64,000 nucleotides of DNA from Macrostomum lignano. Lineage: Eukaryota. Of the stretch, positions 1 through 64,000 are shown one piece after another. Below the pieces are notes generated by a model, which saw only the letters and a list, made by a program, of their open reading frames with translations, had not been told where the DNA came from and searched no databases. The stretch lies in the NCBI GenBank assembly GCA_002269645.1, contig NIVC01000712.1, positions 124,001 through 188,000 on the forward strand. The letters are read 5' to 3'. Position numbers and translations under genes: made by a program. Positions within the stretch are counted from its first letter, which is position 1, and every line of letters begins with the position of its first letter.

Positions 1-155
1 CACCACCCCAATAATACAACAGCCCAAGCTGTGCGCCCCGTAGAACCCACCACCCACACATCCCAGCTTTGGGCCCAATAAAACCCACCAACCCAACAAC
101 ACCCAGTCCAACAACTAAGCCAATGCAAACCAAAGTTCTCTTAAGCGCCGCTCAC

Positions 156-1737
156 CTGCTGCCGCCGCAAGCGGGCCCTCTCCTCGGCCTCCCTGGCCAG
201 GGCATTGTTATAATCGGCCGTGGCCATGTTGATGGCCCGACGGCAGGCCTCTTCAGCCTGGGCCAGCTCGCAGGCGCGCTGGTCCAGCTCGCGCCGTTTC
301 AAATCGTAGAGCCGGTCGGCCTCTTTCTGGCCCCACTTGGCGGCGTCCTTCTCGCGCTGCTGCTGAAGCGACCACTCGCGCAGCTGCTCCTCTTGGAGTC
401 GACGACGAGCCTTGGCGTTGAGATCCTCGCCGTCGAACTTCTGCAACGAGCTGATGGTGCACCGCGGATCGTCGTCATGCACCCTGGCCGGCTTGTCCTT
501 CTTCAGCGCCTCCGGGTCGTACAGGTCCCACTCGCGCCGGGCCTCCGGCTGCTGGTGCAGGGAACGAAACTCGTTCTCGTACATGTTTAGGGCGCGTTTG
601 TCCGCCTGCTGGCGGGTTTCCATCAGAGTGGCGATTTTGTCGTAGCGAACCGCGTCCTGGGCGAAGGCCTCCTCGCGTTCGCGCTCGCGCTGCTCGTGCT
701 GCTTTTTCTCGTCAACCTGCTGCTCGAGGCCTTGGACATCGATCTGGGCAGGAGAAGTACAATGTAAATATTGCAAAGAAATCTTTTACACCGAGATACA
801 TATTTTCATATGCTTAAACAATTTATAGCCAGATGTTGTAGGACTATGTATAGCAAAAATTTTATATAGCATATATTTGATTAAAATTTGCCAGAAGTAT
901 TCAATGTTATAAATTAGCAAAAACAAACTCCATTTTAAATTAAAAATAATTATCATTTGATAGGTATAAATTTTATGTCATTGCCTAGACAGTGACCATT
1001 CTGAAGACGTTTTGAAAGTCTAATGATATTATTATACATATATATATGCAGATATAAAAAAGCAGGAAACTTTTTCATGTTCTTAGAGATTTTATCTTAA
1101 AGTATAGTCTTTATCTGTAATCATAAAAAAATTATGAATAAATGCAAAAAATGCAAAGGTTTTGCATTTTCAGTTTAAAAAATATTTAATAGGTAAACGA
1201 CTAATTCTTTTTTAAGGCATAAGTTTAAAGACTTTTCTGATAGCCACTAGATTTATACCTTACATTTTAGGTATTTCATTTGTATTGTAGAATTTCAATT
1301 CTTAGTTGGAATTTAATTCAGCTTTAAAGCAAATGTCAACTTTTGTATTCGTATCTCCAGTCAGATTCACGTTCTTCGATATTTGTTTGGATTTTCGGAT
1401 AACATAATAGTGTACCAACCAATGTACAATTTATAATATCTAAACATAAACAGACTATCAAGAATCAAGACAATAGTTTTTAGCCACCTACACATATTTA
1501 TAATATTATATTCAATTTGATATGATGATGATAATTAAATTTAGCATGAATAATTAGATTTAATACTTTAGTCTTAGATACAACTATTTCGAATTGTGGC
1601 ATGACACCGAGTTGACTTACTCCAATCTGCCTAACTTTGGCATTGAAAATTCGGCCCTGACGCTGCTGTTCCCGATTGCGACGCCGCTCAATCGCAGCAG
1701 CCTCCTTGCGATCAAGAGGGGTGTCGAGCTTGTACAT
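156..1737 (-). CDS. RIB43A: RIB43A-like coiled-coil ciliary microtubule inner protein (RIBC1/RIBC2 family); first two coding exons, gene continues beyond position 1
   Basis: Exon 1 is 1737-1621 (MYKLDTPLDRKEAAAIERRRNREQQRQGRIFNAKVRQIG, donor GTAAG). Exon 2 is 743-156 (CAG acceptor; IDVQGLEQQV...REWDLYDPEALKKDKPARVHDDDPRCTISSLQKFDGED...; donor GTGAG). Both junctions are phase 0. The motifs match the RIB43A family as I recall it. Confidence 0.9.
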
Positions 1738-3460
1738 ATCTTATCCTTAGTATTCCCGTATAAATAAAGTTGGCAAGTTGCCTGATTAAGATATCCAGTC
1801 AAGGTTAGAAATGTATAATTTGTACGAGGACTAGAGAGTTTAAAATGTCACAACTACCGTCAGTAACTATGACGCCAAAGTATAACAAAACGTACTAAAA
1901 TTTTTCTTTGTTAAAAAAATAAAAAAGTATAGTAGTATTAATTCTTAGAATAGGTAACTTTGCGTTGCTACAAGTTTGATGTTTAGTAGAGAAATAATTC
2001 GCGACTATACAAATTCGTTATACGTGTACATATGACAAAATTATCAAACACCTTAAGCTCTTTACACCCCGCTACTTTCTTTACCAAGCTGCAATATTAC
2101 TTGCAGGTATATTCCTGATATAGAGAATGTGTTTATTAGTTGCATTTTTTCAACATCGAGAAAGGTCGTACAATGTACGTACTTACAATCAATCAATAAA
2201 ATTTAATTGGTATATATAACAGCTAGTACACACGTTGTAGACATGCCTTTTGGTTCGGAAGTAGACAATGATTAATTATTCACGAGTGAAAAAATCGTCA
2301 TTATCTACCTGTCCTATGGCAAAACATATGTAAAAGTGCAATCTTATGAATGCATTTACAGTGTAAGTACAATTTCGAAGCGTGTTGAAGATTATTATTG
2401 ACTACAGCGTGAGAGGGAGACGACAAATGCCACGTACACGTGATTACATTTAAGTAGTGTACTGTATTTATTGAATTATAGTAATAAAATAACGATTCCT
2501 TAGGCTAATAGGTATTTTCAGCAATCACCTAGCCTGAAACTTGTAGTTGTACATGTAATTGAAAATCCTCATGCATGCAAAATTAAAAGCTGGGCGGTGA
2601 TAACTTTGGCTACAATGTACGCTCGTGTTACTTGTACACATGTACGAGCAGTACCCGTATTTATTTATTCGATATACAAGCCGTAGCGGCCAGGCAAAGT
2701 CGATAATCAGCGCTTTTGAGCAGCTCAAATGAACCAACTGATTCACTCCCCTGATGTACATGAAGATTATGCTCGTAAACTTTACAATTCAAATTTCAAC
2801 AAAGGTGACACTTTAACTGTGTGTTTACATGTAGGCTATACGAGATTCTAGATGATAAAAATAACAAAACGAAAATCATATAAATTTTTTTCAAACATTT
2901 CTCAAAACGCAATTTTAATATATTTGGGCATGTTTCCTTTTATCTATTGCATCAACAAAGAAAGAAATCTATAATTTTGACACAACAATAATAGCAAACT
3001 ACTAACAGTAGTACGAAAACAAATTGAAACAATCAGAAAATTGCTCTAACATTCCGAAATAAATAATTCAAGCTTAGCATTTAACGTACTATAATCTTGC
3101 AAAAGTGAGTCAATCGGTGCCAGAAAGGGAACTTAAAAAAAGAAACTAAAAGGAAACGAGAGAAAGAAAAAATACGCAGAATGCCCGTATACCCAATGCG
3201 CTATTAAAGGAAGAAAATGTTAAGAAACCAGTACAAGTTTACTACATTTTCAGATAACCAAAATCAGTTGACACCCAAGAATTCCAAGACAGAACACTGG
3301 ATAGCTGGATTATTGAGAAACAAACAGAGCAAAAAGCAAGTCAATCTTAGGAGAGCAGTTTGAAAATGTCAATGTGAATCAAAAGAAACATTTCGAAATA
3401 CAACTGAAATACTCGAACCAAACAAACCGGTAACAAGTGCGTTTCTTGGTTCAACGGTTC

Positions 3461-6400
3461 TCAGGGAGCCACCGTGGTGGCATTGAGAGTCGGATTGGCT
3501 GCGGCAGTCTCTGGCTGACTTGACGGCGGCAGGTGCATCGATGGCACGCTGACACTCACTGGGGGCATGCCGGGCAGACTCAGCTGGGTGCTGACCGCGG
3601 GAAAATCAGTCAGCGGCTGCTGCGTGGGCGGCGGGGGCGGCGGCGGCAGAGGCTGCTGCTGCTGTTGCGGAGGCGCAGGAGGCGGCGGTGGCAACGGCTG
3701 ATCGTGCGAGTGACCGTGACCTCCGCTATACAGAGGCTGCTGCTGCTGCTGCTGGTGAACAGTTGGACTACCACTGGAGGAGCTCAGCGGAACCTGTTAA
3801 TTTGAAGAAAAAATAAATTTGTGCCATTTTCAGATTTTCGAAACTACGATGTGCCAGCGCGGCCCAGGCTCGATTCCAAGTGCAGTCACATTAACTTGGA
3901 ACTCTAAATTGGAATCTCGGCTTGGCTCTGCTAGTGCAATGAACGGCCTTGAGGAGGCCCAACACCCAAGGCATAAATAGTGCGTGCCTGTGCCTCTATC
4001 CGGTTGTGCCACAATGTCACTTAAAGTGCGTCAGGGTGCACACAGCCATCTGGACTCTAATAGAAAATATAATAAACTATGCGTCAGACAGGTGAGTAAA
4101 TTTGTGTGAACTTTTACTTACATCGGCAAATCCGTTGCCATTGCTGACCGATCCAGTTCGGTCGGAGTCGGACAGACCGTCCGGAGACTGGCTCAACGGA
4201 ATCCGGTGCAAATAGCCGTAGCCAATATTGCAGCCGAGCAAGCCCTCGCCGCCCCAAGCGGAATTGGGCACAATTGTCAGCTCGCGACACGAATCTGACA
4301 CGGTGCTGTACACGTACAGTTTCAGGGGCTTGTTGTCGTGAGCCTCAATCATGGCGAACAGATCTTCAGCGTCCTAGGTGTTAAAATAAAAAAACAATAT
4401 AATTTCGTAGCTTAAAAATCCTTTTTTAAACGTAAGAAGACTGTTGGAGTTAATCAGTAGTTTTGAATGCCACTTACAGAAAATTGTCTGAGAATATGTT
4501 TGACTTGGCCAGTATGTTACACTCTCTGTGCCTTGCGGGTTGGCTGTCTTAATAGAGATTTAAGCAAGCGCGTTGCCACCGGGGGGGGGACAGTCCCCCC
4601 GGTAAAAGCTATGGGGAGACATGTCAATCTTTTGCCCCCAAACCCAACTTGTGACCTGTCGTGTCAATAAAACATTTTTCTTCCGGGCGCCAAAATGAGT
4701 GCCTGCGGCGCAAAAATGAGTGCCTGTGGCGCCAAAATGAGTGCCTGCGGCGCAAAAATGAGTGCCTGTGGCGCCAAAATGAGTGCCTGTGTCGCTAAAA
4801 TGAGTGCCTGTGGCGCCAAAATAAGTGCCTGTGGCGCCAAAATGAGTGCCTGTGGCGCCAAAATAAGTGCCTGTGGCGCCAAAATGAGTGCCTGTGTCGC
4901 TAAAATGAGTGCCTGTGGCGCAAAAATGAGTGCCTGTGGCGCCAAAATGAGTGCCTGTGTCGCTAAAATGAGTGCCTGTGGCGCAAAAATGAGTGCCTGT
5001 GGCGCCAAAATGAGTGCCTTTGGCGCTAAAATGAGTGCCTGCGGAGCTTAAATGAGTGCCTTTGGCGCTAAATTGAGTGCCTTTGGCGCCAAAATGAGCG
5101 CTGACAACGACTTGAAAAATCTGCATTTGATATGCAGTTACCATCGAAACGTTTTGATCGGGTAAATACGGTTATTAAAACTTAAAATGGACCAATTTTC
5201 ATGCACAGAAGCTCAAAACGAATGCAGCAGCGGTCGTGTGGCGCGAGAACTGCTCCGCCTCCTGCTCCCAAGTCCTATTCGGCACAATAAAACCAGTGAT
5301 CTTCCCTGGATAGGTCCCAGATTGCAGTTCGGCAGGCTGGCTACTACCGTAACACATTTCTGAATCAAATTGATCCCAATCAGCAAGCATTGCTAATCAC
5401 CTGCAGCAGGGCATCGGCGCCAATAATATAGTCCGAATCCGACACGAAACCGGCCAGAGCTGCCGGCGAGTTTGGCTGCACGTCCAACACGTGCCAGACG
5501 TTCTCGTTGGCGCCCTGGAACGAGCAGAATCGAATACTGACGCCTAGGAGTCCCTGGCCGCCCCAGCCGTCTGATGGAACAATGGTGACCTCTCGGCAGA
5601 CCTGAGTCTTGCTGCTGTACACCAGGGCTTGGACAGGCTTGTCTTTGTTAGCAGAGAGCAGCTCTCGGAGCTTGTCATTGTCTTCGTTCTAGGGTGTTAT
5701 AAAAAATGGGTTGATGAAATCAAATATAAAAATGACTGTTTTGCATATTACGCTACTATGAGTAGATTTCAGTAGCCAAAATGTAACTTACCAATCTAGT
5801 ATTGCCGATAGCAATAATGAAATCAAAGAACGCTTCTAGGCCGGCCTTGTGACCTGGCGAGTTGTCCTGGACCTAAGAAGAACCAGAGATAAGGCATACA
5901 TAATAAATGAATTCAGGGTATGTTGTAACATGGCAAATTTAGTATGGAAAAGTTAGTGGCATACATTTCATTCTGTTAATCTAGTCCAATTCAAATTTGC
6001 ACCAAAAAGACTTCATTTAAACAACATATAAGTTACTTTTAAGCAACTTAATTTTTTTAATACTGAAATTAGTACTTTAATATTCAACTTTGCTTCTATG
6101 GTGCTTAAACTTTTTGTTCTTAATATTAATTGAGCAGTTTTGAAACATACTTGCCCTGATCATCCTGTCACCTAGTTAGATGGCCAGGTGTATTATATAC
6201 ATATTCATTTCAGACTTTAAATTTATTTCCTTGTATTTAAACATGGAGGGAAGCATGGGCAACCTGTGGATCAGCCCAAGGAAGGGCTCTGCCATTGGAT
6301 ATTGTTAGGGGCTATACTGCCAGGGGCATAAAGCTGGAGAGGCCCAGATTGGGGCTGGGGCTTATGGCCCAGCAAGAACCTAATTTGATGCTACCAACCC

Positions 6401-9400
6401 AACATACCAGTATGGACTAAGACACTGCCAACCCATAGTGGAATCAGGAGGATGGGTGCAAAGATGGATCCACTCAGGCTACCCTAAACAACAAAACACA
6501 ATTGTGTGCAAAAAAGATTGGAAAAATTTTGGAGATTTTTGGAAAGCTGTCCAAGAGCAGGAATCCCAACTGGAAAGATCTAGAGTCCCTAAGTCTAAGA
6601 AAGGGCTTTAAGATAGGAATGAGTCTAGGCAGCTTTATTACCAAGGGCAAGTCTCTTATCAAGTAGGCAAAAAAGCTAAGAAAGCTCCTCCTATAGGGTT
6701 GCAAACCACAAGGCTTTTTCATTACCTAGCACTAATAAGTCTAGAATTTCTAAATAGCAGTCCAAGAGCAGAAAGACCCAAGTCTTAAATAGAAATGGCT
6801 TTAATGCCAAGGGGTTAGAGAGAGGCACTAAGGAGGAGCAAAGGGACTATTGGACTCAACTAGTTTTCCCCAATTTGGGATGAACATCAACCTTGTAGTA
6901 GTACTAATAGACTGATTATATTGCAATGCATAAAGAAAAATTTTTCTTTTATATTGACAAATGGTCTCCTTAAAAATAGATATAGATTTAATTTGTAAAA
7001 AGAAGTCTTAAGCACTGGGCTTATAGGAAATTTCAAAATAATTTAATTTTACAAGGGTTGTTCAGAAAGTTTGTGGACAAACATATTTTTTCCAAATAAA
7101 AAGCAGTTAAGTCACCATACTTTAGGCCATAGACAGCACTTATGTCCCACAACTTTTAATGGTAGTGCGATGAAATATGCTTATGGCTCATTCCATATAA
7201 GCATGGTCGTAACATGACAGGTTATTTTTACTTATAAAATGAAATCTAATAATAGAATATACTAAACCAATATTTTAAATGAAAGATTATTTTGTCTAGA
7301 ATATATTTATAGAGTTTCATATAGATATCATCATTAGTATAGATGCTATTAAACCTTAAATGACACTTATGGTTGTAACGACAGGATTTTTGACATATAG
7401 AAACTAAAAGGTAAAAGTCTTATAACATTTTTCATTTTTGATATTTTGCAATACATTTTTAAAATTTGACTACAAGAACATCTTTAGAAATCATACTCTT
7501 TTATTAGAATATATAAACTCAAAAGGCAACAAAGATACAAAAGAAAAGGCAGCCTTATGGTCGTAACATTATGGTCGTAACATATTTTTTTCTGTCAATT
7601 CAGTAACTTTGAGGTACTAATACATTAAAAATATAATAGATTATTTGGTCACCAATGCTTTTATCTGATGATGCAAGTACTATACTTTTATCTATAGTTT
7701 GTTTCAACCTTCAAAAGCTTTCTATTTGTTTTTAAAAGGTACAAAATCTTAATGATGTCTTTTGCTTCGAAAAATGTCCAAATTTTTACAAAAATGACTT
7801 TTTGCCAATTGATAACATACTAATCCAACATTTTACCATTCCTTTATTCTTAGATTGTATATATTGCACAATATAAACATTTGGTAAAAAAATAGGCTAA
7901 TTAGGCAATGGCAAGCAAAAATATTGACTTTTTTCTATTTTCCAAATATGTCCATCTTATATGGAATGAGCCTTATGTTATTTTTTACAGCAGTCATTTT
8001 AAGATACCCACTGTTTTTGGCACTTTGGAAAAAATGAAGAAGCCAAGCAAAGCATAATTTAGTTCTTGTAGAAAGAAGGATAGCAACAGGCCGATATTGT
8101 TTGCGAGTTGCATGCAGCATATGGTAAAGATGCCTCTTCAAAGTTGATGGTCAGCAAGTGGGTGCAGTGGTTTGAGGATGGCTGAGAGACAGTCAAAGAT
8201 CTGCCACGCAGTGGAAGGCCACTAGGCCAGCCACCATGGTCAACATGTTCAACATTGAGTACGTGCATCAGGCACTTGATGTAGACCACCAGATCACCAT
8301 GCATAAACTAGCAGAGACTATGGGTATATCACCCATAGCAGTTCACAAAATTGTCATAGCTAAGCTTAGGATGTCGTGAGTTGTTGCTTGTTGGGTCCTG
8401 AAGCTTCTGACAGATGATCAGCAACGTGAATGGGTGCATGCATGTCAGTAGCTCCTGTAGGCCTACCACAACAACCTAAACTTTTTGGATCAAATTGTGA
8501 CTGGGGATGAGTCATGAATCTATTACAGTGAGCCAGAGTTGAAAATGCAGAGCAGTGTCTGGAAGGCAGCTAGAGAACCCACCCCAGTGAAGGCCTTGGC
8601 TGCACTATTGGCTGGAAAGCAGATGGCCAGTTGGCCACCATCTTCTGAGACAAAGAAGGCATCTTGCTCATTGACTGGCTTCCATGTAGCACTACCAGTA
8701 CCAGTGCTTATTACATCCAAGTGCTGGAGAAGTTGTGTCAAGCCATCAAGACTGAGCACTAGGGCAAGCTAACCAGGGAGATCCTGCTATAGCAGGACGA
8801 TGCCAGGCCCCATACTAGCCAAGCAACAATGGCTGCCATCTCTAGCCTAGGCTTCAAGCTGCTGCCATACCTACCTTACTTGCCAGACCTAGCAGCAAGC
8901 AATTACTAGCTGTTTGGGCAGATGAAGGAGTCACTCAAGGGTCACCATTATGATAGCATACAGGCCTTAGCCTCTGCTATCAGCCAGTAGGTCAGAAGTA
9001 CCCCCAAAAAATCTTTGCTGCAGGGATTGAAAAGCTACCAGAGCACTGGCACAAGTGTGTGTGCCTCAAAGGCACATACATTGAGAAGGTCAATGACTAA
9101 GGTTTTCAGTTTTTTTGCTTGTTTAACAATAGTTCATGTTTTGTCCAAACTTTCCGAACAACCCTCGTATATTCTTATGTGAATGCAAAAAATATAAAGC
9201 AAAGTACAAAAGCAGTGGCAATAAAATACTAAGTAAAATTGGACTTCTTCAAGTTTATGTTGATAAAATACTTCTGATTTTCCGATTTTTCTGAAACTTG
9301 CAGTGGACACTTATGGGGCACCAAAAATGCAAAAAAACTGTAGAAAGTTACCTGTACGGTTGATGCAATCACGATTTACTCGATTCCCTATTCTCTTAAT

Positions 9401-11167
9401 GAGGTTCGGTAGCAAAAGTTTCTCCGAATACATTTTTGAAAGTGTATCCACTAGACTTTTAATATAATAGCACATGTGCTAGAACTTCATTAGGCCAATT
9501 AAAGATAAATATTAATATCTAAAAATTAATATGCAATTGTCTTTTACGTTCGATGATAATAGTTTTTCAATTTAGTTATAATGCATAGACACTGTTTGCT
9601 TTTTTTTTAAATTGCCACGTCACGACCCGCTTGATCTGTGCACTTGCACTTTCACTGCACCCAGCCAAAGCAACGTTTGCAACTTCAAAGCACTTCGAAC
9701 CTTTCAACCAATTACTGTACAAGGCTATACTACTAATTATATTGTATTATGGCAATAACAGCACCTGATTTCGGTAAGCAAATTCATATAGATAAAGTTA
9801 TAGAATTTAACCAACTTCTGAATCTGAAATATGTTGACTCTTTTCTTGTGTCGTCTGATTCAGACACCCCCCCCCCTATTAGGATTGGAATTTATCAACA
9901 GAATCTTGAATAGGTCTCCATGCCTCTATTCAAGTTTATGTTGATAAAATCAATCCCCATGAAAAATCTCCCCACCCTAAACCCTCCCCCATTCTCCATG
10001 CCCCAGTCATTGGTTTTAAGCTACAACCCCCCCCCCCTATTAGGATTAGAATTTATCAACACAATCTTGAATAGGTCTCCATGCCTCTATTTAAGTTTAT
10101 GTTGATAAAATCAATCCCCATGAAGAATCTCCCTACCCTAAACCCCCCTTCCCCAATCCCCGACCCCATGCCCCAGTCGTTGGTTTTAAGCTACAACCCC
10201 CTCTCCTCCCCTCTATTAGGATTGGAATTTATCAACAGAATCTTGAATAGGTCTCCATGCCTCTATTCAAGTTTATGTTGATAAAATCAATCCCCATGAA
10301 AAATCTCCCCACCCTAAACCCTCCCCCATTCTCCATGCCCCAGTCATTGGTTTTAAGCTACAATCCCCCCCCCCCTATTAGGATTAGAATTTATCAACAT
10401 AATCTTGAATAGGTCTCCATGCCTCTATTCAAGTTTATGTTGATAAAATCAATCCCCATGAAGAATCTCCCCACCCTAAAACCCCCTATTCCCTATGCCC
10501 CGGTGGTTGGTTTCAAGCTACATATAATTGGGTTAAAGCTACCAAAAATGGAGCTCAAATTTAAAATCAGCACTATCAAAAACCCTTATAGAGACAAAAT
10601 TATGATCTTATCAAAATTGCAACTATTTTATCAACATAAACTTGAAGAAGTCTGTAAAATTAATTATGGAAAGTAATTACTTGTGCTTTAAACTCAAAAA
10701 AGCTTGATTAAACACCATAGTTCATTTTGTTACACTTACACTCTAGCTAGTATAAATCATCTTAAATTAAAAATAGCTAATATAAAATAATAGTATAATA
10801 CAGAGAAATTTTTGGCATTCCATATTTGCATTTAATTCCTTTGCAAAAAACAAATAACTTCTATGACTATTAGGTTACAGTGTCACAACCAATTTTAATG
10901 CTACATTTATAAAAGGCATTTCTCAGACAAAAAATATGTGCTAGCAATGTATATTTATTGCACTTTTTTATTATGCCATGGCATAATTTGCATTTGTTTT
11001 CAAATGCACCTCATACAAGTTTCACTGGGTTTCAATTGGATTCAAAAAAAATGCAAAATAGAATTTAAGGTATATTGCACAATGCCATGCACAGCTACAC
11101 TTACTCTAAGAACATGATAACCATCAGTTCCTCCTCCTGGAACAGGGGCGCTACTTCCTGCACCCAT
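3461..11167 (-). CDS. GORASP: Golgi reassembly-stacking protein (GRASP55/65), 5 exons, ~338 aa
   Basis: Exons 11167-11105 ([21 protein letters not shown], myristoylation-type MG start), 5872-5792 ([20 protein letters not shown]), 5688-5401 ([16 protein letters not shown]...ENVWHVLDV), 4373-4122 ([20 protein letters not shown]) and 3793-3461 (Pro/Gln-rich tail, TGA). All introns are GT-AG and phase 0. Two GRASP-type PDZ-like repeats are present. Confidence 0.95.
4685..5100. repeat. 21-bp minisatellite (GGCGCCAAAATGAGTGCCTGT)n, ~20 copies, in GORASP intron 3
   Basis: Direct tandem units visible; 7-aa periodicity in the overlapping ORFs (MSACGAK). Confidence 0.95.
7052..9167 (+). mobile_element. 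Degenerate mariner (DD34D) transposon, interrupted by a MITE, in GORASP intron 1
   Basis: TA|CAAGGGTTGTTCAGAAAGTTT at 7052, with inverted copy AAACTTTCCGAACAACCCTCG|TA ending at 9167. Broken transposase at ~8025-9100 contains [28 protein letters not shown] and a YSPDLAPSDY-like motif, with many stops. Removing the 792-bp insert leaves ~1.32 kb, a typical mariner size. Confidence 0.92.
7184..7972. mobile_element. PIF/Harbinger-type (Tourist-like) MITE, 789 bp, uninterrupted copy
   Basis: TIRs GGCTCATTCCATATAAG / CTTATATGGAATGAGCC; TTA on both sides (7181-7183, 7973-7975); AT-rich and non-coding. A homologous copy lies in opposite orientation at 32164-43717. Confidence 0.85.
9870..10520. repeat. 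~161-bp tandem repeat, ~4 copies, in GORASP intron 1
   Basis: The unit CCTATTAGGATTGGAATTTATCAAC...ATGCCTCTATTCAAGTTTATGTTGATAAAATC recurs with ATG positions at 9920, 10081, 10258 and 10419. Confidence 0.9.
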
Positions 11168-12540
11168 GCGAAAAAAGTTAATTTAGAACAAGGACAAGAG
11201 CTAGGACAAGACAGAGGCCTTAGCTTATGTAATAATTGCAGATAATGATTAGTCAGTTAAGACCTAGGCCTATGGCTACGACTAAAGGACCTAAGAAGAC
11301 AAATGTTATGGATTGTCTAAGGAGTTTGGAGTGACACAATAAAAGAACTGGTGTGAAAACTTCTGTTTATAATGTCTTCCTTTAGCCTAGGTTAGTATTT
11401 TTATTGACAATCGCTGCGGAATAAAAAGTAAATCTGAAAAGTGAAATATACACGCTACTTCACATTTCTTCCATGTTAGAAGGATCGAAATCCTGGAAAA
11501 ATTAATCCACGTTAGCAAATAATTTAAAAACTCCTATGAAAAAAATACAGAAAACAGAATGGAACGTTAAATCATCTACTTAAAAAAAGCAAAATTACTC
11601 GTCTTAGTAATAAAAACTGTTTGTTTAGTATAAAATATTTTCAATTTGTTTAAACACTATAACCGTTTGTAACCGTCAGCAGCATTCGACAAATGTTCAG
11701 TGGCGGGTATTATTGCGGTGCCATTTTGTTTTGATTCTCATTAAGGATCTTTATGACTTTAATTATAGACAAATTTAATGGCATTTTCTATTTTTTCACT
11801 TTTGAATTAATACTTTGCAGAGCTATGCTGCTTTTTAAGTGGACATTTCAAAACCGGAGATTATAATTTTCACAATCAAATCACTCTTCTAGAGATTTGA
11901 GATTAATGAAATTAGTCATTAAAAGGTTAAAATTAATGAAAATAGAAATAGAAGCCAAAAAATTTTAGCTTAATTTTATCATTCCAACATGCGCACAAAT
12001 AAAATAACTGAGCACCTTCAAATGCACAATTTATTTAGTCGAAAACGAAAAAAGGAATATTTGAATGATTCCATAAGTAGTTGAGAACACTGGGAACTAA
12101 CTGTATACAATGTTTCTGCATTAGTATGACACTTGGTATTGGCACGCGACTAAAATGTTTGCTAAAATACATTGAGCTTCTTAACAAGATTAACAAAATA
12201 TGGATAAAAAACGCAGCAACATGCAACATGAAGCAAAATTATAATGCTGTACAAATGGAGTATCTTCTAGTTACATTTCTAGTTATAGTTACAACTGTGT
12301 AGTGCAGAGTACTAATAGAAATGATGACTTCAATCAGGAAGCTCAGCAGCTTGTATTCCTTAAGCTGTTTTATTTTGACAAATAGGGAGCTGTTAGTGCA
12401 AAAAATTTATAAATTATTATTACTTATACATTATTTTACTAAATGCTAAAAAGTGTAAGAAGACAAGTAGCAGTGCGACAATATATAAGAATTTTACCAA
12501 ATCATCTACTGAAGCGAAATAAAGAAATACTTGCATTAAC

Positions 12541-15500
12541 TCAGACCCGGTCCGCCTTATACTCGTAGCCGCACTCCTGGCCAGCATCGTTGTCAACAGT
12601 CAGCAGACTGGAACTATCAGGCGAGGCCAGCACCAGTAGGTGCGTTGTTGGCGACGGTGTTGATGAGCGAACCGACACGGATTCGAACTCTGGCTCCTCC
12701 CGCCCGCCGCCTAGCTTGTGAACGGGGGTTAATTTAACATTTGGCGACGCTTTCAACGGCTGATGACGACGGCCGCGCAGTGGTCTGTGCGGTGAACATT
12801 TAGCGACACTATTGCCGACATTGCTGTTCTCCTTGTCTTGGCCTCTCATACTAGGGATTATATTGGGGTTGGCGATGCTCTTCACTGCTGTCGCCGCCTC
12901 CGCTGCGGGCTTGTTCAACTTTGAATTCGTCTGCGCGCCAACCCGAAGGAAAGCCGGCAGCTCCAGATTGCGGGCGTCGATTTTGCCGCGCTGATCGTCC
13001 ATTCGGCTGCCCTGAACTCGGGCCAGCAGCTCCACTAGCGAGTCGTCTTTGACGCTGCCTGCGCCAGCAGCTGTATTTGCCGAGGCCGCCATTGGATTCT
13101 TCAATTTCGACAACGACGAGGGGGACGACAGAGTCGCCGATTGCCAGGGCACCGCCGAGGCCGGTCGACGTGGCGACGAAGTCACCGGAATATTCGTCAC
13201 AGACCCGACAGAGGCGGTGGCAGCGATGGGAGTTGAGGTTGGAGTCTGGATAGTTTTTTTGGAGGATAAGATGGTATCGGTGAGTTATGGCGCAGAAACT
13301 GAGGATCTGGGAGGCTGGCCCAGCAACTGAGGATCTGGGAGGCTGGCCCAGCAACTGAGGATCTGGGAGGCTGGCCCAGCAACTGAGGATCTGGGAGGCT
13401 GGCTCAGCAACTGACACTCTGGGAGGCTGGCCCAGCAACTGAGGATCTGAGAGGCTGGCCCAGCAACTGAGGATCTGAGAGGCTGGCCCAGCAACTGAGG
13501 ATCTGAGAGGCTGGCCCAGCAACTGAGGATCTGAGAGGCTGGCCCAACAACTGAGGATCTGGGAGGCTGGCCCAGCAACTGAGGATCTGAGAGGCTGGCC
13601 CAACAACTGAGGATCTGGGAGGCTGGCCCAGCAACTGAGGATCTGGGAGGCTGGCTCAGCAACTGACACTCTGGGAGGCTGGCCCAGCAACTGAGGATCT
13701 GAGAGGCTGGCCCAGCAACTGAGGATCTGAGAGGCTGGCCCAACAACTGAGGATCTGAGAGGCTGGCCCAGCAACTGAGGATCTGAGAGGCTGGCCCAAC
13801 AACTGAGGATCTGGGAGGCTGGCCCAGCAACTGAGGATCTGGGAGGCTGGCTCAGCAACTGACACTCTGGGAGGCTGGCCCAGCAACTGAGGATCTGAGA
13901 GGCTGGCCCAGCAACTGAGGATCTGGGAGACTGGCCCAGCAACTGAGGATCTGGGAGGCTGGCCCAGCAACTGAGGATCTGAGAGGCTGGCCCAACAACT
14001 GAGGATCTAGGAGAATCACTCGCAAAAGACTACAAGTGTTTAAAACTGGCCCGCCCACCAACCTGCAGCTCGCAGACGCCCCCAGAGTCGAAGCAAATCA
14101 GGCCGGAGTTGATGGCGCTCGCCATGCGATTCGCATTCCACTGGCAGTCTTGCAGCAGTCGAGACAGGCCGCTGTGTGAAGGATCTGGAAATTTTTTAAA
14201 TGGATTCTAATGTGTATTATTGCTTTAATTGAAGCCTAGATACTACTCTAAGTAGTGAACATAAATCGGTTCTTTCATAAAAAAAAGGCAAAACTGACAA
14301 TTGAAAATTGCACTCAAACAAATTAGAAGGGCGAATTTCATATTTCTTTCCCAGAATTCTAAGTTAACAGTCGGTATGGTTTTCACCGGCAGCACGGAAT
14401 TCATTAAAAGTACATTTTAAGGACAGAATAAACGGCCTTCAAAAATGATAAAAGCTCAATTTTTTTAAAATTATTTTCATCAACACACTTATAAACTTAC
14501 GACTCATCATTGCTCACGGAATAAAAATAAATAGTAAAGTACGTACGAACTACTCTACAGTAGTTTACTAGTACGCTAAAACACAAAGTCAAATGGGTCG
14601 AAATTGTTAAAATGCAAAAAAATCCGGAGCTGTCATCGCCTGAGCTTTGCGGGCAGGGAGACGAGGCTGGGCCTGCTCGGCCTTTGACGATTTTCGCCAA
14701 ATTTAATGCCATCACAATCTGCATGCACGAATCCATAGGGAAACGATAATTTACTTGGTGCGAGGATAAGATGATTGCAGACATCAGGTGTTAAGACGAG
14801 AAGGATAATTAGAACAATTAGCACAGTGGGAAATTAGTTAAACGCAACTTAGGGCCATCAGGGTGACCAGAAGTAAAGGTAATCCAATACAGGATATAGT
14901 TAATTGGGTCGGGGGGCACCAGGTGTGCGGGTAATTAAATGCGCAAGATAAGATAAATAAGATCACCAGATGTAAAGATAATCAAATACACCAGATAAAG
15001 ATAATTAGGGCTACCAGGTGTGAAGGCAATTAAATACGCCAAAGAAAGATTAGGGCCACCAGGTGTGAAGTTAATCAAAACACGCCAGATAAAGATAATT
15101 AGGGACAACAGGTGTAAATGCAAGTAAATACACCAGATAAAGATAATTCAGTTAGGAAGACCAGGTGTGAAGGTAATTAAACACGGTAGAAAAGATAATT
15201 AGGGACACCAGGTGTGAAGATAACGAGGGACACAGTATGAAGATAATAACAAATAAGTAAAATACGAGATGGATATTATACTCAGATACATCACTTGCAT
15301 ACTACGAGCGTAATAGTAATAAACAGAAACTCTACGATAATTCGAGTTCAACTCGGAAAGTGTGAGAACACTCACCAGTCAGCAGATCCTCAGCTGGCAA
15401 CAGTGCAAACTGGCGCCTATGATCCGCTCGGGTCAGCCGCCTGGCGTTCCAGGGTACAGCGGCGGCTGCGGCGGCGGCAACAGAGCCCGATGACTCAACA

Positions 15501-18500
15501 GGTGCAACAGCCATCAGCAGGCCGTCGCCGGCGGTTTCTAGGCCGTATTTTGAGCAGATTGGGCCCAGGGCGTCTCGAAATGACTGACCGGGCGAGGCGC
15601 GGACAGCCAGCCAAGCAGACGACGAAAGCCCGGCTGTTGAAGCGTTTGTGCCGCTGCGCTGTCGCTGCTGTTTCTGCTGCCGACGCGATTTGAATCCCAC
15701 TAGGAGGTCGACTTTGTTGCCAACGCCCGACTGATCGCCGCCTGCTGCTAGGACTTTTGAGTAGCGCTTGCTGGACCGGCCTGTGGGATATTTATCAGCA
15801 AAAGAGGAACCAGATGACTCCCCTAGTTGTAGGATATTTATCCTCAAAAGAGAAACTAGATGACTCCCCCTAACTGTGGGATATGCATCCTCAAAAGAGA
15901 AACTAGATGACTCCCCCTAACTGTGGGATATGCATCCCCAAAAGAGGAACTAGATGACCCACTAACTATGGGATATGCATCCCCAAAAGAGGAACTAGAT
16001 GACCCACTAACTATGGGATATGCATCCCCAAAAGAGGAACTAGATGACCCACTAACTATGGGATATGCATCCCCAAAAGAGGAACTAGATGACCCACTAA
16101 TTATGGGATATGCATCCCCAAAAGAGGAACTAGATGACCCACTAATTATGGGATATGTAACTCCAAAAGAGGAACTAGATGACACACTAATTATGGGATA
16201 TGTAACTCCAAAAGAGGAACTAGATGACCCACTAATTATGGGATATGTAACTCCAAAAGAGGAACTAGATGACCCACTAACTATGGGATATGCATCCCCA
16301 AAAGAGGAACTAGATGACCCACTAACTATGGGATATGCATCCCCAAAAGAGGAACTAGATGACCCACTAACTATGGGATATGCATCCCCAAAAGAGGAAC
16401 TAGATGACCCACTAACTATGGGATATGCATCTCCAAAAGAGGAACTAGATGACCCACTAACTATGGGATATGCATCCCCAAAAGAGGAACTAGATGACCA
16501 ACTAACTATGGGATATGCATCCCCAAAAGAGGAACTAGATGACCCACTAACTATGGGATATGCATCCCCAAAAGAGGAACTAGATGACCCACTAACTATG
16601 GGATAGTTATCCCCAAGAGGGATATGGGATATGGGATATTTATCCCCACTAGATGACCCACTAACTATGGGACATTTATCCTCACAACGAGAACAAGATG
16701 ACCCCCTAACTATGGGATATTTATCCCCACAGGACTCACCCCGCATCAGCGAGGCTAGAAAGCCCCGGCCGCTGCGCTGCTGCTGCTTGTCCCGACTTCG
16801 ATCTCGATCGGGATTGCTCAGCAGTCCAACGCTTCGAGTAGACGCCATGTTTGACTGCTTATTCTGCTGCTTATTCTGCTGCTTATTCTGCTGCTCCTGC
16901 TTCTGTTGCTGACTAGCATTGGGCAAGGGCCGCGACTGCAGCTCGCACAGCAGGCAGTCTTTGTACAGCTGAGATTTCAGAAACCTGGCATAGCTGTCCA
17001 TGCGCATCAGGTTGAAGATGTGCTGCTGGGCGGGGTCAAATAAGGTCAGGGGAGGCGGCTGCGACCCCTGCTGCGCAAGACAGGCCTGGATGGCATCGAC
17101 CGTACAGCTGTCGATGTTGACGCTTGAAGGGGCGCTGGGGCCAACGAAGGTTGATGCGATTTGATTGGCCGCGGAACGAATCTGGAAGAATCAAAGATTT
17201 GAAATATACCGCAATTATAAAAATCGATTATCCCATGTTTTCAGGTTGTCAAAATCATTTTCCCTAATGAAGCTAAACTATAAAAATCGAGGTAAAATCA
17301 TCCTCAAATTGAGATGGACGCCAAATCCTATTAAAATTATTCCCAAACCCGAAAGCAACATTAGAATCCGATTAAAATTATCCCCAAACCTGAAAGCGAC
17401 ACCAGAATCCCCTTAAAATTATCCCCAAACCCGAAAGCGACACCCAGAATCCCATTAAAATTATCCCCAAACCCGAAAGCGACACCCAGAATCCCATTAA
17501 AATTATCCCCAAACCCGAAAGCGACACCCAGAATCCCATTAAAATTATATCTCAAACCTGAAAGCGACACCCAGAATCCCATTAAAATTATCCCCAAACC
17601 CGAAAGCGACACCCAGAATCCCATTAAAATTATATCTCAAACCTGAAAGCGACACCCAGAATCCCATTAAAATTATCCCCAAACCCGAAAGCGACACCCA
17701 GAATCCCATTAAAATTATATCTCAAACCTGAAAGCGACACCCAGAATCCCATTAAAATGATCCCCAAACCTAGAAGCGACACCAAAACCTAGAAGGACAA
17801 TTAATATCCCACTCGCACCTGGTCAGCGTTGGCCAACAGCCGATAGTCTTCAACAGCCAGCCAGAAGGCGATGTTCTCTTCGCTGAACTCCAACCGCAAG
17901 AAGTCGGTGAACACGCCGACACCGACAGGATCGGCTAGCAGATGCGGCAAACCCGTGGCCCACTTGGCAACGCTGCTGGCGGACTCGGGCTCGGGTTCGA
18001 CACCCATCGAGCTGAGATTTCGTTCGCTAGAAGCCAGAGACGAGTTGAGCAGGTGCGGATGCCTGCCGGATGTGTTTTGCTGGTCGGTGGGGTCCGGGAT
18101 CGAGGCCGGGTCGGCGGCAGCCGCTGAAGTGGCGGGGTCGGCGTCGAGCTCGGATGCGCTGCTGGTCAGACTCTGCAGCGATCGGCCGGTTGGAAAATGA
18201 AATTACATTTTCAATTAATTGGTGCTAATAGTGTCTTTATGTCTTGGTGTCTTGATGTCCTAGGGTCTTTATGTCTTGGTGTCCTGATATCCTAGGGTCT
18301 TTATGTCTTGATGTGCTGATATCCAGGGTTTTAATGTCTTGGTGTCCTGATATCCTAGTGTTTTAATGTCTTGGTGTCCTGATATCCTAGTGTTTTAATG
18401 TCTTGGTGTCCTGATATCCTAGTGTTTTGATGTCTTGGTGTCCTGATATCCTAGTGTTTTAATGTCTTGGTGTCCTGATATCCTAGTGTTTTAATGTCTT

Positions 18501-21217
18501 GGTGTCCTGATATCCTAGTGTTTTAATGGCTTGGTGTCCTGATGTCCTAGGGTTTTAATGTCTTGGTGTCCTGATATCCTAGTGTTTTAATGTCTTGGTG
18601 TCCTGATGTCCTAGGGTTTTAATGTTTTGATGTCCTAGGGTTTTAATGTTTTGATGTCCTAGGGTTTCAATGTCTTGGTGTCCTGATATCCTAGTGTTTT
18701 AATGTCTTGGTGTCCTGATATCCTAGTGTTTTAATGTCTTGGTGTCCTGATATCCTAGTGTTTTAATGTCTTGGTGTCCTGATGTCCTAGGGTTTTAATG
18801 TTTTGATGTCCTAGGGTTTTAATGTTTTGATGTCCTAGGGTTTCAATGTCTTGGTGTCCTGATATCCTAGTGTTTTAATGTCTTGGTGTCCTGATATCCT
18901 AGTGTTTTAATGTCTTGGTGTCCTGATATCCTAGTGTTTTAATGTCTTGGTGTCCTGATATCCTAGTGTTTTAATGTCTTGGTGTCCTGATATCCTAGTG
19001 TTTTAATGTCTTGGTGTCCTGATATCCTAGTGTTTTAATGTCTTGGTGTCCTGATATCCTAGTGTTTTAATGTCTTGGTGTCCTGATATCCTAGTGTTTT
19101 AATGTCTTGGTGTCCTGATATCCTAGTGTTTTAATGTCTTGGTGTCCTGATATCCTAGTGTTTTAATGTCTTGGTGTCCTGATATCCTAGTGTTTTAATG
19201 TCTTGGTGTCCTGATGTTCTAGGGTTTTAATGTTTTGATGTCCTAGGGTTTTAACGTTTTGATGTCCTAGGGTTTCAATGTCTTGGTGTCCTGATACCCT
19301 GTAGTAACCCATATTTCATAATTTAAATTTACTGGTTAATCTGTGCTGCGAGATAGATTAACTTGAATGTCTGATGTCTGAATATCTTAACAATGATAAT
19401 TTTCGAGAGGGATCTTGACTGATGTAAGAGTATTGCTTTGAATAAAATCCTTGTGTGTCCTGAGATTACTACTAATAGTCGTATGCATGCAGATGTTATC
19501 CGGTCTGCACCAACTGAAGATCAAGTTTTCAATATTCAGAGTCGAACCTCGGTCGACATCGCCGTTGAGCGTCGGCGAAGTTTTCGAAACGAGCCAGAAG
19601 CGCCGCGAGCAAACCGGCGAAGAAACGAGGGCGACTGAGACGGCACCATCGGCTGTTGCGGTGGTGGCGGCATCGGCACCTTGAAAGTCGCAGTGGAAGA
19701 TGCCGTACTACTCGTTGCTGTCGTCGCAATGGACGACGAAGACATAACTGTTGCCGACTGCCGACGACTTGAGCCGACGGAACGCCAGGCGCACAGCGAC
19801 CGCAGCGCCGTCAGAACAGCACCGGCGTCTGGCGGGAACGATCGACAACCATAGCCTGTTATAGTCGACGATGTCGATAAACCGACGGCGGAACAGACGA
19901 TGCCGAACGCGGCTGCCCACTGGGCGTGAGCGGCATGGCTGGCGGCCAGGTGCGGGTTGGCATAGAAGCCGTGCACAGTCAGGGCGCTGCCGCCGCTAGA
20001 GCAGCCGGTCAGCAAGCCGAAATAGGCGGCGTCCTGACTGTGCCGGCCCGCCAGGAGAAGCTGCTGCTGCTGACTGTCGGTGGCAGACAGGCGGAACAGA
20101 CAGCGACCGGTGCAGCTGGTCAGAGAGATGCTCACTAAGCAGTTCTCATTATCATCATCGTCATCACAATCTTCATTCTTAATAATGGCACAGCTCTCAG
20201 CATCCAGCGCCAGTTCTTCATCAATATCTAGGGTGGCTAGAGTGACAGCTCTGGCTTCAGACTTCAGTCGGGCAACAGCCGAGGCGACGGTTCTGGTAGC
20301 CGAGGCCTGACAGCTGACTGGCGGGATGCTGAGCGAGCCGATGTAGCTGAGCACGAATTTGTGCCGGCAGACCACCCGCCTGCGGTGCTTGGAGCGTCTG
20401 TGCCTCAGCTGGTGCTGCGTCTGCTGCTGCTTCTGGTGCCGATGCCTGGGGACCTGCTCGTAGCGAACCTCCGGCCCGATGATGCGCGGATCCGAGGTGG
20501 CCATTCGCGGTGGAGGCGGCGGCGGTGGAGGCGGCGGCGGAGGCGACGGTTGAGGCGTTTGATTCGCCTGCAGTGCATAGAGTGATAATATGGCTCTAAA
20601 TGCCCACCATCAGCTCTCAAATCTGCCCCAAACATCAGCCCTCAAATCCGCCCCCACCATCAGCTATCAAATCCGCCCCCATCATCAGCCCTCAAATCCG
20701 CCCCACCATCAGCCCTCAAATCCGCCCCAAACAACAGCCCTCAAATCCGCCCCAAACATCAGCCCTCAAATCCGCCCCAAACATCAGCCCTCAAATCCGC
20801 CCCAAACAACAGCCCTCAAATCCGCCCCCAATATCAGCCCTCAAATCCGCCCCCACCATCAGCTCTCAAATCCGCCCCAGCCCTCACCGGTGCCACCATC
20901 AGCGTGAGCAGGCCGCCACACCTGGCGATGGCAGCGGCCACGTCGTCGTGAGCCAGGCCGCGCACGGAGACGCCGTTGACGCCGAGCAGAGCGTCGCCAG
21001 GCCTCAGAGCGGCCAGATCAGCCGGACTGCCCGGCACGATGCAGCTGAGCATGCAGGGAGACTGGCCGTTGATTGTGAAACCAAATCCGATTCGAGACCG
21101 GCTGAGCTGAACTGTGCGAATTCTCTGATTGACACCGTGCTGATGCTGCTGATGATGAATGGGATGCTGGGCGGCTAACGGGGCAGCTGTAGCCAATGCT
21201 GCTGCTCCTGCATCCAT
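12541..21217 (-). CDS. RGS12: RGS12/RGS14/loco-like regulator of G-protein signalling (PDZ, PTB, RGS, Ras-binding and GoLoco domains), 7 exons, ~1125 aa
   Basis: Exons 21217-20888 (PDZ: IGFGFTINGQSPCMLSCIVPGSPAD), 20567-19548 (PTB-like: FVLSYIGSL), 18172-17819 and 17181-16740 (RGS: KWATG..LLADPVG..FTDFL..EFSEENIAFW; LMRMDSYARFLKS), 15780-15376 (RBD-like: VRASPGQSFRDALGPIC), 14184-14063 and 13245-12541 (GoLoco: LVELLARVQGSRMDDQRG, TGA). Phases are consistent. The donor at 19547 (GAG|GTTCGA) is weak, so that junction is the least certain. Confidence 0.9.
13297..14007. repeat. 28-bp minisatellite (AACTGAGGATCTGGGAGGCTGGCCCAGC)n in RGS intron 6
   Basis: About 25 tandem units visible; 28-aa periodicity in the overlapping ORFs. 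Confidence 0.95.
14880..15235. repeat. Degenerate tandem repeat (CACCAGGTGTGAAG / CACCAGATAAAGATAATT motifs) in RGS intron 5
   Basis: Alternating motifs recur about every 57 bp with divergence. Confidence 0.7.
15790..16730. repeat. 45-bp minisatellite (GGGATATGCATCCCCAAAAGAGGAACTAGATGACCCACTAACTAT)n in RGS intron 4
   Basis: About 20 units; 15-aa period MGYASPKEELDDPLT on the + strand. Confidence 0.95.
17320..17790. repeat. 42-bp minisatellite (CCCATTAAAATTATCCCCAAACCCGAAAGCGACACCCAGAAT)n in RGS intron 3
   Basis: About 10 units visible. Confidence 0.92.
18235..19300. repeat. 32-bp minisatellite (GTCTTGGTGTCCTGATATCCTAGTGTTTTAAT)n in RGS intron 2
   Basis: About 33 units, including shorter variants. 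Confidence 0.95.
20600..20885. repeat. ~25-bp minisatellite (CCCTCAAATCCGCCCCAAACATCAG)n in RGS intron 1
   Basis: About 11 units filling most of the 320-bp intron. Confidence 0.9.
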
Positions 21218-21289
21218 GAAGCGGGGGCTGCTGCAATTGGATGATTTTAGTACTGATAGAGGGCATTACAGCTTAATACAAATCCAAAC

Positions 21290-22270
21290 AGACAGACAGA
21301 TAGAGGATAGACACACAGACAGACAGACAGTGGACAGACACTCACAGACGAAAAACAACATGCAGACAGACATGCAAATAAGGAACACGCACTCACAGAC
21401 ACGTAGATACAGGACAGGCACTCAGACACGCAGACATAGGACAGGCACTCACAGACATGCAGATAGGGGACAGGCACACAGACAGACATGCAGATAGGAC
21501 AGGCACACAGACATGCAGATAGAGGACAGGCACACAGACAGACATGCAGATAGAGGACAGGCACACAGACATGCAGATAGAGGACAGGCACACAGACAGA
21601 CATGCAGATAGAGGACAGGCACACAGACATGCAGATAGAGGACAGGCACACAGACAGACATGCAGATAGAGGACAGGCACACAGACATACAGATAGAGGA
21701 CAGGCACACAGACATGCAGATAGAGGACAGGCACACAGACAGACATGCAGATAGGACAGGCACACAGACAGACATGCAGATAGAGGACAGGCACACAGAC
21801 ATGCAGATAGAGAGGACAGGCACACAGACATGCAGATAGAGGACAGGCATACAGACAGACATGCAGATAGAGGACAGGCACACAGACATGCAGATAGAGG
21901 ACAGGCACACAGACATGCAGATAGAGGACAGGCACACAGACAGACATGCAGATAGAGGACAGGCACACAGACATGCAGATAGAGGACAGGCACACAGACA
22001 GACATGCAGATAGAGGACAGGCACACAGACATGCAGATAGAGGACAGGCACACAGACAGACATGCAGATAGGACAGGCACACAGACAGACATGCAGATAG
22101 AGGACAGGCACACAGACATGCAGATAGAGGACAGGCACACAGACATGCAGATAGAGGACAGGCACACAGACATGAAGATAGAGGATAGAAACACACACAG
22201 ACACCAGACACAACAAAGGCAAACAGACACCCAGACACAGACACGCAGACACAGGACAGGCACACAGACA
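21290..22270. repeat. 27/31-bp minisatellite (GACAGGCACACAGACATGCAGATAGAG)n upstream of RGS
   Basis: Tandem units; 9-aa period MQIEDRHTD. Confidence 0.93.
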
Positions 22271-22794
22271 CCCACACAAAAGTCAGTCGAAGAGCGAAGA
22301 GATGTAGAAACAAATAAGAAGTACATGTTTCAGAGTGACCAAGCGAAATTATCGTTAAAAATGTTTATTTCAGTAAACGTCGTTCGTTTATGAATGGTTA
22401 AATTGCACTTTGTTAAATCAATCATTAAACATAAATAATTAAACAAAGGTCAATGTTATTATAAGTATTACTAAAGCACGGAGCAGTGAACTATAGAGAG
22501 CCAATACAGTGCAAAACACGCTGGTTGAATCGATTGAATAGTCAGAAAAGAAAACTAGCAGAAAGATGTCAAAGACTTGTACAGATTGACTTATTAAAAA
22601 AATTAAAATAGAAAAGCTTCAGAAAATTAGTAAAACTGTCGTTTGAAAACAAATTATTGATTTATAATTTCTTAATTGCTATTTTCTTTTCAATTATTAC
22701 ACAGAATTATTATATGAGAGCAAACAAAATATGGACTATGTTAAAACTGCTCACTAATTTAATAAGTGCAAAACTTCTGGTAATATGATCTTAA

Positions 22795-23635
22795 GCTGGG
22801 GGTAGCGGAGAGAGGGTAATGAAGAGGGTAGCGCGAAGAGGCTAGTGAAGAAAGGGTACAAAGAAAGGGTAGCGGAGAGGGTAGCAAAGAGAGAGTAGCA
22901 AAGAGGGTAGTGAAGAGATGGTAGTGGAGAGAGGGTAGTGGAGAGAGGGTAGTGGAGAGAGGGTAAAAAAGAAAGGGTAGCAAAGAGGGTAGCGGGAGAG
23001 GGTAGCGAAGAAAGGGTAGCGAAGACAGGCTAGCGAAGAGAGGGTAGCGCGGTAGCGGATAGAGGGTAGTGAAGAGAGGGTAGTAAACAAAGGGTAGCAA
23101 AGAGGGTAGCGGGAGAGGGTAGCGAAGAAAGGGTAGCGAAGACAGGCTAGCGAAGAGAGGGTAGCGCGGTAGCGGATAGAGGGTAGTGAAGAGAGGGTAG
23201 TAAACAAAGGGTAGCAAAGAGGGTAGCGGAGAGGGTAGCGAAGAAAGGGTAGCGAAGACAGGCTAGCGAAGAGAGGGTAGCGCGGTAGCGGATAGAGGGT
23301 AGTGAAGAGAGGGTAGTAAACAAAGGGTAGCAAAGAGGGTAGCGGGAGAGGGTAGCGAAGAAAGGGTAGCGAAGAAAGGGTAGCGAAGAAAGGGTAGCGA
23401 AGAAAGGGTAGCGAAGAGAGGGTAGTGAAGAGAGGGTGGTGAAGAGAGGGTAGCGGAGAGAGGGTAGTGAAGAGTGGGTAGTGAAAAGAGAGTGGTGAAG
23501 AGAGGGTAGCGGAGAGAGGGTAGTGAAGAGAGGGTAGTGAAAAGAGAGTGGTGAAGAGAGGGTAGCGGAGAGAGGGTAGTGGAGTCGTGGACTTGAATAG
23601 AGGGTAGCGGAGAGGGTATCGAGAGGGGTAGGAGA
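22795..23635. repeat. Purine-rich minisatellite built on GAGGGTAGCG/GAGGGTAGTG cores
   Basis: Visible recurrence, including ~120-bp higher-order blocks. Confidence 0.88.
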
Positions 23636-24109
23636 AGCAATGCATACATACGTACTGCAAACAATTTAAAAGTGCGTATATTCAATGTTAGAAGCAAATC
23701 GATATTTGCCTGATTCCAATGGCAACAAGCAAAAAAATGATAGGAAAAAACTTCGAAAAACTGTTTCAGACAAACGGAACACAAGCTAGATTACTATTAG
23801 CGAACTAAAGCTGTAACAAATTGTTTAAAAACAAGGAGAGACGAAACGCTATTAAAAGGCAGTTTGGGGTGGCAACTAAGACAAAGACACATACAAAGAT
23901 TAAATGAAACTTCACTCTGGAATGGATATGTGCAGGAGTTTTCGAAGAAACAATTAAAAGAAAGTGACAGCAGTTAAAAGAGAAATGCTACTGTAGTTAA
24001 CGGTGAATTTTATTTAGAATAAAAATGTATTGAGACTTCTTAGCATGTGCTACTACATCCCAACATGTTTACACGATACCAAAAGATACACAATATACAG
24101 ATGTGTACA

Positions 24110-24445
24110 CTATCCTAACAGGGGTACACCATCCTAACAGGTGTGCACCAACATAACAGGTGTGCATACTATCTCAACAGGTGTACACACATCTCAACAG
24201 GTGTACATACTATCTCAACAGGTGCACATACTATCTCAACAGGTGCACATACTATCTCAACAGGTGCACATACTATCTCAACAGGTGTACACACTATCTC
24301 AACAGGTGTACACACTATCTCAACAGGTGTACACACTATCTCAACAGGTGTGTACACTATCTCAACAGGTGTGTACACTATCTCAACAGGTGCACACACT
24401 ATCTCAACAGGTGTGCACACTATCAACAGGTGTACACAACAGGTG
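24110..24445. repeat. 21-bp minisatellite (ACAGGTGTACACACTATCTCA)n downstream of PASK
   Basis: About 15 units; 7-aa period ISTGVHT. Confidence 0.92.
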
Positions 24446-24737
24446 TTCGTCATCCTAAAAGGAGTGTACACGTACATTATCAGCCCATTTCAATGCAACT
24501 TCATGTAACAAAAAATAGAATGTCGGAAACTCCCGATATGTATAGAAAACATCAGTTTGTAAAGGCATATGGTGAGAAGGAAAAACAGCGGGACGGAAAC
24601 CGTATAAAAAATTGCACACGTGTTTAATAAAAGCATTAATAAGATACAGAAGGCTACACAAGTGAGATTATTAAACAGTATTGATTAAATATAAAACTGT
24701 AGGCAAATTGCAGAACAATAAGCCATATACTCCCACA

Positions 24738-26029
24738 CTAAGCGGCTTCATCGCTATTCTGCCGATAATCGGAGCCAACATTGCCAGTGAACTGGCAGTT
24801 TGGGAGCACGTCTTCGAAATTGTAACAGTCGATATTGACCGGCTGGCTGGTCCACGGGTGTCGCTCGACCTCGCAGATGCCAGCGCGAAGCTTCGGATCT
24901 ACCTGGAGCATCACGCGGAGCAGGCGGCCTGAATAGAGGGGAATAAAAATAGATTATAGTGATCCCAATTGAAGTCTGATGATCCCAATTAAAGTCTGGT
25001 GATCCCAATTGGAGTCTGGTGATCCCAATTGGAGTCTGGTGATCCCAATTAGAGTCTGTGATCCCAACCGAAGTCTGGTGATCCCAATTAGAGTCTGGTG
25101 ATCCCAATTACAGTCTGGCGATCCCAATTGAAGACTGGTGATCACGATTAAACAATGTGATCCCGATTGAAGTGTGAATGTGATGATCTCAATTAAAATT
25201 CGATTTACCCAACGGTAAGTGATCCCAATCGAATCAGTGATCCCAATCGAACCCGTGATCCCAATCGAACCCCAGTGGTCAAGTGATCCCAATCGAACTC
25301 TGTGGATCCCCAAATGGCAAGAAGTGCTGCACACGCACTAAGCTGAGGAGACGGTTTCCACTGCGGTTTAAGCACGCCAGCAAGAGTCTCGTCCACGTCA
25401 AAGAATGGATTTTCTCCAAACACCAGAGTGTACAGAGTAACGCCCAGACTCCAAACGTCCGCCTCAGGCCCAAAATAGGGATGCCCCTGCAGAATCTCCG
25501 GGGCGCAGTATTCCATAGTGCCGCAGAACACCGAGAACGGTCTGTCTGGCGATACAAAAGCCGCGGCGCCGAAATCGATCAGCATCAGGCAGAATCGCTC
25601 GTCTAAGATGACGTTCTCGTCTTTCAGATCGCGATGAGCGATGCCGCGAGAGTGCAGATAGGCTACGGCCGAGGCCATCTGTCTGAACATGTAGCTGGCT
25701 AGGGGCTCGTCTAAGCTGGGATTGCGATCGATGAACTCGAATAGGTCCATGCCGAGGCCGTGCCGGGGCATCACCAGCTCGTAGTAGCGACGGCTTTCGA
25801 GTGCGTCTAGTAGGGGCACGATGTTGGGGTGGCTGACCGACTGCAGGATGGCCGCCTCCCTGTTACAGCGGCGGATTGATCAAGTAGCAGGCTTATTATA
25901 GGGGCTGACCTGTGGCCTAGATACATAGATAGATAGGTAGATAGATGGGTAGATAGGTAGATCGATAGATAATTAGGTAGATAGATAGATAATTTGGTGG
26001 ATAGATAGATAGATAGATGGATAATTAGG

Positions 26030-26069
<40 letters not shown>

Positions 26070-26121
26070 TAGGTAGATGGATAGATAATTTGGTGGATAG
26101 ATAGATAGATGGATAATTAGG

Positions 26122-26189
<68 letters not shown>

Positions 26190-29100
26190 TAGGTAGATAG
26201 AAGCCTCACCTAGGTACGAGTCCGCCGCCCAGACTCTCCGGCCTCTCCATCAGCTGGTGAGCGGCCAGCTTAGATTTGCGCACAAATTTCACAACAACCT
26301 GAGCCCCATCGGAGCGCCGGACGGCGGCTTTAACGTAGCCGTAGGCGCCGCGGCCCAGGTGAAGCGTCACCTCGTAGCGGGAGGACAGCTCGTCTTCGGC
26401 TTCAGCTTCAGCTTCCGCCTCATCGTCAGGTGATTGAGCGGCGGCGGCGTCGGTTGAAGCGACAGACTCGTTCACTTCGGCAGCGGCTGCTTGTGGCGAT
26501 TTTCTAATAATAGAAGCTTCTCCTTCATCAACCGGTTTGGAGGCTGAATTTGGGTAAAATATTGAGTCTACATTGGTGGAATTCAAGTTGGCATTACATT
26601 TCAGTGTCGCTAACGCCACTAGATCATAAACCAGTGAACTAGTAAACCAATAAACTAGTAAACCAGTGAACTAGTAAACGAGTAAACTAGTAAACCAATA
26701 AACTAGTAAACCAGTAAACTAGTAAACCAGTAAACTAGTAAACCAGTAAACTAGCAAACAGTAAACCAGTAAACCCACCATAGTCAAGTTTATCACTACC
26801 ACTAGGTAGCCAAATTAGTATTATTTTAATAACCTTCGCACCTCGTTGGATCGAGTCTTCAATCCCTTCCCCGTCATCGCATCCATCGTCGCTGATGCTA
26901 GCAGCTTGCTCAGGCCAATCGTCGTCCTGCCTAGACAGCCAGACACAGAGCAGTCGCCTACCGCCAGTCAGTTCAATACGTTTCAAATGATAAGCCACTG
27001 GTACTGCGGTACCGGAACTGTGCAGTGCCTCCCCTGTGTAGCTGCCCGAGCCTGCAGCTGCCAATGCCGGGCAGTGGCGGGCTGAGAAACCCGGCAACAC
27101 GGAATCGATTGGCTCGCCTACTAATCGCTTGGCCGATTGGCCTAGCAACAGCTTGGCTAGCAACGGGTGAACGCTGTGCACCTGCGGAGTTGTTGGCAAA
27201 CATTTTTATCGATTCGTGTCGGATGGGTTTTATTTGTTGGTTATGGGCGATTCTCGGAATGGTTTATGGGCGATTTTTGGAATGGTTTATGGGCGATTCT
27301 TAGAATGATTTATGGGCGATTCTTGGAATGGTTTATGGGCGATTCTTGGAATGGTTTATGGGCGATTCTTGGAATGGTTTATGGGAGATTCTTGGAATGA
27401 TTTATGGGCGATTCTTGGAATGGTTTATGGGCGATTTTTGGAATGGTTTATGGGCGATTCTTAGAATGATTTATGGGCGATTCTTGGAATGGTTTATGGG
27501 CGATTCTTGGAATGGTTTATGGGCGATTCTTGGAATGGTTTATGGGAGATTCTTGGAATGATTTATGGGCGATTCTTGGAATGGTTTATGGGCGATTCTT
27601 AAAATGGTCTATGAGCGATTCTTGGGATGGTTTATGAGCGATTCTTGCAATGGTTTATGGGCGATTCTTGCAATGGTTTATGGGCGATTCTTGCAATGGT
27701 TTATGGGCGATTCTTGCAATGGTTTATGGGCGATTCTTGCAATGGTTTATGGGCGATTCTTGGAATGGTTTATGGGCGATTCTTAAAATGGCTTGTGGGC
27801 GATTCCTAAAATGGTTTATGGGCGATTCTTGATCGATTATGGGCGATTCTTAATCTGTTATGGGCATATTCTTGATGGTTTTGGGCGATTCTTGATTAAT
27901 TATGGAGGTTATAGGTTATAGGATAATTGAGGTGTTTTATGGGCAATTTTCCAAATGTCTAATCAGGTATTCTTAGAAAGTTTAACAACAGGACTTCAAT
28001 AAGATTGCATAAGAATTGAAGAAAAAACCAAACTGTTAGCAGCCAATAAACCTACTGTCAATGCCGATTTGCCATCATCCGCAGCATCCTCGGCCACCGT
28101 CATCAAGCCCGACACGTTGCAATAGAATGTGAGCGTGGCAATCAGGCTGCCCGGCTCCGACCTGTCAACCCGAACCGAGCACGGATGATCGCAGCCGGCC
28201 GCCAACACCGACGCGGCAAACGTGGCGCTGGTTTCGCCTTTAGGCGGCGGCCGGCAGCCAGGCAGTAAATTGAATAGCGGCCGGCCAGTTGTGTCCGGGG
28301 GCAGCAGGCGGGCGGCCGGGCCAGTAGGCGGGCTGGTCACGATGCCGTCTGAGTCAGCGGTCAGACAGGCCACTACACAGTGCACAGGTTCAAGGATCAC
28401 CAGCGCGCTGGCGTCACCCGGGGAGACGGACTGGGTATTGGAGGATTGAGGGGGGGGGCGTGAGATGAGTGCTTAATATTTGTAAGGACTGGATATAGGG
28501 GGAGAGAATGCCCAAGAGAAGGAGAGTGTGGAAATGAGAGGGGAGGAGAAAGGAAGAGGGACTGGAAAATTAAAGAGCGATAAAAAGAGAAGCGGACAAG
28601 GGATAGAAAAAGGAGGCGAAGAGAAAGGAAGAGGGAAAAAAGAGAAGCGGGAAGAAGGATAGGGAGAGGGAGGGGAAAGACAGGGAAGGAGAGGTAAAGT
28701 GGGTAGAGAGGGGAGAGGGAGAGGGTGAAAGGGATAGAGAGAAAGGGGAGAGGGGAGAGGGGGAAGAGGGGAGAGAGGGGAGAGACGGGAGAAGGAGGAT
28801 AAGAGGAAAAGAAAAGAGAAGAGGGGAAAGAGGAAAGAGAGGAATATAAGAGAAGGGGAGAGGGAGAATGCGGGAGGGGAGAGGGAGTGAAAAAGGAAGA
28901 GGGTTAAATGGATAGAGTAGTGGAGGGTCATGAAGAGAAGGGAGACAGAGAGGGTAAAGGGAAGGGAGTAGAGAAAATAGGTCACTACTAACTAATTTCG
29001 AGTAATATATAATATTCTAATAAACTCAATAAACTTCACAAGCCATCACTGTCCTTAGGCAGTAAATAAGCAGACAGCTTAGGTGAGTAACCAGGTGAGC

Positions 29101-30461
29101 TTAAATAACTACTCAAACTAATTATTAGCTGCATACCTTGGCCCACACACTAACTGGCTGGCCAGTGCTCCTACACTCGAACAGTTTCCCATTGAGTGGC
29201 ACAGCTTCTCCTGCCACATCAATAGCCGTCTCTGGCACGCTGGCCACAGAAGATTCGCCGCCTCCGCGTCGACCAATCAGCGACAAGAGCCGCCGGCCAA
29301 TCAGAGCTTCGGTCTGGCAGTCGTTGAACAATTGGCCAAATACAGTGTTGGCTGTCAGTATGCGAGTTGTGCGCCTGTCTATGGTGCAGATCGCCTTGGC
29401 CGGGCTGCGGGCCTGCGGGAGGTTGCCGTTGACATGGGGGCGATTCTCACTGTGTTGTGGCAATTCTCACTGTGACTGTTGGGGCGATTCTCACTGTGAC
29501 TGCTAAGGCGATTCTCACTGTGACTGTTGGGGCGATTCTCACTGTGACTGTTGGGGCGATTCTCACTGTGATTGTTGGGGCGATTCTCACTGTGACTGTT
29601 GGGGCGATTCTCATTGTGATTGTTGGGGCGATTCTCACTGTGACTGTTAGGGCGATTCTCACTGTGACTGTTGGGGCGATTCTCACTGTGACTGCTAAGG
29701 CGATTCTCACTGTGACTGTTGGGGCGATTCTCACTGTGACTGTTGGGGCGATTTTCACTGTGACTGCTAAGGCGATTCTCACTGTGACTGCTGTGGCGAT
29801 TCTCACTGTGACTGTTGTGGCGATTCTCACTGTGACTGCTAAGGCGATTCTCACTGTGACTGCTGTGGCGATTCTCACTGTGACTGTTGTGGCGATTCTC
29901 ACTGTGACTGCTAAGGCGATTCTCACTGTGACTGTTGTGGCGGACACAAACCTTTCTCACCTGATCGCACAGCTGTCGCAGACTCTGCTGTTGCCCCCTG
30001 GACGCCGAAGAGAACCCTGAGCTGCTACGATTGAGAAAATTGCAGAATGCGTAGGATCTAGATAAACTGTCGTTTAAAGAAGCGTTCAGATTGAGCTGCT
30101 GCTGCTGCTGCTGAAACTTCTGATGCAGAGTTAACCTACTAGCACTAGCGGCCGCATTGAAACTAACTCCATAGCAATTGTCTGCGGCAGAGAATTCGTC
30201 CAAGTCCAACAGGCTGCTGGACATGAGGCAGCGTTCTTCATCATCGCAGCCTCCTGCTGCTTGTTCTTGATCGCTACTATTCGAATTCGACTGCAGTAGG
30301 GCGTGCAACTCTCTAGACGAGTCTTTCAATCGATCGAGTGGTGACGGACGGTTTGGAGTTCCAAGCATTAGGGGCCGGCTGGTGTTAGCGGGGCCTGGTT
30401 TAGGTGTTAGCGACAGCTGAGCATCAGTTTGCTCCTCGATGGCACTTGAATCGGCTAGCAT
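24738..30461 (-). CDS. PASK: PAS-domain serine/threonine kinase, 7 exons, ~870 aa (an upstream exon is possible)
   Basis: Exons 30461-29961, 29412-29137 (PAS: AICTIDRRTTRILTAN), 28430-28056 (ILEPV...NVSGLMTV), 27181-26842 (LLLGQSAKRLVGEPIDSVLPGF), 26618-26210 (LGRGAYGYV...VVVKFV), 25859-25339 (HRDLKDEN, DFG, FCGTMEYCAPE) and 24928-24738 (HPWTSQPVNIDCYNFEDV, TAG). Junctions are GT-AG with matching phases. The exon 5 acceptor could alternatively be an in-frame downstream AG. Confidence 0.93.
24955..25320. repeat. ~20-bp minisatellite (GATCCCAATTGGAGTCTGGT)n in PASK intron 6
   Basis: Tandem GATCCCAAT cores. Confidence 0.88.
25920..26200. repeat. (GATA)n microsatellite in PASK intron 5
   Basis: Directly visible. 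Confidence 0.95.
26630..26780. repeat. 16-bp (2x8) minisatellite (AAACCAGTAAACTAGT)n in PASK intron 4
   Basis: Directly visible. Confidence 0.9.
27235..27900. repeat. 23-bp minisatellite (GGGCGATTCTTGGAATGGTTTAT)n in PASK intron 3
   Basis: About 28 units; 23-aa ORF period. Confidence 0.95.
28480..28980. repeat. GA-rich low-complexity tract in PASK intron 2
   Basis: Almost pure purine on the + strand. Confidence 0.9.
29440..29940. repeat. 24-bp minisatellite (GCGATTCTCACTGTGACTGTTGGG)n in PASK intron 1
   Basis: About 21 units; 8-aa period NSHSENRP on the - strand. Confidence 0.95.
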
Positions 30462-30779
30462 GTCGCGCAAGTTCTGAGATATGGTTTCAGAGTTTGGTCA
30501 GCTAATGTGATGACAAAATTTAAAATAGCTTGACAAAAATTTGCAAGAACTGATCTTTTGTCGAAAAAAAATCATTTTATTTGGTATAATGCCTTCTGCG
30601 AGTACTAGACTGTCTAGATCCTTATTAATTAGATAGTTAGATAATTAATAACTACGTTTAGGAATGCATCATGTGTCGGTAAACTCTGGACCACAAAGTT
30701 TCTCTATCCGGCCATCGGGTCCTTTGAAACTTCACATTACGAGCTAGCAATTCGGCTCGCACAAGGGTTGGCCCATTTT

Positions 30780-31715
30780 CAGGTCTCTTCTCTCTTCTCC
30801 TCTCACCCTTCTCCTTTTCTCTCGCCTCTCCTCTCAACTTTTTTCTCCCTCCTCTCCTATCACTCCTTTTCTCCCTCCTGTCCTCACCCCTCTTCTCTCT
30901 TCCCTCCTTTCACCTCTCTTCCCCCTCTCACCCCTCTTCTCTCTTCACTCCTTTCACCTCTCTTCCCCCTCTTCTCTTTCCCCTCTCGGCCTCTCACCCC
31001 TCTTCTCTCTTCCCTCATTTCACCTCTCTTTCCCCTCTTCTCTCTTCCCCTGTCACTCCTCTTCTCTCTTCTCTCTTTCCCTTCTCACCCCTCTTCTCTC
31101 TTTCCCCTCTCACCCCTCTTCTCTCTTCCCCTCTCACCCCTCTTCTCTCTTCTTTCTTTCCCCTCTCACTCCTCTTCTCTCTTTCCCCTCTCACCCCTCT
31201 TCTCTCTTCCCCTCTCACCCCTCTTCTCTCTTTCCCCTCTCACCCCTCTTCTCTCTTCCCTCCTTTCACCTCTCTTTCCCCTCTTCTCTCTTCCCCTGTC
31301 ACCCCTCTTCTCTCTTCTCTCTTTCCCTTCTCACCCCTCTTCTCTCTTTCCCCTCTCACCCCTCTTCTCTCTTCCCCTCTCACCCCTCTTCTCTCTTCTT
31401 TCTTTCCCCTCTCACTCCTCTTCTCTCTTTCCCCTCTCACCCCTCTTCTCTCTTCCCCTCTCACCCCTCTTCTCTCTTCTCTCTTTCCCCTCTCACCCCT
31501 CTTCTCTCTTCCCTCCTTTCACCCCTCTCACCCCTCTTCTCTCTTTCCCATCTCACCCCTCTTCTCTCTTCTCTCTTTCCCCTCTCACCCCTCTTCTCTC
31601 TTCCCCCCTCTCACCCCTCTTCTCTCTTCTCTCTTCCACCCTCTCACCATCTCTTCTCTCTTCCCCCCTCTCACCTCTCTTCCTCTCTTCCCTCCTTTCA
31701 TCCCTTTTCTCTCCT
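30780..31715. repeat. CT-rich low-complexity/minisatellite tract (CCCCTCTCACCCCTCTTCTCTCTT) upstream of PASK
   Basis: Polypyrimidine with internal ~225-bp duplications. Confidence 0.92.
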
Positions 31716-32782
31716 ATGTTCATGACATATAAATTTACTTTGATGGTCCACAAGGTGCATACAACAAGCCATTGTTCTTCCTTAGAATACACATCCATTA
31801 TTTAGCATTTGCATAAAAACTGCATAGCATTTACTCATTTGAACTCATTTGAAACAAGTACATAACTAGAGTGGCTCTTTGAGAAACACCTTTTCTGAAC
31901 TCTTTAACTATAGACAAAAAACTAGCTATCTGATTTTTTTCTTTTTTCCTACTATTACTATCATATTTATACAATCTGAATATTACTTAGCCAATTTAAT
32001 TATAGTTTAAATTATTGAAATTGTAATATACTTGCATCTAAAAAGCCTTTTTGCAATATAGGCCTATTTTTATACATGCAATTTATCTCTATTTGTTATA
32101 TAATTAAATATAGGTATGCATATTTGAATATTTAATGTCGTCATTAAAACCAAAGCTACATTAGGCGCATTCCATATAAGATGGACATATTTGGAAAATA
32201 AAAAAGTCAATATTTTTGCTTGTCATTACCTTATCAGCCATTTTTTACCAAATCTTTTTTATATGTAATGTATACAGTCTAAGAATAAATAAATTATAAA
32301 ATGTTGGATTAGTATGTTATCAATTGGCGAAAAGTTATTTTTGTAAAAAATTGACATTTTCTAAGCAAAAGACATCATTAAGTTTATGTACCTTTTAAAA
32401 ACAAATAGAAAGCTTTAGAAGGTTAAAACAAACTATATATAAAACTATAGTACTTGCATCATCAGAAAAAAACATTAGCAACTATATAATCTATTATATT
32501 TTTAATATATTAGTACCTCAAAGTTACTGAATTGACTGAAATAAATATGTTACGACCATAATGTTACAACCATAAGGCTGCCTTTTCTTTTGTATCTTCG
32601 TTGCCTTTTTGAGTTTATATATTCTAATAAAAGAGTATGACTTTTAAAGATGTTTTTAGTCAAATTTAAAAAAAAATTATTGCAAAATATCAAAAATGAT
32701 AAAGGTTATAAGACTTTTACCTTTTAGTTTCTATATGTCAAAAATCCTATTGTTATGACCATAAGTGCCATTCAAGGTTTAA

Positions 32783-35700
32783 TCTATCGCAAGCTATGCG
32801 ATAGATTTCAGAAAAAATGGCTCAACCGATTTTCTTCAAACTTGCACCATTCGATCAGAAATTTTCCTGGGACGGTACATGCATCCTGGCTAAGATTTTG
32901 CTCAATTTTAAAGGGATTAAATATTCGAAAAACATGCTTTTTTGCAAAGGTCAAGCAGCTCTTTCGACCTGGAATGCATTGTAAGAATGCTAGAGAAAAA
33001 ACTGACTGGCTGAATTCCGATTGTGATAAAGATTGCATCACAACAATTTGAAAACAGTGTCGAAGAAATGCACACCCGACTTGATTAAAATTGTGTAACC
33101 ATATTGCTAACTTCAATTAAGACTGATACTGGCTGACTGAGAAATTGATTATGTCATAAATTTTTACTCTAACCGACTTGCGACTTTCTAACCGAATTGA
33201 ATTATAAGGGCCACAATTCATGTGCTCCAATTAAAAAAAGATAGCCTAGATGCAAACAGACTGGACTGCTAATGTAGCGAACTGGGTTCGAATCTTGGTA
33301 GCGCAAAATGATTTTTTATTAAAACACCTTAAAAACAAAAAACTGCTAAACATAAAAGAAGCACTATGTCAAACATACAAGAGCCACCATGTCAAACATA
33401 AAAGAGCCACCATTTCGAATGTAGAGTTACCATTAAGAACATTAAAGAGCCACCATGTCGAACATTAAAAAGCCACCATGTCAAACATAAAACAGACACC
33501 ATTAAGAACATTAAAGAGCCACCATGTCGAAACATTAAAGAGCCACCATGTCAAACATAAAACAGACACCATTAAGAACATTAAAGAGCCACCATGTCGA
33601 ACATTAAAAAGCCACCATGTCAAACATTAAAGAGCCACCATTTCAAACCTAAAAGAGCCACCATGTCGAACATTAAAAAGCCACCATGTCAAACATTAAA
33701 GAGCCACAATGTCAAACATTAAAGAGCCACCATTTCAAACCTAAAAGAGCCACCATGTCGAACATTAAAGAGCCACCATGTCGAACATTAAAGAGCCACA
33801 ATGTCAAACATTAAAGAGCCACCATTTCAAACCTAAAAGAGCCACCATGTCGAACATTAAAGAGCCACCATGTCGAACATTAAAAAGCCACCATGTAAAA
33901 AATTAAAGAGCCACCATTTCAAACCTAAAAGAGCCACCATGTCGAACATTAAAGAGCCACCATGTCAAACATAAAAAAGCCACCATATCAAACATAAAAA
34001 CTACCATGTCAAACATTAAAGAGCCACCATGTCGAACATTAAAGAGCCACCATGTCAAACATAAAACAGACACCATTAAGAACATTAAAGAGCCACCATG
34101 TCGAAACATTAAAGAGCCACCATGTCAAACATAAAACAGACACCATTAAGAACATAAAAGAGCCACCATGTCAAATATTATAGAGCCACCATGTCAAACA
34201 TTAAAGAGCCACCAGGTCAAACATGAAAGTGCCACCATGTAAAACATTAAAGAACCACCATGTCGAACATTAAAGAGCCACCGTGTCAAACATAAAACAG
34301 CCACTATTTCGAACATTAAAGAGCCACCATGTCGAACATTAAAAAGCCACCATGTAAAACATTAAAGAGCCACCATGTAGAACATAAAACAACCACCATT
34401 TCAAACATTAAAAAGCCACCATGTCAAACATTAAAGAGCCACCATGTCGAACATTAAAGAGCCACAATGTCAAACATTAAAGAGCCACCATTTCAAACCT
34501 AAAAGAGCCACCATGTCGAACATTAAAGAGCCACCATGTCGAACATTAAAAAGCCACCATGTAAAAAATTAAAGAGCCACCATTTCAAACCTAAAAGAGC
34601 CACCATGTCGAAGATTAAAGAGCCACCATGTCAAACATAAGAGAGCCACCATGTCGAACATTAAAGAGCCACCTTGTCAAAAATTAAAGAGCCACCATGT
34701 CGAACATTAAAGAGCCACCATGTCAAACATAAAACAGCCACTATGTCGAACATTAAAGAGCAACCATGTCAGACATAAAACAGAGCCACCATTTCGAAAA
34801 TTAAAGAGCCACCATGTCAAAAATTAAAGAGCCACCATGTCGAACATTAAAAAGCCACCATGTCAAACATTAAAGAGCCACCATTTCAAACCTAAAAGAG
34901 CCACCATGTCGAACATTAAAAAGCCACCATGTCAAACATTAAAGAGCCACAATGTCAAACATTAAAGAGCCACCATTTCAAACCTAAAAGAGCCACCATG
35001 TCGAACATTAAAGAGCCACCATGTCGAACATTAAAGAGCCACCATGTCAAACATAAAAGAGCTTCCATGTCAAACATTAAAGAGCAACCATGTCGAACAT
35101 TAAAGAGCCACCATGTCGAACATTAAAAAGCCACTATGTAAAAAATTAAAGAGCCACCATTTCAAACCTAAAAGAGCCACCATGTCGAAGATTAAAGAGC
35201 CACCATGTCAAACATAAGAGAGCCACCATGTCGAACATTAAAGAGCCACCATGTCAAACATAAAACAGCCACTATGTCGAACATTAAAGAGCAACCATGT
35301 CAGACATAAAACAGAGCCACCATTTCGAAAATTAAAGAGCCACCATGTCAAAAATTAAAGAGCCACCATGTCGAACATTAAAAAGCCACCATGTCAAACA
35401 TTAAAGAGCCACAATGTCAAACATTAAAGAGCCACCATTTCAAACCTAAAAGAGCCACCATGTCGAACATTAAAGAGCCACCATGTCAAACATAAAAGAG
35501 CTTCCATGTCAAACATTAAAGAGCAACCATTTCAAACCTAAAAGAGCCACCATGTCGAACATTAAAAAGCCACCATGTCAAACATTAAAGAGCCACAATG
35601 TCAAACATTAAAGAGCCACCATTTCAAACCTAAAAGAGCCACCATGTCGAACATTAAAGAGCCACCATGTCGAACATTAAAGAGCCACAATCTCAAACAT

Positions 35701-38700
35701 TAAAGAGCCACCATTTCAAACCTAAAAGAGCCACCATGTCGAACATTAAAGAGCCACCATGTCGAACATTAAAAAGCCACCATGTAAAAAATTAAAGAGC
35801 CACCATTTCAAACCTAAAAGAGCCACCATGTCAAACATAAAACAGACACCATTAAGAACATTAAAGAGCCACCATGTCGAAACATTAAAGAGCCACCATG
35901 TCAAACATAAAAAAGAGACCATTAAGAACATAAAAGAGCCACCATGTCAAATATTATAGAGCCACCATGTCAAACATTAAAGAGCCACCAGGTCAAACAT
36001 GAAAGTGCCACCATGTAAAACATTAAAGAACCACCATGTCGAACATTAAAGAGCCACCGTGTCAAACATAAAACAGCCACTATTTCGAACATTAAAGAGC
36101 CACCATGTCGAACATTAAAAAGCCACCATGTCAAACATTAAAGAGCCACCATTTCAAACCTAAAAGAGCCACCATGTCGAACATTAAAGAGCCACCATGT
36201 CGAACATTAAAGAGCCACAATGTCAAACATTAAAGAGCCACCATTTCAAACCTAAAAGAGCCACCATGTCGAACATTAAAGAGCCACCATGTCGAACATT
36301 AAAAAGCCACCATGTAAAAAATTAAAGAGCCACCATTTCAAACCTAAAAGAGCCACCATGTCGAAGATTAAAGAGCCACCATGTCAAACATAAGAGAGCC
36401 ACCATGTCGAACATTAAAGAGCCACCTTGTCAAAAATTAAAGAGCCACCATGTCGAACATTAAAGAGCCACCATGTCAAACATAAAACAGCCACTATGTC
36501 GAACATTAAAGAGCAACCATGTCAGACATAAAACAGAGCCACCATTTCGAAAATTAAAGAGCCACCATGTCAAAAATTAAAGAGCCACCATGTCGAACAT
36601 TAAAAATCCACCATGTCAAATATTAAAGAGCCACCATTTCAAACCTAAAAGAGCCACCATGTCGAACATTAAAAAGCCACCATGTCAAACATTAAAGAGC
36701 CACAATGTCAAAAATTAAAGAGCCACCATTTCAAACCTAAAAGAGCCACCATGTCGAACATTAAAGAGCCACCATGTCGAACATTAAAGAGCCACCATGT
36801 CAAACATAAAAGAGCTTCCATGTCAAACATTAAATAGCAACCATGTCGAACATTAAAGAGCCACCATGTCGAACATTAAAAAGCCACCATGTAAAAAATT
36901 AAAGAGCCACCATTTCAAACCTAAAAGAGCCACCATGTCGAAGATTAAAGAGCCACCATGTCAAACATAAGAGAGCCACCATGTCGAACATTAAAGAGCC
37001 ACCTTGTCAAAAATTAAAGAGCCACCATGTCGAACATTAAAGAGCCACCATGTCAAACATAAAACAGCCACTATGTCGAACATTAAAGAGCAACCATGTC
37101 AGACATAAAACAGAGCCACCATTTCGAAAATTAAAGAGCCACCATGTCAAAAATTAAAGAGCCACCATGTCGAACATTAAAAAGCCACCATGTCAAACAT
37201 TAAAGAGCCACCATTTCAAACCTAAAAGAGCCACCATGTCGAACATTAAAAAGCCACCATGTCAAACATTAAAAAGCCACAATGTCAAACATTAAAGAGC
37301 CACCATTTCAAACCTAAAAGAGCCACCATGTCGAACATTAAAGAGCCACCATGTCAAACATAAAAGAGCTTCCATGTCAAACATTAAAGAGCAACCATGT
37401 CAAACATTAAAGAGCCACCATGTCGAACATTAAAGAGCCACCATGTCAACAAAAAAAGCCAACATTTCGAAAATTAAAGAGCCACTATGTCAAACATTAA
37501 AGAGCCACCATGTCAAACATTAAAGAGCCACCATGTCAAACATAAAACAGACACCATTAAAAACATTAAAGAGCCACCATGTCGAACATTAAAGAGCCAC
37601 CTTGTCAAAAATTAAAGAGCCACCATGTCGAACATTAAAGAGCCACCATGTCAAACATAAAACAGCCACTATGTCGAACATTAAAGAGCAACCATGTCAG
37701 ACATAAAACAGAGCCACCATTTCGAAAATTAAAGAGCCACCATGTCAAAAATTAAAGAGCCACCATGTCGAACATTAAAGAGCCACCATGTCAAAGATAA
37801 AAGAGCCACCATGTCAAACATTGAAGAGACCCCATGTCAAACATTAAAGAGCCACCATGTCGAACATAAAGAGGCACCATGTAAAACATATACGTAACTC
37901 CATGTCAAAAATTGAAGCGACACCATGTCGAACATAAAAGAGCCACCATGTCAAACATTAAAGAGCCACCATGTCGAACATAAAAGAGCTTCCATGTCAA
38001 ACATTAAAGAGCAACCATGTCAAACATAAAAGAGCCATCATGTCAAACATATAAGTGACTTTATGTAAAGCATTAAAGAGCTACCATATCAGACATATAC
38101 ATGACTCCATGTCAAGTATATACGTGAATCCATGGTAGACATTAAAGAGCCAACATGTTAAAAATACAAGAGCCACCATGTCGAACATTAAAGAGCTAAC
38201 ATGTTAAAAATACAAGAGCCACCATGTCAAACATATACATGACTCTATGTCAAACATTGAAGAGACACCATGTCGAACATAAAAGAGCCACCATGGCAAA
38301 CATATACATGACTCTATGTCGAACAATCAAGAGCCACCATGTCAAAAATATACATGACTCCATGTCAAACATTAAAGAGCCACCATGTCGAACATTTAAG
38401 AGCCACCAGGTCAAACATGAAAGTGCTACCATGTAAAATATTAAAGAGCCACCATGTCAAACAGTAAAGAGCCACCAGGTCAAACATATACATGACTCCA
38501 TGTCAAACATTAAAGAGCCGCAATGTCAAACATTAAAGAGCCATCATGTCTAACATTAAAGAGCCATCATGTCTAACATAAAAGAGCACCATGTCAAACA
38601 TTAAAGAGCCACCATGTCGAACATTAAAGAACCACCATGTCGAACATTACAGAGCCACCATGTCGAACATTAAAGAGCCACCATTTCAAACATTGAAGAG

Positions 38701-41700
38701 CCATCATTACATTAAGGTGCCACCAGGTCAAACATTAAAGAGCCACCATGTCTAACATTAAAGAGTCACCATGTCGAACATTAAAGAGCCACCATGTCAA
38801 ACATTAAAGAGCCACCATGTCTAACATTAAAGAACCACCATGTCGAACATTAAAGTGCAACCATGTCAAACATAAAACAGCCAACATTTCGAAAATTAAA
38901 GAGCCACCATGTCAAACATTAAAGAGCCACCATGTCGAACATTAGAGAGCCACCATGTCAAACATAAAACAGACACCATTAAGAACATTAAAGAGCCACC
39001 ATGTCGAACATTAAAGAGCCACCATGTAGAACATAAAACAGCCACCATTTCGAAAATTAAAGAGCCACTATGTCAAACATTAAAGGGCCACCATGTCAAA
39101 CATTAAAGAGCCACCATGTCAAACATAAAACAGACACCATTAAAAACATTAAAGAGCCACCATGTCGAACATTAAAGAGCCACCATGTCAAACATAAAAC
39201 AGCCACCATTTCGAAAATTAAAGAGCCACTATTTCAAACATTAGGGAGCCACCTTGTCAAAAATTAAAGAGCCACCATGTCGAACATTAAAGAGCCACCT
39301 TATCAAACATTAAAGAGCCACCATGTCGAACATAAAAGAGCCACCATGTAGAACATAAAATAGTCACCATTACAAACATGAAAGTGCCACCATGTAAAAC
39401 ATTAAAGAGCCACCATGTCTAACATTAAAGAGCCACCAGGTCAAGCATATACATGACTCCATGTCAAACATTGAAGAGCCACCATGTCGAACATAAAAGG
39501 GCCACCATGTCAAATATTAAAGAGCCACCATGTCGAACATTAGAGAGCCACCATGTCAAACATAAAACAGACACCATTAAGAACATTAAAGAGCCACCAT
39601 GTCAAACATTAAAGAGCCACCATGTAGAACATAAAACAGCCACCATTTCGAAAATTAAAGAGCCACTATGTCAAACATTAAAGGGCCACCATGTCAAACA
39701 TTAAAGAGCCACCATGTCAAACATAAAACAGACACCATTAAAAACATTAAAGAGCCACCATGTCGAACATTAAAGAGCCACCATGTCAAACATAAAACAG
39801 CCACCATTTCGAAAATTAAAGAGCCACTATTTCAAACATTAGGGAGCCACCTTGTCAAAAATTAAAGAGCCACCATGTCGAACATTAAAGAGCCACCTTA
39901 TCAAACATTAAAGAGCCACCATGTCGAACATAAAAGAGCCACCATGTAGAACATAAAATAGTCACCATTACAAACATGAAAGTGCCACCATGTAAAACAT
40001 TAAAGAGCCACCATGTCAAACATTAAAGAGCCACCAGGTCAAGCATATACATGACTCCATGTCAAACATTGAAGAGCCACCATGTCGAACATAAAAGGGC
40101 CACCATGTCAAATATTAAAGAGCCACCATGTCAAACATTAAAGAGCCACCAGGTCAAACATGAAAGTGCCACCATGTGAAATATTAAAGAGCCACCATGT
40201 CAAACATTAAAGAGCCACCAGGTCAAACATGGAAGAGCCACCATGTAAAACATTAAAGAGCCACCATGTCGAACATTTAAGAACCACCATGTCAAACATA
40301 AAATAGCCACCATGTGAAACATATGCGTGACTCCATGTAAAACATTAAAGAGCTACCATATCAGACATATACATGACTCCATGTCAAACATATACGTGAC
40401 TCCATGTTAGACATTAAAGAGCCACAATGTCGAACATTAAAGAGCTAACATGTTAAAAATACAAGAGCCACCATGTCAAACATATACATGACTCCATGTC
40501 AAACATTGAAGAGACACAATGTCTAACATTAAAGAGCCACCATGGCAAACATATACATGACTCCATGTCAAACGTTAAAGAGACACCAAGTTTAACATTA
40601 AAGAGCCACCATGTCGAACATTAAAGAGCCACCATGTCAAACATTAAAGAGCCACCATGTCTAACATTAAAGAGCCACCATGTCGAACATAAAACAGAGC
40701 CACCATGTCAAACATAAAACAGCCAACATTTCGAAAATTAAAGAGCCACCATGTCAAACATTAAAGAGCCACCATGTTGAACATTATAGAGGCACCATGT
40801 CAAACATTAAACAGACACCGTTAAGAACATTAAAGAGCCACCATGTCGAACATTAAAGAGCCACCATGTAGAACATAAAACAACCACCATTTCCAAAATT
40901 AAAGAGCCACTATGTCAAACATTAAAGAGCCACCATGTCAAACATTAAAGAGCCACCATGTCAAGCATATACATGACTCCATGTCAAACATTGAAGAGAC
41001 ACCATGTCTAACATTAAAGAGCCACCATGGCAAACATATACATGACTCCATGTCAAACATTAAAGAGACACCATGTCAAACATTAAAGAGACACCATGTC
41101 AAACATTAAAGAGCCATAATGTCAAACATTAAAGAGCCACCATGTCGAACATTAAAGAGCCACCATGTCAAACATAAAAGAGCCACCATGTCAAACAGTA
41201 AAGAGCCACCAGGTCAAACATATACATGACTCCATGTCAAACATTAAAGAGCCGCAATGTCAAACATTAAAGAGCCATCATGTCTAACATTAAAGAACCA
41301 CCATGTCGAACATTACAGAGCCACCATGTCGAACATTAAAGAGCCACCATTTCAAACATTGAAGAGCCATCATTACATTAAGGTGCCACCAGGTCAAACA
41401 TTAAAGAGCCACCATGTCTAACATTAAAGAGTCACCATGTCGAACATTAAAAAGCCACCATGTCAAACATTAAAGAGCCACCATGTCTAACATTAAAGAA
41501 CCACCATGTCGAACATTAAAGAGCAACCATGTCAAACATAAAACAGCCAACATTTCGAAAATTAAAGAGCCACCATGTCAAACATTAAAGAGCCACCATG
41601 TCGAACATTAGAGAGCCACCATGTCAAACATAAAACAGACACCATTAAAAACATTAAAGAGCCACCATGTCGAACATTAAAGAGCCACCATGTCAAACAT

Positions 41701-43558
41701 AAAACAGCCACCATTTCGAAAATTAAAGAGCCACTATTTCAAACATTAGGGAGCCACCTTGTCAAAAATTAAAGAGCCACCATGTCGAACATTAAAGAGC
41801 CACCTTATCAAACATTAAAGAGCCACCATGTCGAACATAAAAGAGCCACCATGTAGAACATAAAATAGTCACCATTACAAACATGAAAGTGCCACCATGT
41901 AAAACATTAAAGAGCCACCATGTCAAACATTAAAGAGCCACCAGGTCAAGCATATACATGACTCCATGTCAAACATTGAAGAGCCACCATGTCGAACATA
42001 AAAGGGCCACCATGTCAAATATTAAAGAGCCACCATGTCAAACATTAAAGAGCCACCAGGTCAAACATGAAAGTGCCACCATGTGAAATATTAAAGAGCC
42101 ACCATGTCAAACATTAAAGAGCCACCAGGTCAAACATGAAAGTGCCACCATGTAAAACATTAAAGAGCCACCATGTCGAACATTTAAGAACCACCATGTC
42201 AAACATAAAATAGCCACCATGTGAAACATATGCGTGACTCCATGTAAAACATTAAAGAGCTACCATATCAGACATATACATGACTCCATGTCAAACATAT
42301 ACGTGACTCCATGTTAGACATTAAAGAGCCACCATGTCGAACATTAAAGAGCTAACATGTTAAAAATACAAGAGCCACCATGTCAAACATATACATGACT
42401 CCATGTCAAACATTGAAGAGACACAATGTCTAACATTAAAGAGCCACCATGGCAAACATATACATGACTCCATGTCAAACGTTAAAGAGACACCAAGTTT
42501 AACATTAAAGAGCCACCATGTCGAACATTAAAGAGCCACCATGTCAAACATTAAAGAGCCACCATGTCTAACATTAAAGAGCCACCATGTCGAACATAAA
42601 ACAGAGCCACCATGTCAAACATAAAACAGCCAACATTTCGAAAATTAAAGAGCCACCATGTCAAACATTAAAGAGCCACCATGTTGAACATTATAGAGGC
42701 ACCATGTCAAACATTAAACAGACACCGTTAAGAACATTAAAGAGCCACCATGTCGAACATTAAAGAGCCACCATGTAGAACATAAAACAACCACCATTTC
42801 GAAAATTAAAGAGCCACTATGTCAAACATTAAAGAGACACCATGTCAAACATTAAAGAGCCACCATGTCAAGCATATACATGACTCCATGTCAAACATTG
42901 AAGAGACACCATGTCTAACATTAAAGAGCCACCATGGCAAACATATACATGACTCCATGTCAAACATTAAAGAGACACCATGTCAAACATTAAAGAGACA
43001 CCATGTCAAACATTAAAGAGCCATAATGTCAAACATTAAAGAGCCACCATGTCGAACATTAAAGAGCCACCATGTCAAACATAAAAGAGCCACCATGTCA
43101 AACATAAAAGAGCCACTATGTCAAACAATAAAGAGACACCATGTCAGACATTAAGAAAACCCCGAATCAAACATAAGAGAGCCACCATGTAGAACATAAA
43201 AGAGTCACCATGTCAAACATTAAAGAGCCACTAAGTCAAACATAAAATTTACACAATTTCAAACGTAAAAGTAAGCGTCATGCCAATTTTAAAGGAGCCA
43301 CTATAGAGCTAAGGAAATTGTAGCACTAGCTACTTATTTTATGGTGGATGCTTACTTTTTCGGGATGCTTGCTATCTGGGGGATGCTTGCAATCTGGGGG
43401 ATGCTTGCTGTCTTGGGATGATTTCTTTTTGCATTACACTTTATTTGAGCAGTTTGTCTGTCGTCTTTGTGAAGGCTTTATTTGGCTGTCTTTTTGTTAC
43501 TTGTAGAGAATAGAGATTCTATCCAGATGTCCCCCAACGGGGGGGCAAAGATTGCTAG
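32783..43558 (+). mobile_element. Non-autonomous Helitron-like element carrying a ~10-kb satellite array
   Basis: Begins with TC directly after an A (32782). Ends with a GC hairpin (GTCCCCC-AAC-GGGGGGGC, 43529-43546), then 8 nt, then CTAG (43555-43558), followed by T. No TSD. There is a 5' hairpin AATCTATCGC-AAGCTAT-GCGATAGATT. No Rep/helicase ORF was seen. Confidence 0.72.
33350..43290. repeat. 23-bp satellite (CATTAAAGAGCCACCATGTCRAA)n, ~430 monomers, with higher-order structure
   Basis: Continuous array. Identical blocks recur at an offset of 598 bp (26 monomers; 39070 vs 39668) and near-identical blocks at 1907 bp (40912 vs 42819). Confidence 0.97.
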
Positions 43559-44466
43559 TCTATACTAATGATGATATCTATATGAAACTTTTTAAACATA
43601 TTCTTGACAAAATAATCTTTCATTCAAAATATTGGTTTAGTATATTCTATTATTAGATTTCATTTTATAAGTAAAATAGTCTGTCATGTTACAACCATAA
43701 TTATATGGAATGGCCCATTAGATTAATTGTTATATTGTCTATATTTGCCACATTAGGTCTAGATACAAAATTTATATAGGCCTATATTAAAAACAATTTA
43801 TATATTTGTTTTTGATTGTTATTTGTAAACATTGTTTTAATAAAATAGTAAATAAATTAAGCATTTGCTTAGGCATAAAAATTGGTAGGCCTATATACTT
43901 GAAAATCAAAGGTATAAAAATTAGCTCAATAAATTAATGTAAACTGTCATTATATCATCTTCTTAGCTAGGCTTTACTATAAACTATAGACTTATTAAAA
44001 AGCCTTTTTGGATATTAAAACCAAGGGTAAAATTTATATTTTGAGTACTAAGAGGCTAGGCCTAACAAAAATAAAGATTCCAAAATGCAAAGCAACTCCT
44101 ATAGCTATATTATATTTATTAAAAATTAGCAACTTTGCTATGCCTATGTTTAGTATTTTGATTTTTAGACCATAATATACGATATATATTATTATAGATA
44201 ATAGGCCTAGTCTAGCTCCAGCAACTAGTGTAATAAATTGAAAAACTACTTTGTATACTAGTATACTAGGCCTAACCAAGTCTAACGCTTAATTGTAGGC
44301 CTATATAGCAAAGAGAAAGAAAATTGACTTAGTCTTTGTTTAATATTTTTTAGCATTTTATCTAGGTCTACGCTCCCTACAACATTTTAAGAGCTATCTC
44401 AGTCTAGGTAAAGACTTTAGCATAGTGTGATCATTGGTTTAGACTTAGTTGGATATAATTTAACAT

Positions 44467-45839
44467 GGTTCTTAGACACTTCGTCAATTACCACTTTGTC
44501 ATCTACTCTTATTGTTGGACACTGTCATCTTACCACTTTGTTATCCACATTACTAATGTGGACACTTTGTCATCTACTCCCTAGACACATATTTTATCAT
44601 CCACTTTTTATATGAAAAACTTTGCTATATGTAACATGTATACTCATACATGCAACTACATGTATAAATATAAAGATTGGCTACCTGCGGCTAGATGGCT
44701 GGCAGCTTTACCTGCTGCTGGATGGCTAGTAGCTAGATGACTGGTGGCTCACCTCAATAGCATGTGCAGCTCCATGGAAAGTTCCCTTGGCTAGACAGCT
44801 CTCAATATTCTTCCTTAGAAATTCCTGTGCTACAATGCAGCCAATGGTGCTGCCATTGCTAACAAATGTCACATTGAAGCGCTTGCTGTTTTTTGCTAAC
44901 TGGCTCTTGGCAAAAATGCAGATGTCTGCCATTTTCACTTATAAACTAGCTGTTTCTTACATGTATTTGCTTTTTATAAATGATTTCATGCACCATCTTA
45001 TATTTATAATAAAATTCTAGGTGGGGGTAGGCTGGCCACTTTAGTCTTAGGGGGTAAAATGACCATCTCTGTACTTGCACTATACCCCTCTTAGATCTGC
45101 CACTGTAGTTAGTTGGTTGGAAAACTAGCACGTTGCACTCATAGACACACATACATATATGGCTTAGCACATTTAGGGGATGAAAATGCTTTAGCTTAGA
45201 CTATATGCATATGAAGGGTTCGGTTGGTTAAATCCTTATAGGTAGAGCAAGAAAAAATCCATTATGTAACATCACTCTAGCTCAGATTATATGGGGTTGT
45301 GATTCAAGGGTTGGTTAAGTCCCTACAGATAGAGCAAGGAAAAATCCATGGCCATATACTTTGTTGCCTCCCCTAGGTTGTATATTATTATAGAAGTGAT
45401 AATACCAATTTTAGGCTTTAGCAAGGAAGCAAAAATAACTATTAGAGCTTGGCAAGTTTGAAAATAGAATAAAATTACAATGAGCACTAGTATCTATATG
45501 TACATACTCATACATTAAATGCAAACTGCATATACATTGTGTACATTGGATGCCAATTATATTTATAGCGACAAGTTGAATCTCTAAGTGTGTATTTAAT
45601 CCTATATTTTATAGACTAAATTGATTGAATAGGCCTAACAATTTATAAAAAATAACAATCGAATAACAATTTACAGCCTTGCTAAAGCTTGGGATGACAA
45701 AGTGTCCTCAAAATTTGGTCACTTTGTCTTTATCATCTAGATTTACTAACAATTTTTTGATATGACAAAGTGTCCAAAAACCATGGTCACTTCGTCATCG
45801 AGATGACGAAGTGGTTAGATGACGAAGTGTCCAGGAACC
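44467..45839. mobile_element. Mutator-like non-autonomous element, 1373 bp
   Basis: TIRs GGTTCTTAGACACTTCGTCA... / ...TGACGAAGTGTCCAGGAACC with subterminal CACTTYGTCATC repeats. Flanked by 9-bp ATTTAACAT (44458-44466) and ATTTAACAC (45840-45848), one mismatch. Confidence 0.78.
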
Positions 45840-46032
45840 ATTTAACACGGCCTAAACCCTAGACTAATTGGCACAAAAATTGGCATGCCTACTTTAGAAG
45901 GGTTACCACTACTAGTCACTTTAGCAATAAGACATTTTGGTAACAGACACTTCAGCAAAAATTTATGGACTTTCGCCGATGTGACTGGCACCCGATAAGA
46001 TAGGCCCTTAATATTCTAAATGGAAATGGTGC

Positions 46033-46917
46033 CAGTGTTGGGCACCAGTCCGTTAATAAGCGTTAATCCGTTAATAAGCGTTAATAAGCGTTAAGATTTT
46101 TCATTAACGTTAACGGTCTGTCGTTAAGATTTTTTTGAACTAACGGATTAACGAATTTGCGTTAAAAATTTTGTAAATTAACGATAAATTTATCGTTAAC
46201 GGTAGTGTCTATGTTAATGACCAAAGACGCAAAGAAGGAACGAAAAATAGAAGTCTTACAAGAAGTTTAAACATTACGAACGTATTTGAGCTTACCTATA
46301 TGCCTAAATATAATCTCTTTATTTATGACGATGATCATACAGACGTACATGTAATTAACAACTTCTTACAAATAAACTTTAAAATAATGAATTAAAATAG
46401 TGTGAAACTTTATTTCTTGCGCGTGAGCATCGATCGCTTTGATTCACTTCTGTCCCAATCTTTCGCAACTTTCTGCTGCGCCTGCTAATGGTACTGAAAC
46501 AACCTTCCTATGCGTATTTAATTATGAATTTCTCGTTATTAGCTTTTAAGTTTCAAATAAAATAAGTTACTTTTTTACCATATGCTTTACTTTTAGTAGT
46601 ATTATGCATGCAAGTTTTTAAAATGATTATTTATTACTTTTTTAGCTTTCAAATCGCTTAGATGACCTCTGTGTTTCGCTAAAAAGATGGAATAGCAAAG
46701 ACGTGCATTACGAAGTCTGTTTTTGGAAAAAAAACGTGCAAGATTTCCGTATTTTCCGTGTTAACTTTAACGGATTAACGCTTATTAACGATTATCAGTT
46801 AACTTTCAGTTAACTTAACGAAATTTAGGAGTTAAAAAGTTAAGATTGTTTTGTTTTAACGCTAACGCTTTTGCTATTAACGGAAGTTAATATTTTCATT
46901 AACGGTGCCCAACACTG
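46033..46917. mobile_element. hAT-type MITE, 885 bp
   Basis: TIRs CAGTGTTGGGCACC / GGTGCCCAACACTG; perfect 8-bp TSD AATGGTGC (46025-46032, 46918-46925); subterminal CGTTAA/TTAACG repeats. Confidence 0.92.
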
Positions 46918-47571
46918 AATGGTGCTCTATGCCTATATGCAAGCCAAATCCTAATGTAGGCCTACCTACAATACAACTACAATACATACAACTATGTGGG
47001 GCTTAAAAGTGGGGCCTACAGCTATCAGTATACAACTTGTGAAGATCTATTTGACGAATTGAACTGACCCTTCATTGCCTTTAAAAGTAGGACGCAATGA
47101 GAATACTTAATATCCTAGAGTCATATAGACCAAGCAAGCAGATTCAGCATGCCTAGTAGAAAACTAAAAATGAAGTTAACCTATCAATTTAAACTTGCGC
47201 GAGAGAATTCCTGGCAAGCACGGCGAAAGCGTTTATAATCAATTGTTCAATTTTCTTTGTGATGTAGAAACAAATTAAAGCCAAATCAATCAGATTCATT
47301 AGGGTCAATAGGAGTCCAGGTTCCCAGAATTTTAATTTGTTAGTAAGCTGAGATAGTTAACGTGATGTGAACACTGATAGAATTGATCAGCTGAGAGACA
47401 TAGTGATCGAGTACGGGCAAATGTTCGGTGAAAAAAACTCGGCGGGCAATTCACTCGCAGGCAACACTCACAGGAAAAATTCACTTCAGGCAAATCAAGG
47501 ACCACTCAAGGACCTTGGGGCAAGCAAATCTCGGCGGGCAGTTTGTCTGCGGGCAATTCTCATGGACCCAA

Positions 47572-48200
47572 GCGAAAATACGCGTCTTCCTGCTTACTGC
47601 CGGCCTTAAATGTCTAAGCAACTAGCTGTTAATGTTAAATCTAAAGTTCATACATTCACATGTAGTTGATTCCGTTCAGTCCAAATTCCGCAGACTAATC
47701 AATCAGCAGTCTAGCGGCTATCGCGGTTAAAAGTTTTTTAAGTTCAACTGAGTCCACAATAATCTGCAATACGTACGTTGATAGCATAAATAGAAATGAG
47801 TTGTGCGTAGAGGGGATCTCCATAGCATCGAAAAAGCACCCCCACAGCTCGAGAAAAATTTTATTTTAAAATCAAAGTCGAAAAAAAACAAAATGTTGAG
47901 AGTCTGCGACTGCTTCGACCTCTCAACTCGTCGTGTTTGCCATTTTGATGCTTCTTGTGGCCGTCCTCGCTCAGATAACGCTCGATCTTTTGTTGATTGT
48001 TGCATTTGAAGCGAAAGTTGACAATTTCTTTAAGGATCGATTATGTATCTGTTTATTACGAAAATTTAGTATCAGTGAGAATGTAACGCTTTAGCAAGGT
48101 TGCAAATTTGCAGTTACAAAGGTTGCAGTTGCAAGGTTGCAAGTTTCCCTCCAGAAAATCAATCAAAGAGGTGACTAAAATATAAGGTAGACAAAGAGAC
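47572..48200 (+). pseudogene. 5' part of an inverted, inactivated paralog of the secreted-protein gene at 54535-55790 (promoter, exon 1 and exon 2 relics)
   Basis: 47572-48200 aligns with the reverse complement of ~55510-56268. The exon 1 relic 47893-47974 is frameshifted and its donor is changed (CAG|ATAACG vs CAG|GTAGCG). TATATAAA is replaced by CCTTAAA. The exon 2 relic (~48146-48186) is partly lost. No exon 3 copy was found. Confidence 0.8.
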
Positions 48201-48204
48201 AGCT

Positions 48205-51200
48205 CGGCGCCCACAGACAGCAGGGGCGCTCACAAAGAGACAAAGGCTCCCACAAAGAGACAGGGGCGCCCACAAAGAGACAGGGGCGCCCACAAAGAGA
48301 CAGGGGCGCCCACAAAGAGACAGGGGCGCCCACAAAGAGACAGGGGCGCCCACAAAGAGACAGGGGCTCCCACAAAGAGACAGGGGCGCCCACAAAGAGA
48401 CAGGGGCGCCCACAAAGAGACAGGGGCGCCCACAAAGAGACAGGGGCGCCTACAAAGAGACAGGGGCGCCCACAAAGAGACAGGGGCGCCCACAAAGAGA
48501 CAGGGGCGCCCACAAAGAGACAGGGGCGCCCACAAAGAGACAGGGGCGCCCACAAAGAAACAGGGGCGTTCACCAAGAGACAGGGGCGTTCACCAAGATA
48601 CAGGGGCGTTCACCAAGAGACAGGGGCGCCCACAAAGAGACAGGGGCGCCCACAAAGAGACAGGGGCGCCCAAAAAAGTGACAGGGGCGCCCACAAAGAG
48701 ACAGGGGCATTCACCAAGAGACAGGGGCGTTCACCAAGAGACAGGGGCGTTCACCAAGAGACAGGGGCGCCCACAAAGAGACAGGGGCGCCCACAAAGAG
48801 ACAGGGGCGCCCACAAAGAGACAGGGGCGCCCAAAAAAGTGACAGAGGCGCCCACTAAGAGACAGGGGCATTCACCAAGAGACAGGGGCGTTCACCAAGA
48901 GACAGGGGCGCCCACAAAGAAACAGGGGCGCCCACAAAGAAAAAGGGGCACCAAAAAAAGAAAACAGGGGCGCCCACCAAGAGACAGTGGCGCCCACTAA
49001 TTAGAGACAGGGGCGCCCACAAAGAGACAGGGGCGCCCACCAAGAGACAGGGGCGTTCACCAAGAGACAGGGGCGTTCACCAAGAGACAGGGGCGTTCAC
49101 CAAGAGACAGGGGCACCCACAAAGAAACAGGGGCGCCCACAAAGAGACAGGGGCGCCCACAAAGAAACAGGGGCGTTCACCAAGAGACAGGGGCGTTCAC
49201 CAAGAGACAGGGGCGTTCACGAAGAGACAGGGGCGTTCACCAAGAGACAGGGGCGCCCACAAAGAGACAGGGGCGCCCAAAAAAGTGACAGGGGCGCCCA
49301 CAAAGAGACAGGGGCATTCACCAAGAGACAGAGGCGTTCACCAAGAGACAGGGGCGCCCACAAAGAAACAGGGGCGCCCACAAAAAAAAGGGGCACCAAA
49401 AAAGAAACAGGGGCGCCCACCAAGAGACAGTGGCGCCCACTAATTAGAGACAGGGGCGCCCACAAAGAGACAGGGGCGCCCACCAAGAGACAGGGGCGTT
49501 CACCAAGAGACAGGGGCGCCCACAAAGAAACAGGGGCGCCCACAAAGAGACAGGGCCGCCCACAAAGAGACAGGGGCGCCCACAAAGAGACAGGGGCTCC
49601 CACAAAGAGACAGGGGCGCCCACAAAGAGACAGGGGCGCCCACAAAGAGACAGGGGCGCCCACAAAGAGACAGGGGCGCCCACAAAGAGACAGGGGCGCC
49701 CACAAAGAGACAGGGGCGCCCACAAAGAGACAGGGGCGCCCACAAAGAGACAAGGGCGCCCACAAAGAGACAGGGGCGCCCACAAAGAGACAGGGGCGCC
49801 CACAAAGAGACAGGGGCGCCCACAAAGAGACAGGGGCGCCCACAAAGAGACAGGGGCGCCCACAAAGAAACAGGGGCGTTCACCAAGAGACAGAGGCGTT
49901 CACCAAGAGACAAGGGCGCCCACAAAGAAAAAGGGGCACCAAAAAAGAAACAGGGGCGCCCACAAAGAGACAGGGGCGCCCACAAAGAGACAGGGGCGCC
50001 CACAAAGAGACAGGGGCGCCCACAAAGAGACAAGGGCGCCCACAAAGAGACAGGGGCGCCCACAAAGAGACAGGGGCGCCCACAAAGAGACAGGGGCGCC
50101 CACAAAGAGACAGGGGCGCCCACAAAGAGACAGGGGCGCCCACAAAGAAACAGGGGCGTTCACCAAGAGACAGGGGCGTTCACCAAGATACAGGGGCGTT
50201 CACCAAGAGACAGGGGCGCCCACAAAGAGACAGGGGCGCCCACAAAGAGACAGGGGCGCCCAAAAAAGTGACAGGGGCGCCCACAAAGAGACAGGGGCAT
50301 TCACCAAGAGACAGGGGCGTTCACCAAGAGACAGGGGCGTTCACCAAGAGACAGGGGCGCCCACAAAGAGACAGGGGCGCCCACAAAGAGACAGGGGCGC
50401 CCAAAAAAGTGACAGAGGCGCCCACTAAGAGACAGGGGCATTCACCAAGAGACAGGGGCGTTCACCAAGAGACAGGGGCGCCCACAAAGAAACAGGGGCG
50501 CCCACAAAGAAAAAGGGGCACCAAAAAAGAAACAGGGGCGCCCACCAAGAGACAGTGGCGCCCACTAATTAGAGACAGGGGCGCCCACAAAGAGACAGGG
50601 GCGCCCACCAAGAGACAGGGGCGTTCACCAAGAGACAGGGGCACCCACAAAGAAACAGGGGCGCCCACAAAGAGACAGGGGCGCCCACAAAGAAACAGGG
50701 GCGTTCACCAAGAGACAGGGGCGTTCACCAAGAGACAGGGGCGTTCACCAAGAGACAGGGGCGTTCACCAAGAGACAGGGGCGCCCACAAAGAGACAGGG
50801 GCGCCCACAAAGAGACAGGGGCGCCCAAAAAAGTGACAGAGGCGCCCACTAAGAGACAGGGGCATTCACCAAGAGACAGGGGCGTTCACCAAGAGACAGG
50901 GGCGCCCACAAAGAAACAGGGGCGCCCACAAAGAAAAAGGGGCACCAAAAAAGAAACAGGGGCGCCCACCAAGAGACAGTGGCGCCCACTAATTAGAGAC
51001 AGGGGCGCCCACAAAGAGACAGGGGCGCCCACCAAGAGACAGGGGCGTTCACCAAGAGACAGGGGCACCCACAAAGAAACAGGGGCGCCCACAAAGAGAC
51101 AGGGGCGCCCACAAAGAAACAGGGGCGTTCACCAAGAGACAGGGGCGTTCACCAAGAGACAGGGGCGTTCACCAAGAGACAGGGGCGTTCACCAAGAGAC

Positions 51201-53245
51201 AGGGGCGCCCACAAAGAGACAGGGGCGCCCACAAAGAGACAGGGGCATTCACCAAGAGACAGAGGCGTTCACCAAGAGACAAGGGCGCCCACAAAGAAAA
51301 AGGGGCACCAAAAAAGAAACAGGGGCGCCCACCAAGAGACAGTGGCGCCCACTAATTAGAGACAGGGGCGCCCACAAAGAGACAGGGGCGCCCACCAAGA
51401 GACAGGGGCGTTCACCAAGAGACAGGGGCGCCCACAAAGAAACAGGGGCGCCCACAAAGAGACAGGGGCGCCCACAAAGAAACAGGGGCGCCCACAAAGA
51501 AAAAGGGGCACCAAAATAGAAACAGGGGCGCCCACCAAGAGACAGTGGCGCCCACAAAGAGACAGGGGCGCCCAAAAAAGTGACAGGGGCAACCACTAAG
51601 AGACAGGGGCGCTCGCGAAGAGACAGGGGCGCCCAAAAAAGTGACAGGGGCGCCCACTAAGAGACAGGGGCGCTCACCAAGAGACAGGGGCGCCGACAAA
51701 GAGACAGGGGCATTCACCAAGAGACAGGGGCGTTCACCAAGAGACAGGGGCGCCCACAAAGAGACAGGGGCATTCACCAAGAGACAGAGGCGTTCACCAA
51801 GAGACAAGGGCGCCCACAAAGAAAAAGGGGCACCAAAAAAGAAACAGGGGCGCCCACCAAGAGACAGTGGCGCCCACTAATTAGAGACAGGGGCGCCCAC
51901 AAAGAGACAGGGGCGCCCACCAAGAGACAGGGGCGTTCACCAAGAGACAGGGGCGCCCACAAAGAAACAGGGGCGCCCACAAAGAGACAGGGGCGCCCAC
52001 AAAGAAACAGGGGCGCCCACAAAGAAAAAGGGGCACCAAAATAGAAACAGGGGCGCCCACCAAGAGACAGGGGCGCCCACAAAGAGACAGGGGCGCCCAA
52101 AAAAGTGACAGGGGCAACCACTAAGAGACAGGGGCGCTCGCGAAGAGACAGGGGCGCCCAAAAAAGTGACAGGGGCGCCCACTAAGAGACAGGGGCGCTC
52201 ACCAAGAGACAGGGGCGCCGACAAAGAGACAGGGGCATTCACCAAGAGACAGGGGCGTTCACCAAGAGACAGGGGCGCCCACAAAGAGACAGGGGCATTC
52301 ACCAAGAGACAGAGGCGTTCACCAAGAGACAAGGGCGCCCACAAAGAAAAAGGGGCACCAAAAAAGAAACAGGGGCGCCCACCAAGAGACAGTGGCGCCC
52401 ACTAATTAGAGACAGGGGCGCCCACAAAGAGACAGGGGCGCCCACCAAGAGACAGGGGCGTTCACCAAGAGACAGGGGCGCCCACAAAGAAACAGGGGCG
52501 CCCACAAAGAGACAGGGGCGCCCACAAAGAAACAGGGGCGCCCACAAAGAAAAAGGGGCACCCAAATAGAAACAGGGGCGCCCACCAAGAGACAGTGGCG
52601 CCCACAAAGAGACAGGGGCGCCCAAAAAAGTGACAGGGGCAACCACTAAGAGACAGGGGCGCTCGCGAAGAGACAGGGGCGCCCAAAAAAGTGACAGGGG
52701 CGCCCACTAAGAGACAGGGGCGCTCACCAAGAGACAGGGGCGCCGACAAAGAGACAGGGGCATTCACCAAGAGACAGGGGCGTTCACCAAGAGACAGGGG
52801 CGCCCACAAAGAGACAGGGGCGCCAACAAAAAAGACAGGGGCGCCCACAAAGAGACAGGGGCGTTCACCAAGAGACAGGGGCGCCCACAAAGAAACAGGG
52901 GCGCTCACCAAGAGACAGGGGCGCCCACAAAGAGACAGGGGCCCCAAAAAAGTGACAGGGGCACCCACTAAGGGACAGGGGCGCTCACCAAGAGACAGGG
53001 GCGCCCACAAAGAAACAGGGGCGCTCACCAAGAGACAGGGGCGCCCACAAAGAGACAGGGGCGTCCAAAAAAGTGACAGGGGCAACCACTAAGAGACTCA
53101 CCAAGAGACAGGGGCGCCCACAAAGAAACAGGGGCGCCCACCAAGAGACAGTGGCGCCCACTAATTAGAGACAGGGGCGCCCACAAAGTGACAGGGGCGC
53201 TCACCAAGAGACAAGGGCGCCGACAAAGAGACAGGGGCGCCCAGC
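48205..53245. repeat. 20-bp satellite (GGGGCGCCCACAAAGAGACA)n, ~250 units, with a 525-bp higher-order repeat
   Basis: Continuous array; near-identical blocks start at 51249, 51774 and 52299. Confidence 0.97.
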
Positions 53246-53254
53246 CTGAGAAGT

Positions 53255-53460
53255 GGGCTTCAGCGTGCTTGTATGGCTACATCGACGATCTCGCCCTGCT
53301 GTCTTTAACGGTCAAAGGCACCCAATGCTGATAGCTATATAGACAAGCTGATTTCTGTGCAGCGAGTCGGCCTGCTGGTCAGCACGAAGAAGGCACATAT
53401 AGTAAGTTCTGCGCGTCGGATGGCGAATCGAGGCTAGGCTTCATTTTGTGCCAACGGGGT
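53255..53460 (+). mobile_element. Fragment of non-LTR (RTE-like) reverse transcriptase
   Basis: GGC TAC ATC GAC GAT CTC GCC CTG CTG TCT = GYIDDLALLS (YxDD motif) at 53275, followed after a frameshift by a RVGLLVSTKK-like segment. Confidence 0.7.
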
Positions 53461-53470
53461 GATGGACTAA

Positions 53471-53875
<405 letters not shown>

Positions 53876-53899
53876 TTTCTATCTATAGATATATTTACG

Positions 53900-54110
53900 A
53901 GTGTCCTTTAAGCTGACAAGGGCATCTTTAACCGTTAAGACACCAAGGGCAAGATCATACCTATAAGCACGCTGAGCCGCCTCCATGTTATTGGAGTCGA
54001 CCCACGAGCCGTAGCAGCTGAAAGCCATTTCGCATTTAAAAAACTTACAGTGCATTTAACTGAATATCTGAGCTACTCGAATGAGTCTACTGACAAATTG
54101 CACGATCGAA
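53900..54110 (-). mobile_element. More degenerate copy of the same RT-containing fragment
   Basis: Aligns with 57060-57260 (e.g. TGAGTCTACTGACAAA, AAGCACGCTGA, TAACCGTTAA shared). Confidence 0.6.
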
Positions 54111-54534
54111 TTTTGTTTGATGGCCCGTGTCCTCTGGTGTACAGTTATGGCTGCTGTCAGTCTGATGGTCTCACTGTCAGTTGTTTTGAATGTATTTTTA
54201 AAAGCGCAGCGCACAATGTACCCTAAACTACTGCGAGCGTATTTGCATGTTGACTGACAAAATTTTCTACAATACAACCCGGATACGAGCTTGTACTTTT
54301 ACCAGCGTAAATTCAAGTTTAGTAAATCTATTCGACGCTTTGTATAGGGCACGCAAGGTCAGACTGTTCGTCAAGAATCATTCAACATGCATAATATGCG
54401 TTGCTAGATTAGTTGTTTTCTGACCACTCTGCTTTCAAACGATATATTTAATCTTTAGATGTCATCTATAATTTGTGATCGTCTTCGGCCGTTCCAATAT
54501 CATGTTTCGTTGTCAATATGCAGCGCGTTCACGT

Positions 54535-55790
54535 TTATTCAGCGGGCTCGCCAAGCAGCATAGACTTGTACAGAGCATAGTAGCAGCGCCTGTTGCACCG
54601 ATCATCCGATCTGTCGCAGTCGCAAGCGGACGGCGTGCCGCCAAATTGAGCCGAATAGGTAGCCAACATATAGCTGGCCGGCACCTGCTCCTTCAGCATG
54701 TCGTAGCTCAAGCCACGCGGGCAGCGGTCGTTTACGATGCAAGGCCTGAACACCATTTCCAGCTGTCTCATATTCATCTCTCGTTGACCGCTCTGGTGAA
54801 GAAATTATACACGAGAAAGATGTATCAATCTGGCTAAGAAAACGGTGCTAGTATGGGCGCTTTCAAAACTAACTTGCTGAGCCAGTAATAACAGTCGCCA
54901 AAGTCTCTGATGTGTTACCAATTTCGCTGGAAGAGCGTGCTACTATTGATAGGGTCTCTCCTGCCTCTATATGGGCGCCCCTGTCTCTTGTTGGGCACCC
55001 CTGTCTCTTGGTGGGCACCCCGGTCTCTTGGTGGGCACCCCGGTCTCTTGGTGGGCACCCCGGTCTCTTGGTGGGCACCCCTGTCTCTTGGTGGGCACCC
55101 CGGTCTCTTGGTGGGCACCCCTGTCTCTTGGTGGGCACCCCGGTCTCTTGGTGGGCGCCCCTGTCTCTTGGTGGGCACCCCGGTCTCTTGGTGGGCGCCC
55201 CTGTCTCTTGGTGGGCGCCTCTGTCTCTTGGTGGGTGCCTCTGTCTCTTAGTGAGCACCACTGTCTCTTGGTAGGCGCCCCTGTCTCTTGGTGGGCACCC
55301 CTGTCTCTTAGTGAGCACCACTTGTCTCTTGGTAGGCGCCCCTGTCTCTTGGTGGGCACCCCTGTCTCTTAGTGAGCACCACTGTCTCTTGGTAGGCGCC
55401 CCTGTCTCTTGGTGGGCACCCCTGTCTCTTAGTGAGCACCACTTGTCTCTTGGTAGGCGCCCCTGTCTCTTGGGAGGCGCCCCTGTCTCCTGGTGGGCGC
55501 CCCTGTCTCTTGGTTTACCTTAGTCACCTCTCTGATGGATTTTCTGGAGGGGTTGATGGGCGGCACGGACCTCTGCGTACGCCACTGGATTACCTAGCAA
55601 CCTTGCTCAAGCGTCACATTCTCACAGATACTGGACTTTCGTAAGTAAACAGATACCGAATCGATGCTTAAAGAAATTGTCAACTGTCGCTGCAAATGCA
55701 ACATCAACATTGCGCTACCTGAGCGTGGACGGCCACAAGAAGCATCGCGATGGCAAACACGACGAGTTGAGGTCGCACGAGTCGCAGCAT
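54535..55790 (-). CDS. Small secreted cysteine-rich protein of unknown family, 3 exons, 134 aa
   Basis: Exon 1 55790-55719 (MLRLVRPQLVVFAIAMLLVAVHAQ, signal-peptide-like, CAG|GTAG). Exon 2 55593-55519 (TAG|VIQWRTQRSVPPINPSRKSIREVTK|GTAAAC). Exon 3 54792-54535 (TTTCTTCACCAG|SGQREMNMRQLEMVFRPCIVNDRCPRGL...CDCDRSDDRCNRRCYYALYKSMLLGEPAE*). All junctions are phase 0. AATAAA overlaps the stop codon, and a TATA-like box lies upstream. Confidence 0.75.
54965..55515. repeat. 20-bp satellite (GTGGGCACCCCTGTCTCTTG)n, inverted relative of 48205-53245, in intron 2 of the secreted-protein gene
   Basis: About 27 units; the reverse complement matches the large array with variant positions. Confidence 0.95.
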
Positions 55791-56109
55791 TTTTTGATAT
55801 TTTTGACTTCGATTTTAAAAATCAAACTTTTCACTGAGGGGATTGCTTTCTTCGATGCTGAGGTCCTCTCCACGCACACATCATTTCTATTTATGCTTTT
55901 TAAGCCCTAACGTTTGAAGGGAAAATTTTTGACCAATTTTAATTTAAAGTGGCAATTACTTTTTTGACTTACAGCTGAGACGAAAATTGCAACTAAATGG
56001 TGTAGTTATTGTGCACCCAGTTGAACTTAAAAAATTAACCGATAGTCGATAAAATGGATATTGATTAGTCTGCGGAAGTTGGACTGAACGGGATCAACTA
56101 ATTGATGAG

Positions 56110-56265
56110 CTTTCCATTCTGCATCAACAGCCAGTTGCTCAGAGATTTATATAGGGCAATTAAAAGCAGGAAGTCGCATATTTTCGAACTTTCCATTCTG
56201 CATCAATCGCCAGTTGCTCAGACATTTATATAGGGCAATTAAAAGCAGGAAGTCGCATATTTTCG
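56110..56265 (-). promoter_or_regulatory. Tandemly duplicated (2 x 79 bp) putative core promoter, each unit with a TATATAAA box
   Basis: Minus-strand TATATAAA at 56153-56146 and 56232-56225, ~360-440 bp upstream of the ATG at 55790. A CT|GTAAGT donor in the leader suggests a 5' UTR intron. Confidence 0.55.
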
Positions 56266-56334
56266 CTTTAAAGCTAGCGTCCAGACATTGTATTCAGCAA
56301 AATTACCCACAATCTAAAGGTGCAATCAAACAAT

Positions 56335-56872
<538 letters not shown>

Positions 56873-56874
56873 CT

Positions 56875-57260
56875 ACGTAGCAACTCCTCACGAACATCGC
56901 TAGAATCAGACCGCTGAGGTAGATGAACTGCTGAAATCACAGGGAGATTCGTCTTTCATCACGTCGGCACAAAAATAAAGCCTAGGCCTCCATGGGCTCG
57001 ATTCGCCATCCTAACCGCCGCACAGCAATCAGCTTGTCTATGGCTATCATTGGGCGCCTTTGACCGTTAAAGACAGCAGGGCGAGATCGTCGTTGTAGCC
57101 ATGCATACAAGCACGCTGAAGTCCGCTGCTCGGGTTTGTGTCCACCCACGTGTCACAGCAGCAGAAAGCCATCGTTGCATTAAATAAACTTGAATTTAAC
57201 TGCATATGGGTATCTGGCGTAAGTCTAATGAGTCTACTGACAAACTGCACAGATTTGTTC
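56875..57260 (-). mobile_element. Fragment of non-LTR (RTE-like) reverse transcriptase between two (TATC)n arrays
   Basis: GYNDDLALLSLTVKGAQ (YxDD), then downstream [16 protein letters not shown], which resembles the F-x-YLG motif after RT domain 7; frameshifted. Confidence 0.72.
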
Positions 57261-57264
57261 GTGC

Positions 57265-57547
<283 letters not shown>

Positions 57548-57911
57548 GCGGCAGTCAACATCGGCCATTGCAAAATCAGTCGGAGCTGCCCTGCAGGACG
57601 TACATGTACGTAGACTGAGGGCGGTGTTCTGATCCTGGCGTTGGTCGAAACCATGCATACGCTCGTATAATCTCACAACGCTAAAAGCCGTAACGCTGAC
57701 GGAGTCAATTGCGACAAGCTGTGCATGTGCATGTGCATGATGTAATATTGTCGGCGAAAACTTTCAGCACAAACATTAAATTATTCTAAGAGTTTTTTAA
57801 TCGTGCTCAGCGGACAGTGGCGGCGCATCACCTCTGAATGGGGGGGGGGGCAGTTGGTCAACCGGGCCTGCAGCCTACCCGCACCCCGTTCGCCATCACT
57901 GTCGGTGGACA

Positions 57912-57947
57912 CAAGGACTTCTAGACTAGCTAGTCTAGAAGTCCTTG
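57912..57947. other. Perfect 36-bp palindrome CAAGGACTTCTAGACTAGCTAGTCTAGAAGTCCTTG
   Basis: Self-reverse-complementary with no loop. Confidence 0.95.
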
Positions 57948-58266
57948 GTGCACATACAGATGATCAGACTGTATAAAAGTCCGTCAGTCGTGTCAGACAA
58001 CTGCTCGTGGAGTCATTTTTAAATAAGATAAAATTTGTTTTAGTCTGCATGGTAAATTGTCTTCTATATCGCTTCTGTTGTGTCTGAAAATACAATAGGC
58101 AATACTCTTTATATTGAAATTGGCTATTTAAAAGATAGACAGCTGTGAATAGGTTTTTAATTTGTCTGATGCTATAGTCTATTTCTTATTCCGGCACTAA
58201 TTTAAATGACAAAAATTTTACCTCTCCCGAGGCCATGAATGAAGAATACTAGCCTAGTATGTAATA

Positions 58267-58456
58267 CGAGGGGTGTTTTAAAAGTAACGAGATTTTGTTA
58301 GAACTTTAGACTGAATGAACTTATGAACTTGAAATTTTATCCAACAATTTTATACATTAAATACATTAACTTTATTTTGAGCCTTGTATAGCTGTGTAAT
58401 CGTTGATGATGATGAAAGTCCCCTCGAATTTTAGAAAGACCCCTCCCTCTACCTCG
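58267..58456. mobile_element. Short mariner-derived MITE/deletion derivative
   Basis: TA|CGAGGGGTGTTTTAAAA at the left end; imperfect inverted copy ...TTTTAGAAAGACCCCTC...CCTCG|TA at the right end. Confidence 0.55.
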
Positions 58457-59417
58457 TACAATACAATTTAATTGATCTAGGCGGTATAACATTGGACGGC
58501 AATGTTGAACTTATAATAGAATACCTGATTCGTCTCTGTTACTTTAAGTTTGATTACATTAATTTACAATACAAAGAATAAAACTCCCTCAATTCCCTAA
58601 AAATACCTAGGGCTAGGCTAGGCCTAACTAAACACTGATTGTCCAATGTCCAAAGTTACATAAACTTAAACTGAACTTACCGAAGCAGTGAATGCTTTGG
58701 CTATTATTGGATGCCTGAATTCTGTTGTATACTTTTCTTTTTTATTATAATAATAGGCCTAGGCCTAACTAGGCCTAGATTTATTCTGTCATGCTAAAAT
58801 ATGTAGGCCTATTCTTTCCTATTCTATGCTAGCCTGTAATACTAGTAGGCCTACCTAGTATTGGTGGTTTTTATTTGCATGATAAATAAGCAAGAATCAG
58901 ACATCATTTTTTCAAATGATTAGGGGCCTACTAACCTAAGATGTGATACTTGTATAAAATTAGAGGCTTTTATATTTTAAATTGAACTTAAGGTAAAGAA
59001 TAGGCCCCTAAGTTCTAGGATTTAAAATTAAAATATAACACATTAATAACAATATATCAATAAAATCAATATATATATATATATATATATAATATAATAG
59101 ATTTTATTCCTAGGCCTATCTGCCTATGGCTATAGTACTAGTAGGGCCTAACAGTTTTTATAGGCCCTATTAGGTTAGGCCTACTATATAAGTTTCACAT
59201 TACAATAGGCTTATCCTATATTAATATTTTATAAGTTTTTGGAATAGGACCTATATAATATAATACTAATTAGGCCTACGGGTCAGTTAAGATCTCAATC
59301 TCAATCATCTAAATCTTGGCACTTTTTTCAATTTTGATTTCAGTTTTGAGATCTCAAAAAATGTCAAGATTTGCAATTATATAATTATTTGTAACTATAA
59401 TATTATTTGGTTATGGC

Positions 59418-59836
59418 TAGAGGTTGGATAAGATCTTGATTGTCAAAATATCAATACTTTTTTGAAACTCAATCTTGGTTTTAAGATCTCAAAAAAGTCA
59501 AGATTTGTGACTAGGAGACTAGGACCATTGTATTGATGACTGTGACTGACTATTATCATATATTTATTTTTTATTTACATCAAGTTACTAACGTTAACAA
59601 GCTTAGTATTATATAATAATTGTTTTTCCTTCTACAATATTTTATCATCATTATACACATACACATTTAGCAAATAATATTATTAGCCCTGATGGATAAA
59701 ATAGTATAAATAAGTATATTAGATAAGTCTAGATGCTAATTAGGCTTCATCTTAAATCTTGATTGATTCTCAACTATCTTAAAGCATAGATCTCAAGTTT
59801 AAAAAATCTCAAAAATGTGGCATTATCTAACCCTTA
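59418..59836. mobile_element. Degenerate hAT-type MITE
   Basis: TAGAGGTTGGATAAGATC ... ATTATCTAACCCTTA termini resemble those of 60373-60770; flanks GTTATGGC / GTTATAGT match at 6/8. Confidence 0.5.
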
Positions 59837-60068
59837 GTTATAGTGATTTTTTAGTTTGTTTTCTGATATTATTTTTAAGTTTGAGTTAGTTCTGCAACAT
59901 AATAGTAGAAAATAATGTCTGGCCAAAAGGGATAAAAATGGTATCAGAAAATTTTCTAGCCTCTAGCTCTTATCTACTGCTTTATCTTTTACTTTATCTA
60001 TTGCTTTATATATCACTATATCTACTGCTATATATATTACTAAGTTTATTGCCATATCTGTTGCTATA

Positions 60069-61796
60069 CAAGGTGGATCCATTGAAATGTCACATTTTCA
60101 TTTTTTGTTTTTATTTTTTTGGTTTTTGGCATATAAAAGCTAAGCACATAGGGTTTTGCTTTTATATCTGTATTTGACCTGTGAGATAAGTTTTACAGAA
60201 ATTGCTCATACTATGTCTGCATATGAGGAGATCTGTTAAAAGATCTTTGAGAAACTTCAAGCAGGAGAGCCTCCTATATCAATTTCTTGGCATCTTGGAA
60301 TTTTGAAAAACCAAGTCTATTGAACCAAGCAACTTTTTGTGGTAACTGGTAGTGTTAAGGCATGTCATGGAGTAGAGGTCAGACGGGATTGAAATCTTCG
60401 GGTGGGATCGGAATTGGGAAAATTTTTTTCTCGGGATCGGGATCAGGATCAGGATTCGGGAATTGGGATCAGGTCTTTTAGTGTATTGTCCATGTAAAGT
60501 TAAACAAAATTGAGAAAAGATTGTCAAGATCAAGAAGTAAAACACAACAAAATTGATATGAAGTTTTGTAACCAACAAAGTAAATAATGTAATGAGTACA
60601 AGTTAAAGCAAAATACCTTCAAGTAATCACTAATTCTATAAATTATTAATTGAAAGACCTGTTCCCGAATCTCGAATTTTTTAGGGTCAGGATTCTGGTC
60701 TTGCGGAAATTCAATTCTCCTCGGGATCTCGAGATTTCGGGATCAGGGTTGGGATCTCGTCCAACCTCTATCATGGAGGTGGGTATAGTCATACTGCTCA
60801 CAGGGACCAAGTATTGGTCATTTCTTCTATTGGCAGCTACATTGACAAAATTTTTTTCATCTAAGAAGAAGTGCACTAGGTGTAGATACAACCAGCTAAG
60901 CAGTTGCTTGTCTTGTATCTTTCTAATGAATTTCTAGGCTTCTAAACAAGAAATGCCAACAAACTAGAAACTACTAACTCTGTTTTTCACTCTAATATCA
61001 TCTTTGAGCAGTTGGTTCATTGTCTTGTTACTCTTATACACTATTCCATAGTCCCAAAAGCTGTTGAGAACTTTGTCTTGGGTTCCTACAGATGCACATT
61101 TTTACAGCCTTGATGACATTTTTTGTGGCTATGTAAGTATGTAAAAGATATCCCAGACAATGCTCGTATGGTGCAGTGCAGCAAAAATCTTGCTTCTGTC
61201 ATGGTACTAGGGGTCATCAGCTCTGGACAAAAGTGCCCCCCCCCCCAATTTTCATTGACCCTAGTGCTCAGCTCAATGCTGTTGGCTGGGGCCTATCAAG
61301 AGCTGCTGCAAAACAAAGTGCTGCCATGGCTAAATCAGCACTACCCAAGTGGCCAATATGTATTCTAGCAAGATGGTGCACCTGCACATACTTTGACAAC
61401 CATGCTGACCTTCCTATCAAAGAATTTTGCAAGTTATTGGCCAAAAGACTTCTGGCCACCTTTGCCACTAGATCTTAATCCACTAGATTATTATTTCTAG
61501 GTGCAAATGGAGTGTGAGGTATGTCGCATATCTCACCACAATCTCAAGTTGTTGCACACCTCCATCTCAAAAGCATGTGATAAAATCCCATCAGCTGAAG
61601 TGCAAAAAGCTGTTGGTAGATTTCAAGCTGGGCTGTAGAAAATTGTAGAAGTAGATGGCAGTTACATTGAATAAATTTGTTCCTGATAGTGTTGATCATT
61701 TACCAAATGCATTTTTGCTCTGCACTTTTGCTTGTTTGAATCAAGTCAAAATATACTCAGTACTAAAAAGTGTGACCTTTCAATGGATCCATCTTG
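60069..61796 (+). mobile_element. Degenerate maT-family (DD37D) Tc1/mariner transposon, interrupted by a hAT MITE
   Basis: TA|CAAGGTGGATCCATTGAAATGTCACA and TGTGACCTTTCAATGGATCCATCTTG|TA TIRs. The transposase relic has VMVLGVIS and F*QDGAPAHT...WPPLPLDLNPLDY (37 residues between the 2nd and 3rd D) and ends GSYIE* at 61674. It is ~1.32 kb without the insert. Confidence 0.9.
60373..60770. mobile_element. hAT-type MITE, 398 bp, inserted in the maT transposase
   Basis: TIRs TAGAGGTCAGACGGGATT / GATCTCGTCCAACCTCTA; perfect 8-bp TSD TCATGGAG (60365-60372, 60771-60778); subterminal CGGGATC repeats. Confidence 0.9.
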
Positions 61797-63156
61797 TATC
61801 TATCACTCTAGCTACTGCTCCATTTACTTCTCTATAAACTGCTCTATCTAGTGCTCAGAGGCACTGTGTTCTAGTACCAATTCAAACTCAATGTCATAAG
61901 AAAATAAAATAAAATAATATCACAAAGCATACTAGAAGCAAACCATATTATCATGTTAACAATGTTACCATGTTAACCATGTTATCATTGTTTTTCTTTC
62001 TATTATCATCATAGTATACATTTAACAAGTTATAATATTAGCATTAATAGATAAACTATAGTATAAATATGCCTACTAGATACTAATTAGGCTTAATTTC
62101 AAATCTCAATTGAATCTCAATTATCTCAAAAGTAATAGATCTCAAGTCTAAAAAATCTCAACAATTTGATATTGTCTGACCCTAATACTTATGTCTATAG
62201 TTATAGTCATATGCAAATAGTCATTTCTATCTGTTCTTAGGGCATATATGCAAATGGTTATTCTTACATGCAAGTTAAATCTGCAAAAAAACTAAGAAAT
62301 CATTAAATTATAGTTTGTTTTTTGAGCTAAATAAAAAATTAAGATTTAATATTATCAACAAATATTTTTGTTATATTCGTAACCATATCTTTTCCAAAAC
62401 CCTATAAATATAAGCCTATATATAAGCCTATTTCACCACAAATAAAACAGACCTCTCCCATTTTGAAAACTCTTGCTTATGTTCTCAGATAAAAACTACT
62501 TATAAATATAGAATTCCTAAATGAGTTATTCAATTTGGAGTCATTAGACTGAATAAGATTTGCAGTGCTAAGTAATATTATGGGCCTATAGTTATATACT
62601 AAGTCTATTTTCAAATATAGGATTAAAGTTGCTTAGTGCATTTTCCCCTCAAGGATTTTCTGGATTTATCCCTGATTAAAAAATAGGGATAGAGTGAAAT
62701 ATGTATCCTATTACTAGTTTACCTTGGTCAGCTTTGTCATTTCTATAAGTCTGGCAGAAATCCAACAATATTCTTAGCTTAATGCTTGAACCACATTTTG
62801 TATAGTTAGTTTTACTGCCATTGATAAATACTCATATTGCAAAGCTTGCTATTAAATATTCATATACAAGCTATTAAAACCTGCAGATTTTTAACTCACT
62901 GAGTTCTAATCCTTAGAACATTTTTGCAAAAATTCTTTAATTTAATTTCTTTAATAACTCAAACAAAAACTTGTTAATAGTTAGGATATAAGTTTGAAGA
63001 AATGGAGTAAATTTTTGTTAAATTACATCTTAACTATCTTAATTTAAAGTTCAACAAGTACCTCATTTTGGAAATATTTCATCCTTAAATTCTGTCAGAT
63101 TTTATTTGGTTTGCTGAAATTCCAAATTCCAACAAAATATTAGTGATAGTGAGCCA

Positions 63157-63273
63157 ATGTCTGCAAATAATGATGCCACAGCTTATGAACAGTGCCTTAG
63201 ACGATCGCTGGCTGCAATTCTGATTGACTGTGGATTTCAATCCAGTACTAGAAGGTGTCTTCGCTTACTCCAG
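63157..63273 (+). CDS. Probable first coding exon of a bromodomain-associated histone-fold protein (TAF8-like); rest of gene not identified in the window
   Basis: MSANNDATAYEQCLRRSLAAILIDCGFQSSTRRCLRLLQ, then CAG|GTTAG. Resembles helix 1 and the GF loop of TAF8/TAF3/SUPT7L BTP domains; only 39 aa of evidence. Confidence 0.5.
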
Positions 63274-63576
63274 GTTAGCTTATTTGCTGGTTATTGTGTA
63301 ATAGCACTCGAGAATCACATTGGCCGCCCCAAAGCCCTTAAGAATGGCTTTAGACACCCTGTTGAAAACCTCACCGTACCCAACAAGTCATGGTGTTAGC
63401 GCTTAACTGTCTACTAGCTCAAGTAGACCAAATAGTAAACTTAGTAATTCTACAGAGACTTTAGCACGGCTCAAGACTGGGATCGCTTTCATAAGTCCGA
63501 AATTGCACAACGTCGAAAGCTTCCGTCCGTTTCGGTCTTCTGAAGCCCCCTCCTCCTAGAGTCATTATAGAAGCGT

Positions 63577-64000
63577 CACCCCAGAGTCGCTTGCGTCACC
63601 CCAGAGTCGCTTGCGTCACCCCAGAGTCGCTTGCATCACCCCAGAGTCGCTTGCATCACCCCAGAGTCGCTTGCATCACCCCAGAGTCGCTTGCATCACC
63701 CCAGAGTCGCTTGCATCACCCCAGAGTCGCTTGCGTCACCCCAGAGTCGCTTGCGTCACCCCAGAGTCGCTTGCGTCACCCCAGAGTCGCTTGCATCACC
63801 CCAGAGTCGCTTGCATCACCCCAGAGTTGCTTGCATCACCCCAAAGTCGCTTGCGTCACCCCAGAGTCGCTTGCATCACCCCAGAGTCGCTTGCGTCACC
63901 CCAGAGTCGCTTGCATCACCCCAGAGTCGCTTGCATCACCCCAGAGTCGCTTGCATCACCCCAGAGTCGCTTGCGTCACCCCAGAGTCGCTTGCGTCACC
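63577..64000. repeat. 20-bp minisatellite (CCCCAGAGTCGCTTGCATCA)n running off the window
   Basis: Directly visible, ~21 units. Confidence 0.96.

Follow-up and report, generated by a model that had tools for sequence, protein, structure and literature searches.

A short gene for a small secreted six-cysteine protein, buried among satellites in the genome of the flatworm Macrostomum lignano, raises the question of how it is spliced, whether it is new, and what its product could do. The window, that is, the whole stretch of 64,000 nucleotides that was analysed, is identical to NIVC01000712.1 (assembly GCA_002269645.1), and the gene occupies a span of 1256 nt on its minus strand (window 55790..54535) inside the locus L003, which corresponds to 48535..61790 reversed. 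An earlier note, made from the sequence alone, had read this span as a hidden three-exon gene encoding 134 aa and had proposed a novel neuropeptide, toxin or gland secretion. As detailed below, the gene is very probably the already annotated two-exon gene Mlig032223, coding for a small secreted six-cysteine helical protein, for which we infer a folded gland or epithelial secretion as the most likely role.

Identity and structure of the gene

We compared the conceptual products of the span with deposited proteins. By exact-sequence look-up, the direct join of the first and last exons of the earlier note (109 aa) is residue-for-residue PAA56480.1/PAA78014.1, deposited as 'hypothetical protein BOX15_Mlig032223g2/g1' (UniProt A0A267FXT4). 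Because it has been annotated in GenBank since 2017, the gene was wrongly labelled 'hidden', and the claim of novelty for the gene has to be withdrawn: it is not new, having stood in GenBank/UniProt as an uncharacterised protein since that year. With the 134-aa model as the query, matches were found in Macrostomum lignano proteins only. The best of these was the 108-aa BOX15_Mlig007900g1 (PAA73435.1, P0001), encoded by a third genomic copy, which reads ...VAVHAQ|SGQQEMNM..., exon 1 being fused directly to the last exon.

Coding exon 1 (window 55719..55790, minus; 72 nt) encodes the signal peptide MLRLVRPQLVVFAIAMLLVAVHAQ, which is the N-terminus of PAA56480.1/PAA78014.1, and ends at the phase-0 donor CAG|GTAGCG. 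It is followed by a single GT..AG intron of 926 nt, also in phase 0 (54793..55718, minus), and by coding exon 2 (54535..54792, minus; 258 nt including the stop), the third exon of the earlier note, which opens at the acceptor TTTCTTCACCAG|AGC, carries the whole six-cysteine domain and has homologues in the domain exons of the paralogs. The two outer exons and their phase-0 junction are therefore in the sequence as had been described, and their join is the deposited protein. In an exhaustive exon-chain search, the deposited 109-aa protein was obtainable only from positions 1-72 + 999-1256 of the gene span. The two-exon model is annotated in all three genomic copies, and in each of them the deposited proteins can only be obtained as two exons. 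The GenBank annotation of this assembly was built from a genome-guided RNA-seq transcriptome (StringTie/TACO/TBONE with mapped de novo transcripts), and its pipeline dropped only those alternative transcripts that had an identical CDS and differed in the UTR alone (PMC5730564).

The two flanking signals that had been reported were also found. A TATA-like ATAAATA (55888..55894, minus), read directly within GCATAAATAG at 55896..55887, lies about 100 nt 5' of the ATG and is kept in other copies; the AGCATAAATAGAAATGA block is the same in the gene of the window, in its L001 counterpart and in the degenerate inverted copy described below. At the other end, an AATAAA hexamer, likewise read directly (54534..54539, minus), overlaps the TAA stop. 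The former would be a candidate promoter element and the latter a putative working poly(A) signal.

UniProt A0A1I8FJV9 (P0002, 162 aa) was considered as an alternative N-terminus and rejected, because it is a chimera predicted ab initio on the older ML2 assembly. In this model an upstream ORF (window 56890..57110, minus), which in the window is broken by a stop codon close to 57110, is fused to the domain exon, and the C-terminus is frameshifted.

A family found in Macrostomum lignano

When 1.84 billion representative proteins were searched exhaustively with phmmer, nine were recovered at E<=0.001. Eight of them are from M. lignano; the ninth, P0010, is a repetitive protein of 567 aa (E=1.7e-4). 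E-values to the paralogs ranged from 6e-14 to 8e-5, and a profile search of a 5.8-billion-protein collection recovered M. lignano proteins only. Leaving P0010 aside, the family is seen only in M. lignano, a restriction that could partly reflect gaps in the sequence data for other macrostomids. The window protein shows significant homology to its relatives across the cysteine domain, where the paralogs are 22-39% identical to it in the alignment, and the positions C42, C48, P78, C81, R92, C94, Y96 and A97 are invariant.

We observed at least seven paralog groups (Mlig032223/007900, 031165, 029205, 001682/030151, 014137/003397/013351, 014068 and A0A1I8G7C1), each with two or three almost identical copies in the genome, which is what the partly duplicated genome of M. 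lignano would lead one to expect (PMC5730564). Like the window protein, the paralogs have a signal peptide, the pattern RPC(I/V)..xCP...ECxC..ERCxRxCYYA and a helical domain on one phase-0 exon. Unlike it, they have variable C-terminal tails, some of them basic or prohormone-like, and some consist of two domains, the second lacking Cys IV and V; Mlig029205 is such a two-domain protein and A0A1I8G9Z9 a further form of this kind. The tail of P0004 ends ..SKR-FFGFQG and that of P0007/P0013 ..QQRFPGKRSV, and those of P0015, P0006 and P0005 end ..RRKRWGLRRK, ..EEWRRRR and ..FPDKRR, respectively; a prohormone-like tail is missing from the window protein.

The exon plan is also shared. In P0004, P0005 and P0006, a signal-peptide exon of 48-66 nt is followed by exons of 252-327 nt that carry one domain each, all in phase 0; Mlig031165 and Mlig001682 each consist of a signal-peptide exon (48-60 nt) and a single domain exon, and Mlig029205 has three exons with one domain each. 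The window gene follows the same plan of a signal-peptide exon, a phase-0 intron and a whole domain per exon. In the family alignment, the conserved helix before Cys I starts 5-15 residues past the leader, with no linker. Between the deposited Mlig032223 (PAA56480.1/PAA78014.1) and the two-exon product of the window there is no difference, whereas the 134-aa model adds 25 residues.

A 75-nt cassette in the intron

These 25 residues come from a segment of 75 nt (window 55519..55593, minus) that the earlier note had taken as exon 2. All three segments of its model are present and splice to the stated 134 aa; what failed is the middle one, an intronic cassette that is unsupported as an exon in view of the deposited 109-aa protein, the plan of the paralogs, its weak acceptor, its divergence and its expectation by chance. 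The basic linker with an RK site, described as part of the protein, falls wholly inside it. That the main product is still the three-exon protein of 134 aa, in which the signal peptide and the cysteine domain would be separated by a basic linker of 25 residues bearing this RK site, is in our view very unlikely. The cassette is stop-free, in phase and flanked by an AG and a good GT donor (AAG|GTAAAC), and its frame is open in all three genomic copies, the diverged L001 copy included, but it is missing from every deposited protein recovered with the 134-aa model, the RNA-seq-derived annotation joins the signal-peptide exon to the domain exon in three copies out of three, and a linker exon was found in none of the paralogs examined. 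A cassette isoform, if assembled, should persist as a separate protein, because only transcripts with an identical CDS were removed from the annotation.

The sequence of the cassette points in the same direction. Its acceptor, GCAAGGTTGCTAG, is purine-rich and weak, in contrast to the true acceptors of the family, which are pyrimidine-rich and end in ..CAG. Between the window and the L001 copy, the cassette is 96.0% identical, with 3 substitutions in 75 nt, all three nonsynonymous and none synonymous, and it is the most diverged segment inside the gene. Over the same comparison, coding exon 2 is 98.8% identical (3 substitutions in 258 nt, 2 synonymous and 1 nonsynonymous) and the flanking intron segments are 98.3-98.4% identical (2 and 3 substitutions). 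The divergence of the cassette is consistent with non-coding sequence, on counts that are small. Within the 926-nt intron we counted 185 AG..GT cassettes of 30-300 nt that are stop-free and phase-0/phase-0; 16 of these lie outside the satellite. When the 204-nt unique 5' part of the intron was shuffled, at least one such cassette appeared in 90% of trials. The 75-nt cassette is no more than chance supplies. We conclude that it is intron sequence; a rare isoform containing it may exist.

Satellites, duplicate copies and history of the locus

Using Tandem Repeats Finder, we observed that the window is dense in mini- and microsatellites. The intron itself contains a 20-bp minisatellite (54972..55514) of about 27 units, reading CCAAGAGACAGGGGYGCCCA on the gene strand. 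In L002 the gene copy exceeds that of the window by 60 nt, the length of three units, and in the L001 copy there is about one unit.

A partial copy of the 5' half of the gene, inverted and degenerate, lies at 47573..53243 (plus), with promoter-like, exon-1-like and intron-like sequence followed by the 20-bp array. By blastn, 47573..48785 is 76-77% identical to the gene at 56186..54960. The array of 5 kb (48191..53243) belongs to the same 20-bp repeat family as the gene intron and corresponds to the 'intron' of the inverted copy. In that copy the donor reads AT instead of GT and indels break the leader frame, so that we take it to be a pseudogene. Unit counts across the copies, about 1 in L001, 27-30 in the window and L002 and about 250 in the pseudogene, therefore indicate that the satellite has expanded.

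Further fragments surround the gene. A 79-bp tandem duplication with CCCTATATAAAT, a strong TATA-like motif, lies at window 56107..56265 (minus), 320-470 nt 5' of the ATG; it is kept in other copies (L001 5528..5686) and in the inverted pseudogene (47570..47650, plus), and could serve as a distal promoter or simply be a repeat element. About 2 kb 5' of the L001 gene, at L001 3802..3990 (plus), we observed a frameshifted domain-exon-like fragment (RPCIIWNAYCQRSINYDMLK...), and at the matching place of the window (57144..57250, minus) only a 3'-flank-like piece is left, beside (AGAT)n arrays; both appear to be left over from an old tandem duplication. Truncated convergent remnants are also present downstream of the gene in L001 and L002. 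Taken together, the pseudogene, the exon-like fragment and the downstream remnants indicate a history of local duplication and decay at this locus.

Elsewhere in the window, Pfam searches identified a RIB43A coding exon (141..776, minus; E=3e-67), an exon with a GoLoco motif (12541..13200, minus; E=3e-9) and the catalytic domain of a protein kinase, spread over two or more exons (25205..26619, minus; E=9e-39). Several other long ORFs of the window are merely translated minisatellites.

Leader, cysteines and predicted fold of the protein

The cysteine core C-x5-C-x32-C-x-C-x6-C-x3-C, on which the earlier reading was built, was confirmed from the sequence, as was the signal peptide ending VHA|Q. 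In a feature-based check, the leader has a charged n-region with two Arg, a 13-residue hydrophobic core (maximum Kyte-Doolittle, KD(11) = 3.35) and V-H-A at -3..-1, in keeping with the V-x-A pattern at -3/-1, and an equivalent leader is present in all paralogs. Secretion would follow from this leader, probably with cleavage after VHA. The mature product would then have 86 residues, 9.9 kDa, a pI of 6.4 and an N-terminal Gln, with pyroglutamate as a possible form of that end.

AlphaFold2 gave a pLDDT of 75 without an alignment; with the 12-sequence family alignment, it gave a pLDDT >90 over residues 31-109, a pTM of 0.71 and four helices (residues 7-45, covering the leader and helix 1, then 54-60, 63-74 and 88-104). 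The protein is thus predicted to form a four-helix domain with three disulfides, in which the helices are modelled confidently and the pairing of the cysteines is putative. C83 and C90 (Cys IV and V) are jointly missing from the second domains of the two-domain proteins P0005, P0011 and P0018, and this joint loss, which counts as one evolutionary event, suggests a local bridge between Cys IV and V. The sole dibasic pair of the two-exon product, R92-R93, lies between Cys V and VI in the conserved C-x3-C helix, and no G-K/R amidation motif was found in this product.

On these features, expression would proceed as follows. The minisatellite-swollen phase-0 intron of 926 nt would be removed in one step, and the 109-aa pre-protein would enter the ER co-translationally and be cut after VHA. 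The mature chain would fold oxidatively into a disulfide-locked four-helix domain, to be secreted as a soluble extracellular unit that would act as a whole and not as the precursor of a short peptide.

Possible functions

Taxon-restricted secreted families commonly supply reproductive, defensive or signalling proteins. We consider the window protein to be a soluble extracellular protein, most likely a lineage-specific gland or epithelial secretion with a reproductive, defensive or signalling role; a folded hormone or pheromone ranks second and a saposin- or WAP-type activity last. The classical neuropeptide-precursor reading is weakened by the protein sequence. A signal peptide is present by the feature-based check, and the two-exon product contains neither short peptides flanked by mono- or dibasic sites nor a Gly amidation donor. 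Lacking processing and amidation motifs, it is therefore unlikely to be a short-neuropeptide precursor.

A different proposal is that the domain is itself a folded peptide hormone or neurohormone, similar to CHH/ITP or eclosion hormone in size, helicity and number of disulfides, released by neurosecretion and acting on a receptor. Its 86-residue mature chain, signal peptide, putative three disulfides and predicted helical fold would suit such a role, and the C-terminal dibasic or Gly-dibasic motifs of paralogs (KR-FFGFQG in P0004, RFPGKR in P0007, RRRR and KRR in others) are typical of prohormone processing and amidation, so that part of the family may have a hormone-like role. The window protein itself, however, has no processing or amidation motif, Pfam, PDB and Foldseek comparisons gave no sequence or structural likeness to any hormone family, and at least seven paralog groups, tandem two-domain forms among them, fit secreted effectors or gland proteins better. 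We regard the hormone proposal as unlikely. In a broader form that we hold to be similarly doubtful, the family would be structurally new and restricted to Macrostomum, and its members could be folded peptide hormones or pheromones of a class not yet described from flatworms, acting for example between mating partners.

The remaining rival, membership of the saposin-like or WAP families and hence a membrane-active antimicrobial or a protease inhibitor, is extremely improbable. It takes its origin from the automatic UniProt names 'Saposin B-type domain-containing' and 'WAP domain-containing' carried by P0005, P0006, P0012 and P0015, with the saposin label on one paralog, and six cysteines with a helical fold are superficially saposin-like. 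The two names are mutually inconsistent and look like false positives of the cysteine pattern; they are unsupported, because Pfam, PDB-sequence and Foldseek searches gave no match. Even at E<=10, the SapB (SapB_1/SapB_2) and WAP profiles of Pfam matched none of the 12 family members, the cysteine spacing departs from the saposin pattern, and with Foldseek against the PDB, which includes saposins and WAP domains, the best match was unrelated (E=4). The WAP four-disulfide core has eight cysteines and four disulfides, against six cysteines and a predicted helical fold here.

A gland or epithelial secretion is thus our preferred reading. M. lignano is transgenic and RNAi-tractable, and function is therefore directly testable. 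No unusual mechanism is indicated so far. Starting from an ORF of 80 aa, an exon for a signal peptide and a pattern of cysteines, the unaided reading of the sequence arrived at a true spliced gene, and the same reading over-fitted an extra in-frame cassette, a type of feature that satellite-rich introns yield by chance. The interest that is left lies in an unnamed, taxon-restricted family of secreted, helical, cysteine-rich proteins with no detectable structural relative, which is not surprising in kind. Eight Mlig gene identifiers searched in the full text of the literature were not found, nor were six of them in the searchable supplementary text of PMC5816591, PMC12896417, PMC12732829, PMC7336406 and PMC5977470, the last of which is a seminal-fluid screen; a search for literature on Macrostomum cysteine-rich secreted proteins or neuropeptide precursors found nothing relevant.

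Comparison with known families

The earlier note had been unable to match the cysteine spacing to the CHH/ITP, eclosion hormone, ShK, neuroparsin or insulin families, and this stands by Pfam, PDB-sequence and Foldseek comparison alike. Against Pfam at E<=10, the 134-aa model and 12 family sequences gave no real matches, only noise such as RhoGAP (E=0.05-0.09). Sequence searches of the PDB, run once on the protein alone and once on the family profile, returned only OBP4 (6jpm), from the profile, at a non-significant E=0.87. Foldseek, which the earlier note had suggested, was run on the AlphaFold model, in which the signal peptide is counted in helix 1; no characterised relative was found, with nothing below E=2 in the PDB and BFVD.

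CHH/ITP/MIH and eclosion hormone are secreted helical domains of about 60-90 residues with three disulfides, so that the window protein resembles them in kind only. The arthropod CHH/ITP/MIH and eclosion hormone proteins differ from it in cysteine spacing, and the protein is no member of these groups: for CHH/ITP/MIH, no match was found to the Pfam Crust_neurohorm profile at E<=10 or with Foldseek. Membership of the insect odorant-binding proteins was likewise not indicated, with no match to Pfam PBP_GOBP and OBP4 as the only PDB sequence returned. The saposin-like proteins (SAPLIP) share with the window protein a small secreted helical bundle and six cysteines, and differ from it in cysteine order and spacing. 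A CART-like pattern (C-x5-C...C-x-C...) was also considered. CART is a small beta-rich knot with a different cysteine pairing, and for this reason, together with the lack of support from any search, the link was rejected.

Lineage-specific, helical, disulfide-rich proteins also serve as water-borne pheromones, as in Aplysia attractin and the Euplotes pheromones. These pheromones and the Macrostomum seminal-fluid candidates (PMC5977470) are, like the family described here, taxon-restricted, small, secreted and cysteine-stabilised, and would offer a functional analogy only.
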